DNA from: an uncultured Pseudomonadota bacterium
Lineage (GTDB): Bacteria; Myxococcota_A; UBA796; SXON01
NCBI GenBank assembly: GCA_903885375.1
Contig: CAISIK010000054.1
Coordinates: forward strand, 3,403-67,402
Direction of reading: 5' to 3'
DNA length: 64,000 nucleotides
The position numbers and the translations under genes are program-made. Positions 1 to 64,000 of this stretch are shown here, piece after piece; the stretch's first letter is position 1, and each line of letters starts with the position of its first letter. The notes beneath the pieces are model-generated. The model saw nothing but the letters and a program-made list of their open reading frames with translations, was not told the origin of the DNA and ran no database searches.

Positions 1-293
1 TGAGTCCGAAGGCCAGCCGGTTGAACCGTGCGACACAGGGCGGCGCAAGCAGGACGGGGAAGCCCGGCCGCGTTTGCTGACACCGTAGATGGCCAGACCG
101 GGCTGAAGATCGCCTTGGGGCGTAGCGAAGGGAGACGGTGTGATTGCGGCGGCGAGAAGAGAACGGCGCGCTCCATTGACCTGAACGCTTCAGCGCTCAC
201 CAGAAGTAGACCGCCCGCGGCGCCGCGAGGGCGCCTCGGTGGCGGGCAGCGGCGCCGCGAGCGCGGGGCTTCCTGCGCGAAGGTCGGCGGCGA

Positions 294-596
294 TCAGGCC
301 CGCGAGGAGCCGTAGCGCATCGGTCGGGGAGTCGGCTCTCCCGACGAACTGCCAATGGGCACCCGCTCCCAGAGCTCGTTTTCCGGCACGCCGGCGAGAG
401 GGCCGGATGTCAGCAGGCACCGGCGCGCCTTTGGCGTCAGCGACCGCTTCCGGTGGATGAGCTCGCTCCAGTACGATCGGGAGAGGCCGAGCGAGTCGGC
501 GAAGTCCCCGTGGCTGAGGTGGTGGGCTTCGAGGCGACCCGCTACGATCGCGGCGTTCAGCCAGAAGCGTGCGGTGACGGGCGGGTGATTCTGCAT
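294..596 (-). CDS. XRE/Cro-CI-type helix-turn-helix regulator (100 aa)
   Basis: The ORF translation contains 'LSHGDFADSLGLSRSYWSELIHRKRSLTPK', a typical HTH_3-like segment. It is divergent from the 675(+) gene across 78 bp that carry a repeated motif. Confidence 0.6.
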   Translation of the reverse strand: MQNHPPVTARFWLNAAIVAGRLEAHHLSHGDFADSLGLSRSYWSELIHRKRSLTPKARRCLLTSGPLAGVPENELWERVPIGSSSGEPTPRPMRYGSSRA

Positions 597-605
597 GTGC
601 TGTCA

Positions 606-684
606 TGTGTACGCATCTGCAATCATCACATCCGCAGCCGTCGGCAGGGGTCGCTCATCTCATTGTGTGCGCATATGCAATCAC
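606..684. promoter_or_regulatory. Two copies of an operator-like motif TGTGT(A/G)CGCAT(C/A)TGCAATCA in a divergent promoter region
   Basis: 'tgtgtacgcatctgcaatca' starts at 606 and 'tgtgtgcgcatatgcaatca' at 664. The second copy overlaps the ATG at 675. A third related copy 'cgcataagcaatca' lies at 4264-4277. Confidence 0.45.
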
Positions 685-1820
685 TCGACGAGTGGCGAGT
701 TTCGAATCGAGTCGCCACTTTCGATAGAAGTGGCTACTTTCAGACCGTGGACCCTCTCGTCACAGCGCTGGAAGGCCTCGGGCTGCATTCCGAGCAGCGC
801 ATCGTGGTCGACGACCATGAGTACCAGGTCGACTTCGTGACCAGCGATCGGCGCGTCGTCCTCGAGGTGAAGCGGACGGGAGGTGGCCTGCGCGACGTGC
901 ACGCAGCAGCGCTACAGGTCGCGATGTACGCGAGTGCCCTCGGAGCCGAGCGGGGCATCGTCCTACTGTGCGGCAGCCGGGTTTCCGCGGCGGGGCTTCG
1001 CGACGAGTGGCAGAAGCTCCTCAGGGTCTTGGCGCCGGATGTCGCCAGTCGGCTGGGGCTGGTCGCCATCCTCGAGGAGGACGTCGTGATCGAGCCGGAC
1101 GAGCCGTTGTCGAGGGACATTGCCGAGGCCGCTGCGGATGCGGGGGGCCGGACTGCCCCCAAGCTGCGCGGGAACCGCTCCTTCGAAGTCATGCGCGTCC
1201 TCCTCTCGCGATGGCTGCTGCATCGCGGCCGGATCGCCGTTGGCGAGCTCCAGAGTCAAACCGGCCTGTCGCACCCAAGCGTCAGCAAGGCGCTCGCGGC
1301 GCTGGGCCCCGCGGTCGAGCGGCGACGCGATCGGAGCGTGGCGCTCCGCGCGTTCCCCAGCGAGGCATGGGCCCAGCTCGTCGCGCTGGCCCCGAAGGTG
1401 CGGCAGACCGCAGCGTTTGTGGACGAGTCGGGACGTGGCGGCGATCCCCAACGGCTGCTGGACCGCGTGCGTCGGACTCCTCCGCCCGGTGTCGCCGTCG
1501 CCGGTGTCGTCGCTGCGCGTCACTGGCACACCGGCTTGGACCTCGAAGGACTCCCCCGCCTCGACCTCTCCGTCCACGCCCCCGAGGGGGGAATGGACAC
1601 CGCCTTCGTCGCCAAGCTCGACCCCGCCCTGGTGCCCGCGCCGCCCGGTACGCCACCCTTGCTCGTCCTCCACGCGGTGCCGCGTGCAGAGAGCCTCTTC
1701 GTGCCCCTCGCCTCAGGGCCGCCCTGGGCTGACCCCGTCGAGGCGCTCCTCGACCTCTACGAGCTACGACTCATCGAGCAAGCGGACGATCTGGTCCGCG
1801 CCCTGCGGAGGACTCCGTGA
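675..1820 (+). CDS. Hypothetical protein with an N-terminal PD-(D/E)xK-like nuclease motif and a central winged-HTH (AbiEi-like antitoxin/regulator candidate)
   Basis: Internal ATG at 675 of ORF 453..1820. 'QVDFVTSDRRVVLEVK' fits the D...ExK restriction-endonuclease-fold pattern, and 'IAVGELQSQTGLSHPSVSKALAALG' is wHTH-like. The stop overlaps the next start (GTGA at 1817-1820). Confidence 0.5.
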   Translation: MQSLDEWRVSNRVATFDRSGYFQTVDPLVTALEGLGLHSEQRIVVDDHEYQVDFVTSDRRVVLEVKRTGGGLRDVHAAALQVAMYASALGAERGIVLLCGSRVSAAGLRDEWQKLLRVLAPDVASRLGLVAILEEDVVIEPDEPLSRDIAEAAADAGGRTAPKLRGNRSFEVMRVLLSRWLLHRGRIAVGELQSQTGLSHPSVSKALAALGPAVERRRDRSVALRAFPSEAWAQLVALAPKVRQTAAFVDESGRGGDPQRLLDRVRRTPPPGVAVAGVVAARHWHTGLDLEGLPRLDLSVHAPEGGMDTAFVAKLDPALVPAPPGTPPLLVLHAVPRAESLFVPLASGPPWADPVEALLDLYELRLIEQADDLVRALRRTP

Positions 1821-2704
1821 GCAGTGCTGGCACCGTCGATCCTCGTGCCCTCTTCGCGCGCCTCCGCGACGAGCTTCCCGGCGACGTGACCGACCACATC
1901 GTCGTCGTCGGGAGCCTGGCCGCGGCCTACCACCACGCCGACCAGGTGGGGCGCGGCGTGAAGACCAAGGACGCCGACCTCGTCATCCACCCCGCAGGCC
2001 ACACGGTCGCCGCCCAGGAGATCGCGACCCGCCTCCTGCTACGCGGCTGGCGCGAACGTGCTCGTGACCGGGAGCCCGGCACCGCCTTGACGCCGCCCGA
2101 CGAGTTGCCCGCAATCCGACTCTACCCGCCCGACCACGACGACTACTTCGTCGAGCTGCTCATGGTCCCCGCGGGCGAGACGCCGGGTGCGAAGCCGTGG
2201 GTGAGCGTGGAACTGCCGGGCGGCTACTATGGGCTGCCCGGCTTCGAGTTCCTCGCGCTCACGATGATTGACCGGCAGCGCGGGGCCGACGGCATCGCGT
2301 ACGCCCACCCGGCGATGATGGCGCTTGCGAACCTGCTCTCGCACCGGGAGCTGCGGCACCACGTCATGAGCGCGCCCATCGGCGGGCGGCTCGTCGAGCG
2401 CTACGCGAAGGATCTGGGGCGGGTGCTCGCGCTCGCCCGGTTGGCCAGCCGTGAAGACGTCGAAGCCTGGGCGCCTCGGTGGCTGTTCGCGTTGCAGGCG
2501 TGCTTCCCAACGAGATGGCCGGAGCTTGCCGCGTCGGTGGGTGCGGGACTCCGCGCGCTCCTCGACGATGCCGCGTTCGAGGAGGCGTGGCACTGCTGCA
2601 ACGTCGGCCTGCTCGCGAACATGGGCGTCATGGAGACGCAGCTGAGGGCGATCGCGCGGCAGGTGATCGTGGATGCGATTGAGCCGGTGGAGGGGGCGTC
2701 GTGA
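1817..2704 (+). CDS. Nucleotidyltransferase-fold protein (Pol-beta superfamily; AbiEii/DUF1814-like toxin candidate)
   Basis: The N-terminal 'VVVGSLAAAYHH...GVKTKDADLVI' matches the GS...DxD minimal-NTase signature. At 295 aa it is similar in size to AbiEii. It is translationally coupled on both sides. Confidence 0.5.
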   Translation: MSSAGTVDPRALFARLRDELPGDVTDHIVVVGSLAAAYHHADQVGRGVKTKDADLVIHPAGHTVAAQEIATRLLLRGWRERARDREPGTALTPPDELPAIRLYPPDHDDYFVELLMVPAGETPGAKPWVSVELPGGYYGLPGFEFLALTMIDRQRGADGIAYAHPAMMALANLLSHRELRHHVMSAPIGGRLVERYAKDLGRVLALARLASREDVEAWAPRWLFALQACFPTRWPELAASVGAGLRALLDDAAFEEAWHCCNVGLLANMGVMETQLRAIARQVIVDAIEPVEGAS

Positions 2705-3135
2705 TGCAAGTACAGCTCGGCGGATATCTGGTTGAGGCCGACGCCGAGGCCACCGCGGCAGCCTACGCGGGTATTTCGACCCCTGGCCCCGAGGCCTGCA
2801 AGTGCTGGTACTGTCAGAACTGGGTGGCGGGCCGCGAGCAGCTCGTGCCGCCCGCTGTCCGCGACCTGTTGGCCTCGCTCGGGATTCCGCTGGCCGGCGA
2901 GATCGAGGTCTGGGAGGTTCCAGGCGATGCGGAACCTCACATTTACGGCGGGTGGTACATGCTGATCGGGCGAGTTGTGCAGGGGCCGGTTCCGTCGGCA
3001 AGCGTCTCACGCGAAGGCTGGGACCTGACCTTCTCGCACGGCGCGAGCTACCCGGTTCCGGCCTTCGCAGGCCAGCAAATCTGTGAACTCCACTTCCTGT
3101 GCGGCGTCGGGAACTTCATCCCTGACCCCCAATGA
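2701..3135 (+). CDS. Hypothetical small protein with a 'CKCWYCQNW' Cys motif
   Basis: The ORF start overlaps the preceding stop (GTGATG at 2701-2706). I recognise no family. Confidence 0.4.
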   Translation: MMQVQLGGYLVEADAEATAAAYAGISTPGPEACKCWYCQNWVAGREQLVPPAVRDLLASLGIPLAGEIEVWEVPGDAEPHIYGGWYMLIGRVVQGPVPSASVSREGWDLTFSHGASYPVPAFAGQQICELHFLCGVGNFIPDPQ

Positions 3136-3210
3136 CGGGCGTCACGGGGTCCTTCCTGGGGCACGGTCTGCCCGTCAACGAGTCATCGGCCACGGAACGC
3201 CGCGAGGGAT

Positions 3211-3786
3211 ATGGAGTGCCCCATGCGTAGCGCAGAGGTGGCCGGCTCCCGCGTCGAGATCCTCGTCGGCGACATCACCGTCCAGGACGTCGACGCCATC
3301 GTGAACGCCGCGAACTCGTCGCTCCTCGGCGGAGGCGGCGTGGACGGTGCCATCCATCGAGCGGGCGGACCGAAAATCCTGGAGGAGTGCCGTGCCATTG
3401 TCGCGCGGCAAGGGGGCTGCAAGGCCGGTGAGGCGGTCGCGACCACGGGTGGTCGGCTGCGCGCGCGCTTCGTCGTCCACACCGTCGGCCCCGTCTGGCA
3501 GGGCGGCCTCCACCGCGAGGGTGCGGTCCTGGCGCGTTGTTGGACCCGCAGCCTCGACGTCGCTCAGGCGCGCGGCTGTCGCACGGTCGCCTTTCCGGCG
3601 ATCAGCACGGGGGCCTACGGGTACCCGATGGACGCGGCCGCGAGGGAATCGTTGCGCGCGGCCGGCACCTGGCTCCGGGAACGTCCGGGGGAGGTGGACC
3701 TGATTCGGGTGCTGCTCATGAAGGAGCGCGACGCGGAGGTGTGGTCCCAGCAGATTGGGCACCTGCTCCCCCCGCAAGGCGCTTGA
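3211..3786 (+). CDS. Macro-domain protein (ADP-ribose/O-acetyl-ADP-ribose hydrolase, YmdB-like)
   Basis: 'VGDITVQDVDAIVNAANSSLLGGGGVDGAIHRAGG', 'VVHTVGPVW' and 'VAFPAISTGAYGYP' are the canonical macro-domain motifs. Confidence 0.85.
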   Translation: MECPMRSAEVAGSRVEILVGDITVQDVDAIVNAANSSLLGGGGVDGAIHRAGGPKILEECRAIVARQGGCKAGEAVATTGGRLRARFVVHTVGPVWQGGLHREGAVLARCWTRSLDVAQARGCRTVAFPAISTGAYGYPMDAAARESLRAAGTWLRERPGEVDLIRVLLMKERDAEVWSQQIGHLLPPQGA

Positions 3787-3847
3787 TCGGCCGCGCCCTG
3801 CCCTGCGGCTTTCTGCGTGCCAGGGGGCTCGCAGATATCAGGTTCGG

Positions 3848-4213
3848 ATGTACGCCCCTCCGCCGAAGCTGAACCTCCTCGTGATCCGGTCGCCCGACAT
3901 CGACCGGGCGGCGATCTTCTACCAGACCCTCGGCCTCCTCCTCGACCTTCACTCCCACGGGTCGGGGCCCGAGCACTTCGTCGCTGTCGTGGACGGCTTG
4001 GCCTTCGAGATCTACCCGCTCTTGAAAGGGCAATTGCCGACGACCGATGCGCGGCTCGGCTTCACTGTGGACAGCGTCGATGAGCTGGTTCCGCTGCTTG
4101 AACGGGCCGGTGCGGCAGTGACCGTGCGCCCGCACGATCGCGACGGTGGGCGGCATGCGGTCGTGACGGACTTCGACGGGCATCGAGTGGAGCTTTTCAC
4201 CCCGGCCACATGA
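3848..4213 (+). CDS. Glyoxalase/bleomycin-resistance/VOC-family protein
   Basis: Internal ATG at 3848. The protein is 121 aa with a beta-alpha-beta-beta-beta-like sequence, 'LNLLVIRSPDIDRAAIFYQTLGL...GHRVELF'. Confidence 0.65.
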   Translation: MYAPPPKLNLLVIRSPDIDRAAIFYQTLGLLLDLHSHGSGPEHFVAVVDGLAFEIYPLLKGQLPTTDARLGFTVDSVDELVPLLERAGAAVTVRPHDRDGGRHAVVTDFDGHRVELFTPAT

Positions 4214-4234
4214 GGCGGGCCTCCGTTGTCGCAC

Positions 4235-4279
4235 TTGACATCGCCCCCGCACGGACTAAAGTTCGCATAAGCAATCAAC
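4235..4279 (+). promoter_or_regulatory. Sigma-70-like promoter (TTGACA-N16-TAAAGT) with an overlapping operator-like motif
   Basis: 'ttgaca' at 4235-4240 and 'taaagt' at 4257-4262, followed by 'cgcataagcaatca'. These are AT-rich hexamers in a GC-rich context, 13 bp upstream of the ATG at 4292. Confidence 0.45.
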
Positions 4280-4291
4280 GGAGCACCCCCG

Positions 4292-4834
4292 ATGCCGCGA
4301 ACCCCCAACCCGTCCCCCTCACTCGAAGTCACAGAGCCGACCGATATCGGCCGCGCGATGGGCGAAGTCGCCTTCTACCGCGAGCACAACACCGCGTTCG
4401 GGCCCTACCTCCGCAAGCTGCGCGAGGAGCGCGGGATCTCGCTCAGAGACGCGGCCGACCAGCTCGGCATGACCTTCGCCAAGCTCCAGAAGATGGAGAC
4501 TGGCGGTCGCTTCCGCATCGACAGCCTCAGCCTGTTCAGCGCGCTCGCCGACGTCTACGTCCGCCCGCGCGCTGAGGTCCTGGAGGCAGCGGGCATCCGC
4601 GTTCTGGAGCCCCACGCGCTCACCAACGAGCTGGACGAGGAGGCCGCGTTCGCCCGCCTCGTGCTGAACCCGGCGCTCCGGCCGATGCGGATGGACGACC
4701 GCTGGCTCGACTCGTTCTCGGCGCTCCAGAAGAAGCAGTGGGTCGAGTTCGCGAAGCGGCTGGAGGCCTTCTTCCACGCCGGCGGCTCGATCGCCGCGAT
4801 CCTCGAACCCGAGCCCGAAGCGAGTCCCGAATGA
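4292..4834 (+). CDS. XRE-family HTH protein with a C-terminal extension
   Basis: 'FGPYLRKLREERGISLRDAADQLGMTFAKLQKMETG' is a clear HTH_3 pattern. The stop overlaps the recombinase ATG (ATGA at 4831-4834). Confidence 0.65.
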   Translation: MPRTPNPSPSLEVTEPTDIGRAMGEVAFYREHNTAFGPYLRKLREERGISLRDAADQLGMTFAKLQKMETGGRFRIDSLSLFSALADVYVRPRAEVLEAAGIRVLEPHALTNELDEEAAFARLVLNPALRPMRMDDRWLDSFSALQKKQWVEFAKRLEAFFHAGGSIAAILEPEPEASPE

Positions 4835-6561
4835 CCGCGGTCGACAAGCCATCCGCCACGGCGACCATCCCGCGCGTCGCCATCTACGCCCGTTGCTCGG
4901 CCGACAAGCAGGCAGAGAAGGACCTCTCCATCCCCGCCCAGCTCGACGCCTGCCGGGTGGGCGCGAAGCATCGCGGCTGGGAAGTGGTCGCCGACTTCGT
5001 CGACGCCGCTGAGTCGGCCACCACCGACGACCGCCCGCAGTTCCGCGAGATGATTGCCGCTGCGAAACAGAAACCGCCGCCGTTCGACTACATCGTCGTC
5101 TGAAAGTTCAGCCGCTTCTCCCGCAACCGCGAGGACAGCGTCCTCTACAAGCGGATCCTGGAGCGCAACCGCGTGCGCGTGGTCTCGCTCAACGAGCCCG
5201 TCGACGACTCGCCGTCGGGACGGATGCTGGAGGCGATCCTCGAGTCGGTGGACGAGTTCTACAGCCAGAACCTCGCCCAGGACATCTGTCGCGGCCTGCG
5301 CAAGAACGCCTCGATGGGCTTCCGCAACGGCGGTCCGCCATCCATCGGCTACCGCAAGCGCGCGACGGGGCCGTCCGACGGTGCGCCGCGGATCATCCTG
5401 GAGCCCGACCCGCAGCGGGCGCCGCTGGTCCAGCGCATCTTCCGCATGGCCCGCGCCGGCGAGGGCGTGACGAGCATCGCCGCCGCCCTCCACGCCGAAG
5501 GGATCCGCACGCCGCGGGGCAAGTCGCTGCTCAAGACGAGCATCCACAAGCTGCTGCTCAACGACGTGTACATCGGGGTGACGACCTGGGGCGTGCACCG
5601 CACCGGGCTCCAGAAGCACAAGCCCTCCGACCCCATCAAGAAGGCCGACACCCACGAGGGCCTCGTGAGCAAGGAGGACTTCGAGCAGGTGCAGCGCATG
5701 CTCGCCGCCCGGGCGCCCGAGATCGTCAGCCAGAACACGCTCGCAAGCGACTACCTCCTCTCGGGGCTGATCTTCTGCGCGCAATGCGGCTCGCCGTTCT
5801 TCGGCCACAACGCGCGGAGCGGCGAATACCGGTACTACGTCTGCCAAAAGAAGAGGAAGCTCGGCGCCGAAGCGTGTGCCGCGAAGCCGCTGCCGAAGGA
5901 CGAGACGGAGGCTGCGGTCATCGACCTGCTCCGACGCGAGGTCCTGTCAGCGAGGTACCTGCGCGAGCTGCTCGACCTCGTGAACGAGGAGGCCGACGCG
6001 GTCGGGGTGGCCGCCCGCGCGGACGTCGAGGCCGTCGCCGCGCAGCTCGCGGACGCTCGCCGCAAGCTCGACAACCTGTACCGGGCGATCGAGGACGGTG
6101 GGATCGACCTCTCCATCCTCGCCCCGCGCATTCGCGAGGTGAGGAGCAACGTCGACACGCTGACGGCGAACCACGCGCGACTCGCGACGGCGTCCACACC
6201 GGTCGTCCGCCTCGCCGACGACGCCACCATCGCTCGCTACGTCGAGCGCCTTCGCGCGATCCCCGCGACGGGCACGCCAAACGCCCAGCGCGCCTTCCTC
6301 CGCGCCTGGATCGCGCGCATCGAGGCCGACGGCATGAAGCTGACCGTGACCTTCACGCTACCCGCCGACCTTGGCGGATCCTCCGCGAACCACGGGGAGA
6401 ACTCTGGTCGGACCAGAGTTCTGCCCCGGGTTGCGAATGGTGGAGGCGGCGGGAGTCGAACCCGCGTCCGAAGCATCATCCAACTCTCGAGATACGTGGC
6501 CTTCCGCATACCCTGCGGCGGGTGTCATCCCCTTTGGGGATCGTCAGAGCTCCCTGTTTGA
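4831..6561 (+). pseudogene. Large serine recombinase (resolvase/invertase N-domain plus recombinase and coiled-coil C-terminal domains) interrupted by an in-frame TGA at 5101-5103
   Basis: 'RVAIYARCSADKQ' carries the catalytic Ser motif. 'FDYIVV*KFSRFSRNRED' corresponds to the conserved '..vvWklDRlsRn' motif, so the stop replaces the Trp codon (TGG to TGA). ORFs 4738..5103 and 5173..6561 are in the same frame. The ORF tail runs through the tmRNA 3' end. Confidence 0.85.
6394..6426 (-). terminator. Strong GC-flanked hairpin 12 nt downstream of the tmRNA CCA end (terminator/processing signal, or a recombinase site)
   Basis: 'agaactctggtc g gaccagagttct' is a perfect 25-bp palindrome at 6398-6422, flanked by ggg/ccc. 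No U-tract follows. Confidence 0.35.
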
Positions 6562-6806
6562 ACTTCGTTCGTCCGCCGGTTGCCCATCCGCGGAGTCGCT
6601 GCGTGCCTGGATTACACCCGAATGAGGTCGGCCGGTCTCATCCGAATGCCGAGGGCTCGTAATGGCCCTCGGACTTCAACTAAGCCGCGAGGGCCTGGGT
6701 GAAGTGTTCGCTGTTGTTGGCAGCTTGGTTTTGGTTCACTCACAGCGGAACCACACTCGCCACGCCCGTCGGTATTCAGACACCTCGTCGAAACCGGTAC
6801 GCCCCC
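6438..6806 (-). ncRNA. ssrA: tmRNA (SsrA), 369 nt
   Basis: On the minus strand the 5' end is 'GGGGGCGTACCGGTTTCGACG' and the 3' end is 'GGACGCGGGTTCGACTCCCGCCGCCTCCACCA'. The acceptor stem has a G3:U pair. An internal tag ORF (6680-6721, minus) reads GCC AAC AAC AGC GAA CAC TTC ACC CAG GCC CTC GCG GCT TAG, which translates to ANNSEHFTQALAA*. Confidence 0.92.
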
Positions 6807-7417
6807 GGAAAGGAAGTGGGCGCAAGCGCCCGTTCACCCGCAGTATGCACACGGGTGCGGCATGCGGCAAGGGGTGACATCACGAAGGGCAGGGTGCTCG
6901 CCCGTCGCGATACACTGATACATGAGGCGGCCGCGTCGGATGCGTCGTGACGGCGGAGCCAGCCACCGCTGGTGACGTGCTGGATCCACATCTCGCCGCG
7001 TCGTGTTGACGTCGGGAGCCGCACCCTTGGTGGCCGCAGCGCGCCGGTTGGCGCTTCAGTGCCAAGACCTCGCGGCCCGACACATCAGGGCAGCACGTGG
7101 ATGGCTGCGCACCGCGTCACCGAACGCGCACACCGTCCGTGGTTGGGGACACATGTATCACAACGCGTATCGCCCAATGCGCGCTCGATCGCGGCCCAAG
7201 CCTGCGCTCTCCGCCCCGGGGGCGTTCCCCCTGCCCCCCAACGCGAGCGCAGGCAGGCACGAAATGCTGCCCTGCGGGCGCGCGCGACGTTCGACTGGCG
7301 GCCAGTGATACACATGATGTGTCGACGCCGGCGACCCGCCCCCGTCCCGATCCAGCCGGGCCCACTGCAGGCCGCCCGGCTCACCGGCAACCGGCAGCGG
7401 GAGGCGCGACCAGCCCG

Positions 7418-7660
7418 CCCGTCCCCCGTTTGGCCTGCCCGTGGCGAGGCGATGCACGTTCCCTCCCCGGCCGCTGTGACACACGCGCTGCCTGGCCTTC
7501 CCCCACACCATCCGGGCGAGGCGCCCAGCTTCCCGGAGCACCGCCGCCCGCCACGCGCACCCGCCCCACGAGCCGCCCCCACCCCTCCCGTCCCCCATTT
7601 GGTCTGCCGCGGAGGGGTGGCCCACGTTCCCCGCCCCGGCCATTGCGACACACGCGCGCC
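7418..7660. repeat. Two roughly 75-bp imperfect direct repeats (7418-7492 and 7587-7660) in a long non-coding region
   Basis: 'cccgtcccccgtttggcctgcc...cacgttccctccccggcc...gacacacgcgc' compared with 'cccgtcccccatttggtctgcc...cacgttccccgccccggcc...gacacacgcgc'. Confidence 0.5.
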
Positions 7661-7744
7661 TCCCCTCCCCTCCGCGATCCACCCCCGCACCCTCCACGTC
7701 CCCGCGCCCCCGGTTAGCGCCCGCGCAACGGAGACGAACTGGCA

Positions 7745-8272
7745 ATGCTCGCGGCGCTGCTCGGGACCCACGGCTTCGGCCTTCCGGCCGGCCTCGCCGT
7801 CGTTCGTGATCCGTCGGCCGAGTGGGCGGCGGGGGCCGAGGCGCTCATCGCCGCGCTGCCGCCCGCCCTCTCCTGGCAGCACGCCGGAAGCACCGCGGTG
7901 CCCGGGCTGCCGGCCAAGCCGATCTGCGACCTGGTGGGGCTCGCCCCCACGGAGCAGGTGCTGGCCGAGTTGGTAGCTCCACTCGAAGCCCTCGGCTTCC
8001 TCGCGCTAGGAGAGTTCGGCATTCCCGGTCGGTCCTTCTTCCGCCTCCGCCGGGAGGGGGTGGACTACGCGCACCTGCACACCTACGTGACCGGCCACCC
8101 CGACGCCGAGAGCGTCCTCGCGTTCCGCGATGCGCTTCGCCGCGACACTGCGCTCCGCGATGCCTACGCGGCCACGAAGTTCGCGGCGCTGGCCGCGCAC
8201 CCCCAGAGTCGGGATGCGTACACCGCCGCCAAGGCGCCCTTCATCCGCAACCAGCTCCAACGGGGGCGCTGA
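7745..8272 (+). CDS. GrpB-family protein (UPF0157)
   Basis: 'HAGSTAVPGLPAKPICDLV' together with 'FRDALRRDTALRDAYAATK' are GrpB hallmarks. Confidence 0.8.
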   Translation: MLAALLGTHGFGLPAGLAVVRDPSAEWAAGAEALIAALPPALSWQHAGSTAVPGLPAKPICDLVGLAPTEQVLAELVAPLEALGFLALGEFGIPGRSFFRLRREGVDYAHLHTYVTGHPDAESVLAFRDALRRDTALRDAYAATKFAALAAHPQSRDAYTAAKAPFIRNQLQRGR

Positions 8273-8354
8273 CTCGCGGTGAGGCCCGCCCTGCCCCCGC
8301 CCGGCCCGGCCTACGCCCCCCCAAATCGGCAACCCGCACCCTCGCGGGAACGGC

Positions 8355-9350
8355 TCAGCCGATCGTGGCGAGCAGCTCGCGCTCCACCAACGCCACCGCC
8401 TCGGCCACGGGCAACGCGATCGACGCCCCGGCCGCCTTGGCATGGCCGCCACCGGCGGGGCTGATGCGCTTCGCGAGGGCCGACACGTCGACCTCGCCGC
8501 GCGACCGGAGCGACAGCTTGGTGCGCCCCGCGTTCTTCTCGATCACCAGCGCCGCGACCTCGATACCCTCGACGTGCTGGAGCGCATCCACGATGCCCTC
8601 CACATCTCCATCGTCGGCCCCCACGTCGGCCGCCACGGCGTGCGTGTACACGCCGATGAGCACCCGACCGCCCGCGACCAGGCGCGCGGCATCGCAAACC
8701 CGCGACTGCAGGCGCAGCCCGGCGAGGCGACGGTCCATCAGCACGCGCTCGCAGATGCGGTGGTGCTCGATGCCCAGCGAGAGCAGCTCCGCGGCCACGA
8801 GGTGCGTCTGCGCGTTGGTGTTGCTGTAGCGGAAGGCGCCCGTGTCGAAGATGATGCCGGTGTAGAGGTGCTCGGCGAACGCGCGGTCGAGCGGAACCTC
8901 CCAGGCGGCCAGCAGCTTGCGCACCATCACGCAGGTGCTCTCGGTGGTGGGCTCGAGCCAGGGGAGGGTGTACCCCGAGAGGTCGCTCGATCGGTGATGG
9001 TCGATGAGGCCCGTCCAGCGGGCGCTCGCGAAGGCCTCGGCCACGCGCGGCGGCAGGCGCGTGCGGTCGCCATCGAGCACCACCACGCCATCGTACGCGC
9101 CCACGCGCGCATCCGGGAGCATGGCCTCGCTGCCGACGAGAAACTCGTACCGGGAGCCAGGGGAGCCCGCCACGTCCACCCGCAGGCCGGGCGCCACGAT
9201 GCGGAGCGCCCGCTGCAGCGCGAGACAGGCGCCGATGCTGTCCCCATCGGGGCCCTCGGGGCCGGTGAGGAGCACGCTGGAGCTCTGGCGGAACGCGGCG
9301 AGGAAGGCGTCGGACGGGATCAAGGGCAGGGGCCGGGAAGCTGGCGGCAT
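8355..9350 (-). CDS. DHH/DHHA1 phosphoesterase (NrnA-like oligoribonuclease/pAp phosphatase)
   Basis: Internal ATG at 9350 of ORF 8355..10223. Motifs seen are 'GPDGDSIG', 'VVLDGD', 'LIDHHRSS' (DHH) and 'GGGHAKAAG' (DHHA1). Confidence 0.8.
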   Translation of the reverse strand: MPPASRPLPLIPSDAFLAAFRQSSSVLLTGPEGPDGDSIGACLALQRALRIVAPGLRVDVAGSPGSRYEFLVGSEAMLPDARVGAYDGVVVLDGDRTRLPPRVAEAFASARWTGLIDHHRSSDLSGYTLPWLEPTTESTCVMVRKLLAAWEVPLDRAFAEHLYTGIIFDTGAFRYSNTNAQTHLVAAELLSLGIEHHRICERVLMDRRLAGLRLQSRVCDAARLVAGGRVLIGVYTHAVAADVGADDGDVEGIVDALQHVEGIEVAALVIEKNAGRTKLSLRSRGEVDVSALAKRISPAGGGHAKAAGASIALPVAEAVALVERELLATIG

Positions 9351-9419
9351 TATCCGCCGGCGCCACGGGCGCAAGACGCCTCCGTGCGTTAGAAGCCCGC
9401 TCCTTAACGACGGAAGAAG

Positions 9420-11288
9420 ATGATCGACCCCGAAACCGCGCCCGAGGGCGCGGAGGCCGCGGCCCCCAAGGCGCCCGCCCGCAGTGACTACAAGAGCGAC
9501 CGCACCTTTGCGGATTTCCCCATCTCCCCCGCCGCCCTTCAGGCGCTCGGCGACATGGGCTACGTCAACGCCACCCCGGTGCAGGCCGCCACGATCGAGC
9601 CGGCCCTCGCGGGCAAGGACCTGATCGTCCGCGCCAAGACCGGCACCGGCAAGACCACGGCCTTCGGCCTCCCGATGATCGAACGGGTCGAAGCCGGCGC
9701 CCGCGCCACGCAGGCCCTCGTGCTCACCCCCACCCGCGAGCTCGCCGTGCAGGTGGCCCAGGAAGTGGCGCTGCTCGCGAAGTACCGGGATGTCCGCATC
9801 ACCGCGATCTACGGCGGTGTCGGCTTCCCCCCCCAGGAAGATGCGCTTCGTGCCGGCAGCGAGATCGTGGTCGGCACGCCCGGCCGCCTGCTCGACCACA
9901 TCCGTCGCGGCAACCTCAAGCTCGACCAGACCCGCGTAGTGGTGCTGGATGAAGCCGACGAGATGCTCTCGATGGGCTTCTTCGAGGATGTGCGGAAGAT
10001 CGTGGGCGCCTGCGCCCCCGACCGGCAGACGATGCTGTTCTCCGCCACGCTCGATGAGTCGCTGCGTGGCTTCGCGAACAACTACATGAAGAGCCCCGAG
10101 GACCTGCACCTGAGCGCCGATGGCGACAACGTGCACCTCATCCAGCACTTCCTGTACGAGACCTCGCCCGACTACCACAAGGCCCGCGCGCTGCTCGATC
10201 TGATCGAGCTCGAGCGCCCGCACTCGGCGATCATCTTCTGCAACACACGCGAAGATGTATCAACCGTCTACACCTACCTCGATCGTCAGGGTCTGGGCGT
10301 GGAGATGCTCTCGGGCGAGCTCGCCCAGAAGCAGCGCGAGCGCGTGATGGCGCGGATCAAGGGCGGCGCGGTGCAGTTCCTCGTGAGCACCGACGTGGCG
10401 GCCCGCGGGATCGACATCAGCAACCTCTCGCACGTCATCCACTACGCGCTCCCGGAAGATGCGTCGGTGTACCTGCACCGCTCGGGCCGTACCGGCCGAA
10501 TCGGCAACGAAGGCACGGTCATCGTGCTTGCCGGTGGCGCCGACTTCTCCACGCGGCTCACGCTGGAGCGCCAGCACAAGATCAAGTTCGAGCTGAAGGT
10601 GCTCCCCACGGGTGAGGAGAGCGCCAAGCTCCGGACCGACCGCTTCGTGCGCATGGTGAAGGAAGCCTCCGGCACCATGGTGTACGACTCGATGCTCGAT
10701 GCCGCCAAGGCGATCAAGCAGCGGCCCGACGCGGACATGCTCATCGCCGTGGCGCTCAAGGCGTTCATGGAGTGGGATCGCAAGCGGAAGTTCGCGGCGG
10801 CCGATGCCGCGGCCGACGAGGCGGGCGAGGAGCGCCCCGAGCGTACCGAGCGCCCCCCCCGGCGCGATGAAGGTCCGCGCGGCGGCGGTCGGGATCGGAA
10901 CGACCGGCCGGGTGGTCGCCCCGACCGCGGCGATCGCCGCGATGCCGGCCCGCGGGATGGTCGTCGCGAAGGCGGTCGCGAGGGCGGTCGCGAGGGTGGC
11001 CGTGATGGCCAGCGGCGCGATGAGGCCCGTCCCCCGCGCCCCGAGCGTGTGGAAACCCGCGAGCACACCCCCCGTCCGGTGGCGGAGGTCGCGCCGAAGG
11101 CCGAGATCGCGCCCCAGAGCGAGGGTGCCGAGGGTGGCGAGGGCGGTGCAGAGGGCGCCGCCTCCAAGCGGCGGCGTCGTCGGCGGCGCAGCGGCGGTCG
11201 CGGTGAAGGTGGCGGCTCCGAGGGCGCCGGCTCCGAAGGCGGCGGCTCCGAGGGCGGCGGCTCCGAAGGCGGCGGCTCCGAGGACTGA
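9420..11288 (+). CDS. DEAD-box ATP-dependent RNA helicase with a long Arg/Gly/Asp-rich and GGSEG-repeat C-terminal tail
   Basis: Q-motif 'ATPVQAATI', Walker A 'AKTGTGKT', 'VLDEADEM', 'SAT', 'HRSGRTGR'. The tail reads 'GGREGGREGGREGG...GGSEGGGSEGGGSED'. Confidence 0.92.
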   Translation: MIDPETAPEGAEAAAPKAPARSDYKSDRTFADFPISPAALQALGDMGYVNATPVQAATIEPALAGKDLIVRAKTGTGKTTAFGLPMIERVEAGARATQALVLTPTRELAVQVAQEVALLAKYRDVRITAIYGGVGFPPQEDALRAGSEIVVGTPGRLLDHIRRGNLKLDQTRVVVLDEADEMLSMGFFEDVRKIVGACAPDRQTMLFSATLDESLRGFANNYMKSPEDLHLSADGDNVHLIQHFLYETSPDYHKARALLDLIELERPHSAIIFCNTREDVSTVYTYLDRQGLGVEMLSGELAQKQRERVMARIKGGAVQFLVSTDVAARGIDISNLSHVIHYALPEDASVYLHRSGRTGRIGNEGTVIVLAGGADFSTRLTLERQHKIKFELKVLPTGEESAKLRTDRFVRMVKEASGTMVYDSMLDAAKAIKQRPDADMLIAVALKAFMEWDRKRKFAAADAAADEAGEERPERTERPPRRDEGPRGGGRDRNDRPGGRPDRGDRRDAGPRDGRREGGREGGREGGRDGQRRDEARPPRPERVETREHTPRPVAEVAPKAEIAPQSEGAEGGEGGAEGAASKRRRRRRRSGGRGEGGGSEGAGSEGGGSEGGGSEGGGSED

Positions 11289-11335
11289 GCGATGGCGGCG
11301 GCCGAGGGCGCATGGCCCCCGCTCGCCGGCTCCGC

Positions 11336-12658
11336 TCAATCGTTCGTTTCACCCTCCGCCCGCAGCCGGGCCCGCGCGTTCTCCGGCAGCTCCTCGAAGG
11401 GCGATGGGATCGCCAGCGGGTGCAGCGTGGGGAGGTAGTCGCCCAGTTGCGTCCGCGCTTCTTCCCAACCGGCGAGCACCGCCACCCGCATGCGGACCTC
11501 GGCCGTCGAGGCGCCCCGCTGGGGCTCGTGGTGCCCGCGCACCACGCGCACGACCGCGGGCGGGAGGCCCCAGTCCTGGACAACCTCCGCGCCGATCGCC
11601 TCGTGCCGCACGGCGATCCGCGGAGAGACCTCGGTGAGGATGCGAACCGGATCGCCTCCGGCGCGGAGCACCCGCCACAGCATCGTGAGCTCCCCGATGT
11701 TGTGAAGCAGGCCGCCGAGGTAGGCGTCATCCGGGGAGACGCCGCCGTACCACTCGGCGAGTCGCCGGGACAGCCGTGCCGTCAGGCCAGCGCTCTGCCA
11801 GACCGAAGCGAGGACGGCTGCCGCACGCGGATCGGGAACCACGAAGGAGTCGCGAAGCATGCGCTCGAGCAGCACCGCCAGCGACTGCCGGACTCCGAGG
11901 CGCACGATGGCCTCGCGGAGGGAGGCGATCGGCAGAGGTGAGCGGTAGTAGGCGGAGTTGCTCGCGGTGATCAGCGCGGCGAAGAGACCGGGCTCGGAGG
12001 CGACGAGCCGCTCCACATCGTTCGCGTCGCAGTCCTCCCGCCCGAGGAGCTGCTGCAGGTCGGACAGTCGCGACCCGAAAACGGGGAGGTCGTCGTGGCC
12101 CGCAGCACCCGCGAACACGGCCCCCACCTGTGGCGGCGCGGCCGGGGGAGGGGCGACGGTGAGGACGGGCTCCGGCCTGGGCGCCGGCCTCGCCAACCCG
12201 AGCTGCCGTTCCAACAGCTCGGCCGCGCGCCCGCCAGCAAGGGACCGCAAAAGCTCACCGCGCTCTGTCGGCTTCCGGATCGCCGCGATCCCGATCCGGT
12301 CGGCCGCCGCGTCGTTCCCGAGCGCCTCGCGGCTGCGTTCGAGGGCAGCTTGCAGGCCGGACGCGCCGGCGTTCCGGCTGACCAGCACCACCCTGGCGAG
12401 GCTCCCGAGCGCCGCGCCCATCGGTCCCTCCGGGTCGCCGAAAACGACAACCTTGCCGTCGCAGTTCGCCAGAACACGCTGCAGGTGCCCCCATGCCGGA
12501 ACGACCTCACCGCCCCATGCCACCACCGGGATGGCGCCCGGCGAGGGGCCACCCGCCGCGATCTCCACGCGGGCGCCGGCCGCCTTCAGGCAACGGAACA
12601 ACTCCACCGCCGCGATGGCATCACCGCCCAGGTACGACCACGTCGCCTCCGCGCTCAT
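11336..12658 (-). CDS. HDOD-domain signalling protein with an N-terminal receiver-like domain
   Basis: 'LVASEPGLFAALITASNSAYYRSPLPIASLREAIVRLG' and 'LLHNIGELTMLW' are HDOD signatures. The ATG overlaps the upstream stop (ATGA at 12655-12658). Confidence 0.75.
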   Translation of the reverse strand: MSAEATWSYLGGDAIAAVELFRCLKAAGARVEIAAGGPSPGAIPVVAWGGEVVPAWGHLQRVLANCDGKVVVFGDPEGPMGAALGSLARVVLVSRNAGASGLQAALERSREALGNDAAADRIGIAAIRKPTERGELLRSLAGGRAAELLERQLGLARPAPRPEPVLTVAPPPAAPPQVGAVFAGAAGHDDLPVFGSRLSDLQQLLGREDCDANDVERLVASEPGLFAALITASNSAYYRSPLPIASLREAIVRLGVRQSLAVLLERMLRDSFVVPDPRAAAVLASVWQSAGLTARLSRRLAEWYGGVSPDDAYLGGLLHNIGELTMLWRVLRAGGDPVRILTEVSPRIAVRHEAIGAEVVQDWGLPPAVVRVVRGHHEPQRGASTAEVRMRVAVLAGWEEARTQLGDYLPTLHPLAIPSPFEELPENARARLRAEGETND

Positions 12659-13917
12659 TCCCCGCCCGCAAAGTGCGCCGCGCACATCCGAGCCAATCGG
12701 GACCGGGTGGTCGCCGACGCGCCCATCTCGTCGAGCACCTCGGTGGCGTCGACCTCGGTCTGCTCCTCGATCACGTCGCCGAGGACCTCGCGGGCGATTC
12801 CCCAGGCAGCGAGCACCACGTGGCGGGCCACGACGTCGGTGTTCGGCTCCCCGGGGCGCACCCCGTGGTGGTACCCGGCCATGTTCTGCACGATCGGCGG
12901 CAACCCCCAGGCGCTCGCCGTGGCCCTGCCCACCGCTTCGTGCTCACGGGCCACCAGCAGCGACAGCTGGTGGAGGGCCTCCGGCGACGCGTCTCCCCCG
13001 TGCTGGAAATGCCGCCACACGAGGACCATCTCGCCGAGGTTGTGGAGCAGGGCCGCCACGTACAGCTCCTCGGGGCGGGGCAGCACCTCCGACTCGGCGA
13101 TGCACCTGCCCAGATCGCCCGTGAGCATCGCAGTCTTCCACAGCTGCTGCAGGAGCGCCTGCCCCCGTGGCCGGGCCACGTTGAGCCCCCGGGCCACCGT
13201 GGAGGCCACCATGACCGAGAACACATGCTGCATGCCCATGCGCACGATGGCATCGCGGAGGTTGTTCACCATGCGCGGCGATCGGTACTGGGCGGAGTTG
13301 CTCGCGCGAATCACGGCGGCCACCAGGGCGGGATCGTGGATGATCGCCTTCTCCACGTCCATCACCCCCACGTTCGGCTGGGCGCGCAACCGTTCGATAC
13401 GGGCGATCGTGTCTCCCACCGCGGGGAAGTCGGCCTGCGCGCCGGCCGCCGGCTTCACCAGCGGGTTGGCCGCAACGGGCGGCGCGACGGTTGCCTTCAC
13501 CAGCGGCGAAACGGACGAAACCGCGGCGACCCGCAGGGGCGCAGGCGCAGCCGCCGCGATTGGGCGGGAAGCGGGAAGGCCGCCTGCGGCCAGACGACCT
13601 GCAGCGCCAATCACGCCGGCTCCGCCCTCATCCGGCAGGACCACCTGCACGCCGCCGGCCCGCATCAGGGTGAGGGCCGTGCGCACGTCGAGGTCGCCGA
13701 GCACCACCACCTGGAGCTCGGCATGCGCGGCACGAACCCGCTCGAACGCCGCGAGAGCGTTGGCCGGGTCGGCCGAAACGGGAACGACCAGCGTACCCTT
13801 GTAGTTCGGCGCCGCGCCGAGGTGAACCGTCGCGCCGGCGGCGCCCAGCTGCCCGAGCAGGCCGAACAGCTCCGGTCCGACCTCTCCAAGGAGCGCGAGC
13901 TGGATCGGGTCGGACAT
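12655..13917 (-). CDS. HDOD-domain signalling protein with an N-terminal receiver-like domain (paralogue of 11336..12658)
   Basis: 'IIHDPALVAAVIRASNSAQYRSPRMVNNLRDAIVRMG' and 'LLHNLGEMVLVW'. Start chosen at 'MSDPIQLALLG'. Confidence 0.75.
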   Translation of the reverse strand: MSDPIQLALLGEVGPELFGLLGQLGAAGATVHLGAAPNYKGTLVVPVSADPANALAAFERVRAAHAELQVVVLGDLDVRTALTLMRAGGVQVVLPDEGGAGVIGAAGRLAAGGLPASRPIAAAAPAPLRVAAVSSVSPLVKATVAPPVAANPLVKPAAGAQADFPAVGDTIARIERLRAQPNVGVMDVEKAIIHDPALVAAVIRASNSAQYRSPRMVNNLRDAIVRMGMQHVFSVMVASTVARGLNVARPRGQALLQQLWKTAMLTGDLGRCIAESEVLPRPEELYVAALLHNLGEMVLVWRHFQHGGDASPEALHQLSLLVAREHEAVGRATASAWGLPPIVQNMAGYHHGVRPGEPNTDVVARHVVLAAWGIAREVLGDVIEEQTEVDATEVLDEMGASATTRSRLARMCAAHFAGGE

Positions 13918-14064
13918 CTTCGGCGGTTCCGGGAAAGGTATGCCCCACCATTCGGCAGAATGCCGTACGAAATGAAGGGCCCGGCTCGCCCGGTTTTGGG
14001 CCACTCCGCCCCGATCGCGCCGGCGACGCGATCGTGGGGGCGCAGCCTCCCCAAGAATTGCCAG

Positions 14065-14577
14065 TCAGTTTGTCGCACCCCCACCTCGTACGCGCTCAAT
14101 GTGGGCGAGCAGGCGTTCGAGAAGCGCCGCCTCCGTGGCCCCACCCAGCGCGTCGTCTTCCACGAGCGCCCGGAGCAGGCGGAGCCGCTCCCGCGGCTCC
14201 ACGCCGTGCCACGGATCCCCCTCGCCCGCCTCGGCCTCGGGCGTCGTTGCTGCGGCCGCGCCCACCCCGATCCGGTCGAGCAGGAGGCGGGTGAGCGCGA
14301 GTAGCTCCGGCTCCAGTTCGGGGTCGGCGCCCGGAACAGGTGAGGCCGGCGGCAGCGTCCTGGCGAGCGTCGCCCCACGGCTCCGCTGCTCGGGCGTGAG
14401 CAGCAGCCCCAGCGGTCCCGTCCAGTTGGGGTCGACCTGCCCTCCCGCAGGCCCCGCCTGCGCGGGGGGGGCCTTGGCGCGGAGCCCGTCGAGCTCCTCC
14501 AGCAGCCTCGGCACGGCGACCGCTCGCCAGACCACCAGCAGGAGGAGGACCCCCACCGCGCGCTGGAGGGCGCTCAC
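14065..14577 (-). CDS. Hypothetical membrane-anchored protein
   Basis: N-terminal hydrophobic segment 'VGVLLLLVVWRAV'. The start overlaps the upstream stop. Confidence 0.4.
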   Translation of the reverse strand: MSALQRAVGVLLLLVVWRAVAVPRLLEELDGLRAKAPPAQAGPAGGQVDPNWTGPLGLLLTPEQRSRGATLARTLPPASPVPGADPELEPELLALTRLLLDRIGVGAAAATTPEAEAGEGDPWHGVEPRERLRLLRALVEDDALGGATEAALLERLLAHIERVRGGGATN

Positions 14578-16781
14578 CGCACCACCTGCACGCGGGTGAG
14601 CTCCAGCCCCGCAGCCCCCTCACCCGCTGCCAGCGAGAGCGTGACGTTGCCGCTCTCCACGACAGGCACCCGCACCCACGACCAGGCGTCCACCCGCGCG
14701 TCGATCCGCACCTCCCGCCGTCCAGCGGCGGACTCCACCGCCAGCGTGGGCAGCGGCCGCTCGCCGGCGCGGACCCAGAAGGAGACCTGCGAGGCGCTCC
14801 CCTCGTAGAGCTCGAACGCCTCGCCCCCCGCGACCACGAGCGGCAGTCCCAGCCGGGCCGAGTCGATGGGCAGCACGAGGTCGAGGACGTCGGCGCCCGT
14901 GTCGACCCAACGCTCCGGCATCGGGCTGTCGGCCTCCGGGAGCTCGAACACGCGCAGGCCGTCTTCCTCGAGGATGGGCTGGCCGAGCGCCCACTCCAGG
15001 AGCCGGACCGCGGGCTCGCCCACGAAGTCCGCCGTGATGTCGCGCGAGGCGAGGTGGGCGTCGGCGGTGTCCACGCGGGTGTGCTGGATCACGTAGCGGA
15101 ACCCATCCCGCCGGGCCGCCGCCACGTCGACGCCCGCGAAAGCGAGGGAGCCCCGCTTCCGGCCGAGGTCGAGGAGCGTGCCGAGGAAGCTGTTGGCCTC
15201 CACGTAGCCGACAAAAGCGAAGAGGTCGGTGCGACGGATGAGCTGGTTGCAGTTGAGCAGGGGCTGTCCGTGGACGATCTGCGCGTACTGGAAGCGGGCG
15301 TTGGCCACGGTCAGCGGCTGGTACTGCAAGGGCAGCTCCACCACGCCGCCGCGTGGCAACGCCGCCAACGCGGTGTACGCCGGCGAGACCGCAGCGTCGG
15401 CGAGCGGCCGCCACATCGGCGCATCCCCGTTCCAGGCCGGCTGGCTCACGGCCACCAGCACGAGCACGGCCACCAACGACCGCGCCGGGAACCGACGCCG
15501 CTCCGCTTCGAGCGCGGCCAGACCGGCCGCCGCGAGCGCCGCCAGCGCCACGAGCGCCACCACCCCGATGCGGTAGGGGCGGTAGGCCTTGGAGAAGAAC
15601 GGAACGTACTGGTAGAACCAGAAGTAGGGCAGCGGCCAGGCGGCGGCGGTCCCGGAGATCGGCGGGGTGTCGTCGATGCGCAGGAAGGGGCCGAGCGTGA
15701 GCACGGTGGCGCCGAGCAGGATGGCCCCCCAGCCCCACCCGCGGCGGCCCGCGGCGGCGAGCCCGACCAGACCGACCGCGTACGCAAACGCGCCGGGCGT
15801 GGAGTCGAGCGGGTTCAGCGAGAAGCGTGCGGCGAGCAGGGAGACCAACTGCGTGGAGTTGTCCACGACCTGGAGCGCGTCCTGCTCCTCGAGGAAGGGT
15901 TCGTTCAGCGCCGAGAGCGGCAGGAGGCCGTCAGAGAAGGCCACCTTCTCCGCCCACGGCTCGGGCTCCTGCATGAGTGCGAGGTCGAGCGGCGGGCGCG
16001 TGGGCGTTTCCCGGCGGACCAGCGGGACCAGCGGCGCGTCGAGCGCGGCGGCGAGCGCCATCGCACCGAGCAACCAGGCGGCGGCGCGGTGGCGGCCCAC
16101 CACGAGCTGCCAGGCCACGATGCCGAGCCCGAGCATCCCCGTGAAGAGGGTGTAGTACCAGTTGAACGGCCCGACGATGGCCAGGGAGGCCGCGCACAAG
16201 AGCGCGGAGCGCCAGCCGGGGGAGCGGACCAGCCACACCGCCGTGGCGGCAAACCAGGGGATCATGCCGGCCGCCACGAGCTCGATGCACCCGGCGGCGC
16301 CCTCGCCATAGAGGTAGGGCGAGGTCATGAAGACCACCCCGGCGAGCCAGCCGCCCCGGTGGCCCCCGTGCAGCGTGCGGCCCAGGACGTGCGCGCCGAG
16401 CCCGGACCCCGCGAGCCCCACCAAGAGCAGGGTGTTGTAGGCCGTCACCAGCGGCATCCCGAGCAGCATCAACCCCACGCCGAGGGCCTGGAGCGCCGCA
16501 TGTCCGAACGACCAGAGGTTGTAGCCGACGGGAAAGAGAATGCTGTCGGTCGTGGCGCTCAGCGTGCCCGCCACGATGTGGGCGTGCAGGTGGTCCATCA
16601 GCCACAGGGTGGTCCAGGCGTCGAACCGGTCGCCCCAGATGTGCGTGGTGAACTGGGCAGGAAGGGGCCACAGGAAGGCGGACGCGCAGAGCAGGTAGCC
16701 AAGGCACACCCCCAGCCACGGGAGGAGCTGCTGTCGCGCGGGGGGCAGGACGCGGTCGGACACCGACGGATTCTTGCACAT
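14574..16781 (-). CDS. Large polytopic membrane protein (GT-C/YfhO-like putative glycosyltransferase)
   Basis: Start chosen at 'MCKNPSVS' (cat at 16779-16781). There are about 10 or more hydrophobic helices followed by a roughly 300-aa soluble C-terminal domain. The family assignment is tentative. Confidence 0.5.
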   Translation of the reverse strand: MCKNPSVSDRVLPPARQQLLPWLGVCLGYLLCASAFLWPLPAQFTTHIWGDRFDAWTTLWLMDHLHAHIVAGTLSATTDSILFPVGYNLWSFGHAALQALGVGLMLLGMPLVTAYNTLLLVGLAGSGLGAHVLGRTLHGGHRGGWLAGVVFMTSPYLYGEGAAGCIELVAAGMIPWFAATAVWLVRSPGWRSALLCAASLAIVGPFNWYYTLFTGMLGLGIVAWQLVVGRHRAAAWLLGAMALAAALDAPLVPLVRRETPTRPPLDLALMQEPEPWAEKVAFSDGLLPLSALNEPFLEEQDALQVVDNSTQLVSLLAARFSLNPLDSTPGAFAYAVGLVGLAAAGRRGWGWGAILLGATVLTLGPFLRIDDTPPISGTAAAWPLPYFWFYQYVPFFSKAYRPYRIGVVALVALAALAAAGLAALEAERRRFPARSLVAVLVLVAVSQPAWNGDAPMWRPLADAAVSPAYTALAALPRGGVVELPLQYQPLTVANARFQYAQIVHGQPLLNCNQLIRRTDLFAFVGYVEANSFLGTLLDLGRKRGSLAFAGVDVAAARRDGFRYVIQHTRVDTADAHLASRDITADFVGEPAVRLLEWALGQPILEEDGLRVFELPEADSPMPERWVDTGADVLDLVLPIDSARLGLPLVVAGGEAFELYEGSASQVSFWVRAGERPLPTLAVESAAGRREVRIDARVDAWSWVRVPVVESGNVTLSLAAGEGAAGLELTRVQVVR

Positions 16782-16809
16782 CGAAGCCGGTATCGGTAGG
16801 CTCGCACGG

Positions 16810-18123
16810 ATGTGGCCCCTCCTCGTCGCCGTCGCGTTCGCCGCTCCGGCCACCCTCACGCTCTCGGGGCTCACCGCAGGCAGCGCCGCGAGCGTGTGGC
16901 TGAAGGGGGGGGACGGCGAACAGTTCGCGGCGTGCAACGACGCCGGCATCGCACCCGACCCCCTCGCCGACGGCATCTACACCTGCCTCCCCCTGGCCGG
17001 CCTCGCCCCGCCGACCGAGCTCTTCCTCCTCCACGAGACGGGCGTCGCGGCAGCCGGCGACGCGTTGGACGGGGGGGCCGAGCGCCTCCACATCGCGCTG
17101 GATGGCGCCACGCTCCGCGTCGAAACGTCGCCACCCGCGGCGCCCGGCACGGCCGGCGGCGGCGGCGGGCGCTTGCTGCTCATCCACCTGGTCGGCGTGC
17201 CCGCCGGGCCGCTCCCCATGCTCACGCTCGCGCAGCCCGGCGGCGCCGTGCAGCTCCGCTGCCGCGACGATGGCGGCTTCCCCGACCTCGCGCGCAACGA
17301 CAACGAGCCCGGCTGCTCCGGGCACGTGGTCGGGCCGACCGCGTCCATCACGCTCAACTCGGGCGCCGGCCCCCGGGCACTCGGCAGCCTCCCTGCCGAG
17401 GGCGACCTCCTGTGGGTGCGCGTGGATGCCACCGCCGGCACGATCTTGCCGGAGACCGAGCCGATCCCCCTCCCGGGCCGCGACCTCCCGCCGCTCGCGC
17501 AGCCGCCCCCCCCTCCCCCGCAGCCCACGCCGCCGCCCGGGTCGCCGCCCGGGTCTCCGCCCGGGGGCGACGGCTCCGCGCCCTCGCCGCCTGCCCCCGC
17601 CGCGCTCCTGTGGCTCGGGGCGCTCACCGTCGGCCTCGCGGGGGTCTTCGCCTGGCGCCGGCACGCCGGGCGGAACCCGGTGCCGAGCTGCCTCCTGCCG
17701 GTCGCAGCTCCCTCTGCGAGCAGCGCGCCCGGCTCGCTCGAAGGCCGGGGCCTCGTGGTCGAGGGCCAGCCCGCCGCCGGTGGCGCCGCCCTGCTCGCGC
17801 GGGCCTCCGCCAGCCGCCGGGTGATCCTCGTTGCCGAGGGCGATGTGGCCGCGCCCGCCGACACGGCGGGCATCTGGCGGTCCACCTGCGTGGACAGCGT
17901 GAAGCTCGCGGCTGCCGCGGGAGAGCTCGCCCGCACGCCCGGCGCGCCGGTGGCCATCGTGGTGGTCGGCGCCCACACCGTCCGCGACCCGGGCGCCATC
18001 GACCCGCACCCGCTCACGAACCTGCTCGGCGCCCTGCCGCCCGGAATCTGGCTGGGGGTGTGCGTCGAGCCGGGCGAAGCCCACGAGTGCGACCTTCCCC
18101 GCGAGGCGCTGGCCGCTACTTGA
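16810..18123 (+). CDS. Hypothetical secreted/bitopic protein with a Pro-rich linker
   Basis: Signal-like 'MWPLLVAVAFAAPA', the linker 'PPPPPPQPTPPPGSPPGSPPGG', then a TM segment 'LLWLGALTVGLAGVFAW'. Confidence 0.45.
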   Translation: MWPLLVAVAFAAPATLTLSGLTAGSAASVWLKGGDGEQFAACNDAGIAPDPLADGIYTCLPLAGLAPPTELFLLHETGVAAAGDALDGGAERLHIALDGATLRVETSPPAAPGTAGGGGGRLLLIHLVGVPAGPLPMLTLAQPGGAVQLRCRDDGGFPDLARNDNEPGCSGHVVGPTASITLNSGAGPRALGSLPAEGDLLWVRVDATAGTILPETEPIPLPGRDLPPLAQPPPPPPQPTPPPGSPPGSPPGGDGSAPSPPAPAALLWLGALTVGLAGVFAWRRHAGRNPVPSCLLPVAAPSASSAPGSLEGRGLVVEGQPAAGGAALLARASASRRVILVAEGDVAAPADTAGIWRSTCVDSVKLAAAAGELARTPGAPVAIVVVGAHTVRDPGAIDPHPLTNLLGALPPGIWLGVCVEPGEAHECDLPREALAAT

Positions 18124-18829
18124 CCGTGAGCGACACCGCGGGGGCGATGAACACCCGCGAGGCGGTGCACTTCGAGGCCACGACACAGGCCGTTACCGGA
18201 GGGGAGTAGGCGAGCGTGCCGAAAACTTCGGCCTTCACGGCCCCGGCGAGCCCCGCCGGCACGGTGAACCGCACGCCCTCGGCGCTGGCCGCAGCCGGTA
18301 CGGAGACGGGGGGCGCGCCCTCCACGGTGAGGTCCACCGACACCACCACGGCGCTGTCGACCTGATCGCCCGCCGGCACCAGCTTGAGCAGCACCTCCGA
18401 GCCGGCAGCCACGGGCTCTACGGGCCCTTCGAAGCGGGGCTCGGCGAAGAGCTGGTGCACCGTGGCCGCCACGGTGGTCACGCCGTCGCTCACCGTGATC
18501 ACGTTGTCGGACTTCGCGGACACCTGGTCGATCACGTCGGCCAGGCCCTCGAATTCGTACACGAAACAATCGCGGTCGTACCGGGTCGTGCCGTCGTCGT
18601 AGACGCCGTGGAGCCGCGTGAGCGGGATGCCGTCGACCTTCGCCTGGAGCTCCGGCAAGGCGCGACAGACCCCCTCCAGCTCCGGGTGCACGAAGACCTG
18701 CACCCGCCGCCCCCGAGGCGCGAGGTTGCCGGCGTTGATCTCGAGGAGGGGCTGGTGCACGTCGGCGAAGGTGTTGAAGGGCACCTCTTCGGGCGTGTCG
18801 CTGCAGGCGAGGAGGAGGGCGAGGATCAT
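18116..18829 (-). CDS. Putative lipoprotein
   Basis: Lipobox 'MILALLLACS'. The ATG overlaps the fabZ stop (18826-18829). Confidence 0.55.
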   Translation of the reverse strand: MILALLLACSDTPEEVPFNTFADVHQPLLEINAGNLAPRGRRVQVFVHPELEGVCRALPELQAKVDGIPLTRLHGVYDDGTTRYDRDCFVYEFEGLADVIDQVSAKSDNVITVSDGVTTVAATVHQLFAEPRFEGPVEPVAAGSEVLLKLVPAGDQVDSAVVVSVDLTVEGAPPVSVPAAASAEGVRFTVPAGLAGAVKAEVFGTLAYSPPVTACVVASKCTASRVFIAPAVSLTVK

Positions 18830-19272
18830 GCGGGAGCTCCGGGGCGGTCGACGAGGACGGTAGCCATCACCTGTCCTTCGACAACGGTCTTGCCCTCCAC
18901 GCTCACATTCGCGTCGAAAAACCAGATGCCGCGCTTCTCGCCCGTCTTGTCCACCACGATCCGGAGCTGATCGCCGGGGCGAACGGGCGCGCGGAAGCGG
19001 ATGCCATCGAGCCCGAGGAGGTAGAGCGGGCGTTCGCGGAACGAGGGGTGCGCGCTCATCGCCATGATGCCGCAGGCCTGGGCCACGGCCTCCACCACGA
19101 GCACCCCCGGCATCACCGGCTGCCCGGGGAAGTGGCCGTTGAAGTGCGGTTCGTTGATCGTGACGTTCTTGATCGCCACCACGCGCTGCCCCGGCGCGAG
19201 CTCCACCACCCGATCGATCATCAGGAAAGGGTAGCGGTGCGGCAGCATGGCCATGATTTCGAGGATGTCCAT
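18826..19272 (-). CDS. fabZ: 3-hydroxyacyl-ACP dehydratase FabZ
   Basis: 'LPHRYPFLMIDRV...INEPHFNGHFPGQPVMPGVLVVEA' is the canonical FabZ sequence. Confidence 0.92.
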   Translation of the reverse strand: MDILEIMAMLPHRYPFLMIDRVVELAPGQRVVAIKNVTINEPHFNGHFPGQPVMPGVLVVEAVAQACGIMAMSAHPSFRERPLYLLGLDGIRFRAPVRPGDQLRIVVDKTGEKRGIWFFDANVSVEGKTVVEGQVMATVLVDRPGAPA

Positions 19273-19280
19273 GAGGCTCC

Positions 19281-20288
19281 CTAGCGCGTTGAGTCGTCGG
19301 CCAGCCGGGCTTCCAGCGCCGCCACACGTTTGAGGAGCTCGGGGAGCTCCTTGGTGGCGTTGGCCACCCGCAACCAGTCGCGGTGGTCCAGCGCGGGGAT
19401 GCCGGTGCGGCGTTCGCCCGCCGGCACATCGCTCGTGACCATCGACATCGCGCCGATCGTGGCGCCGGCGCCCACATCGAGGTGGCCGAGCACGAGCGTA
19501 CGCGCCGCCATCGTAACCCCGGCGCCCGTGCGCGTGCTGCCCGCGATGGCGCTGTAGGCCACGAGCACGTTGTGCTCGCCGAGCTCCACCCCGTGGCCCA
19601 CCTGCACGAGGTTGTCGAGCTTGCTGCCGCTGCCCACGCGGGTGTCGCCGAGGGCCGCGCGGTCCACGCAGGAGTTGGCGCCGATCTCCACGTCGTTGCC
19701 CACGACCGCCCGGCCCGTCTGGGGAATCTTCACCAGGCCACGCGCCGTGGGCACAAAGCCGAAGCCCTCGCCGCCCACCACCGCGCCGGGGTTGAGGACG
19801 GTGCGGTCGCCGACCACGCAGCCATCCATGACCACGCTGCCCGCCATGAGCAGGCAGTCGACCCCCACGGAGGCGCCGGGACCCACGTAGCAGTGCGGCT
19901 GCACCACCGTTCTGGCGCCCACCGAGGCGCCGGGGCCGATGTAGGCGAACGGCAGCACCGTGGCCCCCTCCGCCGCGCCTTCCACGACCGCCAACGGCGA
20001 GATGCCCGGCTCGGGCTTCGGGGAGGGATGGAACAGTGCCAGCGCCTTCGCGAAGGCGAGGTAGGCGTCGTGGCAACGCACCACCGTTCGCCCATGCGCC
20101 GGCTCGTTCCGGCCCACCAGCACCGCCCCGGCCCTGCTGGCGCGGAAGAGCGTGGCATACCGGCGGTTGCTCAGGAACGACACCTCGTCGGGCCCTGCCT
20201 CCTCGAGGCCGGCCACCCCGCGTACGTCGAGCGAAGCATCGCCCTCCACGGTGCCGCCGACGGCGAGTGCGAGGTCGGCGAGGCGCAC
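19281..20288 (-). CDS. lpxD: UDP-3-O-acylglucosamine N-acyltransferase LpxD
   Basis: An N-terminal LpxD domain ('VSFLSNRRYATLF') is followed by left-handed beta-helix hexapeptide repeats. The gene sits in the skp-lpxD-fabZ context. Confidence 0.9.
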   Translation of the reverse strand: MRLADLALAVGGTVEGDASLDVRGVAGLEEAGPDEVSFLSNRRYATLFRASRAGAVLVGRNEPAHGRTVVRCHDAYLAFAKALALFHPSPKPEPGISPLAVVEGAAEGATVLPFAYIGPGASVGARTVVQPHCYVGPGASVGVDCLLMAGSVVMDGCVVGDRTVLNPGAVVGGEGFGFVPTARGLVKIPQTGRAVVGNDVEIGANSCVDRAALGDTRVGSGSKLDNLVQVGHGVELGEHNVLVAYSAIAGSTRTGAGVTMAARTLVLGHLDVGAGATIGAMSMVTSDVPAGERRTGIPALDHRDWLRVANATKELPELLKRVAALEARLADDSTR

Positions 20289-20289
20289 G

Positions 20290-20820
20290 CTACTTCTTCG
20301 GGGTAGTGGCCGGGTTCGCGGCGTTGTAGCGCTTGATCATCTCGTCGGTGATGTCCACCGTGTCGGACCAGTACACCACGCCGCCCTCGGTGGCCTCGAG
20401 CACCACGGTGTAGCCGCGCTCCTTGCCGATCACGACCGAGATCTTCTTCATCTTCTCGATGAAGTCCTGCATGGCCGCGTAGTAGGCCTGCTGCATCTCG
20501 CCTTCGGCGCGGGAGTAGGTCTGCTGGAACTCCACCGAGGCCTTCATGAGCTCCTCCTCCTTCGCCTTGCGCGCGGAGTCGCTCAGGATGGAGGACTGCT
20601 TCTCGTACTCGGACTTCTTGGCCTCGAGCGACTTCTGCATCTTCTCGATCGCGGCCTTCCGCTCGCCGTACATGCCCTCGAGCTTGGCGCGCACGCCGGC
20701 CGCTTCGTTCACCTCGTTCAGGGCGCGCTGGAAGTCCACCACCGCCACCTTCACCTCGGCGAGGGCGTTGCCGGCAAAGAGGAAGCACACGGCCAGAAGG
20801 GCGAAGAAACGACTGAACAT
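20290..20820 (-). CDS. skp: OmpH/Skp periplasmic chaperone
   Basis: Signal peptide 'MFSRFFALLAVCFLFAGNALA', a Lys/Glu-rich coiled-coil body, and a position between bamA and lpxD. Confidence 0.8.
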   Translation of the reverse strand: MFSRFFALLAVCFLFAGNALAEVKVAVVDFQRALNEVNEAAGVRAKLEGMYGERKAAIEKMQKSLEAKKSEYEKQSSILSDSARKAKEEELMKASVEFQQTYSRAEGEMQQAYYAAMQDFIEKMKKISVVIGKERGYTVVLEATEGGVVYWSDTVDITDEMIKRYNAANPATTPKK

Positions 20821-20837
20821 GAGGGCTCCGGGCAGGC

Positions 20838-23399
20838 TCAGAACGCGCTGCCGATGGTGAAGTCGAAGACGGCGGTGCGCTCGTCGGGGAGGGGCTCCAG
20901 CGGGAAACCCCACTCGAAGCGAAGGGGGCCGATGGGGCTGAACCAGCGGATGCCGAAGCCGACGCTGGTGCGGAGGTCGCCGAGGTCGACGCTGCCGTTG
21001 CCTTCGGCATCGCCGAAGGTGTTGCCGGCATCGAGGAAGGTCACGAGCGAGATGCCCGCCGCCTTGATGATGGGCGACTCGATCTCGAACTGGTTGATGA
21101 GGGTCTGCGTGCCGCCGATGACCAGGCGGTCGTCGGCCGACTGCGGATCGTCGGTGCCCACGAAGGAGGTGCGGGTCTGGCCGTAGTCGCGGAACCCGGT
21201 GGCCCGGATGGAGGGGCCGAGGGCGTAGGGCTCGAACCCGCGGATGCTCAGGATGCCGCCCGCCCGGTAGCGGTGGATGTAGGGCACCACGCTGCCGTCG
21301 GTGCTCTGGATGTAGCCGGCCGACAGGTTGTACTTGAAGACCAGCCAGTCATCCTTCACCAGCGGCTGGTAGAAGCGGAAGTTGGCCTTCGTCTCCCAGT
21401 AGTTGAAGTCGCCGCCGAAGATGGAGACCACCTCCTTGTCGTTGAGGCGGAAGCCGCCGGCGAGATCGCTGGAGATCGAGAACTTCACGCCGCGGGTGGC
21501 GTTGATGCGGTTGTTGCGCTTGTCCACCTCGAACGTGAGGCCGCCGGAGGAGGTCACGCCGTTGCGGTAGAGCTGCCCGCCGAAGATGCGCTCCTTGTAC
21601 TCATCCAGCGAGAGCAGGCCGTTGTCCTCGATGGTGTAGTCGAGGGCGAGGCGGATGTCGTCGCGGGCATCGAGGTAGCGCCCCACCTGGAAGACGCCGC
21701 CGCGCTGGTACTCGTCCTCGATGTAGCTGCGCTGGTTGTAGAAGCCGCTCACCCGCATGGTCCAGCGGGAGTCGAGGAAGTAGGGATCGTAGAAGTCGAC
21801 GCTCGCGGTCTGGGTGGGCCGGCTGATGTTGCCCGCCAGCGAAACCACCCAGCCAAGGCCGAAGAAGTTCGACTTCTGGATGTTCGCGGTGAGCAGGAAG
21901 CTGTCCACCGAGCTGAACCCGGCGCCCACCGTGAAGCTTCCGGTGGGGCGCTCGGACACATCCACGTTCATGTCGAGCGTTCGCTCCTCGCTGGCGCGGG
22001 GCGTACTGATCTCGACCGTTTCGAAGAAGCCGAGCCGCTCGAGCCGCTGGCGGGCCTCGCGAATGCGGCTGCCCTGGTAGTCCTCGCCCTCGTTGATCGG
22101 GATCTCGCGGCGGACGACCTTGTCGAAGGTCGGATCGTTGCCGGTGATGTTGATCTTGCCGATCTTCATCTTCTCACCCTTCTGGATGTCGAAGGTGAGA
22201 TCGACGACGCCGGAGGCCGGGTCGGGCGAGGGCAGCGGTACGACGTTCGCGAAGGCGTAGCCCTGATCGCCGTAGAGGTCGGACACCCGTTGGGTGACCC
22301 CCTGCATCGTCGTGATCTTGAACCAGTCGCCCGTGCGCAGGGGCTGGTCCTGCCCGGCGAAGTCGAAGAGGCGACGGTCGACGCGGGGCGACCAGGAGTC
22401 ATCGATCGTGACGCCGGCGGCCTTGTCGCGCTTGAGGGCCTCCTGCACGTCGCGAAGGTTCTTGCCCTCGGCCAGCGCGCGCACGGCGCCGGCGGTGAGG
22501 CCTTCTTCGGCCACGAAGTCGCCCGTGAGGTTCAGCTTCCCGATCTTGTACCGGGGCCCCTCGGTAACGTGGATGGTGATGAAGATGTGGCGCTTGTCGG
22601 GGGAGAGGAAGACCTTCGGCTGATCGACCTGGGCCTCGACGTAGCCCTCCTCGAGGAGCACCGAGCGGACGACGTACACGTCGTTCTCGAGGTTCGACTC
22701 GATGAAGTTGCCCGAGCTGGTGAGCCAGGGGACGATGCCGCCTTCCTTGGTCTGCAGGAAGCGCTTGATCTTCGCGTCGGGCACGCCCTCGTTGCCCGTG
22801 ATGTCGATGTTCTGGACGATGACCTTGCGGTTCTCAACGACCTGGAACTCGAGATCGACCAGATCGTCGCCGGCGGGGGTGAGCACCGGCTCCACCGTGG
22901 CGAGGTAGAAGCCCTTCTCGAGGTACTTCTCGCGGATGGTCCGGGCGTTCTGGGCGATGCGCCGGTCCGATGGCACCGAGAGCGCGCTGATGTCCACCGC
23001 CTCGCGCAGATCGTCGTCCTTGATCTTCTTGTTGCCCTTGAAGCGCACCTCGCGGACGGCGGGCTTCTCGCGCACCACGAAGGTGACCAGCACGCCCGAC
23101 TCTTCGCGGGCGAGGCGCACGAGCACGTCATCCACGTAGCCGGTGGCCCAGATGGCCTTGATGTCGCGCTGCACCTTCCAGGGGGCGAGCGCATCGCCCG
23201 TGCGGAGGCCCACGGCATCGAGCACGGCGGCCTCTTCCACGCGACGGAGGCCCACGACCTGGACCCGACCGACCGTGCCGGTGGCGACGAGCGGCGCGCC
23301 CGCTTCATCGACCGCGGCCGGAGAGGCCACGGCCGGCTCTTCTGCCCGGGCCCCGCCCACGAAGGCGAGCAGCCCGAGCCACAGCACCGCGCCCGTCAT
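20838..23399 (-). CDS. bamA: Outer membrane protein assembly factor BamA
   Basis: 853 aa with a signal peptide, repeated POTRA-like segments and a C-terminal beta-barrel ending '...FDFTIGSAF'. Confidence 0.9.
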   Translation of the reverse strand: MTGAVLWLGLLAFVGGARAEEPAVASPAAVDEAGAPLVATGTVGRVQVVGLRRVEEAAVLDAVGLRTGDALAPWKVQRDIKAIWATGYVDDVLVRLAREESGVLVTFVVREKPAVREVRFKGNKKIKDDDLREAVDISALSVPSDRRIAQNARTIREKYLEKGFYLATVEPVLTPAGDDLVDLEFQVVENRKVIVQNIDITGNEGVPDAKIKRFLQTKEGGIVPWLTSSGNFIESNLENDVYVVRSVLLEEGYVEAQVDQPKVFLSPDKRHIFITIHVTEGPRYKIGKLNLTGDFVAEEGLTAGAVRALAEGKNLRDVQEALKRDKAAGVTIDDSWSPRVDRRLFDFAGQDQPLRTGDWFKITTMQGVTQRVSDLYGDQGYAFANVVPLPSPDPASGVVDLTFDIQKGEKMKIGKINITGNDPTFDKVVRREIPINEGEDYQGSRIREARQRLERLGFFETVEISTPRASEERTLDMNVDVSERPTGSFTVGAGFSSVDSFLLTANIQKSNFFGLGWVVSLAGNISRPTQTASVDFYDPYFLDSRWTMRVSGFYNQRSYIEDEYQRGGVFQVGRYLDARDDIRLALDYTIEDNGLLSLDEYKERIFGGQLYRNGVTSSGGLTFEVDKRNNRINATRGVKFSISSDLAGGFRLNDKEVVSIFGGDFNYWETKANFRFYQPLVKDDWLVFKYNLSAGYIQSTDGSVVPYIHRYRAGGILSIRGFEPYALGPSIRATGFRDYGQTRTSFVGTDDPQSADDRLVIGGTQTLINQFEIESPIIKAAGISLVTFLDAGNTFGDAEGNGSVDLGDLRTSVGFGIRWFSPIGPLRFEWGFPLEPLPDERTAVFDFTIGSAF

Positions 23400-24076
23400 G
23401 CCGCCTCCTGGAACGCACCGTCGACCACCCGGACCACGCGGGGGAATCGACGAGCCAGCTCGAGGGAGTGCGTGACGACCACGAGGGTGGCGCCCTGCTC
23501 ACGATTGAGGTCGAGAAGGAGGCTCATCACCTCGTCGGCCGTGCGGGGGTCGAGGTTGCCGGTGGGCTCATCGGCCAGCACGAGGCCGGGGCCGAGGAGC
23601 AGCGCCCGGGCGATGGCCACGCGCTGCTGCTCGCCGCCGCTGAGCTCGCCGGGCTTGTGCTGGAGCCGGTGCCCGAGGCCCACACGGTGCAGCGCCGCGG
23701 TGGCCAGCTCACGGGCCTTCGCGCGGGGCAGCCGGGCCACGAGACCAGGGATGGCCACGTTGTCGACCGCGGCATGGTCGGGCAGGAGGTGGTGGAACTG
23801 GAAGATGAAGCCGACCTGCCGGTTGCGGAACACATCGAGCTCCTCGGGGGAGCGCGCGTAGAGCGACCGGCCATCGATCGTGACCTCGCCCGCCGAGGGC
23901 CGCTCGAGGCCGCCCAGCAGGTGCAGGAAGGTGCTCTTGCCGGAGCCGCTCTGGCCGACGACGGCCACGCTGTCGCCAGCGGCCAGGGTGATGTCGGCCC
24001 CGCGGAGCACCTCGATGCGCTCGAGGCCCTTCACGTACGTGCGTGCGACACCAGCAACTGCGACCGCCAACCCCAT
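23396..24076 (-). CDS. lolD: Lipoprotein-releasing system ATP-binding protein LolD
   Basis: Walker A 'GQSGSGKST', signature 'LSGGEQQRVAIARAL', Walker B 'LVLADEPTGNLD'. There are ATGA overlaps with both neighbours. Confidence 0.85.
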   Translation of the reverse strand: MGLAVAVAGVARTYVKGLERIEVLRGADITLAAGDSVAVVGQSGSGKSTFLHLLGGLERPSAGEVTIDGRSLYARSPEELDVFRNRQVGFIFQFHHLLPDHAAVDNVAIPGLVARLPRAKARELATAALHRVGLGHRLQHKPGELSGGEQQRVAIARALLLGPGLVLADEPTGNLDPRTADEVMSLLLDLNREQGATLVVVTHSLELARRFPRVVRVVDGAFQEAA

Positions 24077-25380
24077 CACTCGTACCGCAACCCTTCCACC
24101 GGATCGATCCCGGCGGCTCGGCGCGAGGGGTAGATCGTGGCAAGGAAGCAGATGATCAGCGCGCCGATGGCCACGGCCGCCACCGTTTCCGGGACGACGA
24201 CCACCGGCAGGGAGTCGAGGTAGTACACGTTGGTGTCGAGGGGGTACTTGTAGCGGGAGAGGATGGCGCAGCCCGCTAACCCAAGGCAGACGCCGAGGCC
24301 GGTTCCGACCACACCGACCGCCACGCCCTCCATCACGAAGATGGTGCGGATCATGCGACCAGAGGCCCCCATGGCCCGCAGGATCGAGATTTCGCGCCCT
24401 CGAGTGACGACCATGACGATGAGGTTCGTGACGATCCCCAACGCGGCAACGCTCACGATCTGGGCGAGGATCAGGCCCATCACCCACTTCTCGGTGGCCA
24501 GCGCCCGGAAGAGCGCCTCGTTCATCGAGAGCCAGTCCTTGGCGTAGAACAGGGGCCCCGCTGTTTCCTCCACCGAGCGCGCCATCGTGGGCGCCTCCCA
24601 GATGAGCGGCTCCTGCACGCGCACTTCAAGGCCGGTCGACGCATCGCCGAGGCCCATGAAGTCCTGCGCGTCGGCCAGGCTGATGTACGCCCACTTGGTG
24701 TCGTACTCGTACATGCCGGTGTGGACGGTGGCCACCACGCGGTAGGCGCGCGTAGTCGGCATCGGCATGCCGAGCGGACCGGTTCCGGCGCCGATGGGGT
24801 TGATCACGTGGAGCTTGGCGCCCGGGTAGACGTTGAGCGTTTCGGCGAGGCCGCTCCCGAGGATGATCCCGGGGAGCTCCTCGGTGTCGCCCACATCCTG
24901 GGTGATCGCCTTCGGCGGCGTGTGGAGGGTGCGGATGAGCTCCACCGCCTGGTCGTGCGCCACGCCATCGCCGTTGGGGCCGGCCGCGAAGTCGCTGGCC
25001 ATGTCGTTGACCGCCACGGAGCGCACCGGGTCGATGCCCTTGAGGATGGCACCCGACACGCCGTAGGTGCTCTTGAGCATCACCTCGGTGTAGATGAACG
25101 GCGACACCGCCACCACACCCTCGGTCTCGGCCACCTTGTCGGCCACCTTGGACGGCGCATCCATCGGGCCACCGTAGGCGAGCACGAGCACGTGCGCCTG
25201 GTTGCCGAGAATCTGCTTCCGCAGATCGATCTCGAAGCCCTCCATCACGGACATCACCATGATGAGCACCGCCACGCCCACCGTGACGCCGACCACGCTC
25301 AGCGTGGCGATCAGCGAAATCCCGGCATCCTGCTTGCGCGATCGCAGGTGGCTCAGGGCGATGAGGAGCTCGAAGTCCAT
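24076..25380 (-). CDS. Lipoprotein-releasing system permease LolC/LolE family
   Basis: 434 aa with MacB-like/FtsX topology, starting 'MDFELLIALSHLRSRKQ...' and carrying a C-terminal FtsX domain. Confidence 0.85.
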   Translation of the reverse strand: MDFELLIALSHLRSRKQDAGISLIATLSVVGVTVGVAVLIMVMSVMEGFEIDLRKQILGNQAHVLVLAYGGPMDAPSKVADKVAETEGVVAVSPFIYTEVMLKSTYGVSGAILKGIDPVRSVAVNDMASDFAAGPNGDGVAHDQAVELIRTLHTPPKAITQDVGDTEELPGIILGSGLAETLNVYPGAKLHVINPIGAGTGPLGMPMPTTRAYRVVATVHTGMYEYDTKWAYISLADAQDFMGLGDASTGLEVRVQEPLIWEAPTMARSVEETAGPLFYAKDWLSMNEALFRALATEKWVMGLILAQIVSVAALGIVTNLIVMVVTRGREISILRAMGASGRMIRTIFVMEGVAVGVVGTGLGVCLGLAGCAILSRYKYPLDTNVYYLDSLPVVVVPETVAAVAIGALIICFLATIYPSRRAAGIDPVEGLRYE

Positions 25381-25464
25381 CGTGGGCGCGGGACTAACCC
25401 GCGCCCTCCTTTCGCCATCGACACGCGGAAGATTGTAGACAAGCCTCCCCGCCGAGGGCCGTGC

Positions 25465-26925
<1,461 letters not shown>

Positions 26926-26935
26926 CGCCGCGCGG

Positions 26936-27553
26936 CTAACGCGGAAGCGCCGCCCCGGGAACGCTCGCCGCGCCGGCCTCTCCCGTGAGAACGCCACAGC
27001 GCAGGAGGTCGAAGATGGCGTCGGCCAACGCCGCAGCATCGAGAGGTTCGCGGGCGAGCCGCGCCTGCATGACCGGCTCGCGGAGGCAGCCGAGCAGGCA
27101 GCGCGCCGTCTGCCGGGTTTCACCCACCCGGACCACGCCCATCGTCTGCCCCGTGGCGAGCGCGACCTCCACGCGCGAGAGCGCGTGGGCGTAGAAGGCC
27201 GCCAGCGCGGCCTCACCCTCCGCATCCACCGAGCCCGCATCCGTGAACAGGATGCGCACCGCCTCGCCCGCTTCGGCGAGCACCCGGGTGATGCCGTGCA
27301 GGTTCGCGCGCACCTGCGGGGCGATGTCGGCGTTCACGTCGATCGGGGCGACCGCCGACAGCACGTTCGTCATCAGGACCCCGAGCACGGCCGCGAAGAC
27401 CTCCCGCTTCCCCTCGAAGTGGTTGTAGAAGGTGCCGCGCGCCACGTCGGCACGCGCCACGATGTCCGCCACGCTCGCGCCGAAGTAGCCGCGCTCCGCG
27501 AAGACCTCGCGGGCCGCGGCGAGCAGGTGTTCGCGCCGGTCGGAGGCCGCCAT
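26936..27553 (-). CDS. TetR-family transcriptional regulator
   Basis: 'REVFAERGYFGASVADIVARADVARGTFYNHF' is the TetR N-terminal HTH. Confidence 0.8.
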   Translation of the reverse strand: MAASDRREHLLAAAREVFAERGYFGASVADIVARADVARGTFYNHFEGKREVFAAVLGVLMTNVLSAVAPIDVNADIAPQVRANLHGITRVLAEAGEAVRILFTDAGSVDAEGEAALAAFYAHALSRVEVALATGQTMGVVRVGETRQTARCLLGCLREPVMQARLAREPLDAAALADAIFDLLRCGVLTGEAGAASVPGAALPR

Positions 27554-27564
27554 CGCCCGCGCCC

Positions 27565-28554
27565 TCACACGCCCTCCCCGGCCTGATCGGCCGTGTAGAA
27601 CGCGATCAGGGCCTCGCCGGCGAGGCCGCGCCCGAGCCCCGCCATGAGCTTCACGGTGGCGCACTCCATCGTCATCGACCCGGCGGTGATGGCGCCCGCC
27701 TCCACGGCCTTGCGGCCGCCCTCGTACGCCGTGGCGTTGAGCTGCCCGCGCAGGCACTGACTGGAGAGGACCACCGCCACCCCCGCCTCGGTGGCGCGGG
27801 CGATCGCTTCGGGCCACCCCGCCTGGGGCAGGTTCCCGGAGCCGAAGGCCCGCACGACCACGCCTCGCACGCCGCGCGCCACGAGCGCATCGAGCGCCTC
27901 GCCGTCGGAGCCGGGCAGGGGCGTGACCACGGCCACCTCGCGGCTGAAGCGGGCATCCACCCCGAAGTCCCCCACCACCGGCCGCGGCGCCTCGATCGCC
28001 CGGACTTCCACGCCCAGCTCAAGGAGCGGGTTGCAGTCGGGCGATTCAAAGGCCTCGTAGCTCTGGATGGAGGTCTTGCTCACCCGGTTGCCGCGGAACA
28101 ACCAACGCCCGAAGTACACGCACACCTCCGGGATGCCCATTCCCGCGCAGAGCGCGCTGTTCACCACGTTCGGGCGCGCATCGCTCCGCACCCACGCGAT
28201 GGGCCGCTGGGCGCCGGTGAGCACCACGGGGCGATCGAGCCCGCGGAGCGCGAACGACAGCGCCGAGGCCGTCCACGCCATCGTGTCGGTGCCATGGAGG
28301 ATCACAAAGCCATCCACCGACTCGCGCCGGAGCGCGACGAGCTCGGCGAGGGCCGTCCAGTGGCCGGGGCCCATGTCGGAGCTGTCGAGGTTCCAGAGGG
28401 CCTCGGCGTGGAGATCGACCGCGCTGTCGAGCCCCTGCACGTACTTGAGCACGTTCTCGCTCACCTCGCTCGGGGCGAGCGCTCCGGGATCGCGCTGAAG
28501 CATGCCCAGCGTTCCACCGGTAGAGACGACGAGCACGCGCGGGCGGGAGGACAT
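27565..28554 (-). CDS. L-asparaginase (type I)
   Basis: 'VLVVSTGGTLGM' contains the catalytic Thr motif, and 'ILHGTDTMAWTASALS' is also present. Confidence 0.85.
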   Translation of the reverse strand: MSSRPRVLVVSTGGTLGMLQRDPGALAPSEVSENVLKYVQGLDSAVDLHAEALWNLDSSDMGPGHWTALAELVALRRESVDGFVILHGTDTMAWTASALSFALRGLDRPVVLTGAQRPIAWVRSDARPNVVNSALCAGMGIPEVCVYFGRWLFRGNRVSKTSIQSYEAFESPDCNPLLELGVEVRAIEAPRPVVGDFGVDARFSREVAVVTPLPGSDGEALDALVARGVRGVVVRAFGSGNLPQAGWPEAIARATEAGVAVVLSSQCLRGQLNATAYEGGRKAVEAGAITAGSMTMECATVKLMAGLGRGLAGEALIAFYTADQAGEGV

Positions 28555-28592
28555 GGGCCGGCGAACGTAGCGCGATCGGCTACCTTGGTGCC

Positions 28593-29618
28593 ATGCGCAG
28601 CCCCGGTCCGATGCTCCTCCTCGCGGCCCTCGCCTGCGAACCGACCGGCGCGGGCAGTTCGGGCGCCGAGGGCGGCGAGGAGACCGGCGGCGACACCGTG
28701 GACAGCGGCGTGGCCGAGGTGGACGCCGATGGGGACGGCGCGCCGAGCTGGCCCACCGCGGTCGACCCCGCCGCCGCCGACTGCGACGACGGCGACCCGA
28801 CCGTGCGGCCCGACACGGTCCGCTTCTTTCCCGCCGGCCGCTTCGTGCGCGGCAGTGACGACCGGATGAACACCTCGCCCGCGCGCGAGATCGGGCTGTC
28901 GGCCTACTGCCTCGACCGCTTCGAGGTCACGAACGCCTCCTTCGTGGCGTACCTCGAGGCCCGCGCCGCCGCCGGCAAGCCCAACCAGACCGACGAGGGG
29001 GATCTGCTCTACGCCTTTGCCGACGACACGCCGGACAGCGTCGACGAGCGCATCGTCGAGGAGGGCAGCGCCTGGTCGGTGGAGGTCGGGTACGAGGACC
29101 ACCCGGTGGTCGAGGTGTACTGGGCCGGGGCCGATGGATACTGCGCCTGGAAGGGGGGGCGCCTGCCCACGGAAGCCGAGTGGGAGGCCGCGGCCCGGGG
29201 CGGCGAGCAGCGGACCTACCCCTGGGGTGAAGCCGACCCCACCTGTGCCCTCGAGAACTACGCCATGGCGGGGGATGGTCACGTCACCCCCTGCCTGGAT
29301 GACACCGCCCCCGTCGGGAGCTACCCCGCCGGCGCGAGCGCCCAGGGCCTCCTCGACCTCGGTGGGAACGCCGCCGAGTGGGTGTTCGACTGGTACCGCG
29401 ACGACTACTACGCCGAGAGCCCCGACCAGGACCCCCAGGGCCCCGAGTCCGGATGGGTCTTCGAGGAGGCCAACCCCGAGGGCTACGAAGCGCGGCTCAC
29501 GCGCGGGGGCAACTTCGTCACCGGTCCGGAGTTCACGAGCACGTTCGTTCGGTGGTTCGAGCCTTCAAAGGCGCACAGCAACGGAGTGGGCTTCCGCTGC
29601 GCGCTGACGCCACGCTGA
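28593..29618 (+). CDS. Formylglycine-generating-enzyme (SUMF1/EgtB/PvdO) family lipoprotein
   Basis: 'LLLAALAC' lipobox, plus 'HPVVEVYWAGADGYCAWKGGRLPTEAEWEAAARG', 'RGGNF' and 'GFRCA'. Confidence 0.8.
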   Translation: MRSPGPMLLLAALACEPTGAGSSGAEGGEETGGDTVDSGVAEVDADGDGAPSWPTAVDPAAADCDDGDPTVRPDTVRFFPAGRFVRGSDDRMNTSPAREIGLSAYCLDRFEVTNASFVAYLEARAAAGKPNQTDEGDLLYAFADDTPDSVDERIVEEGSAWSVEVGYEDHPVVEVYWAGADGYCAWKGGRLPTEAEWEAAARGGEQRTYPWGEADPTCALENYAMAGDGHVTPCLDDTAPVGSYPAGASAQGLLDLGGNAAEWVFDWYRDDYYAESPDQDPQGPESGWVFEEANPEGYEARLTRGGNFVTGPEFTSTFVRWFEPSKAHSNGVGFRCALTPR

Positions 29619-29749
29619 GGCGGCGCCGCGCTGCGGAGGGCGAGCGCCCACCCCGAGGTGGGGCAAACACGCAGCGCCCCCCAAACCCTTCGTCGAATTG
29701 CCTTGCCTCCACGGTGGCCCTGCTTACAACGAGCGGGCACTAGACTGAC

Positions 29750-33226
<3,477 letters not shown>

Positions 33227-33257
33227 ACCCCTCCCCTTCCCTGACTCCGAGGATCCC

Positions 33258-34826
<1,569 letters not shown>

Positions 34827-34915
34827 GGCAACGCGCGTCTGCCCGTCCGCCTCCGGGCGGCGGGCGTCGCGGCGCGTTGCGGCGCCGTCGGGGCGGCCGC
34901 TGGATACGTCGGGGG

Positions 34916-35632
34916 GTGCCCGCGCTCCCCACCGCCAGCGAGACCGCGATCCGACGTGTCCGCCGCCTCCTTGAACCGCTGGCGCGCTACCATCAGTTCA
35001 CGATCGAAGGCCTCGCGCACCTGCCCCGCGAGGGGCCCTGCCTGCTGGTCGTGCACCACTCCTTCGCCACCTACGACGGCTTCCTGCTCGGCGGCGCGAT
35101 CTTCGAGCAGATCGGCCGACTCCCGGTCGGCCTGGGCGACAACCGCATCTTCCAGCTCGGTCGGCTCGGGGGCTGGGCTCGGGCGATCGGGCTGGTGCCG
35201 GCCTCCCCGGTGGCCGGTGAGCAGGCGCTTCGTGCCGGACAGATCCTGGCCGTGGCGCCGGGCGGCATGTGGGAGGCGCTCCGACCCCGAAATGAACGGC
35301 GCACCACCCGCTGGGGAGACCGCCGGGGCTTCGCCCGCCTCGCGCTCCGCGCCGGCGCACCGATCGTGGTGGCAGCCGTGCCCGCCGCCGACGACCTCTA
35401 CACCGTCTACCCCAGCCGCCTCACCGACGCGGTATACCGACGTGCCCATTGGCCGGTGCCTCTGGTGCGTGGGCGCGGACCTACGTTGCTTCCACGCCCC
35501 ATCAAGCTCACCGGCTACTTCGCCCCGGCCATCGTGCCTCCGCCCTTCGAGGCGCAGTACGAAGAGGAGCAGGTGGCCGCGCTGGCGGCCGAAGCGAAAG
35601 CTCGGATGGCAGAGCTGCTGCGGCGCCCCTGA
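34916..35632 (+). CDS. Lysophospholipid/glycerolipid acyltransferase-family protein (PlsC-like)
   Basis: Read in the frame of ORF 33452..35632 with a GTG start at 34916. Motifs include 'LLVVHHSFATYDG', 'GFARLALRAGAPIV' and 'VAPGGMWEA'. The start is uncertain. Confidence 0.55.
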   Translation: MPALPTASETAIRRVRRLLEPLARYHQFTIEGLAHLPREGPCLLVVHHSFATYDGFLLGGAIFEQIGRLPVGLGDNRIFQLGRLGGWARAIGLVPASPVAGEQALRAGQILAVAPGGMWEALRPRNERRTTRWGDRRGFARLALRAGAPIVVAAVPAADDLYTVYPSRLTDAVYRRAHWPVPLVRGRGPTLLPRPIKLTGYFAPAIVPPPFEAQYEEEQVAALAAEAKARMAELLRRP

Positions 35633-35664
35633 GGGGTACCCGGGAAGCGCGCGTCCGGCACGGC

Positions 35665-35948
35665 CCGCCCCGACGGCGCCGCGTCCTGCACGGCCCACCA
35701 ACGCCAGGCCGCCGCAGCAAGCCTCAACGGCGCTTCGACGGCGCCCTCGACAGCGCCGCCCCGCCAGCGCGGTGACGGGCTGGGTGACCGTGCGGGCCGA
35801 CCCGACCGATGCCCGTTGCGGGCCGACGGAGGGCCGGACCGCGCCGGCAGGACCCCACACCGACCTTCCGGTCGCCCCCTCTCAGGGCGCGACGACGAAT
35901 CGCCGCCCCGACGGCGCCGCGTCCTGCACGGCCGCCGCTCGGAGCTCA
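35665..35948. repeat. 284-bp direct repeat, copy 1 (bounded internally by a 31-bp direct repeat)
   Basis: It aligns to 36875-37158 at a constant offset of 1210 bp, with 9 mismatches and no indels over the last 282 bp by eye. 'ccgccccgacggcgccgcgtcctgcacggcc' occurs at both 35665 and 35903. Confidence 0.85.
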
Positions 35949-36776
35949 ATCGCGAGCCAGCCACTCCAGAACGGCCCGGATGCCTCCGTGCCGATGCAGG
36001 TCGCTGTGGCCGCCCCCCGGAAACGTGACGAACTTCTTGGGCTCCGCCGCCGCCTCGAACAGCTCGCGACCGAGTCGGTAGGGAACCACGGTGTCCGCAT
36101 CACCATGCAGGACAAGGACCGGCGCGTGCACTTGCCCGATCTTCGCGATGCTGTCGAACCGATCCTCGATGAGGAGTCCCACGGGCAACCAGAAGAACCT
36201 GTCCCGCGCCACATCGACGATGCTGGTGAACGGCGCCTCGAGCACCAACGCCCTGGGGTGCGCCTCGACGGCGATCTGCGTGGCAACGCCCGTCCCGATG
36301 CTCTGCCCGTAAACGACGAGGCGCTCCGGGGAAAGGCCCTCGGCGGCGAGCCACGAGAGGGCGGCCCGGCCATCCGCGTACAACCCCTCCTCCGATGGTG
36401 ATCCCGGGTTGCCCCCGTAGCCCCGGTACTCGCACATGTAGAAGCCGTACCCCTCTTCGACAAAACGCCGCGCCTTGAAGGCCCGGTGCCCGATGTGACC
36501 GGAGTTGCCATGGAAAAACAGGATCACGGGGCGGGAGGGCGAGGCCGGCGGCGCATACCAGGCGAAGAGGTCGAGGCCATCGGCGGTGCGCACCTGCACC
36601 CGGCGCGCCTGCGGCAGCTTCGCGGCCTCAGGCGTTCCGGGCGAGGACCGGGCGGGTTCGTACTGCAAACGCCGTTGGCCGAGGTACACCGCGGCCACCA
36701 CGAGGACGTAGGCGACGACGGCCACCTGCACCAAGCGCCGCGCCCGCCGCAGCCAAACGCCACTCGCGGACGGCAT
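35946..36776 (-). CDS. Alpha/beta hydrolase (membrane-anchored, BAAT/serine aminopeptidase S33-like)
   Basis: Start at 'MPSASGVWL' (cat at 36774-36776). It has an N-terminal TM segment, the nucleophile elbow 'GQSIG', 'LHGDADTVVP' and 'GGGHSD'. Confidence 0.8.
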   Translation of the reverse strand: MPSASGVWLRRARRLVQVAVVAYVLVVAAVYLGQRRLQYEPARSSPGTPEAAKLPQARRVQVRTADGLDLFAWYAPPASPSRPVILFFHGNSGHIGHRAFKARRFVEEGYGFYMCEYRGYGGNPGSPSEEGLYADGRAALSWLAAEGLSPERLVVYGQSIGTGVATQIAVEAHPRALVLEAPFTSIVDVARDRFFWLPVGLLIEDRFDSIAKIGQVHAPVLVLHGDADTVVPYRLGRELFEAAAEPKKFVTFPGGGHSDLHRHGGIRAVLEWLARD

Positions 36777-36874
36777 CAAGGGGATCGTGTCGGTGGCACG
36801 CCCGTTCTGTATCCAGCGCGGCCGCCCCCCGACGGAAACGCGCCGGCAGGCCCGCCACCGACGCTTCCACGTCG

Positions 36875-37158
36875 CCGCCCCGACGGCGCCGCGTCCTGCA
36901 CGGCCCATGAACGCCAGGCCGTCGCAGCAAGCCTCAACGGCGCTTCGACGGCGCCCTCGACAGCGCCGCCCCGCCAGCGCGGTGACGGGCTGGGTGACGG
37001 TGCGGGCCGACCCGACCGAGGCCCGTTGCGGGCCGACGGAGGGCCGGACCGCGCCGGCAGGACCCCACACCGATCTTCCGGTCGCCCCCTCTCAGGGCGC
37101 GACGACGAATCGCCGCCCCGACGGCGCCGCGTCCTGCACGGCCGCCGTGGGGAGCTCA
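36875..37158. repeat. 284-bp direct repeat, copy 2
   Basis: See copy 1. It ends 5 nt before the metK stop codon (37163-37165). Confidence 0.85.
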
Positions 37159-37162
37159 GCGA

Positions 37163-38332
<1,170 letters not shown>

Positions 38333-38567
38333 GGCTTCTGGGTCCTTGGGAAAGCGGCGCAATCTGGCCGGTTGGACGTCTCACGTCAAGCACAGTGTGC
38401 GCACCGGTGGGAGGGGACCCCCCGCTTTCGGGCCGGCGGTACCGGGGACTACCGAGCACACTTCGACATATCGCGATGTACCGCTGCCCCTCGTGCGCGC
38501 CCGCGCCCCGGCTTTCGCGTCGTCCAGTTCTGCTATGCTCCCGCTTCTCCCGGGAGGTCGCGGTTTC

Positions 38568-39683
38568 ATGGCCGAGCCCGTCGTCGAATTCAACAACGTT
38601 TCAAAGACTTTCGCCGGGCAAAAGGCCGTGCGCGCCATCTCCTTCCGCATCGAGAAGGGGGAGTTCTTCTCCATCCTCGGTCCCTCGGGCTGCGGCAAAA
38701 CGACCACCCTGCGCCTGCTCGCCGGGTTCGAGGTTCCCGACGAGGATGGCGGAGAGGTCCGCATCGAGGGCCAGGTGGTCAACAACCGCCGCCCCTACGA
38801 ACGCCGCCTTGCCATGGTCTTCCAGAACTACGCGCTCTTCCCGCACCTGAGCGTGGAACGCAACGTGGCGTTCGGGTTGGAGCAGCGGGGCGTGCCCCGC
38901 GCCCAGATGGTGGAGCGCGTGCGCGCCGCCCTCGACATGGTCCGCCTCGATCCCGCCCAGTACGGCCCCCGGCCGCCGGCCGCGCTCAGTGGCGGCCAGC
39001 GGCAGCGTGTGGCGCTCGCCCGCGCCCTGGTGCTGGAGCCGTCGATCCTGCTCCTCGACGAGCCGCTCGGCGCGCTCGACCTGAAGCTCCGCAAGGAGAT
39101 GCAGCTCGAGCTCAAGTCGCTCAACCGTCGGCTCGGCATCACCTTCGTGTACGTCACCCACGATCAGGAAGAAGCGCTCACCATGAGCGACCGGATCGCG
39201 GTGATGGACAACGCCCGCGTGGCCCAGCTCGGCGCCCCCGCCGAGATCTACGAGCGGCCGCGGACCGCGTTCGTGGCGCGGTTCATCGGCGAAAGCAACT
39301 TCGTGATCGGCGAGGTGGTGGCCACCGAGCGAGGCGGCGTCGTGGTGAAACGGGCCGACGGCAACCTCGTGGCCGCGCGTGGGGGGGAGGGTCGCGCGAT
39401 GGGCGAAACGGTCCAGCTCGCGGTGCGTCCAGAGCGGGTGGAGCTGACGGGTCCCGACCAGGCTCCCGGGGGCCAGAACATGTTGCCGGCGCGGATCCGG
39501 CAGGTCGTGTACCGGGGTGAGATGCTCCACGTGCGCGCCACCCTCGGCGATGGCTCCGAGATGGTGGCGGCCATGCGCAACGAAGGCCAGCTACGTCGCC
39601 CGGTGGTGTGGCAGGAGGGCACCGAATGTGCGGTGACCTTCTCGCCCGATGACACCCGCGTGCTGGAGCCGGAGCCCGCATGA
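38568..39683 (+). CDS. potA: Spermidine/putrescine ABC transporter ATP-binding protein
   Basis: Walker A 'GPSGCGKTT', 'LSGGQRQRVALARAL', 'LLLDEPLGALD' and a C-terminal TOBE-like domain. ATG at 38568. Confidence 0.85.
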   Translation: MAEPVVEFNNVSKTFAGQKAVRAISFRIEKGEFFSILGPSGCGKTTTLRLLAGFEVPDEDGGEVRIEGQVVNNRRPYERRLAMVFQNYALFPHLSVERNVAFGLEQRGVPRAQMVERVRAALDMVRLDPAQYGPRPPAALSGGQRQRVALARALVLEPSILLLDEPLGALDLKLRKEMQLELKSLNRRLGITFVYVTHDQEEALTMSDRIAVMDNARVAQLGAPAEIYERPRTAFVARFIGESNFVIGEVVATERGGVVVKRADGNLVAARGGEGRAMGETVQLAVRPERVELTGPDQAPGGQNMLPARIRQVVYRGEMLHVRATLGDGSEMVAAMRNEGQLRRPVVWQEGTECAVTFSPDDTRVLEPEPA

Positions 39684-40564
39684 TGGAGCTTCGACGGGCG
39701 TGGCTGCGTTGGCTCTCCCGCCACCCCTCCCTGCGGGCGTGGTCGGTGATGTTTCCCGGTGCGTGGTGGCTCCTCGTCTTCTTCATGGTGCCGCTGGGCT
39801 TCATGTTCGCCTACAGCTTCATGGAGCGGAACGTGTACGGCGGCGTCGAGGCGGGGTTCACCATCGAGCACTACGCCCGCTTCGCCGACCCGCTCTACAT
39901 GAAGATCCTCGTGCGCACCGTGGTGTACGCGCTCGGGTGCACCGTGGCCTCGCTCCTCATGGGCTACCCCGTGGCCTACGCCATCTCGCGGAGCGGTCCC
40001 TGGAAGAACCTGCTGGTCTTCCTCGTGATCCTCCCCTTCTGGACGAGCTTCCTCGTGCGCACCTTCGCGATGATCTTCCTCATGCGCGACACCGGCCTCA
40101 TCAACACCACGTTGATGGGCATGGGCCTCATCACCGAGCCCATCGAGATGCTCGGTACGCCCGCGGCGGTGATGGCCGGGCTGGTGTACGGCTTCCTGCC
40201 TTTCATGGTGCTGCCCATCTACAGCTCGCTCGAAAAGCTCGACCCCTCCCTGCTCGAAGCGGCCGAGGTCCTCGGCGCCAAGCCAGCGGCGCGCTTCTTC
40301 CGGGTGGTGCTCCCGCTCTCGATGCCGGGCGTGGTGGCCGGGAGCCTGCTGGTCTTCATCCCCGCCCTCGGCTCCTTCCTCACCAGCGATCTGCTCGGTG
40401 GCGCCAAGGAGATCATGATCGGCAACCTCGTGCAGAACCAGTTCACCTCCGCACGAAACTGGCCGTTCGGGTCGGCCGCCTCGTTCGTAGTCATGGGCGT
40501 GGTGCTGCTGGCGGTGTTCGCCTACCTCCGCAGTCGTGACGACGACGCGCTGGCGGGTGCCTGA
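39680..40564 (+). CDS. potB: Spermidine/putrescine ABC transporter permease
   Basis: Six-TM binding-protein-dependent permease containing 'LEAAEVLGAKPAARFFRVVLPLSMPG' (EAA loop). Confidence 0.8.
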   Translation: MMELRRAWLRWLSRHPSLRAWSVMFPGAWWLLVFFMVPLGFMFAYSFMERNVYGGVEAGFTIEHYARFADPLYMKILVRTVVYALGCTVASLLMGYPVAYAISRSGPWKNLLVFLVILPFWTSFLVRTFAMIFLMRDTGLINTTLMGMGLITEPIEMLGTPAAVMAGLVYGFLPFMVLPIYSSLEKLDPSLLEAAEVLGAKPAARFFRVVLPLSMPGVVAGSLLVFIPALGSFLTSDLLGGAKEIMIGNLVQNQFTSARNWPFGSAASFVVMGVVLLAVFAYLRSRDDDALAGA

Positions 40565-41367
40565 TGGCCGGCCGCCTGCCCCGTTGGCTCGTCGCCATCA
40601 CCGTGGCCGTGTACGCTTTCCTGCACGCGCCCCTGCTCGTGCTGGTGGTGTTCTCCTTCAACGACTCGAAGTTCTCGGCGGCGTGGGAGGGCTTCACCTT
40701 CCAGTGGTACGCGCGGCTGCTCGAGCGCGATGACATCCTCGATTCTTTGTGGGTGAGCCTCGAGGTCGGGCTCATCTCCACGGTCGTGAGCACGCTGCTC
40801 GGCACGCTCCTGGCGCTCGGCCTCGCGCGTCACCGGTTCCGGGGCCGGGCGGCGATGGAGAGCCTGCTCTACGTGCCGATCGTCACGCCCGAGATCGTCT
40901 GTGGGATCTCGCTGCTCATCTTCTTCATGTTTCTCAAGAACGTCCTCCACATTCCCGTGGTCCTCGGCGTTCCAACCATCATCATCGCCCACGTGGCCTT
41001 CAACATCAGCTTCGTGACGGTGGTGGTGCGCTCGCGCCTCGAAGGCATGGACCGCAACCTCGAAGAAGCCGCCATGATCCTCGGGGCCGACGAGTTCACT
41101 GCCTTCTGGCGCGTGACCGTTCCCCAGCTCTGGCCCGGCATCCTTTCGGGCGCGCTGCTCGCCTTCACCATGTCCTTCGACGACTACGTGATCACCTCGC
41201 TGGTTACGGGGCCCGGCAGCAGCACCCTGCCCATCGTCGTGTACGGGATGGTGCGGAAGAACATTGAACCCAGCATCAACGCCATCTCCACGATCATCCT
41301 CGTGGTCACCGCGCTCCTGATCTACGCCTCCGACCGCCTCTCCAAACCCACCGCCCTCAAGCCCTAG
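40564..41367 (+). CDS. potC: Spermidine/putrescine ABC transporter permease
   Basis: 'LEEAAMILGADEFTAFWRVTVPQLWPG' is the EAA loop. The ATG overlaps the potB stop. Confidence 0.8.
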   Translation: MAGRLPRWLVAITVAVYAFLHAPLLVLVVFSFNDSKFSAAWEGFTFQWYARLLERDDILDSLWVSLEVGLISTVVSTLLGTLLALGLARHRFRGRAAMESLLYVPIVTPEIVCGISLLIFFMFLKNVLHIPVVLGVPTIIIAHVAFNISFVTVVVRSRLEGMDRNLEEAAMILGADEFTAFWRVTVPQLWPGILSGALLAFTMSFDDYVITSLVTGPGSSTLPIVVYGMVRKNIEPSINAISTIILVVTALLIYASDRLSKPTALKP

Positions 41368-41381
41368 CCCCGGAGCCTCGC

Positions 41382-42542
41382 ATGTCCAAGGAAGTCAGCC
41401 GCCTCGTAGAAGCCGTCGCCACCGGTGCCATCGACCGCCGCGAGTTCGTGCGAGGGGCGTTGGGCCTCGGCCTGAGCGTGGCGACCATCGCGGCCGTGCT
41501 CCAGGGCTGCTCCGGCGAGGAGGCCAAGGCCCCCCCCGCTCCCGCCCCCGGCGGCACGCCCGGCCCGGCGCCCGAGCCCGAGCTCGGCCCCATCGAAGGC
41601 GAGCTCCACATCTACATGTGGTCGGACTACATCGCCGAGGACACCGTGCCGAACTTCGAGAAGGAGTTCAACTGCAAGGTCACGCTCGACACCTACGAGT
41701 CCAACGAGGAGATGATCGCCAAGCTCCAGGCCGGCGCGGGCGGCTACGACCTCGTCTGCCCGAGCGGCTACGCCATCACCGTGCTGAAGCACCTCGACCT
41801 GATGGAGAAGCTCACCCGCAAGCACATCCCCAACCTCGGCAACGTGGCGCCGATCTTCACCAGCACGGTGTTCGACCCCACCAACGATCACACCGTCCCC
41901 TGGCAGTGGGGGGTCACCGGCATCGCCTACCGCAAGGACAAGCTCCCCACGCCGCCCGACAGCTGGGCGCTCTTCCTCGATGCGGCGCTCAAGGGCAAGG
42001 TCACGATGATGGACGACATGCGCGACAACATCGGCGCGTGGCTCCGCTACCGTGGCAAGAGCCTCAACTCTGTCGACCCCACCGAGCTCGCCGCCGCCAA
42101 GGTGGATGCGCTCGCCGCCAAGGTGAACCTCCGCGCCTACATCTCCGCGCCCGTGAAGGCGCAGCTCGTGGCGGGCGACGTGTACGCCGCCCAGCTCTGG
42201 AACGGCGACACCATGCAGGCTCGCGCCGAGAACGACAACATCGAGTTCGCCGTGCCCAAGGAAGGCGCCGCGATCTGGTGCGACAGCCTCGTCATCCCCA
42301 AGGGTGCCAGGAACATCCGCGCCGCGCACGAGTTCCTGAACTACATCCTGCGCCCGGAGGTCGGCGCCTCCATCAGCAACTTCACGGGCTACGGCTCGCC
42401 GAACAAGCTCGCCTCCGAGAAGCTCGCCACGCCGGTGCCCTACCCGAGCGAAGAGCAGATGAAGACGCTCGAGTACCAGCAGGACCTCGGCGCCGGCACC
42501 GCCGTGTGGGACCAGCTGTGGACCGAGATCAAGAGCTCCTGA
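41382..42542 (+). CDS. potD: Polyamine ABC transporter substrate-binding protein (Tat-type signal)
   Basis: '[23 protein letters not shown]' is a twin-arginine leader. '[19 protein letters not shown]' and 'YDLVCPSGY' are PotD/PotF-like. Confidence 0.8.
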
Positions 42543-42549
42543 GCCCCGC

Positions 42550-43098
42550 GTGAGCGACGACGGATTCCGGGTTCGCGATGACGCCGAGCCGCCGCGGGAG
42601 CCCTCGGCGTTCCGGCCGTGGGGGATGCTGCGCACCCTCGTCCTGAGCGTGCTGGGCGCCATCGGCTTGATGTGGGGGGCCGGAGCCGTCCGGGCGCCCG
42701 CCCTGCCCGAAGAGGCCCCCGCGCTGGTCCTGCCGGCGCTGGACGGAACCACGGTTTCGTTGGCCGACCTCCGCGGCCGCGCCGTGCTGGTGAACTTCTG
42801 GGCCACCTGGTGCGGGCCGTGCCGGATGGAGATGCCGATGCTCACGTCGTACGCGGCCTCGCACCCCAAGGTGCCCGTGCTGTTCGTGGCGGTGGATGGC
42901 AGCGCCGAGGCGGTGGGTGCCTACGCCGCGCAGCAGGGGCTGCCGCTGGCATCGGTGCTGCGGATGACCGACGCTGCCCGCAAGCTCTGGCCGGTGAGCA
43001 CACTGCCCACCACCGTGGCCATCGCCCCGGACGGCACGATCCGCGCCGCCCACGCGGGCATCGTCACGCCGCCGCAGCTCTGGTGGTGGGGCCGATGA
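42550..43098 (+). CDS. TlpA/ResA-like thiol:disulfide oxidoreductase (redoxin)
   Basis: '[18 protein letters not shown]' contains the CxxC thioredoxin motif. It has an N-terminal TM segment and a GTG start. Confidence 0.8.
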
Positions 43099-43715
43099 GC
43101 GCCGTCCTGCTCGCGCTGTCGTTCGCGCAGGCCGCCGAGGGCGAGGCCGCCCCCACGCCCATGCCGCTGCGGCTCACGCCCACGCTCTCGCTCGCGGCCA
43201 CCTCGCGCAACCTCACGCTGGGCGGAAACGTGCGCTGGGGCCAGCGCACCGGCCCCTTCATCGCCGCCGCGCTCGGCAGCGACTGGCTCATCTCCGGTCT
43301 GGTGAGCGGGTTCCTGCTCGACGACGTGGGCAGCCTCCGCTTCACCGCCAGCCAGATGGTGGGGTACAGCATCCCCCTCCCGCTCGACCGCTCGCCGGCC
43401 GGCGCGCCCGCCTGGGTGCCCCGCGTGTCCGTGGCGCTGGGCCTCTGGGAGACGACCGAGCTCGACTCGCTGCTGCAGACCTTCCGCACGGAGGACTACG
43501 GCGTGTACCTGGCGGCGAGCACCGGCGGGCAGGTGGCCCTCACCTTCCCGTGGATCTCGGTGGCGCTCGGGCTCAAGCCCTTCGGCGGCGCCGCCTACCT
43601 CCGCAACGACGAGTGGCGGAACAACGAGTTCCAGTTCACGAACACCGTGCTCGATGTGGACGTGACGCTCGACCTCAACGTCTTCTCCAAGCGCGCGCGA
43701 CAGGGCTCGCTGTGA
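43095..43715 (+). CDS. Hypothetical secreted (possibly outer-membrane) protein
   Basis: Signal '[16 protein letters not shown]', alternating beta-like pattern, ATGA overlap with the redoxin stop. Confidence 0.4.
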
Positions 43716-44407
43716 TCCTGCTGCTCGTCGCCTGCCGCACGAACGACCCCGCGGTGATCGCGCATCGGGCGCTGGGCATCGAAGAAGGGGCCGACGAAAA
43801 CCAGCCCAGGCGCGCGCTGGCCGCCCTGGAAGAAGGTTTCGGCGCGGAGCTCGACCTCCGCCTCGATGGCGAGGGCTGCGGCGGCGACCCCTCCCGCGCG
43901 GCTGAGGAGGGCTGCTTCGATCTCGGGCACAGCGCGCCGAACGGGCACACGCTCGCCGAGGTGGTGCCGCTCCTGTCGGAGCTCCCCGCCTCCGGGGAGT
44001 CCCGCCCCCCGCTCCTGCTCGACATCGTGAACGACCCCGACCGGGCCGTGTCCCTGCAGCTCCTGCGCTACCTCGCGGCCAACGCGCCCGAGGGCTACCC
44101 CCTCCTCGTGCAGTCGAGCTCCACCGACGCGGTGGCGATCCTCGTGGGCGAACGCGACCAGATCGGGATCGACCACGACATCCAGCTGGGCGTGACCTAC
44201 TTCGCCGACCCCGAGTTCACCGTGCCGGACTTCGTGGACTTCGTGGTGGTGAACATCGCCGAGCTCCCGCCCTCGCCCATGACCGTGCCGGTGGCCGCCT
44301 ACGGGGTGGCTTCGGCGAGCAGCTGGAAGTCGGCGTTGTATGCCCCCAGCGAGGTGCGCTGGGTGATCACCGACTTCCCCACCCGGGCCGCCGCCTTCAC
44401 ACCTTGA
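43712..44407 (+). CDS. Glycerophosphodiester phosphodiesterase-like lipoprotein
   Basis: GTG at 43712 (GTGA overlap). Lipobox 'ILLLVAC'. 'IAHRALG...DENQPRRALAALEEGFGAELDLRLDG' resembles the GDPD HR...EN...E.D motif. Confidence 0.5.
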   Translation: MILLLVACRTNDPAVIAHRALGIEEGADENQPRRALAALEEGFGAELDLRLDGEGCGGDPSRAAEEGCFDLGHSAPNGHTLAEVVPLLSELPASGESRPPLLLDIVNDPDRAVSLQLLRYLAANAPEGYPLLVQSSSTDAVAILVGERDQIGIDHDIQLGVTYFADPEFTVPDFVDFVVVNIAELPPSPMTVPVAAYGVASASSWKSALYAPSEVRWVITDFPTRAAAFTP

Positions 44408-45722
44408 CGCCCCGCTTCCGGGGGCTCTTGCCGGTGAGCCGCGTGACCGTGTGGTACCCGATCCACCGGAAGGGCTCCGGCGGCATCCACGCCATCTCCC
44501 CCTTGAAGAAGGGCTGGCCCGCCCACTCGGCCTCCTGGTGGTCGAAGAGGTCGGCGATGACCCGGCCGGCGAGGTTCGCGAGCGTCACGCCGTGGCCGCT
44601 GTAGCCCACGCCGTAGTACACGTTGCGCGCCTCGCCGCGCACGCCCATCGAGCAGATTCGGTTCCAGGTGAGGCCGACCGCGCCCGTCCACCGGTGGGCC
44701 ACCGGGATGTCGGCCGCCCCGGGCAGGTACTTCAGGAAGCGGCGGTACACGGCGTCGTGATCGGCCACACCTTCCCAGTCCGGGCGGCCGCCGTAGCGGT
44801 AGCCGTAGGCGGCGTTGTGCCCGCCGCCAAACACCAGCTCCCCGGACTGCGTCATGCAGCCGTAGGCGATCCGGTCGAGGTCGTCGTCAAAACCGCTGGC
44901 CCCGCGCCCCCAGCCGCGCCGGGCCCACTCCTCGGGGCTGCGCGGTTCGGTGGCCACGACGTGGGCGAAGAGCGGGATGATCTGGTCGCGGAAGTAGCCG
45001 AGCTGCGGGGTGTACGCGTTGGTGGCGAGCACGATCGACGCGGCGCGCACCGTGTGGCCGGCGACCTGCAGGTGGCAGGGCGTGCCCTCGACGATGGAGT
45101 CTACCGGCGAGCCCTCGAACACCTGCACGCCGAGCTTCTCCACCACCGGGAGGAGCGCCTCGAGGTAGCTCACCCCGTCGAGGTGGCCGGAGGAGGGGTC
45201 GAAGGTGGCGCCCACGGCGCCCTCGAAGCGCAGCCGTTCGGGGAGGGCCGCCGCGTCGAGGAACTGGAGCGGCAGCCCCTCCTTGCGGAGCCCCTCCACC
45301 TCCAGCGCGGCCTGCTCCGCCCCCCGCGGACGGGTGTGCACGCTGTAGTTCCCCTCACGACGCCAGCGCACGTCGAGGCCGTGCTCGCGGATGATGCCCT
45401 CCACGAGGTCGATGCCGCCGTTGGTGGCCCGCCAGATGGCCGCGGCCCGCGCGGGATCGCCGGGCTCCACGCCGTTCACCCAGTTGAGCATGAGCCCGCC
45501 GTTCCGCCCGCTCCCGCCGTTGGCCACCCGCTTCGCTTCGAACAGCACGATGCGCAGCTCGGGGTGGCGCTTGGCGATGTGGTAGGCGGTGCTCATCCCG
45601 GTGAAGCCACCGCCGATGATGGCCACGTCCACATCGCGGTTTTCGCCGAGGCCGGGGCGGGCGGGGCGCGGGGCGGCGCCGGCGGCCCACAGGGAGCGAT
45701 TGTCGTCCACGAAGATGGGCAT
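44397..45722 (-). CDS. FAD-dependent oxidoreductase (PuuB/OrdL gamma-glutamylputrescine-oxidase-like, DAO family)
   Basis: 'VDVAIIGGGFTGMSTAYHI' is the dinucleotide-binding motif, and 'GGSGRNGG' is typical of PuuB/OrdL. Confidence 0.82.
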   Translation of the reverse strand: MPIFVDDNRSLWAAGAAPRPARPGLGENRDVDVAIIGGGFTGMSTAYHIAKRHPELRIVLFEAKRVANGGSGRNGGLMLNWVNGVEPGDPARAAAIWRATNGGIDLVEGIIREHGLDVRWRREGNYSVHTRPRGAEQAALEVEGLRKEGLPLQFLDAAALPERLRFEGAVGATFDPSSGHLDGVSYLEALLPVVEKLGVQVFEGSPVDSIVEGTPCHLQVAGHTVRAASIVLATNAYTPQLGYFRDQIIPLFAHVVATEPRSPEEWARRGWGRGASGFDDDLDRIAYGCMTQSGELVFGGGHNAAYGYRYGGRPDWEGVADHDAVYRRFLKYLPGAADIPVAHRWTGAVGLTWNRICSMGVRGEARNVYYGVGYSGHGVTLANLAGRVIADLFDHQEAEWAGQPFFKGEMAWMPPEPFRWIGYHTVTRLTGKSPRKRGVKV

Positions 45723-45803
45723 GCCGCGAAGAGCCTACCCCGTTGCAACCACAACCGGTTACTTCGCAGGTGCGTGCCCGATACCCGCCGCGTTCGATTG
45801 TGC

Positions 45804-46931
45804 ATGAAGGATCTCTACCAGCAGGACCTGGTGGAGATGATCGAGCGTGAAAGCCGAAACTTCCAAATCTGGACCATCGGCTTTCCCAGCCACCCCGACT
45901 TTGCCGAGGCCTACGAGCTCCTCTGGAACGAGTTCGGGCCCCACGGCGGCATGGAGCGCATCGAGGCAGTGCGCAGCTTCCTCCTCGAAGATCCGTACGA
46001 GCCTACCGCCGCCGGCACCTTCATGCGGTACTTCCTGCTCGTCGCCAAGGACGATCGCGGGAACATCCTCGGCGCCCGCGATGGCGTGGTGCTCCTGAAC
46101 CAGGCGTACGACTCCGAGCTGGTCGTGGTGTTCCTCTCGCACATCGTGATGAAGCCCGAGGCCCGCGGCACAGTGCTCTCGTACTGGATGCGCATCGCGC
46201 CCGTCGAGCTGGCGATGCAGTACGTCAACGACCTTGCCAGCATGGGCAAGATCACCGTGCCCGCGCCGGACAACCCCGGTCGCCACTACGGCATGAAGGT
46301 GAACCTCGCCGCGGAGATGGAGTACTTCGCGCCCGACGATCCGATCTCGCTGCAGCGCATCCTGTTCTACGGTCGTGGCGGCTTCGATGCGATCAACCCG
46401 CGGTACTTCCCCTACCGCCAGCCCGACTTCCGCGATCCCGAGGTGATCCGGGCCACGGGCAACCAGCCCGTGCCTTTCATGATGCTCCTTCGGCGGATGG
46501 GCCGCGAGCGGCAGGCGAGCATCCCGACCGACGAGGCGCGCGCCGTGATGCGCCTCCTGTACGATGACTTCGCCACCCACTGCCTGCCCGAGCACCTCGA
46601 AGGCAGCCTCGCCGCCGTGCTCCAGCAGCTCGAAACCCGCCAGGACCGCGGCAGCATCGAGCTCCTCCCCCTGCCCACCGGCGCGCGCGACCTTCACCGC
46701 CTGCGCCCCCTCTTCCGCTACACCGCCTTCACCCGGTACTACCCGGGCGAGCCCGACACCCTCGCGTGGCTGAGCAGCGGCGTGGTCAAGAAGATCAAGG
46801 CCAACCCGCGCTACCTCGAAGACCAGCTCGCGAAGATCGCCGATGCGCTCGAGGTGCGCCACCGCTCGGTCTACACCAGCCGCGACAAGGACCTCGAGTG
46901 GGTCCCGCGAACGAAGTACGGGCGGCGGTGA
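45804..46931 (+). CDS. Uncharacterised GNAT-like protein, paralogous to the N-terminal domain of 57085..59472
   Basis: Blocks shared with the fusion protein include 'FGP', 'RDG.V', 'V.LSH..V....RG', 'AEME' and 'PY.QPDFRD'. 'EARGTVLS' in this protein and 'RRAGLAA' in the fusion resemble GNAT motif A. Confidence 0.55.
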   Translation: MKDLYQQDLVEMIERESRNFQIWTIGFPSHPDFAEAYELLWNEFGPHGGMERIEAVRSFLLEDPYEPTAAGTFMRYFLLVAKDDRGNILGARDGVVLLNQAYDSELVVVFLSHIVMKPEARGTVLSYWMRIAPVELAMQYVNDLASMGKITVPAPDNPGRHYGMKVNLAAEMEYFAPDDPISLQRILFYGRGGFDAINPRYFPYRQPDFRDPEVIRATGNQPVPFMMLLRRMGRERQASIPTDEARAVMRLLYDDFATHCLPEHLEGSLAAVLQQLETRQDRGSIELLPLPTGARDLHRLRPLFRYTAFTRYYPGEPDTLAWLSSGVVKKIKANPRYLEDQLAKIADALEVRHRSVYTSRDKDLEWVPRTKYGRR

Positions 46932-46957
46932 AGGGGTAGTCGAGTTAGCTCCGGCCC

Positions 46958-48226
46958 ATGCCCGTGGCCACCACACTCGAGCAGGCTGCATACCAGTACC
47001 TATCGGTGTTCACGCAGCCCGAGGTGGCTTGGCCGGCTAGCCTGCAGGCGGGCGGGGTGCAGGCCCTCTATGTGGAGCCGCCGCGGGAGGGTCTCGGGCC
47101 AGGCCCCATGCTGCGCCTGATGCGAAACCTCCGCGGGCAGACCGCCGGCGGCGCGAAGTACCTGCTCACGGGCCAGAGGGGATCGGGAAAAAGCTTCGCG
47201 CTGGCCCACTTGGCGCATCAGCTCCGCAATGAATTCCATGTCGTGCGCGTGTCCGCCACCGACCACACCGGCACGACGCAGGCCGAAGTGGAGCTGGCCG
47301 ATCTGCTCCTGATTCTTGCCCAGCATCTCGCCGGAACCATGCAGCGGTCCTACTACGCACAGGACGGCGCAGCCGCAGACCTGAAGAGTTGGATGAGCCG
47401 CTTCGCCACACTGGCGAGCCTCCCCCCTCCCCCGTCCCGGACCGAGTCGCCTGCACTGGAGATTTCGTCGTTCTTCGCCAAGCTCAGTAGCCGCATGCGC
47501 ACCGACGGCGAGATGAGCAAGCTGGTGCGGGCGGCCGCGCCCGATGATCTGCTGACGGTGGTCAACGAGTTTCTCCGCGCCCTGGCCGGCGACGGGCAGC
47601 GGGTGTTGGTGCTGTTCGACGACCTCGACAAGATCGACCTGCAGTTCGCCGGACGGTTGTTTGGGGCGCAACTCTCGGTGCTCGCCCGTCTGGATGCCTT
47701 GCTGGTCCTCACGATGCCCTTCGCGACAGCGCTGGGTGCAGGAGCCGCCTGGGATCTCACCACGCTCAGGAATCAGAAGGTCTGGACGGACACCAAACCT
47801 CTGAAGTTCAATGAAGCCGCAGTGAGTCACTTCCGAGATCTGGTGGGCAAGCTCGTGGAACCGGCGCTGCTCGAAGAGCCGGCCCTTCGTCTCGCGGTGT
47901 CGAAGTGTGGCGGCATCCCCCGCGAGTTCGGGAAAGTGATGGTCAAGGCATTCGAGGTCGCGGAGTACCAAGCTGCGAGCGTCGTGAACGAGTCGCACGT
48001 CAGGGAAGCCCACCGTCAACGGACGGTGGAGCTCTCGGGGTTGATTCAGCTTGGAGAGCGCCGCGAGTCGCTTGAGCGAGTCGCGGGGGAGAAGCGATTG
48101 ACCACGGCCGTGGATCACGCCATGTTGGAGCTGAACCTGCTGATCGAGTACGTCAACGGCCACCGATGGTACGGCGTTCACCCGCTGGTCGAGCCGCTGA
48201 TCAACCCCGCGCCAGTCGAGAAGTGA
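46958..48226 (+). CDS. P-loop NTPase (ORC/Cdc6-/STAND-like AAA ATPase) of unknown function
   Basis: Walker A 'LLTGQRGSGKSFAL', Walker B 'RVLVLFDDLDKID', sensor-like 'LLVLTMPF', and a C-terminal lid/wHTH-like 'GGIPREFGKVMVKAFEVAEY...VNESHVREAH'. Confidence 0.72.
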   Translation: MPVATTLEQAAYQYLSVFTQPEVAWPASLQAGGVQALYVEPPREGLGPGPMLRLMRNLRGQTAGGAKYLLTGQRGSGKSFALAHLAHQLRNEFHVVRVSATDHTGTTQAEVELADLLLILAQHLAGTMQRSYYAQDGAAADLKSWMSRFATLASLPPPPSRTESPALEISSFFAKLSSRMRTDGEMSKLVRAAAPDDLLTVVNEFLRALAGDGQRVLVLFDDLDKIDLQFAGRLFGAQLSVLARLDALLVLTMPFATALGAGAAWDLTTLRNQKVWTDTKPLKFNEAAVSHFRDLVGKLVEPALLEEPALRLAVSKCGGIPREFGKVMVKAFEVAEYQAASVVNESHVREAHRQRTVELSGLIQLGERRESLERVAGEKRLTTAVDHAMLELNLLIEYVNGHRWYGVHPLVEPLINPAPVEK

Positions 48227-50268
48227 ACTTCGCCGGCCTGAGCACCATCCACGACCCCTTCGTACGCCGACTGGCGCAGCGCCGGGTACGCGGTTCTGGA
48301 GCGGGCCGGTACGTCGCCGTCGGCCGATCCCCGGATGTTCGAGCGGCCTTTGCCGACCGGCTCCGGCGAGAGCTTGGCGCGGACAACGCCGTCTTGGAGC
48401 ACACCTGGTGCGGCTCGGATTTCGGTCCGTGGAACGAGCTTCAAACGCGTAGAAACGAGGAGGGCGAGTCGGCGTCAGCGGTCTGGCAACTGTTCGGCGT
48501 GGGTTCGGGCCCGCGCGCAGACTTCGGACTGCGGGCGCTGAACCTCGCACGAGACGCCTGGGGCGCGTTCCGCGCCCACGTCGTCGTGTGGTTGGACGAC
48601 GGCGCCGCGTTCAGGCGGTTCACGGAGCTCTGCCCCGACCTGCTGAGCCAGCTCGATGGTTACGAATTCATGCTGGGTGCCGATGACTTCTCACCACCGG
48701 CGGAGTGGGCGCCTCGGTGGCATGCGGCGTCGCTCGCCGCCGAGCGGCGGGAGGTCGAGCTGCTCGAGGCCGGTCCTATGGACTCCCTTCAGGCGGCCGT
48801 GAACCTGCACGACGTGGCCACAAGCCTCGTAGAGCGAAACGAACGCTTGCGGGCGGAGCCGATGTTCCGGGAAGCAGGCGCTCGCCTGCCGCCGCACGCG
48901 GACCGGCTGGCGACGCTGGTTGCGGTTGCCCATGGCGAGGTCGCGCTCCAGCTGGACCGGCAGCCGGTCCTTCCCATCCAGCCGCTCCCTGAGGTTCCCG
49001 GCCTCGTGGAGTGCGCCGAAGCCCAGCGAGCGAGGTTTCGCGGAGATCCCGACCAGTTGCGGAAGTGGCGGCGGGCGATCTCTCTGGCCGCGCCGGAAAC
49101 GATGCAAGCATGGATCAGCAACGCCGCCCAAGCCGCCATCTCGCTCGGCCTGCCGCCTCCACGGGTCACGGGCCAAGCCTACATCGATGGTCTGGCCCTG
49201 GACGCGTTGAGCGCTGGGCGATTGTTGGAGGCGTTACCGGCCTTGCAGCAGAGCTTGGAGACACATCTCGCCGCCGGGCGCCTTCGGCAGGCTCGCGGCG
49301 CATGGCTGGAGTCGGCCAGGCTCCTGGACCTGCTGGGAGTGCTCCCCCACGCCCCTCCCCCGCTCGGCGACGACGCCGCAACCGTGGGTCCGAACGCCGC
49401 ACACTGGCTCCGGCTGTGGCGGCGCGGCCTGCTCACCGACGAGACAGCCGCGCTCACCCGGCAGGTCCTGCGCCTCGACGAGAATGGCCTGGGCCGCGCG
49501 ACCGCTGCGACAGCCTTGAAGGAGGTGGCGGCGGTCCTCCGGGAGGAGGCTTCAGGACACGACGCCGAGGTCGCTGACTGGGCGGCGGTCGCGGCGCTGG
49601 TCCACCAAAGCGCCGTCTCCCAGCGCGACGACGACGCACTTGGCCCCGCGTTGTTCGCGCGAGTCAATCTCGCCCTGATCGGCGGCGACCGGACTACGGC
49701 CTGGTGGCTCGCCGACCGGAAGCTCATGGGGTGGGCCCGTCGATGCCGCGGAAGCCTGATGGAGGCCAGCGTGTTCTGCATCTTGGCGGACGCGTGCCCG
49801 GACCCTCGGCGGGGCGTGGAGCTCGCCGCTGCGGCGCTCCGGCGCGCCCCGCCTGATGAAGCGCCGCTCCTGCACGTCGGCGCCCAGCGGCAGCGCGCTC
49901 GCGCGCTGGTCCGGCTCGGCGACGTTCCCGGAGCGGAGTCCGTCCTGCACGCCGCCCTGACCATGGCAACCCGCGTCCGTCTGGAGTTGACGGCTGCGGA
50001 GGTGAGGGTGTCTCTCGCGGAGCTGCCGATGCCCGATCGGGTCCCGGTCGCGGAGGCCGCCGTGGATGCCGCTCGCCAGGCACGACTGCCCCGGCTGGAG
50101 GCACAGGCCTTGGTGGCGTTGGCCCGAGCCACCCCCGGGCCGGCCGCCCTCCCGCTGCTGGACCGGGCAGAGCAGCTGGCCGCAGAACTTGGCCCGCCGC
50201 GCACGCTCGCCGCCATCCACGCGCTCCGACACGACCGCGAAGACTCGCGCGCCTCCATCATTCCTTAG
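48223..50268 (+). CDS. Large alpha-helical repeat (TPR-like) protein, translationally coupled to the ATPase
   Basis: GTG at 48223 overlaps the ATPase stop (GTGA at 48223-48226). The 681-aa protein is Leu/Ala/Arg-rich with helical repeats. Its N-terminal 'YVAVGRSPDV...HVVVWLDD' looks like a degenerate NTPase. Confidence 0.5.
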   Translation: MNFAGLSTIHDPFVRRLAQRRVRGSGAGRYVAVGRSPDVRAAFADRLRRELGADNAVLEHTWCGSDFGPWNELQTRRNEEGESASAVWQLFGVGSGPRADFGLRALNLARDAWGAFRAHVVVWLDDGAAFRRFTELCPDLLSQLDGYEFMLGADDFSPPAEWAPRWHAASLAAERREVELLEAGPMDSLQAAVNLHDVATSLVERNERLRAEPMFREAGARLPPHADRLATLVAVAHGEVALQLDRQPVLPIQPLPEVPGLVECAEAQRARFRGDPDQLRKWRRAISLAAPETMQAWISNAAQAAISLGLPPPRVTGQAYIDGLALDALSAGRLLEALPALQQSLETHLAAGRLRQARGAWLESARLLDLLGVLPHAPPPLGDDAATVGPNAAHWLRLWRRGLLTDETAALTRQVLRLDENGLGRATAATALKEVAAVLREEASGHDAEVADWAAVAALVHQSAVSQRDDDALGPALFARVNLALIGGDRTTAWWLADRKLMGWARRCRGSLMEASVFCILADACPDPRRGVELAAAALRRAPPDEAPLLHVGAQRQRARALVRLGDVPGAESVLHAALTMATRVRLELTAAEVRVSLAELPMPDRVPVAEAAVDAARQARLPRLEAQALVALARATPGPAALPLLDRAEQLAAELGPPRTLAAIHALRHDREDSRASIIP

Positions 50269-50329
50269 GCGGCGCCGCGATGCGGGGCGTGGCCCCTCCG
50301 CCCCGCTACCGGTCGCGCCGCATCGCCCC

Positions 50330-53092
50330 TCAGTAGCCACCCCCCGAAAAGAACCAGACCGCGCCGGCGTCGGGCGCGCTGCTGCCATCGTAAGGAGCGC
50401 CCACGGCGAGGTCGCCGAAACCATCGCCGTCGGCATCGCCGAGGCTGGCCACCGCCGCGCCGAAGCGGCCTGCTCGGGTGCCCTGGAGGCTGGCCGAGGC
50501 CGCCGCCGTCGTGAAGCTCACCGAGGCCACCGGGCCCGCGAAAACCCACACCGCGCCCACGCCGCCGTGAGCCGGCGCGCCTACCGCGATCTCGCCAGCG
50601 CCATCGCCGTCGAGGTCGCCGACGGTCACCGACGCGCCGAAGTCGGCGCCGCCCGCGGGGTCGAGGAGCTGGCTCTCGAAGACCACCCCGGCCCAGTCCG
50701 CCGAGGAGGCGAGCACCCCGGGGAAGACGTACACGCCGGCCCCGGCCAGCGTGCTCGCCGCCACCACCTCGTTGGCGCCATCGCCATCCACGTCGGCCAC
50801 CACGGGGGCGACCGCGCCGAGCGCCTCGTTGGTGTCGTTGCCAAGGATGATGCCGGAGCAGTCGGTCATGGCGCGGGTGCCGGTGAACGGGCCGCTCACG
50901 TACACGAGTGCGCCGTTGTCCACATGCGAGTAGTCGAGCTCGGGCGCACCCACCACGGCGTCGGTGATGCCGTCGCCATCGAGGTCGCCGGTGGTGATGC
51001 TGGCGCCGAACGCGCTGTCGCCCCAGGTGGCGTAGATGAGGGCGGACTGCAGATCGCCGAGGAGGCGGCTGCCGGTGGCCTCGCCGGGCACGACCACCAC
51101 GCGGCCATCACCCTGGTCGGGGTGGCGGTACACGCCCACGAGGAGCTCGGCCGCGCCGTCGCTGTCGGTGTCGTCGACCACGCCGAGGGCGCCGCCAGCG
51201 AGCACGCTCGCATCGCCCGACGACACGCTCAGGTCGGCGCTGGTGGCCGAGAGGAAGCCGCCGGTGGCGGAAGCGAAGCGCCGGAAGCCGCTCGACGCGG
51301 CGTCGGCGCTGTTGGGCTCGCCGAAGAGGAGGTCCGCGAGGCCATCCCCATCCACATCGCCGCCGGACGCGAACACCGAGCCGAACTCGGCGGCCGTGCC
51401 CACGCCCACCACCGCGAGCGGCCCCACGTCCACCTCGGCGTCGGTGGCCGGGCGAACGAGGCCCACGAGGCCGGCGCCGCCGCCATCGTCGTAGCCGGGC
51501 ACGCCCACGAGCAGCTCGTCGAGGCCATCACCGTCAAGGTCGCCCGCGGCGGCGAGCGAGGCGCCGAGCCGATCGTAGGCCGAGGGGCCGAGGTACCAGA
51601 GGCTCGCGTCGGCGTCGGTGAGGCTGCCGCCGAACGTGCAGGCACCGGGGAGGTCATCGCAGTCATCGTCGAGGCCGTCGTTGCACACCTCGGCGGCCCC
51701 CGGCGAAACCGCCGCCAGGGAATCGTCGCAATCCTCGCCCGTGGCTTCGGTGTACGGCGCTTCGGCCATGCAGAGGCACGAGGCGGAGCCGGCGTAACCA
51801 TCGCCATCGAGGTCGGCGTAGAAGGCGGTGCAGGAGGCCAGCACCTCGGGGTCGTTGCCATCCCCATCGCAGTCGCTGTCCACGGCGTCGCACGCTTCGG
51901 CAGCGCCCGGATACACGCTGCTGGCGGCATCGTCACAATCGCCGGCGGAGGCGGCGTAGCCGGCGGGCGCGGTGCAGGCGCTGCTCGTGGTGCTCGTGCC
52001 GTACCCATCACCATCGCCATCGAGGTACCAGGTGGGCACGCCGATAGCCGCGCTCGTGTCGTCACAATCGCCGGCCGACTCGGCCGGGTGGGTGCTGGTG
52101 GAGGTGCAGGCGCAGACGAGGTCGGCCGAGTTGCCGAGGCCGTCGCCATCGGCATCGGCATACCAGTCCTCGCAGCCGACGGCGCCGAGATCGTTGTTGT
52201 CCCCATCGCAGTCGTCGTCGCGGGTGGAGGCGCAGTCCTCCGGCACGTCCGGCCCGCGGGTGGCATCGGTGTCGTCGCAGTCGAGCCCGAGGTTGCCTTC
52301 GTCGTCGACCTCCGTGGCGCTCCGGGCGCCATCGCCATCGCGGTCCCAGTCGTCGCCGCCGGAGCAGTCGCTGTCGATGCCGTCGTACCAGACCTCCTCG
52401 GCGGCCGGCGAACGGTCCCGATCGGTGTCGTCGCAGTCGCCCTCACGGCCCGCCGGCACCTCCCCTGGGTAGTCCGCGGCGTAGAAGCCATCTCCATCCT
52501 GATCGCCGTCGTTGCCGTCACAATCCTGGTCGACCTCGTCGTACCAGACCTCGGGGATCGAGGGGTTCACGGTGTCGGTGCTGTCGTCGCACTCATCGCA
52601 GAGGCGGTAACCATCGTGATCGGCGTCGAAGTCGGTGCCACCGCTGCAGTTGGCATCGACCCCGTCGTAGGCGGCATCCTCCGCGCCGGGGTGCACGTCG
52701 GCCGGATCCGGGGCCACCAGCGCCACATCGCAATCCCCGGCGGACTGCGGCACGTCGTCGAGCCCGGCATCGTCGAAGCAGTCATCGCCCCCGAACCGGT
52801 CGGACACGTGGCCATCGCCGTCCTGATCATAGTCGTCGAGATCATCGCAGTTGCTGTCGACCCCGTCGTACAAAGCCTCCTCGGCGCCGGGGTGGATGCC
52901 GGCGGCGCTGTCATCGCAGTCGTCGTTCACGGACACCGCGCCCTCGACCTCCTCGCAGGTGCGCACCGGCTGCTTGCCGTGCCCATCCCCATCGAGATCG
53001 AGGTACAGACCATCGAGCTCGCAGCTCGCCTGCCGGGCTGCCCACTCGGCATCGGTCACGAACGTGCAGGCCGCGAGCCAGAGCATCCACAT
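50330..53092 (-). CDS. Large surface lipoprotein with MopE-type Cys-rich metal-binding repeats (N-terminal half) and FG-GAP/VCBS repeats (C-terminal half)
   Basis: Lipobox 'MWMLWLAAC'. There are more than 10 repeats of 'DCDD....V.PGA.E...DG.D.DCDG', followed by repeated 'GD.DGDG..D..VGAP'. Confidence 0.8.
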   Translation of the reverse strand: MWMLWLAACTFVTDAEWAARQASCELDGLYLDLDGDGHGKQPVRTCEEVEGAVSVNDDCDDSAAGIHPGAEEALYDGVDSNCDDLDDYDQDGDGHVSDRFGGDDCFDDAGLDDVPQSAGDCDVALVAPDPADVHPGAEDAAYDGVDANCSGGTDFDADHDGYRLCDECDDSTDTVNPSIPEVWYDEVDQDCDGNDGDQDGDGFYAADYPGEVPAGREGDCDDTDRDRSPAAEEVWYDGIDSDCSGGDDWDRDGDGARSATEVDDEGNLGLDCDDTDATRGPDVPEDCASTRDDDCDGDNNDLGAVGCEDWYADADGDGLGNSADLVCACTSTSTHPAESAGDCDDTSAAIGVPTWYLDGDGDGYGTSTTSSACTAPAGYAASAGDCDDAASSVYPGAAEACDAVDSDCDGDGNDPEVLASCTAFYADLDGDGYAGSASCLCMAEAPYTEATGEDCDDSLAAVSPGAAEVCNDGLDDDCDDLPGACTFGGSLTDADASLWYLGPSAYDRLGASLAAAGDLDGDGLDELLVGVPGYDDGGGAGLVGLVRPATDAEVDVGPLAVVGVGTAAEFGSVFASGGDVDGDGLADLLFGEPNSADAASSGFRRFASATGGFLSATSADLSVSSGDASVLAGGALGVVDDTDSDGAAELLVGVYRHPDQGDGRVVVVPGEATGSRLLGDLQSALIYATWGDSAFGASITTGDLDGDGITDAVVGAPELDYSHVDNGALVYVSGPFTGTRAMTDCSGIILGNDTNEALGAVAPVVADVDGDGANEVVAASTLAGAGVYVFPGVLASSADWAGVVFESQLLDPAGGADFGASVTVGDLDGDGAGEIAVGAPAHGGVGAVWVFAGPVASVSFTTAAASASLQGTRAGRFGAAVASLGDADGDGFGDLAVGAPYDGSSAPDAGAVWFFSGGGY

Positions 53093-53156
53093 GCGCCCAC
53101 GAATAACCCCGCGAACGGCGCGAGGTTAGCCCGAGGCAGACCGCACCCTCCGCGCC

Positions 53157-53564
53157 ATGACCGCCCTCCTCCCGCTCCTGCACCCGCTGCTCGGCGCCAT
53201 CGCCGTCTGCAGCGTGTTCCTCCTCGGCCTCCGCGGCCTCCATTCCCGGCGCAAGCGGCCCGACGCCGCCCGCGCGCGCGTCACACACCGCCGCTTCACC
53301 CCCCTCGCCCTCCTCCTCGTGGCCGTGAGCTACCTCGGCGGCATCGGCTCCGTGGTGCTCCTGCGGCCCGAGCTTGACCTCGCCGGCTCGGTGCACTTCC
53401 TCCTGGCGTCCGGGCTGCTCGCCACCATGGCCTTCCTCTGGCTCCGGTCGCCCGCGCGCACCGGCCATGAACCGGGCGCCGCGCGGGTGCACGTGGGGCT
53501 CGGCGCCGTGGCGATGGGCACCGCGCTCATGGTGGCGGCGCTGGGGTTGGGCCTGCTTCCCTGA
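53157..53564 (+). CDS. Small integral membrane protein (four predicted TM helices, DUF4079-like)
   Basis: The hydrophobic pattern of the 135-aa ORF. Confidence 0.45.
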   Translation: MTALLPLLHPLLGAIAVCSVFLLGLRGLHSRRKRPDAARARVTHRRFTPLALLLVAVSYLGGIGSVVLLRPELDLAGSVHFLLASGLLATMAFLWLRSPARTGHEPGAARVHVGLGAVAMGTALMVAALGLGLLP

Positions 53565-53599
53565 GGCCGGCGGGCTACATCGCGCGGCGAGGTCTCCCC

Positions 53600-55693
53600 A
53601 TGCTCACCGCCCTCCTGCTGCTCGTTTCCACCGCGTTCGCCGACGCGCCTGCCGCGCCGCCCGCCGTCGAAACCGCCCCGGCCGACGACCCCTACGGCTG
53701 GCTGGAGGAGGTCACGGGCGACAACGCCCTGGAGTGGGTGCGCGCCCGCGATGCGGAGAGCACCGCCGCGCTGCAGAAGGGCAACTACAGCCGCCTCCAG
53801 AAGCGGTTCCTCACCATCCTCAACTCGGATGCGCGCATCCCGTACGTGTCGCGCATGGGCGAGCTCTACTACAACTTCTGGACCGACGCGGACCACCCGC
53901 GCGGCATCTGGCGCCGCACCACGCTGGAGGAGTACCGCAAGCCCGCCCCGAAGTGGGAGACGGTCATCGACGTGGATGCGCTCGGCAAGGCGGAGGGCGT
54001 GCCCTGGGTGTGGCACGGCGCCAACTGCCTCGAACCCGCCTGGAAGCGCTGCCTCATCGCGCTGAGCCGCGGCGGCTCCGACGCCGACGTGAAGCGTGAG
54101 TTCGACCTGCCCAGCGCCACGTGGGTCAAGGACGGCTTCTCGCTCCCCGAGGCCAAGAGCGAGGTGAGCTGGATCAGCGAGAACCGCGTGTGGGTGATGA
54201 CCGACACCGGCGAGGGCAGCCTCACCACCTCGGGCTACCCGCGGCAGGCCCGCGCGTGGGACCGCGGCACCCCGCTGCAGAGCGCCCCCGTCTTCTTCTC
54301 CGGCGATGCCACCGACGTGTCGGCCGGCGCCGGCACGAGCCACGACCCCGGCTACGAGCGGCACTTCCTGTACCAGACGCCCACGTTCTTCACCGAGCGC
54401 ACCTACGTGTCCTGGAAGGGCCTCTTCGAGCGCATCCAGGTGCCGGAAGATGCCTCCCCCACCGTGTGGCGCGAGTGGATGTTCGTGAAGCTCCGCACCG
54501 CCTGGACCACGGGCGGCAAGACCTGGCCCTCCGGCTCGCTCGTGGCCACGAAGTTCGACGACTTCATGGAGGGCGGCCGCAACTTCGTGCCGGTCTTCAC
54601 GCCAACCGCCACCACCGCCCTGCAGGGCTTCGTGCTGACGCCCTCCGGCATCACGCTGAGCGTCATGGACAACGTGCGCAGCGTGGTGCTCGTGGCCCGC
54701 CCCTCCGCCGAGGGCTGGACCTCCGCGCCGATGCCGGGCCTCCCCGCCTTCGGCAGCATCAGCGTGAGCGCGGTGGATGGGCAGACGAGCGACGATCTCT
54801 GGATCACCGTCACCGACTTCCTCACGCCCACCCAGCTCATGCTCGGCTCGGCCAACGGCGGCGCGCCCACCGTGCTGAAGACCACGCCCCCCGACTTCAA
54901 CGCCAAGGGCCTCGAGATCACGCAGCACTTCGCCACCTCCAAGGATGGCACGAAGATTCCCTACTTCCAGGTGTCGAAGAAGGGCCTGAAGCTCGATGGC
55001 AAGAACCCCACGCTGCTCTACGGCTACGGCGGCTTCGAAGTCTCCATGCTCCCGCGCTACAACGGCCTCACCGGCGCGGGCTGGCTCGAGAACGGCGGCG
55101 TGTACGTGCTCGCCAACATCCGCGGCGGCGGCGAGTTCGGCCCCGACTGGCACCAGAGCGTGCGGAAGGCGAACCGGCCGCGCGTGTACGAGGACTTCGC
55201 CGCGGTGGCGCAGGACCTGGCGGCCCGCAAGGTGGCCTCGGCCGAGCACCTCGGCGCCATGGGCGGCAGCAACGGCGGCCTGCTCATGGGCAACATGATG
55301 ACGCAATACCCCGAGCTCTTCGGCGCCATCGTGTGTCAGGTGCCGCTCCTCGACATGAAGCGCTACTCGCACCTGCTCGCGGGCGCCTCCTGGATGGACG
55401 AGTACGGCAACCCCGACATCCCCGAGGAGTGGGCCTACCTCCAGACCTTCTCCCCCTACCAGCTGGAGCGGGCCGACCGCCCCTCCCCGCCGGTGCTCTT
55501 CACCACCAGCACCCGCGACGATCGGGTGCACCCCGGCCACGCCCGCAAGATGGTGGCCCGCATGCTGGAGCACGGCAAGCCCGTGATGCTCTACGAGGAC
55601 ATGGAAGGTGGGCACGGCGGCGCGAGCACGCCCGAGCAGCGCGCGCGGCTCTCGGCGCTGGCCTGGACCTTCCTTTGGAACGAGCTGAAGTAG
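53600..55693 (+). CDS. Prolyl oligopeptidase (S9A family serine peptidase)
   Basis: N-terminal 'DPYGWLEEV', a beta-propeller, then 'LLYGYGGFEVS', the catalytic Ser in 'GGSNGGLLMG', and 'TSTRDDRVHPGHARKM'. Confidence 0.9.
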   Translation: MLTALLLLVSTAFADAPAAPPAVETAPADDPYGWLEEVTGDNALEWVRARDAESTAALQKGNYSRLQKRFLTILNSDARIPYVSRMGELYYNFWTDADHPRGIWRRTTLEEYRKPAPKWETVIDVDALGKAEGVPWVWHGANCLEPAWKRCLIALSRGGSDADVKREFDLPSATWVKDGFSLPEAKSEVSWISENRVWVMTDTGEGSLTTSGYPRQARAWDRGTPLQSAPVFFSGDATDVSAGAGTSHDPGYERHFLYQTPTFFTERTYVSWKGLFERIQVPEDASPTVWREWMFVKLRTAWTTGGKTWPSGSLVATKFDDFMEGGRNFVPVFTPTATTALQGFVLTPSGITLSVMDNVRSVVLVARPSAEGWTSAPMPGLPAFGSISVSAVDGQTSDDLWITVTDFLTPTQLMLGSANGGAPTVLKTTPPDFNAKGLEITQHFATSKDGTKIPYFQVSKKGLKLDGKNPTLLYGYGGFEVSMLPRYNGLTGAGWLENGGVYVLANIRGGGEFGPDWHQSVRKANRPRVYEDFAAVAQDLAARKVASAEHLGAMGGSNGGLLMGNMMTQYPELFGAIVCQVPLLDMKRYSHLLAGASWMDEYGNPDIPEEWAYLQTFSPYQLERADRPSPPVLFTTSTRDDRVHPGHARKMVARMLEHGKPVMLYEDMEGGHGGASTPEQRARLSALAWTFLWNELK

Positions 55694-55808
55694 GCCGAAC
55701 GGCCGGCGCGCCGCGACCGGCCGCTGGGGTTGCCAGGGCACGCGCGCGCCGGGCGCGATCGTGGCGGGTTCCGCCTGGTGGCGGCGGACCGCCGACCCCG
55801 GCAGCAGG

Positions 55809-55955
55809 CGCGTAGCTCGACCTTCTCCGGCCAGAACCCCGAGCTACGCGTCGTGGCGGCGCTTGGCTCGACCTTCGACGGCCACAACCCCGAGCTACGC
55901 GTCGTGGCGGCGCTTGGCTCGACCTTCGACGGCCACAACCCCGAGCTACGCGTCG
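55809..55955. repeat. 51-bp tandem repeat (about 2.8 copies) with hairpin potential; REP/BIME-like
   Basis: The unit 'gctcgaccttc(tc/ga)cggcca(g/c)aaccccgagctacgcgtcgtggcggcgcttg' starts at 55815, 55866 and 55917. There is an exact 11-bp inverted repeat, cgcgtagctcg (55809-55819) with cgagctacgcg (55840-55850). Confidence 0.8.
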
Positions 55956-56049
55956 GGGTGGCGCGCGGCGGGCGCGCGGCCACAGGAGGCACTCACAAAA
56001 CTCGCGGGAACGCTTGCCACCTCGCGCCGGGTGCCTACCCTGCGCCGCC

Positions 56050-57054
56050 ATGGAATTCGTGCACCTCACCTGGGCCACTCGCGGCCGACAAACTGCCTTC
56101 CCCACGGAGTAGGCACGGCGCGCGGCGCTGCACGCGATCGGGGCTGCGGCGGCCGGCCTGGTGGTGTGCTTCGCTTTGGTAGACGATCATGTTCACCTCG
56201 TCCTGCGGCTGCCGGTCGGGCGGCTGGCGAGGGTGCAGGGAGCGCTCACGCGCGTGCTGAACGCGCGCTCGGCGGCACCGTTCGGGCCCGCGTACGTGAG
56301 GCAGGTTGCGTCCCGGCAGCACCTCGTCACGCTGGTCGGGTATTGCCTCGGCCAGTTCGCCCACCACGGACTTGCGGACGACCCCGCGGTCACCACGGGC
56401 TCCTTCTTTCCCAACCTGATCGGCGCACGCCGCGTGCCGGGGCTGTCCCTCCTGCTTGCGGCCGCTCTGCCCCGCTTCCGCGCCCGGGAGGCCTACGCCG
56501 CCGTAGCCCGCCTCCACGAATTGCAGCCGGCGTCCGACGCGGAGCTGCGTGCGCTCGGTCCAATCCGCCTGGTCGACCTCGTCGCCCAGACCTTCGCCAC
56601 GGGTCCCGCGCTCCGGGGCCAGAGGCCGGGCAAGCTCGCAACGCGCCAGGTCGCGGCTCGGCTCGCCGCCGAGGTGGGGCTGCGCCCGCGCGACCTCGCG
56701 GAGGCCCTCGGCGTTTCGGTCAGCGCCGCCAACCGCCTCGCCGCGGCTCCGCTCCCCGAAGCCGACGCACGCGCCGAGCGCCTGCGGGTGTCGCTCGCGG
56801 CGGCGGCGGCCAACAGGGGCGCACCGGGCCGGGCGGCGCCGGGACGCCCGGCCACCAGCGCTCCCACGCTTGCGCCCGTGGCCCCTGACCGGAGGCCGAA
56901 AGTGGCTCCGATGGAGGTCGCAGTTTCCCCCGCGTCGCCCGCCGCAGCGGCGCCGCGGCGCGCCGCTTGCCGCGCCCGAAGCACGGAAGGTCGCGGCGCG
57001 CCGCCCCGCGCACGCTCGCGCCGGGGCATGAGCGGCGCTGGCCACCGAAGGTGA
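56050..57054 (+). pseudogene. HUH Y1 transposase-like gene (IS200/RAYT family) with a C-terminal HTH, interrupted by an in-frame TAG at 56110-56112
   Basis: 'MEFVHLTWATRGRQTAFPTE*ARRAALHAIGAAAAGLVVCFALVDDHVHLVLR' reads in a single frame. It has the HUH motif 'HVH' and a Tyr-helix-like 'LVGYCLGQFAHHGLADDP'. 'LRPRDLAEALGVSVSAANRL' is HTH-like. Confidence 0.55.
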
Positions 57055-57084
57055 GCAGCCGGGCTCACGCGCGAGCCGAGCCGG

Positions 57085-59472
57085 CTACCCCCGCAGCGTG
57101 GCCGCGGCCTCCCGCAGGATGCCCAGCGCCTCCTCCACGTGCCGGGCCCCGAAGACGAGCGCCGGCCTGAACCGCAGGCTGCGCGAGCCGGCTCGACCGA
57201 TCTCGAGACCCCGAACGAGGGCCGCCTGCACGAGGCCGGCGCACACCTCGCCGCTCGCGCCGTCGATGGCGGCGAAGGTGCCGTTGGCGCGGGCCTGGGA
57301 GAACAGGTCGGGGAAGTCCGCGGCGAGGCCCTCGAGGCCCCCGCGGAGCAGCTCCCCGGTGGCGGCCGTGTACTCCAGGAGGCGGTCGCGCTCGATGACC
57401 TCGAGGATCACCTCGGCCTGCGCGCCACGCAGCGGGTCGCCGAGCCAGGTGTTGAAGATGCGCAGGGGCTCGTCGGGCAGGAATTCCGGGCGGCAGTAGA
57501 AGCCCCCCAGCTGCATCTTCTTGCTGAACGTAACGAGGTCGGGGGCGCCATCCGGGCCCCAGGCCTCGTGCGCCCACATGCGCCCCGTGCCGCCCACGCC
57601 CGTCTGCACCTCGTCGGCCACGAAGGCCACCCCGTAGCGGGTGCAGAGCGCGCGCAGACCGCGGAAGAACGCGGGGCTCGCGTGGTTGTCGCCCCCCTCG
57701 CCCTGGATGGGCTCCACGATGAGCGCCGCCACCTGATCGGGAAGCGACCGGAACGTGGCCTCGACGGCCGCCAGCGAGCGGGCCTCGGCGGCGGCGTTCT
57801 CCTCGGCGTGCTCCGCGAGCGGGAAGCGGTTGACGGGGAACTCGACCACGGGCCAGTCGAACGCGGGGAAGTCGACCTTGTGGATGGGGCGGCTCCGTGT
57901 GGCCGAGAGCGCGCCGAGGCTGCGGCCGTGGAAGCCGCCGGTGAAGGAGAGCACCTTCATCCGGTTGGCGCTGGCCTGGGCGTTCAGCATGCACGCTTCG
58001 AGCTCCGCCTCGGTGGCCGGCTTGCCGCCCCGGCGCCGGCTCGCGTGCCACACGAACGCTGCCTTCAGCGCATTCTCCACGGCCTCCGCGCCCGTGGTCA
58101 CCGTGAATACGTGCGACATGCCCGCCGGCGCCACGCGCATCAGCGACTCGGACACGCCCACCCACTCGGGCGGCACCGCCACGCCGAGAGAGGGCCGCCA
58201 GCCCGCGCACCAGTCGAAGCGGCCGGCCTTCCAGGCGTGCAGCAGGTCGGGGTGGTTGTAGCCGAGCGGCAGCGCGGCGATGTGACCGTACACGTCGAGG
58301 AGCGTGTTGCCATCGACGTCCACGATGTAGTTACCGGCGCTCCGCTGGGCGTCCTGGTAGAAGTGCACCGTGCGCGCATCCTGGATGGCGCCGTGCCGGG
58401 CGCGGAGCGCGGCGGAGCGCGGGCCGGGAATGGCGGTGAGCACGCGCGCGGCGGGCGGCTCGGCGGCGAGGGTCACGGACTTCACGGCACGTTCCATGGT
58501 GGCTCCGATGGCGAGGATGGCGGCTTCGGCCTCCCCGGGCGGGACTTGGCTGGTGTGGTAGCGGGTGGGGTACAGCGGCTGCATGTTCGCGCGCAGGAGC
58601 GGCACGAGCCGGCCGGCCTGCGCGCCGCGCTGCGGCAGGTCGAGGAGCGGCACCTCGCGCCCCCACGCGGCGAGCCCGCCGAGCGCGTGGGCGGTGGCCT
58701 CGGCGATGTCGGACTCCCGCACCGCGCGACTGTGGATGCGCGCGAGGTGGTGGATGATGCTGGCGGCGAGCTCCGGTGAGAGGCCGCGGCAGGCCCGGTC
58801 GTCGAGCCGGCGGACCATGAGCAGCATCGGCACGTGGTGGGCGGGCACGCCCAGCAGCTCCAGATCGCGGAAGTCGGGCTGGTAGTAGGGCATGGCGGCC
58901 GGCTGGAGCGCCCGGAAGCCCGCTTTCGCATAGGCGAAGAGGCGCACCACGCTGTCGTGCACCTCGGGCTCCACCGGCTCCATCTCCGCCACGAGGAGGG
59001 TGGGCGTGCGGTGCGGGTCGAGGCCGCGCTCGCGGAGGTCGTTGCGCGCGAGGGTGGCGGGAGCCGTACGCAAGAGCGCCGCGAGCCCCGCGCGGCGGTA
59101 GGCATCGGCCACGTAGCTGTGGCTCAGCAGCACCACGCATCGGCCGGCCTCCACGTCGGTGGCCACGAACCCATCGCGCACCGCGGCGATGTTCCCCGCC
59201 TCGTCCTTCCAAGTGACGAGGTGGTAGCGGCAGCGGATCGGCCCCTCCTCGATGGGCTCGCGCAGCCAGCGCTCCAGCGCCGGCCGCAGCTCGATCTCGT
59301 TGCGGGGGCCGAAGTAGTCGTCGAGCACGCGCCACGCGGCCTCGAACTCGGGCGAGGCGGGGTCGACCACCTCCTCGGCCGGAAACCGCGCCAGCGTTTC
59401 CCGGAAGCGCACCACGCCCTCGCCGGGGTGCAGGTCGGCGGGATCGATGTGGAGCGGGCGGGTGCTGTTCAT
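57085..59472 (-). CDS. Fusion protein: N-terminal uncharacterised GNAT-like domain (about 310 aa) plus a C-terminal class-III (eukaryotic-type GABA) aminotransferase
   Basis: The N-terminal domain is homologous to 45804..46931. The C-terminal part, 'LPLGYNHPDLLHAW...RPSLGVAVPPEWV...APAGMSHVFTVTTGAEAVENALKAAF...DEVQTGVGGTGRMWAHE', resembles 4-aminobutyrate aminotransferase. Confidence 0.8.
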   Translation of the reverse strand: MNSTRPLHIDPADLHPGEGVVRFRETLARFPAEEVVDPASPEFEAAWRVLDDYFGPRNEIELRPALERWLREPIEEGPIRCRYHLVTWKDEAGNIAAVRDGFVATDVEAGRCVVLLSHSYVADAYRRAGLAALLRTAPATLARNDLRERGLDPHRTPTLLVAEMEPVEPEVHDSVVRLFAYAKAGFRALQPAAMPYYQPDFRDLELLGVPAHHVPMLLMVRRLDDRACRGLSPELAASIIHHLARIHSRAVRESDIAEATAHALGGLAAWGREVPLLDLPQRGAQAGRLVPLLRANMQPLYPTRYHTSQVPPGEAEAAILAIGATMERAVKSVTLAAEPPAARVLTAIPGPRSAALRARHGAIQDARTVHFYQDAQRSAGNYIVDVDGNTLLDVYGHIAALPLGYNHPDLLHAWKAGRFDWCAGWRPSLGVAVPPEWVGVSESLMRVAPAGMSHVFTVTTGAEAVENALKAAFVWHASRRRGGKPATEAELEACMLNAQASANRMKVLSFTGGFHGRSLGALSATRSRPIHKVDFPAFDWPVVEFPVNRFPLAEHAEENAAAEARSLAAVEATFRSLPDQVAALIVEPIQGEGGDNHASPAFFRGLRALCTRYGVAFVADEVQTGVGGTGRMWAHEAWGPDGAPDLVTFSKKMQLGGFYCRPEFLPDEPLRIFNTWLGDPLRGAQAEVILEVIERDRLLEYTAATGELLRGGLEGLAADFPDLFSQARANGTFAAIDGASGEVCAGLVQAALVRGLEIGRAGSRSLRFRPALVFGARHVEEALGILREAAATLRG

Positions 59473-59597
59473 CGTGGGCGAGCGTATTCCGATCAGCGCC
59501 GCGAATCGCTGCGTCGGCGCCCACCCCGAAGCGGGGCAAACGCGATTCGCCCACCCGTCGCTCCTCCCCTCGGCGCCCCAGAACGCGGTACTCTCCC

Positions 59598-60590
59598 GTG
59601 CAGGAGTGCCCCATGCTGATCCTGCTTGCCGCCGTGTCGTTCGCCGAAGAAGTCGAAGAAGTGGAAGCGCCCGGGGAGGACGACATGTTCTGGGTCGGCG
59701 GCGGCGTGGCCATCCGGCCGGGCTTCGCGGCCGACACCTTCAGCCTCGGCGGCGAGCTCGAGGCGGACCTCCTCGTGCAGAAGGGCATGTTCGGCGCCCG
59801 GCTCGACCTCGACTTCCAGGGCACGGTGCTCCCCGATCTCGCGATCACCGAAGCCGCGCCCAATGTGGTGCCCATCAACATGGTGCGGCCCGAGTGGGCC
59901 ATGCTGGAAGCCACCGGCGAGTCGTGGGCGGCCCGCGGCGGCATCGTGAACGCCGGCTTCGGCCTCGAGGACTGGGACGATCGGGCGTTGTACCTGCCCA
60001 CCCACGGCGAGTATTACGCCCTCTCGCCGGGGCGCATGGCCGGCTCCGAGTTCGGCTGGACCTTCGGCGACGACGGTCCCACCGTCACCATCGGCGGCGG
60101 CCTCGACCTCGACTGGGAGGCGCCCATCGTGGAGGCGAACGTGAACGTGGAGGGCGACGTCGCCGCCACCTGGTCGGGCGTGGCCGTGTACCCGGCCGAC
60201 GGGATGTACTCCGCCGTGCTGGGCGCGGAGCTCTACCCGGCCGAGTTCCTCACCCTCGCGCTCGGCGGCATGACCGGGGTGGTGGGAGAGAACGGGTACG
60301 GCACCCTCTCGCTCTACGGGGTGTTCCTGCCCGAAGCCATCGTGAACCCCACGGTGCGCGTGGAGGGAGCCTTCGATCCGGGCGGCGCCTTCGTGTTCGA
60401 GGCGGGCGACGAGCCCCTCTCCCCCTGGGCCGTGAGCGCGGGCGGCGCCATCGTCCCCACCGACTACATGAAGTTCCTGGTGGAGGCCAAGGTCATGGGC
60501 ACCGCCGACGAACCCGCCGGCGGGGTGTACGCATCCTTCTGCTTCTTCACGCCCGACCCGGCCGACGACGACGACGCGGAAGGCGAGTAG
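59598..60590 (+). CDS. Hypothetical secreted protein (possible outer-membrane beta-barrel)
   Basis: Signal 'MLILLAAVSFA' (possible start at 59613), Gly/aromatic-rich alternating pattern, acidic C-terminus. Confidence 0.4.
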   Translation: MQECPMLILLAAVSFAEEVEEVEAPGEDDMFWVGGGVAIRPGFAADTFSLGGELEADLLVQKGMFGARLDLDFQGTVLPDLAITEAAPNVVPINMVRPEWAMLEATGESWAARGGIVNAGFGLEDWDDRALYLPTHGEYYALSPGRMAGSEFGWTFGDDGPTVTIGGGLDLDWEAPIVEANVNVEGDVAATWSGVAVYPADGMYSAVLGAELYPAEFLTLALGGMTGVVGENGYGTLSLYGVFLPEAIVNPTVRVEGAFDPGGAFVFEAGDEPLSPWAVSAGGAIVPTDYMKFLVEAKVMGTADEPAGGVYASFCFFTPDPADDDDAEGE

Positions 60591-61999
60591 TGCGGCAGCT
60601 CCTGCTCGCGGGGCGTCCGAGCGAGGGCGCCACCACCGTCCCGATCTTCGCGCCCTGGGATGCCCGGCCGCTCGCCGACGTGGCCCAGGCCGGCCCCGTC
60701 GAGATGGAGGCGGCCGCGGCCGCGGCCACGCGCGCCTTTGCGCACACACGCGCCCTGCCCGCCCACCGCCGCGCCGAGATCCTCCGCGGCGTTGCCGCAC
60801 TGCTGCTCCGCCACGCCGAGGAGTTCGCCGGCCTGATCCGCGATGAAGGCGGAAAGCCCATCCAGTTCGCGCGCGGCGAGGTGGGCCGCGCCGCCGACAC
60901 CTTCACGCTCGCGGCCGACGAGTGCGGCCGCTCCACCGGCGAGACCTTCGGGCTCGACACCTCGGCCGGCGGTGTGGGCCGCACCGCGATCCTGCGGCGT
61001 TTTCCGCGCGGCCCCGTGCTCGCCATCGCGCCGTTCAACTTCCCGTTGAACCTCGTGGCCCACAAGGTCGCCCCGGCCATCGCCGCCGGCTGCCCCGTGG
61101 TAGTCAAGCCCGCCGAACAGACGCCCTCCGCCGCCATCCGCCTCGGCGAGCTGTGCGTGGAGGCGGGCTGGCCCGCCGAGGCGATCAGCGTGCTCCCGGT
61201 CGATCGCAGCGTGGTGGCCGCGCTCGTCGACGACCCCCGCTTCCCCGTGATCAGCTTCACGGGCAGCGATGCCGTGGGGTGGGGCCTCCGCGCGCGCCTC
61301 CCGCGCAAGCAGGTGCTCCTGGAGCTGGGCGGCAACGCCTCCGCCATCGTGCACCACGACGCCGACCTGGCCACCGCGCTGCCCCGCGTGGCGCTCGGCG
61401 CCTACGCGCACGCCGGCCAGGTCTGCATCTCCGTGCAGCACGTGCTCGTGCACGCCTCCCGCTACGAAGAAGCGCACGAGCGGCTCGTGGCGGCAGCAGC
61501 GGCCACGCGCGCCGGCGATCCTTCGCTGGCCGACACGGTGTGCGGCCCGATGATCGATGCGCGACAGGCCGACCGCGTGACGGCCTGGGTGGCGGAAGCG
61601 GCCGGGCGCGGGGCCCGCGTATTTGGCGGGGGCCGCGAGGGCAACGTGGTGTCGCCGTGCGTGCTGGAGCAGGTGCCGGGCGATGCGCGAGTGGCGCGCG
61701 ACGAGGCGTTCGGCCCGGTCCTCGTGGCGCAGCCCTACAGCACGATGGCCGAGGCCATCGCGCGCGTGAACGATGGCCGCTTCGGCCTGCAGTGCGGCGT
61801 CTTCACCCGCGACATCGGCGCCCTCTGGGCGGCCTTCGAGGGCCTCGAGGTCGGCGGCGTGATCCACGACGACTACCCCACCTTCCGGGTGGACGGCATG
61901 CCCTACGGGGGCGTGCGCGACTCGGGTGTGGGTCGCGAGGGGCCGCGCTGGGCCATCCACGACTTCACGGAAGAGCGCCTCCTCGTGCTCCGGCCCTGA
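60590..61999 (+). CDS. NAD(P)-dependent aldehyde dehydrogenase (succinate-semialdehyde/GAPN-like)
   Basis: GTG at 60590, overlapping the TAG of the upstream ORF by 1 nt. 'FNFPLNLVAHKVAPAIAAGCPVVVKP', the catalytic Glu in 'LELGGNA' and the catalytic Cys in 'HAGQVCISVQ'. Confidence 0.88.
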   Translation: MRQLLLAGRPSEGATTVPIFAPWDARPLADVAQAGPVEMEAAAAAATRAFAHTRALPAHRRAEILRGVAALLLRHAEEFAGLIRDEGGKPIQFARGEVGRAADTFTLAADECGRSTGETFGLDTSAGGVGRTAILRRFPRGPVLAIAPFNFPLNLVAHKVAPAIAAGCPVVVKPAEQTPSAAIRLGELCVEAGWPAEAISVLPVDRSVVAALVDDPRFPVISFTGSDAVGWGLRARLPRKQVLLELGGNASAIVHHDADLATALPRVALGAYAHAGQVCISVQHVLVHASRYEEAHERLVAAAAATRAGDPSLADTVCGPMIDARQADRVTAWVAEAAGRGARVFGGGREGNVVSPCVLEQVPGDARVARDEAFGPVLVAQPYSTMAEAIARVNDGRFGLQCGVFTRDIGALWAAFEGLEVGGVIHDDYPTFRVDGMPYGGVRDSGVGREGPRWAIHDFTEERLLVLRP

Positions 62000-62002
62000 T
62001 CC

Positions 62003-62881
62003 TCAGAGCGCCACGCCCTCTCGCACGGGCCGGGTGTAGAGCACCTCGGCCTCCTGGCAGGCCGCCACGAAGCCATCGCTCCAGGTGTCGGGAAGGCGCG
62101 GCACGAGCTCCACGTAGAGGTCGCCCGTGGTGCCCTTGCGCTCCACGCCCTTGCCGCGGAGGCGGAGGCGCGCGCCGGGGGCGGCGCGGGCGGGAATCTT
62201 CAGGGTGACGGGGCCGCTGGGCGTGGGCACCTCCACGGCGGCGCCTGCCGCGAGCTCCCCGAGCGTGACGGGGAGCTTCAACACGAGGTCGAGGCCCTCA
62301 CGCTGGAAGTGGGGGTGCGGCCGCACGTGGATGCTGATGCGGAGCGGGCCACTGGCGGTGGTGACCTTCAGGACGTTCCCCTCGTCGGCGCCGGGCGGAA
62401 TCCGCACCCGCTGGCCATCCACCATGACCTCCACGCCGGCGAGGGCCTGCGCGAGCTCCAGGTGCACCGAGGCCTCCCGCACGGGTGGTGCGCGCCGGCG
62501 CCCGCCGCCGCCGCCGAACAGGTCGCGCAGGTCGAACTCCACGCCATCGCCGCCGAAGCCCCCGAAACCCCCGAAACCGCCCGGCCCCCGCCCGCCGCCG
62601 AAGCCGGCGCCCGCCTGCTGGTAGGCGCGCGCGCGCGCCGGGTCGAAGCCGGAATGCAGCGAGTCGGCGCCGAACTCGTCGTAGTTCTTGCGCTTGTCGG
62701 CGTCGGAGAGCACGTCGTACGCGGCGCTCACTTCCTTGAAGCGCGCCTCGGCCGCCTTGTCGTCCGGGTTCTTGTCGGGGTGGAACTTCGCCGCGAGCGC
62801 GCGGAACGCCTTCTTGATCTCTGCCGCCGTTGCCGTTGGGGCAACGCCGAGCGTGGTGTAGAGCTGGGTGTGGGTGGGCAT
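62003..62881 (-). CDS. cbpA: DnaJ-class co-chaperone lacking the zinc finger (CbpA-like)
   Basis: J-domain 'LYTTLGVAPTATAAEIKKAFRALAAKFHPDKNPDD', a Gly-rich linker and a DnaJ C-terminal domain. Confidence 0.78.
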   Translation of the reverse strand: MPTHTQLYTTLGVAPTATAAEIKKAFRALAAKFHPDKNPDDKAAEARFKEVSAAYDVLSDADKRKNYDEFGADSLHSGFDPARARAYQQAGAGFGGGRGPGGFGGFGGFGGDGVEFDLRDLFGGGGGRRRAPPVREASVHLELAQALAGVEVMVDGQRVRIPPGADEGNVLKVTTASGPLRISIHVRPHPHFQREGLDLVLKLPVTLGELAAGAAVEVPTPSGPVTLKIPARAAPGARLRLRGKGVERKGTTGDLYVELVPRLPDTWSDGFVAACQEAEVLYTRPVREGVAL

Positions 62882-62979
62882 GACCCCAACGTTTACACCT
62901 CAACCGCGAATGCAACAAGCGGCCGCCGGGCGCGAGCCGCCTCCCTCACCGGGAAGCGGCTGGAGCGCACCCGCCCCAG

Positions 62980-63276
62980 CTACATCTCGTGGCTCTGCGC
63001 GCGCCGCTCGTGCTGCCGGCGGGCGCTGTGCTCGATGGTGTGCACCACGCCGTCGATGCTGCTGTACATGTCGTCGGTTTCGCTCGCCGCGCGGAGCAGC
63101 TCACCGCCGCTGCGGAGGGTCACCTCGGCGCGGTGACGGTGCTTGTCCACGATGATGGTGAGGTGGGCGTGCGCCGGCTCGCGCACGTGCTTGGCCACCT
63201 TGATGAACCGCTTCAGGGCCCAGGCCTTGATGGCCTCCGTGCTCTCGACATTGCGGAAAGTGAAATCCAGCTCCAC
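62980..63276 (-). CDS. hpf: Ribosome hibernation promoting factor / sigma-54 modulation protein
   Basis: 98 aa beginning 'MELDFTFRNVESTEAIKAWA...', located immediately downstream of rpoN. Confidence 0.85.
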   Translation of the reverse strand: MELDFTFRNVESTEAIKAWALKRFIKVAKHVREPAHAHLTIIVDKHRHRAEVTLRSGGELLRAASETDDMYSSIDGVVHTIEHSARRQHERRAQSHEM

Positions 63277-63288
63277 GGTTGCCTCCGT

Positions 63289-64000
63289 TCAGACGGTCCT
63301 GCGCTTGGACGAAGGGGGAATTCCCAACGCCTCGCGGTACTTGGCCACGGTCCTGCGGGCGATGTCGATGTTCTCGCGCTTCAGGAGCCCGACGACCTGA
63401 TCGTCGGACAAGGGCGCGGCCCCGTCTTCACCCGAAATCAGCTTCTTGATCCTGCGCTTCACGGCCTCGGCGGCCACCTGCTCGCCGTGCACGGCGTTCA
63501 CGCCGTTGTTGAAGAAGTACTTGAGCTCGTACAGCCCCTGCGGGCACTGCACGTACTTGTTGCTCGTCACGCGGGAGACGGTGCTCTCGTGCACGCCCAC
63601 CTCCTCGGCGACATCCTTGAGCACCATCGGCTTGAGGAAGTCGGGCCCGCGCTCGAAGAAGGCTTCCTGCCGCCGGAGGATCGAGCGCATCACCTTGCCG
63701 ATCGTGTCCTGGCGCCGCCAGATCGACTTCAGCAGGAAGTCGGCGCTCGACAGCCGCTCCTTGATGTAGTCGCGCTCGGCGCGGGTGCTGTCCTTGCCGG
63801 TGAGCACGTTCTGGTAGTAGCGGGAAATGCGAAGTTTCGGCATCCCATCTTCATTCTGGGAGACCTGCCACTCGTCGCCGATCTTGAAGACGTACACATC
63901 CGGCGAGATGTACTGGGGCTCGCTGCCGGTGTAGTTCCGGCCCGGCCAGGGCTCCAGCAGCTTGAGCATCTTGTGGTACTCCACCACGTCCTCGTCTTCG
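63289..64000 (-). CDS. rpoN: RNA polymerase sigma-54 factor, C-terminal part (gene continues beyond the window)
   Basis: 'LKDVAEEVGVHESTVSRVTSNKYVQCPQGLYELKYFF' is the HTH and 'ARRTVAKYREALGI' is the RpoN box. Confidence 0.92.
   Translation of the reverse strand, partial: EDEDVVEYHKMLKLLEPWPGRNYTGSEPQYISPDVYVFKIGDEWQVSQNEDGMPKLRISRYYQNVLTGKDSTRAERDYIKERLSSADFLLKSIWRRQDTIGKVMRSILRRQEAFFERGPDFLKPMVLKDVAEEVGVHESTVSRVTSNKYVQCPQGLYELKYFFNNGVNAVHGEQVAAEAVKRRIKKLISGEDGAAPLSDDQVVGLLKRENIDIARRTVAKYREALGIPPSSKRRTV

Follow-up and report, generated by a model that had tools for sequence, protein, structure and literature searches.

A probable remnant of an ssrA-targeting integrative element with an interrupted large serine recombinase gene in a Myxococcota-like genome

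Recombinases at tmRNA and tRNA genes

Insertion of large DNA relies mainly on serine integrases as tools, and these enzymes are generally considered to avoid tRNA and tmRNA genes. Tyrosine-integrase islands at tmRNA genes are reportedly covered by Williams 2002/2003 and by the Islander and TIGER resources. Such islands and prophages insert at the same place in the same gene (3' end to T-loop of ssrA) as the locus described here, and they resemble it in an integrase gene abutting ssrA, an intact target, and tandem arrays with defence-type cargo; one of them occupies this site in sister populations (contigs L090/L001). Their recombinase, however, belongs to an unrelated family (tyrosine rather than serine). 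In the largest survey, TIGER (2020), t(m)RNA use was recorded for 44.5% of tyrosine-integrase and 4.9% of serine-integrase elements, and serine-integrase use of t(m)RNA genes was described as not reported before and as still requiring proof (PMC7192596). That statement overlooked Dehalococcoides, whose ssrA genomic islands use the large serine recombinase (LSR) DsiB, encoded by a gene with its 3' end overlapping ssrA (McMurdie et al. 2011, BMC Genomics 12:287; PMC3146451). A serine-recombinase island at ssrA, considered unusual in an earlier sequence-only reading of this DNA, is thus rare but not without precedent (PMC3146451); the LSR-ssrA arrangement, overlap included, was already published for Dehalococcoides, and our data suggest that it extends to Myxococcota and many candidate phyla.

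The likeness to DsiB is one of architecture as published. In both cases, an LSR of ~540 aa is the terminal gene beside ssrA, the recombinase 3' end overlaps the attachment site (always so in DsiB islands), and the stop codon is reached only beyond the island, in ssrA or the next island. Further points of likeness are an ssrA 3'-terminal segment as repeat (20 bp in DsiB islands, with the break in the T-loop), tandem accumulation downstream of ssrA, and the standing of DsiB islands as integrative mobilisable elements. The differences are as follows: (i) the host phylum is Chloroflexota for DsiB islands, whereas the present host is a high-GC Myxococcota-like metagenome-assembled genome (MAG), probably of Myxococcota; (ii) the six-gene DsiB integration module (DsiA small serine recombinase, RecF-like, ParB, Mom) is absent here, where XRE-type and Cro-like helix-turn-helix (HTH), macro-domain and VOC genes occur instead, with primase and VapE helicase in intact relatives; and (iii) the present copy is pseudogenised, with no distal repeat found.

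Two other groups of LSRs invite comparison. The CcrAB(C) recombinases of SCCmec target the extreme 3' end of a housekeeping gene, rlmH (orfX), without inactivating it, and SCCmec islands are likewise tandem at one site and non-conjugative; unlike here, the target is protein-coding, CcrA and CcrB usually act together, and their genes lie inside the cassette rather than reading across the junction. Large serine integrases of phages (A118, TP901-1, SPbeta SprA, Bxb1, phiC31) have the same Resolvase, Recombinase and zinc ribbon with coiled coil, but their sites lie in protein-coding genes or intergenic DNA and share only a 2-bp core.

The region beside ssrA and its recombinase gene

We analysed a 64,000-nt stretch of DNA (the window), in which the following features were assigned (window coordinates, strand, description).

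211..293, no strand: leftmost limit of the DNA homology shared with intact relatives (blastn vs L004, L006, L008-L011)
294..596, minus: Cro-like helix-turn-helix gene, 100 aa, element backbone (gene call in all source contigs)
675..1820, plus: 381-aa protein, accessory gene common to related elements (79-89% DNA identity, L004 and L006)
1817..2704, plus: 295-aa protein, accessory gene common to related elements (in the blastn block of the 381-aa gene)
2704..3135, plus: 143-aa protein, variable cargo, no family match (within the variable segment)
3223..3786, plus: macro-domain protein, 187 aa, variable cargo (Pfam PF01661, E 4.5e-43; variable segment)
3848..4213, plus: glyoxalase/VOC-family protein, 121 aa, variable cargo (Pfam PF00903, E 1.6e-6)
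4292..4834, plus: XRE-type HTH regulator, 180 aa, backbone gene (Pfam HTH_31, E 9e-11)
4831..5103, plus: LSR N-terminal fragment, 90 aa, with catalytic-Ser motif YARCS, ending at a premature TGA (translation)
5104..6437, plus: LSR remainder (Pfam; homologues 70-93% identical)
6398..6422, no strand: perfect 12-bp inverted repeat AGAACTCTGGTC-G-GACCAGAGTTCT (sequence)
6438..6561, plus: run-on of the LSR frame into ssrA, 124 nt, tail GGGGGSRTRVRS... (ORF analysis)
6438..6463, no strand: 26-bp ssrA 3'-terminal segment (L001/L002 vs L090/L092 breakpoints)
6438-6806, minus: tmRNA gene (ssrA), intact, integration target (ARAGORN; Rfam RF00023)

Both ARAGORN and Rfam (RF00023, 97.6 bits, model 1-374) recover the tmRNA gene at full length; its CCA is encoded and lies at 6438 on the minus strand, as in the sequence-only reading. 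Equally correct was the identification of the adjoining gene as an LSR reading into the tmRNA. This gene converges on ssrA and encodes three Pfam domains: a Resolvase catalytic domain (PF00239, E 1.5e-31, residues 16-163 of the repaired LSR) with its nucleophilic serine, followed in the C-terminal part by Recombinase (PF07508, E 1.3e-21) and Zn_ribbon_recom (PF13408, E 6.9e-17). The motif RVAIYARCSADKQ is conserved in the alignment with homologues, and among solved structures those of TP901-1 (E 8e-17), SPbeta SprA/YokA and A118 match best. IMG/VR viral contigs contain no relative above 33% identity.

The recombinase gene is not, however, intact, a point missed in the sequence-only reading. 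The frame opening at ATG 4831 is broken by an in-frame TGA (5101-5103) in place of an invariant tryptophan (W91), which is W in 17/17 homologues and also in L004-L006 and L008-L012 (alignment). The catalytic serine is thereby parted from positions 5104-6437, which continue in the same frame and encode the rest of the Resolvase domain, the Recombinase domain, the zinc ribbon and a coiled-coil region, up to the conserved protein end ...VLPRVAN. Gene callers split the LSR into 90 aa and 462 aa in every assembly sampled (>10 independent assemblies); an uninterrupted frame, as for a potentially active enzyme, is lacking here and present in the homologues.

Downstream of the TGA, the ORF at 5173-6561 finds its first stop at 6561, 124 nt inside ssrA, as previously noted, and this run-on, tied to the attachment site as had been proposed, proved to be a family trait (49/49 relatives with an ARAGORN-called converging tRNA or tmRNA). 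The LSR ORF overlaps ssrA without a stop of its own also in L004-L006, L008 and L013. The tail is unlikely to belong to the functional protein: tails of homologues differ with whatever lies downstream (alignment), and the DsiB run-on has been viewed likewise (PMC3146451).

Upstream, the XRE-type HTH gene is translationally coupled to the LSR gene (ATGA overlap), and the two are kept together in all close relatives. The segment at 2694-4228 is replaced or missing in L004, L005 and L006 (blastn). Neither the 381-aa nor the 295-aa protein matched a Pfam, PHROG or PADLOC family, and the exact 295-aa protein is present on at least 16 contigs. The Cro-like gene is conserved in L004, L006 and L008-L011 and has a GC3 of 0.84, compared with 0.62 for the overlapping 190-606 frame; its HTH assignment is a motif judged by eye in a frame without Pfam match. 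No Phage_integrase (PF00589) gene was found in 1-6437 (Pfam), and the element contains no phage structural genes.

The sequence-only reading had let the island span 1-6437 and had considered its other boundary to lie probably upstream of the window. The recognisable element is shorter: blastn homology to the intact relatives L004, L006 and L008-L011 starts at window 211-257. A leftward extension of ~8-10 kb (8.2 kb of it at ≤6 mismatches or by local alignment) contained no ssrA 3'-end repeat and no other boundary. Beyond the left edge, those relatives carry a primase gene and the window carries unrelated DNA, and the primase/VapE-helicase module is missing from the window; the edge at 211-293 marks where the remnant was broken by deletion or rearrangement, and is no attachment site. 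The earlier observation of no second ssrA 3' segment was extended to the whole window (≤6 mismatches or local alignment), the distal boundary of the remnant was not found within about 16 kb, and the 10-kb upstream flanks of intact relatives hold no ssrA repeat. As no distal ssrA 3'-end copy was found over this range, the island is not delimited by att sites. The suggested comparison recovered no empty ssrA site from a close relative, and a DHH-anchored metagenome search gave no syntenic ssrA. Neither a circular form nor an attP form was recovered.

A second island and related loci

In the source species, the ssrA 3' end is still in use as an attachment site (attB). Two contigs from sister populations (L001 and L002) match the window exactly up to 6463 and then diverge, and two others (L090 and L092) match it exactly from 6438 on; in L090 a tyrosine integrase gene lies 5 nt from the 6438 junction, and a Phage_integrase gene occurs only in the L090/L092 state. 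A second island, with a tyrosine integrase, Prim-Pol and restriction-type cargo, thus lies between the remnant and ssrA in sister populations, flanked by an exact 26-bp repeat (6438-6463), so that islands stand in tandem downstream of ssrA there; since L001 and L090 are separate contigs, we infer the tandem arrangement. The segment 6438-6463 is the att core or direct repeat of the tyrosine-integrase island, to which the sole att duplication demonstrated at ssrA (26 bp) belongs. It holds the CCA, the acceptor 3' strand, the T-arm 3' strand, the T-loop and 3 nt of the T-stem, and falls where the LSR frame overlaps ssrA. The locus documents one tmRNA gene used by both serine-type and tyrosine-type elements.

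The remnant itself, with the same left flank, is present in all of the at least 20 contigs carrying the flanking genes; among these it shows no presence/absence polymorphism, the second island alone being polymorphic. The same LSR allele and left flank in every assembly examined indicate that it is not mobile.

Intact relatives of the element were found in other Myxococcota MAGs, where they bear primase and VapE-helicase genes. The junction ...GCGAA/TGGTGGAGG... recurs with intact LSRs in L004, L005, L006, L008 and L013, and beyond ssrA the DNA of L004, L005, L006 and L008 has no similarity to the window. The HTH and LSR block is 88-89% identical to L004-L006, whereas ssrA is only 78-85% identical, a sign of horizontal transfer. 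The cargo enclosed by the backbone genes varies among relatives (blastn), and in L009, L010 and L147 the LSR is followed by an ssrA fragment and then by defence genes.

A survey of 80 species-representative loci of LSR relatives showed a converging tRNA or tmRNA with its 3' end inside the LSR ORF in 49/80 (ARAGORN; a further tmRNA, in L007, was missed by ARAGORN and found by BLAST) and, in 9/80, an LSR end that carries a fragment of a t(m)RNA 3' part. At least 59 of the 80, from many phyla, abut or carry a tRNA or tmRNA 3' end; Dehalococcoidia relatives, ~40% identical, are located at tRNA-Asn. These results suggest that t(m)RNA-targeting serine integrases form a sizeable, coherent clade of one stereotyped architecture, with ~450 relatives in species-representative genomes, and point to integrases that naturally target some of the most conserved bacterial sequences. 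A wider proposal, rather doubtful as a whole, is that an LSR clade across many phyla is specialised on tRNA/tmRNA 3' halves (ssrA and tRNA-Glu in Myxococcota; mainly tRNA-Asn in Dehalococcoidia, Elusimicrobiota, Omnitrophota, Verrucomicrobiota and others), with attP covering the integrase gene's 3' end and tail swap or convergent overlap as a possible switch. With attP so placed, the C-terminal tail would be exchanged at every integration and excision; if the proposal were true, tail swap or overlap with a highly transcribed t(m)RNA could switch integrase expression, stability or directionality, and the clade would supply serine integrases with near-universal natural landing sites.

Origin of the region and an inverted repeat at its ssrA end

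We explain ~211-6437, with a probability of about 0.8, as the immobilised, fixed remnant of a small ssrA-targeting integrative element, next to which a second island inserted later in sister populations. The integrative element, probably mobilisable or satellite-like, has the LSR as its last gene on the ssrA side; that the LSR itself catalysed integration is inferred, as is the position of its crossover. Toward ssrA, elements of this family consist of a primase/VapE-type helicase module, Cro-like HTH, variable cargo, XRE-type HTH and LSR last, and once they are integrated the LSR frame, without its own stop, runs into a tmRNA gene that remains intact. Decay would have comprised a TGG to TGA change truncating the LSR after 90 aa, deletion of the replication module and fixation in the population, and the second island would have inserted between remnant and ssrA in sister populations, duplicating 26 bp. 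As a dead remnant, the window copy would have little functional consequence on its own.

The bounded, active island of the sequence-only reading appears unlikely. Apart from the TGA, the LSR has decayed little (amino-acid identity of 91-95% to intact homologues, no more stops); no repeat occurs inside the window, but intact relatives also lack one in 10 kb upstream, so that family members may be large. However, the nonsense codon at W91 cuts the catalytic serine off, the primase/helicase module is lost where homology ends abruptly at ~211, a further ~8-10 kb holds no repeat, and every assembly examined has the same allele and left flank. It is still less probable that the LSR is a passenger in a region brought to ssrA by another integrase, e.g., a tyrosine integrase since lost. 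A tyrosine-integrase island demonstrably does insert at this ssrA in the source species, with 26 bp as its core, and att fragments beside LSR genes elsewhere are not assignable to one integrase. Yet the LSR-ssrA adjacency recurs, its junction unchanged, in five further genomic backgrounds, 49 relatives spread over many phyla have an LSR ORF that ends in a converging t(m)RNA gene (far beyond chance), a tyrosine integrase occurs in only 1/81 family loci (tblastn), and the same architecture was attributed to the LSR in Dehalococcoides (PMC3146451).

That there is no island at all, and that these are ordinary core-genome genes beside ssrA, is hardly tenable. Core-like composition had been proposed as a sign of this, and the region is indeed typical of the genome (GC 0.69 vs 0.706, sd 0.03, for the rest of the window; GC3 also genome-typical), besides being fixed in the population and lacking a detectable att duplication. 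The cross-genome comparison nevertheless contradicts it: the backbone adjoins ssrA even where the genomic flanks are unrelated, its conservation exceeds that of ssrA, the cargo within it varies among relatives, and the genes present (an LSR and two HTH regulators, joined in relatives by primase and VapE) are those of a mobile element.

The inverted repeat at 6398-6422 sits in the sequence coding for the LSR C-terminus, 15 nt past the 3' end of the tmRNA. In nine ssrA-type relatives, 87% of its cells are paired (slid controls 20-50%), and 4/12 pairs are changed on both sides. Judged from its sequence, it may form a hairpin that acts as insulator or terminator, or it may be a repeat bound by the recombinase.

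Convergence of the tmRNA gene and a broken recombinase gene

Features of the locus, in window coordinates
~211-6437, remnant of the large serine recombinase (LSR) element
294-596 (-), small HTH gene
2694-4228, 143-aa ORF, macro-domain protein and VOC-family protein
4831, ATG of the LSR frame
5101-5103, TGA interrupting the LSR frame
5173-6561 (+), ORF running into the tmRNA gene
6398-6422, perfect 12-bp inverted repeat
6438-6463, 26-bp repeat at the tmRNA 3' end
6438-6806 (-), full-length tmRNA gene (ssrA)

The sequence-only reading placed a tmRNA gene on the minus strand, with a recombinase ORF running into it, and both placements were borne out. ARAGORN and Rfam agree on a full-length ssrA, which has a paired acceptor stem, the G3:U wobble and an encoded CCA, and the plus-strand ORF meets its first stop 124 nt within this gene. 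The frame from the ATG at 4831 carries Resolvase, Recombinase and Zn_ribbon_recom domains and is therefore that of a large serine recombinase, as had been proposed. What that reading overlooked is an in-frame TGA, which stands in place of the Trp of VVWKFSRFSRN, a residue that is invariant in 17 homologues and is also W at the relatives' loci L004-L006 and L008-L012. Because every independent assembly with the locus has the same split gene (90 aa + 462/487 aa), the TGA is not a sequencing error. The left flank of the remnant is likewise invariant in all assemblies, and together the nonsense codon and this flank mark a fixed, dead remnant. The earlier reading of an island of LSR type at ssrA was thus correct as to kind but not as to state: this is a pseudogenised, fixed remnant of ~6.2 kb without a demonstrable distal att site. 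Its composition does not set it apart either (GC 0.69 vs 0.706 for the rest).

The perfect inverted repeat lies inside the C-terminal coding region of the LSR, 15 nt past the tmRNA 3' end. Across nine relatives of ssrA type, pairing holds in 87% of cells, compared with 20-50% in slid controls, and four pairs change on both sides. Possible roles of this hairpin are insulation between the convergent transcripts of the LSR and tmRNA genes or, alternatively, binding of the recombinase.

Two further observations concern ssrA itself. The tag peptide that ARAGORN gives for the window (6700-6760, -), ANTSPRPSRLS*, looks like a frame mis-call; read as GCU GCC AAC AAC AGC GAA CAC UUC ACC CAG GCC CUC GCG GCU UAG, the tag is AANNSEHFTQALAA*, with the usual ...ALAA end, and agrees with the tag called by ARAGORN in relative L005 (ANNSNHFSERLAA). 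On the promoter side of ssrA, window 6853-8358 is missing in the close relative L003, an indel that holds a GrpB-family gene (7745-8272) and ~900 nt of non-coding DNA upstream of ssrA; in L003, the DHH phosphoesterase gene comes almost directly after ssrA.

The t(m)RNA junction across the recombinase family

The LSR protein has many homologues at 70-95% identity, whose C-termini are likewise encoded in part by the strand complementary to a tRNA-like 3' end, with tails such as ...VANGGGGGSRTRV at ssrA and ...VANGDPNGI* at tRNA-Glu. Scanning one genome per GTDB species gave 449 relatives, and the best 80 of these 449 loci were examined. At 49 of the best 80, ARAGORN detected a converging tRNA or tmRNA gene with its 3' end within the LSR ORF (overlap of at least 22 nt). 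The overlapped gene is ssrA in L004, L005, L006, L008 and L013, tRNA-Glu in L011 and L012, and elsewhere mostly tRNA-Asn, with Gln, Asp, Ser, Arg, Met, Ala, Ile and His also occurring. At L007, on the same contig as L003, the tmRNA was missed by ARAGORN and detected by BLAST, and nine further loci of the best 80 have a t(m)RNA 3' fragment alone at the LSR end. Counting all kinds, a t(m)RNA 3' end lies at the LSR end in 59/80 of the best loci; six of the remaining loci have at most 153 nt after the LSR gene and are largely uninformative. Hosts include Myxococcota, Dehalococcoidia, Elusimicrobiota, Omnitrophota, Verrucomicrobiota, Ignavibacteria, Planctomycetota and others. The junction thus belongs to the recombinase family and did not arise by chance in the window genome. 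This family-level pattern, in which serine integrases that target t(m)RNA genes form a widespread clade and share a stereotyped overlapping architecture, is a more interesting lead than the single locus.

The ssrA fragments beside LSR genes end in the T-loop (23-25 nt in L009, L010 and L147), and those of tRNA-Asn mostly end in the anticodon loop (41 nt in L024, L036, L050 and L069; 55 nt in L022). These breaks cannot be credited to one particular integrase. L009 and L147 are both contigs of ~30 kb with 179 nt in common after the ssrA fragment, and are possibly circular attP forms. After the LSR at L024:2516-2600, L069:1993-2080, L036:11557-11640 and L050:11551-11640, the 41-nt tRNA-Asn 3' half, broken inside the anticodon, is not completed by a 5' half; a short hairpin and a GGACTAT-like motif stand there, a stretch that may belong to attP as its P' arm or form the left end of a neighbouring island. 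L050 has an intact tRNA-Asn 3.3 kb further along, and two LSR genes of the family stand tail to tail at L043:247-3350, with 78 nt between them.

Use of t(m)RNA genes was reported for 14/297 serine-integrase elements (4.9%) vs 44.5% for tyrosine integrases, and was called previously unreported for the former (Mageeney et al. 2020; PMC7192596). The first impression that a serine-recombinase island at ssrA is unusual is therefore fair, but such islands are not new. In the ssrA islands of Dehalococcoides, the integrase DsiB is a CcrB-like LSR of 540 aa, whose gene overlaps ssrA at its 3' end (McMurdie et al. 2011; PMC3146451), and the islands show a 20-bp ssrA repeat, a T-loop break and tandem arrangement (PMC3146451). 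The architecture is the same as in the window, whereas the host phylum differs, the accessory integration genes (DsiA, RecF-like, ParB, Mom) are absent from the window, and the window copy is decayed.

Element anatomy and horizontal movement

Six intact relatives (L004, L006, L008 on JBMOQZ010000112, L009 on JAWKRP010000044, L011 on CAIQVJ010000112 and L147 on JACKES010000052) have the full layout.

Layout of intact relatives, leftwards from the LSR
XRE HTH gene, coupled to the LSR
Cargo
Small Cro-like HTH gene, on the other strand
Far module: primase-like gene and VapE-type helicase

Of the far-end genes, the window retains only the small HTH gene (GC3 0.84), for which an alternative frame at 190-606 (-) was dropped on GC3 and gene calls. 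Homology to the intact relatives ends at ~211, so the replication module has been lost from the window copy. The cargo segment at 2694-4228 is missing from L005, and L004 and L006 have other sequence in its place. No virion genes were found in the element, and among IMG/VR viral contigs nothing exceeded 33% identity to the LSR, hence no phage attP form; the element is more likely integrative mobilisable or satellite-like than a prophage. Comparisons by tblastx were unusable noise at 70% GC. The replication module of intact elements has an HTH gene at its far end, and immediately past that gene short iterated motifs (GTAGCGC, GGAAGCG) cluster at L008:5580-5650, L004:330-420, L009:2040-2130 and L010:4340-4430; they resemble iterons and may mark an origin.

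In four ssrA-type relatives (L004, L005, L006 and L008), the junction (...GCGAA, then TGGTGGAGG...) is identical, and the DNA past ssrA is without similarity to the window. The HTH and LSR block is 88-89% identical to L004-L006, vs only 78-85% for ssrA itself, and the chromosomal flank is common only to the true close relative, L003 (83% identity). The same junction, unrelated flanks, a block closer than ssrA and differing cargo are evidence that the element moved horizontally. The L005 contig (CALQBK020000010.1) is labelled a Bifidobacterium breve MAG and bears a Myxococcota-type ssrA and the LSR element, the DNA identity to the window being ~89%; wrong binning or a wrong label is almost certain.

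The distal boundary and a second island at ssrA

The earlier statement that no second copy of the ssrA 3' segment lies in 1-6400 was confirmed for the whole window (exact seeds; 26-mer with up to six substitutions). Gapped local alignment against a null distribution gave chance-level matches only, and two candidates, a resemblance at ~140-170 and a 17/19 match at 4803-4821, were not above background. Leftward extension by 8.2-9.7 kb (L001, L148, L149) added no ssrA-like segment above chance, and the five metagenome loci reached via the DHH neighbour, with ssrA near none of them, yielded no empty site. In intact relatives, no t(m)RNA repeat lies within 10 kb upstream of the LSR, and across 49 relatives no upstream tRNA 3'-end repeat in 10 kb was longer than in downstream controls, bar one cross-match to another tRNA. 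It follows that family members are (i) larger than 10-12 kb or else (ii) flanked by very short repeats, which are usual for serine recombinases (PMC5704250).

About 3.4-3.5 kb left of window position 1 (L001:4669-4769), L150, L151, L152 and L154 all end within the same ~100 nt. This common break point of at least four independent assemblies falls in a 398-aa gene, and the last called gene of a fifth contig, GnBR2ZBZ, known by its gene calls, is truncated there too. The shared break suggests a repeat or strain-variable junction, and could bear on the missing left boundary.

Contigs of sister populations place another island at the same ssrA. L001 and L002 match window 1-6463 at 100% identity and then continue into McrA-like, TPR and HsdR genes. 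The sample that gave L001 also gave L090, whose identity to the window starts at exactly 6438 and runs rightwards. Left of ssrA, L090 has HTH and Prim-Pol genes and a Phage_integrase gene of 382 aa that stops 5 nt short of ssrA, an integrase end also present in L092 and 11 similar places. The simplest reading is insertion of a second island where the LSR remnant meets ssrA, with an exact 26-bp repeat on both sides (CCA, acceptor 3' strand, and T-arm through T-loop); as the L001 and L090 contigs are not physically joined, we infer the tandem arrangement. L001 shares this 26-bp block with the window, and the block had been a candidate LSR att core; it was dropped, since it flanks an island ending in a tyrosine integrase and cannot be assigned to the LSR. 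The ssrA 3' end is a live attachment site, for a tyrosine integrase. Parts of the polymorphic island lie at L090:1-6027, L001:14648-18192 and L002:9980-16220, with HTH, Prim-Pol and integrase at the ssrA end and McrA-like, TPR and type I HsdR at the far end; the contigs break within the island, so these parts fall short of its full length.

Three other repeats in the window are mutually unrelated: 15-nt tandem repeats at 11193-11281 that form the low-complexity tail of a DEAD-box helicase, a 51-nt unit in three tandem copies at 55807-55969, and a 284-nt direct repeat pair (35665-35948 and 36875-37158), 97% identical and 1210 nt apart.

Follow-up and report, generated by a model that had tools for sequence, protein, structure and literature searches.

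Among described repeat elements, derivatives of the IS200/IS605 insertion sequences (PATEs) are a few hundred nucleotides long, lack coding capacity and are strand-specific. They have neither terminal inverted repeats nor a duplicated target, carry the same hairpin in direct orientation at both ends, have a conserved tetranucleotide at the left end, and give rise to internal-deletion derivatives that retain the ends. In IS608 the corresponding distance from tetranucleotide to hairpin is 19 nt. REP/BIME, ERIC and similar sequences are dispersed, intergenic and non-coding, are often transcribed at the 3' end of operons, can fold and are substrates for recombination; REPs themselves are palindromes of 20–40 nt, found in either orientation and grouped in inverted clusters, and are associated with RAYT genes. 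The attC repeats of integrons and CALINs follow ORFs as direct repeats in the same orientation, have ends that pair, and allow an ORF to be lost precisely together with one repeat. MIRUs, which are 46–101-nt tandem units within operons, are intergenic and oriented with their flanking genes, overlap stop codons, vary in part by tandem copy number and contain small overlapping ORFs. The omega RNAs of TnpB and IscB and the HEARO RNAs are structured, multicopy and a few hundred nucleotides long, and are associated with the right end of elements of the IS200/IS605 type.

Here we describe a repeat element, R, of which two copies (R1 and R2) bracket an alpha/beta hydrolase gene in a 64-kb stretch of DNA (hereafter the window). 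R shares with PATEs the size, strand specificity and absence of coding capacity; the lack of terminal inverted repeats and, in the flanks of R1, R2 and a copy on metagenome contig L027, of a duplicated target; the direct terminal hairpins (a 31-mer in the window, 47 nt in L027), although a long subfamily from a related MAG has the left-end hairpin only; a left-end tetranucleotide, 20–24 nt from the foot of the hairpin, that is conserved in most copies but not in R1; and internal-deletion derivatives with retained ends. It differs in that no copy has a TnpA or TnpB partner next to it, and in a body predicted to adopt a large conserved multi-helix fold closed by end pairing, which is not a described feature of PATEs. 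With REP/BIME and ERIC as a group R shares dispersal, intergenic location at the 3' ends of genes, the ability to fold and to recombine, and the lack of coding capacity, but its 240–330-nt unit folds in a complex manner and stands at a constant place with respect to CT(G/C)A or a stop codon. With attC it shares repeat orientation behind ORFs, pairing ends and the precise loss of an ORF with one repeat, but R lacks the consensus boxes, is twice the size and has no arrays, integrase or fixed-site crossover. With MIRUs it shares orientation, intergenic position, overlap with stop codons and partly tandem copy number (about 1.2 units here, plus a remnant after R2), whereas MIRUs have no complex conserved RNA-like fold. 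In contrast to omega RNAs and HEARO, R has no adjacent nuclease gene, and searches with E up to 1–5 gave no Rfam match to HEARO or IS605-orfB motifs. R represents a structurally constrained repeat family that had not been described before, from the poorly known uncultured freshwater Myxococcota.

The Repeat Pair and Its Genomic Context

A repeat search and direct comparison place R1 at 35665–35948 and R2 at 36875–37158 (both minus strand). As the initial annotation had reported, they are near-identical 284-nt direct repeats around the hydrolase gene, at an offset of 1210, with 9 mismatches in 284 positions (34, 35, 48, 125, 146, 200 and 274–276 of the repeat on the plus strand) and no indels; the longest identical run is about 76 nt. 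With up to 3 mismatches allowed, the 31-mer CCGCCCCGACGGCGCCGCGTCCTGCACGGCC has exactly four matches in the window, starting at 35665, 35903, 36875 and 37113, and none in shuffled sequence. On the minus strand R2 consists of a 15-nt leader, the 31-mer as its left-end hairpin motif (37113–37143), a 207-nt body, and a second 31-mer as the right-end copy of the motif (36875–36905); the counterparts in R1 lie at 35903–35933 (left) and 35665–35695 (right). Each copy had been described as starting and ending with the 31-mer and as bounded by it. The plus-strand start is as described, and the 31-mer does open the unit and recur at its right end, but on the plus strand the second occurrence ends 15 nt short of the copy end, and the 31-mer is a hairpin motif rather than a mere bounding repeat. 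Its right-end occurrence can be read either as a copy of the hairpin or as the start of a truncated next unit. Neither an inverted pair joining the ends of R nor terminal inverted repeats were found in a repeat search of the window, and family HMM and covariance-model searches found no third copy within its 64 kb.

Both copies lie at stop codons. That of the hydrolase gene (35946–36776, minus strand, 276 aa) occupies 35946–35948, inside R1, an overlap already recognized. R2 directly follows metK (37163–38332, minus strand, 389 aa), which encodes S-adenosylmethionine synthetase and whose TGA (37163–37165) abuts the left end of the element; this adjacency too had been noted, but the gap is 4 nt and not 5. 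The metK TGA is native, since relatives without the element also have TGA. The family HMM match to R1 spans 35698–35976 and, judged against other family members, the left end of R1 probably reaches to about 35957, which would place the last three hydrolase codons and the stop within the element. Such elements can extend or replace C-termini in annotation, and they also yield spurious ORFs: two on the minus strand (34811–35860 and 35946–37070) start within the repeats, in agreement with the initial annotation.

Pfam searches confirmed the gene assignments made earlier from the letters, finding a Hydrolase_4/abhydrolase domain in the hydrolase (which also has an N-terminal hydrophobic segment), three S-AdoMet synthetase domains in MetK, and an Acyltransferase domain in the product of the convergent gene at 34916–35632 (plus strand, 238 aa). 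In NCBIfam neither the hydrolase nor the acyltransferase nor a 522-aa protein received a specific name. The acyltransferase gene, R1, the hydrolase gene and R2 make up a lineage-specific island of about 2.26 kb (34886–37150) that is absent in close relatives; the closest have 617 bp with a 161-aa ORF in its place, and homology ends at 34885 and 37151. At the site that R2 now occupies, relatives have an ordinary terminator-like hairpin after metK. The hydrolase has no close relative (the next best is at most 58% identical) and is missing at this locus in all sister lineages, which suggests that it is a recent arrival. HMM and covariance-model searches of the loci of the 96%, 91% and 86% metK relatives revealed no extra copies of the element, and direct repeats were absent from the other variable regions that follow metK in relatives.

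A Dispersed Family

Sequence comparison identifies R1 and R2 as two copies of a previously undescribed interspersed, folded repeat element in a few members of one small clade among the uncultured freshwater Myxococcota. An independent first match came from blastn, in which the R core was 81–82% identical over about 97 nt to a sequence (L012) at a different locus of MAG GCA_947484175.1, and the family was defined from copies in this MAG and in contig SXGQ01552394.1. A search with a two-block pattern yielded 9 copies in the MAG, spread over 7 contigs, and none in the other 185,578 species representatives; the MAG holds at least 9 dispersed copies that are 73–89% alike. A whole-unit family HMM (nhmmer), whose profile included the window copies, matched R1 with E = 1.1e-50 and R2 with E = 1.9e-48, and a covariance model of the core scored 95.3 bits for R1 and 97 bits for R2. 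A third lineage is represented by L027, where one copy follows a NUDIX gene. Its direct terminal repeat measures 47 nt, and it shows the same hairpin–body–hairpin layout at an unrelated locus. The initial annotation had considered that the repeat might be unique to this locus, as in a simple local duplication; because its core matches dispersed copies in the related MAG and in another metagenome contig, it is not a locus-specific duplication. The alternative proposed there, a non-autonomous repeat or 3'-UTR element, stands in the form of a dispersed, structured family behind many unrelated genes in related genomes.

Units are about 240–330 nt long. The window subfamily has the same hairpin motif at both ends, and the long MAG subfamily has it at the left end only. 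R1 and R2 are 97–98% identical, against 58–89% for other pairs in the family. Dispersal, as more than one genomic location per genome, is seen in the MAG; in the window species two copies are seen, both at this locus, within 64 kb. Positions are non-orthologous between genomes (the Thi4 locus in the window has no copy, and metK in the MAG has none behind it), and contig L024 carries at 6153–6259 a 107-nt internal-deletion derivative that keeps both termini; both are signs of the kind expected from mobility. The exact 31-mer has no match in 185,579 species representatives, and the source species is therefore not in that collection. The pattern GTCACCCAGCCCGTCAC...GGCTTGCTGC had no match in JGI metagenomes, and a second metagenome pattern yielded one true member (L027) and one chance match (L026). 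Two scans of viral contigs gave no matches, nor did blastn of plasmids with R and with one MAG copy. The six-frame translation of R, concatenated and used as a protein query for spurious ORFs over other copies, likewise matched nothing.

A Conserved Fold

The family alignment demonstrates a conserved multi-helix fold, predicted on the sense strand of metK and the hydrolase gene. In this alignment 94.3% of cells are paired, compared with 32–47% when the partners are slid, and both sides of a pair have changed in 38 cells, compared with 13.1 in shuffles (reached in 0 of 500). Compensatory pairs include 154:211, 157:208, 158:207, 177:189 and 54:305, the last of which occurs as CG, UA, UG and GC with pairing always kept. 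An invariant G-U at 150:214 makes the fold strand-specific, and indels and compensatory pairs among the copies led us to reject a protein-coding element.

Two features that mark membership of the family are present in R1 and R2: a long irregular core hairpin between the invariant blocks GGGUCCUGCC and GUCACCCAGCCCGUCAC, and a closing helix, GCCGNGCAG / CUGCNNCGGC. The core hairpin lies at 36975–37078 in R2 and at 35765–35868 in R1 (minus strand), as placed by the alignment, pair counts and the covariance model. The left hairpin of R2 reads, on the sense strand, GGCCGUG-CAGGA-CGCGGCGCC plus GUCGGGGCGG, and the 5' arm of this motif can also pair with the distal block CUGCNNCGGC, forming helix P1. 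Single-sequence folding of R on both strands was uninformative in this 77% G+C DNA, being no better than shuffles (z about −0.3). Rfam 15 gave nothing relevant at E up to 5 in 34500–39000 and nothing at E up to 1 in the loci of four other copies, and at gathering scores it found only tmRNA in the whole window; a promoter and terminator scan of 34700–37400 found nothing.

Position Relative to Genes and Stop Codons

Nine of 11 copies lie behind a real gene on the same strand, and the functions of these genes are unrelated; those ahead of solo copies include metK, Thi4, UDP-glucose dehydrogenase, NUDIX and ybaK-like genes. The other two, both well preserved, sit between tandem genes in antisense orientation (at rsgA/acnB and at a clp-like gene). 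Directly 5' of the left end, 20–24 nt from the hairpin, there is typically CT(G/C)A, which often includes the TGA stop of the upstream gene. This tetranucleotide (CAGA in one case) is at a fixed offset in all eight long MAG copies in which the hairpin loop motif is preserved; the motif is deleted in L012. The left flank is CTGA in R2 and L027 and CTGG in R1, and the extreme left ends of the window copies differ, being CTCGCGATTGAG in R1 (24 nt to the hairpin) and TCGCTGAG in R2 (20 nt). A position so regular behind stop codons could reveal how such elements choose their targets.

Possible Hydrolase Loss, Probable Exchange between Copies, and Assembly

One MAG contig, L029 (assembly GCA_903902615.1, apparently of project PRJEB38681), has flanks that are 100% identical, lacks exactly 1210 bp and retains a single R2/R1 hybrid repeat, whose crossover maps to positions 85–137 of the body and outside the 31-mers. 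The initial annotation had predicted a precise deletion of the hydrolase through recombination between the copies, and had asked whether its presence is polymorphic; L029, which has no hydrolase at this locus, matches the predicted product base for base, unless it was made by an assembler. It represents either loss of the hydrolase by homologous recombination or an assembly artefact. In the former case it is derived and not a pre-integration state, because its flanks match hydrolase-bearing strains and the more distant L002 has the hydrolase. Two copies 1.2 kb apart render a recently gained gene removable. In contig L001, R2 carries a tract in the R1 state at three sites, which are three of only four differences from the window in 20.8 kb; we read this tract as a probable trace of gene conversion.

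That the duplication and the bracket are themselves products of misassembly, a concern raised with the first description, is barely credible. The source reads (2x150 nt) are indeed shorter than the 284-nt repeats, and the mosaic R2 of L001 and the collapsed L029 mean that assemblies disagree at the locus. Against this, the exact hydrolase protein was found on 21 contigs (read from 35 collection blocks), and the R-hydrolase-R order is present in 21 of 22 contigs read, which come from many samples and assemblies; about 21 independent metagenome contigs thus have it, among them L001, with 99.98% identity to the window, and L002, with 99.5%. The sites that distinguish R1 from R2 are fixed and common to different strains, and the longest identical run, about 76 nt, is shorter than the final k-mer of the MEGAHIT default list. 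More generally, sites of the element are places where metagenome assemblies may disagree.

Nature and Origin of the Element

On balance we favour, as the probable explanation taken as a whole, that R is mobile but non-autonomous and similar to derivatives of IS200/IS605. The view is based on subterminal direct hairpins, the absence of inverted ends and of target duplication, and insertion 3' of a short target. The element would be moved in trans through a single-stranded intermediate, in an IS200/IS605-derived manner, and the insertions that survive would be those beside the TGA of a stop codon, which would explain why copies are in sense orientation and lie immediately after ORFs. One copy would have come to follow metK and the other the newly acquired hydrolase gene, R1 arising by transposition or by local copying; the two, 1.2 kb apart, would exchange sequence through gene conversion and could undergo RecA-type recombination, with loss of the hydrolase and one of the repeats. 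Some observations run against a mobile element. Neither a transposase nor a Y1 TnpA or TnpB was seen in about 330 kb of related DNA inspected, or flanking any copy, and the 64 kb of the window contain no third copy. The long MAG subfamily, with a left hairpin only, is a misfit to the two-hairpin IS200/IS605 model, and its copies, 73–89% alike, look old and inactive. The left flank of R1 is CTGG and not CTGA, 2 of 11 copies are antisense, L029 may be the product of an assembler, and R1 and R2 are far closer (97%) than other family pairs, so that a local duplication with or after acquisition of the hydrolase may have occurred.

This last observation leads to the main competing account of the bracket, in which the arrival of the hydrolase gave rise to R1 as a copy of the element downstream of metK, so that the bracket records one acquisition event and not two transpositions; the route would be Campbell-type integration of a circular hydrolase-plus-R molecule into a resident R, or segmental duplication followed by loss. 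We consider this unlikely but worth serious attention. It accords with the identity of the pair (97–98%, against 58–89% elsewhere), with a hydrolase that is recent, without close relatives and absent in sister lineages, and with the lack of a third copy within 64 kb, and the reverse reaction, too, would leave a hybrid haplotype with a single repeat. The high identity can, however, be accounted for by gene conversion, of which L001 has a trace, and L029 is derived rather than pre-integration. Moreover, the edge of the repeat falls at the hydrolase stop, just as at every other locus of the family, which transposition to stop codons predicts and an arbitrary duplication does not, and the extreme left ends of the two copies differ. 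A further alternative is that R is primarily a 3'-UTR RNA module that selection in the host maintains at each copy, as a terminator or insulator, an exonuclease block or a source of 3'-derived small RNA, with its spread secondary. The conserved fold with compensatory changes among paralogues and sense-strand G-U pairs, the nine of 11 co-oriented copies directly behind an ORF, the ordinary terminator-like hairpin that metK of relatives has where R2 sits, and an alternative pairing that sequence inspection suggests between the 3' strand of P1 and the right-end hairpin copy would all suit such a role. We nevertheless find it doubtful, because the two antisense copies (rsgA/acnB, clp-like) are well preserved outside any 3' UTR, orthologous genes in sister genomes manage without the element, folding energy is no better than that of shuffles, and neither a terminator-like site nor an Rfam family match was found; the covariation may descend from master copies and need not mean selection in situ.

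The term cassette, used in the initial annotation, does not hold in the integron sense. An attC-type site that let a site-specific recombinase move the hydrolase with one R would fit an ORF between near-identical direct repeats in the same orientation, the pairing of the element's 5' and 3' ends in P1, and the precise loss of the ORF with one repeat in L029. Such an origin is very improbable, since R has no RYYYAAC/GTTRRRY boxes (R''/R' consensus; the nearest sequence is GTTGGTG, or GTTCATG in R2, with no complementary 5' box), its 240–330-nt unit compares with 57–141 nt for attC, other copies are solo behind core or housekeeping genes and form no arrays, no integrase is among the called genes in 20 kb around the locus, and the crossover in L029 is at body positions 85–137 and not at a fixed site. 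More speculative, and in our opinion improbable, is a family that actively seeks stop codons, either as a single-strand transposon targeting CTGA or as a new class of structured 3'-UTR RNA, about 250 nt long, on which its own propagation would depend, much like an omega- or bridge-type guide RNA. If that were so, pairs of copies would allow the gene between them, here the hydrolase, to be dropped or kept in the population by recombination.

Four other classes of element were rejected. The pair is not the template and variable repeat of a DGR, as the 9 mismatches run both ways and involve all bases, the repeats are non-coding, and there is no reverse transcriptase among the called genes. The lack of a reverse transcriptase also excludes a retron ncRNA, as does the presence of multiple copies; a MITE would have inverted rather than direct ends; and REP/BIME is excluded by the 240–330-nt unit and by the occurrence of the 31-mer in the window only inside R.

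Partial Units around the Repeats

Beyond the right end of R1 lies a degenerate half-motif (35647–35664) that is not significant alone (23 of 500 shuffles), and TRF reports a 30-nt period array at this end (35646–35712). Between R2 and the start of the hydrolase gene, at 36839–36868 (minus strand), is an apparent remnant of a further, internally deleted tandem unit, which aligns to element positions 79–109, is identical to the element at 27 of 31 positions and has a score attained by 0 of 500 shuffles; the core model has a weak match (18 bits) at 36774–36866. At the left edge of the island, a 19-nt stretch at 34879–34897 (plus strand) exactly matches the hairpin motif in its 3' half (GCGGCGCCGTCGGGGCGGC), inverted relative to R1 and R2; this match is partly ancestral, similar sequence being present there in relatives.

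Repeat Pair and Island at the metK Locus

The alpha/beta hydrolase gene (276 amino acids; 35946-36776, minus strand) lies, as the initial annotation had described, between two near-identical 284-nt direct copies of a repeat element, R. Repeat search and direct comparison place R1 at 35665-35948, overlapping the hydrolase stop, and R2 at 36875-37158, ending 4 nt short of the metK stop codon (gene at 37163-38332, minus strand), at an offset of 1,210 bp with nine mismatches and no indel. An acyltransferase gene (34916-35632, plus strand) is convergent with the hydrolase. The 31-mer CCGCCCCGACGGCGCCGCGTCCTGCACGGCC has exactly four matches in the 64 kb with up to three mismatches allowed (shuffled sequences give none), and its two occurrences inside each R copy are spaced by 238 nt. 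The arrangement is no assembly accident: the exact hydrolase protein is encoded on 21 contigs, drawn from 35 blocks of public assemblies, and two close contigs, L001 (99.98% identity with the window across 20.8 kb) and L002 (99.5%), repeat the R-hydrolase-R order.

By its metK sequence, the organism is assigned to the uncultured Myxococcota ("Deltaproteobacteria" MAGs). The closest relatives (metK 96%) keep the conserved ABC-transporter operon, metK, a gene of 522 amino acids, and the BcrAD/DUF2229 gene, with a 161-amino-acid ORF as the sole ORF between metK and the 522-amino-acid gene; in other relatives the same slot holds two genes of 520-530 amino acids, an amino-acid permease, or mreB. 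The window ceases to be homologous to the 96% relatives at 37151 and 34885, which marks out approximately 2.26 kb (acyltransferase, R1, hydrolase, and R2) as an island specific to the window's species. The hydrolase is typical of its family in length and C-terminus and has no close relatives anywhere, forming its own 90% cluster with a next best match of at most 58%. The metK neighborhood is a hot spot, and the bracketed hydrolase is young. In the 96% relatives (L003 6193-7868; L006 6163-7838), genes for a LysR regulator and a TauE-like permease also separate the ABC operon from metK; both genes are missing in the window's species (compared at window ~38333-38560), and metK is thus variable on both sides.

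Probable Loss of the Hydrolase by Recombination

Recombination between the copies had been proposed to delete the hydrolase precisely, and a haplotype of this kind is observed. The exact metK protein is found on 22 contigs, 21 with the hydrolase and one, the MAG contig L029 (GCA_903902615.1), without it; here the order is metK, single repeat, acyltransferase, the locus is exactly 1,210 bp shorter, and the repeat is a hybrid, with the R2 state at diagnostic positions 8-10 and 84, the R1 state at 138, 159, 236, and 249-250, and no other change. Since the L029 flanks (5,174 and 1,303 nt) are identical to the window and the hydrolase is also present in L002, a slightly more distant strain, the hydrolase-bearing state is the older one and L029 a derived loss, barring assembly collapse. 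Such a collapse of R1 and R2 is not expected, because their longest identical stretch (~76 nt) is shorter than the largest k-mer of the MEGAHIT default list; that the source project assembled 2x150-nt reads with MEGAHIT is deduced from the accession series and the "BUCK21" label. The crossover lies inside the repeat body and outside the 31-mers, which points to general homologous rather than site-specific recombination for L029. With this crossover, and with no integrase beside the copies, the proposed cassette is not supported in the integron sense.

Only four sites differ between L001 and the window in 20.8 kb, and three of them fall in R2, at repeat positions 84, 138, and 159, where L001 (9619-9902, against window 36875-37158) shows the R1 state in place of the R2 state. 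Either gene conversion or a chimeric assembly would account for this tract of at least 76 nt.

A Dispersed Element Family

The alternative raised in the initial annotation, a repeat element, gains support from copies beyond the hydrolase locus. A sensitive blastn comparison of the island with all fetched loci first matched the central ~97 nt of R, at 81-82%, in a related genome, GCA_947484175.1 (metK 90%; here the MAG), at a site other than the metK locus, in the spacer that separates convergent Thi4/DAO and redoxin genes. Blocks GGGTCCTGCC and GTCACCCAGCCCGTCAC are identical there, with compensatory changes in the hairpin between them. Scanning one genome per species, in 185,579 species, for both blocks gave nine matches on seven contigs, all in the MAG, and a metagenome scan with two other blocks gave L027, a contig of a third lineage carrying the element. 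A profile built from family copies detects R1 at E=1e-50 and R2 at E=2e-48. MAG copies are 73-89% alike, window copies are ~58-60% like MAG copies and 68% like L027, and R1 and R2 are 98% alike over the core; neither the window nor ~270 kb from the loci of other relatives contains a further copy of R. By these matches R is a member of a dispersed family, which appears to be undescribed and a variant of bacterial interspersed non-coding repeats.

The sense strand of R is the window minus strand, as for metK and the hydrolase. Read in sense, each unit opens with a short leader and then the hairpin motif, GCCGUG-CAGGA-CGCGGC followed by GCCGUCGGGGCGG; this motif is the 31-mer in reverse complement. 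Next come a variable stretch, a long irregular hairpin set between the two invariant blocks that had been used in the species scan, a second variable stretch, and GGCUUGCUGCNNCGGC, also invariant. The ends of the element vary among copies. The hairpin motif is repeated at the right end in the window copies and in L027, where a single element behind a NUDIX gene has a 47-nt direct terminal repeat at a spacing of 282 nt; the hairpin-body-hairpin layout therefore belongs to the element and not to the hydrolase locus. Past the right-end hairpin of R2, 30 nt (36839-36868) match element positions 79-109 at 27/31 (0/500 shuffles) and are the remnant of an additional tandem unit; past the right end of R1, TRF detects a 30-nt periodicity. 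The MAG also contains a 107-nt "mini" (contig L024, 6153-6259, plus strand), antisense between two tandem genes, in which the hairpin motif and a window-type right end, CTGCGACGGCCTGACGTTGGTGGGCC, are present and the core is missing. At the left island edge, window 34879-34897 (plus strand) is a 19-nt exact copy of half the hairpin motif, sense with the 522-amino-acid gene and inverted relative to R1 and R2; relatives have a similar sequence (13-15/18) at the same place. The copy might mark the junction of the island's acquisition.

Conserved Fold

RNAalifold predicts 57 pairs from 13 copies. Paired cells amount to 94.3%, versus 32-47% with partners slid by 1-3 columns, and 38 cells are changed on both sides, versus 13.1 ± 3.2 in shuffles (0/500). 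Compensatory pairs include 154:211 (CG9/GC4), 157:208 (CG5/UA5/GC1), 158:207 (UA5/CG3/GC3), and 177:189 (CG8/GC4), and the closing-helix pair 54:305 differs by lineage (MAG, C-G; window, U-A or U-G; L027, G-C). Pair 150:214 is an invariant G-U and several more pairs are U-G, so the fold is specific to the sense strand, as RNA or single-stranded DNA. Alignment of MAG copies alone favors a different pairing, of the hairpin loop GCAGGAC with GUCCUGC; as all bases concerned are invariant, the data do not choose between this pairing and the closing helix. The folding energy of R alone is not better than that of shuffles, as expected at 77% G+C, and no Rfam family matches R.

Genomic Position and Possible Origin

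Of the 11 copies, nine directly follow a gene on the same strand; the genes concerned are real and have unrelated functions, encoding MetK, alpha/beta hydrolases, Thi4/DAO, a ybaK-like editing domain protein, a TSP3-repeat protein, UDP-glucose dehydrogenase, and NUDIX. The other two copies are antisense between tandem genes (rsgA/acnB; a clp-like gene and an ORF without assignment). No transposase, integrase, or reverse transcriptase adjoins any copy. CT(G/C)A (once CAGA) ends 29-30 nt ahead of the loop motif in 8/8 long MAG copies retaining that motif, and CTGA ends 25 nt ahead of it in R2 and L027; the tetranucleotide is thus immediately adjacent to the left end, at a distance of 20-24 nt from the foot of the hairpin. 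In at least six copies its TGA is the stop of the upstream gene. The metK TGA is native, since relatives without the element end identically. R1 is the exception, with a left flank of CTGG and the last three codons and stop of the hydrolase inside the element.

The family, its fold and positions, the island, and the deletion-type haplotype are demonstrated; from them we infer that the element is, or was, mobile and non-autonomous, because its positions are non-orthologous between genomes, a deletion derivative retains both termini, coding capacity is absent, the flanking tetranucleotide is fixed, the hairpin ends are direct rather than inverted, and the element is strand-specific. Closest to these traits are IS200/IS605-derived elements, whose transposition is single-stranded, with insertion on the 3' side of a short target. 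A TGA-containing target would account for surviving insertions lying just behind ORFs, in sense orientation. Several points count against this reading: no partner enzyme was seen, the old MAG subfamily has the left hairpin only, and a large closed fold is atypical of such elements. The element may instead serve the host as a 3'-UTR RNA, a reading that the antisense copies weaken. R1 may have reached its place behind the new hydrolase by transposition or may be a local copy of R2, and the 97% R1-R2 identity could reflect young age or gene conversion. The interest of the element lies mainly in how regularly it is placed at stop codons, in the conservation of its fold, and in the observed hydrolase-minus haplotype.

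Other Features of the Window

A second small repeated motif, GCGCCCACCCCGARGYGGGGCAAAC, occurs at 29644-29668 and 59517-59541 (plus strand), and at L001 17109-17133, L003 15048-15072, and L027 14343-14367. It forms a short hairpin with a compensatory change and is conserved in orthologous position in the 96% relatives; one copy precedes the BcrAD/DUF2229 gene by ~80 nt. A regulatory or terminator role in this lineage is possible. A tmRNA gene at 6438-6806 (minus strand) is called by ARAGORN and by Rfam RF00023 (97.6 bits), and its tag peptide, ANTSPRPSRLS*, has an unusual ending. At 55807-55964, a 51-nt tandem unit is present in 3.1 copies at 93% identity, with an inverted repeat per unit (CGTAGCTCG...CGAGCTACG). 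Many diverged internal repeats of 35-62 nt, GC-rich and periodic, at 50394-53009 and 20968-21029 probably code for FG-GAP or thrombospondin-type repeats in large surface proteins, and at 11205-11283 an in-frame tandem repeat of 15/30 nt (4.9 and 2.6 copies) is probably a Gly/Ser/Ala-rich coding repeat.
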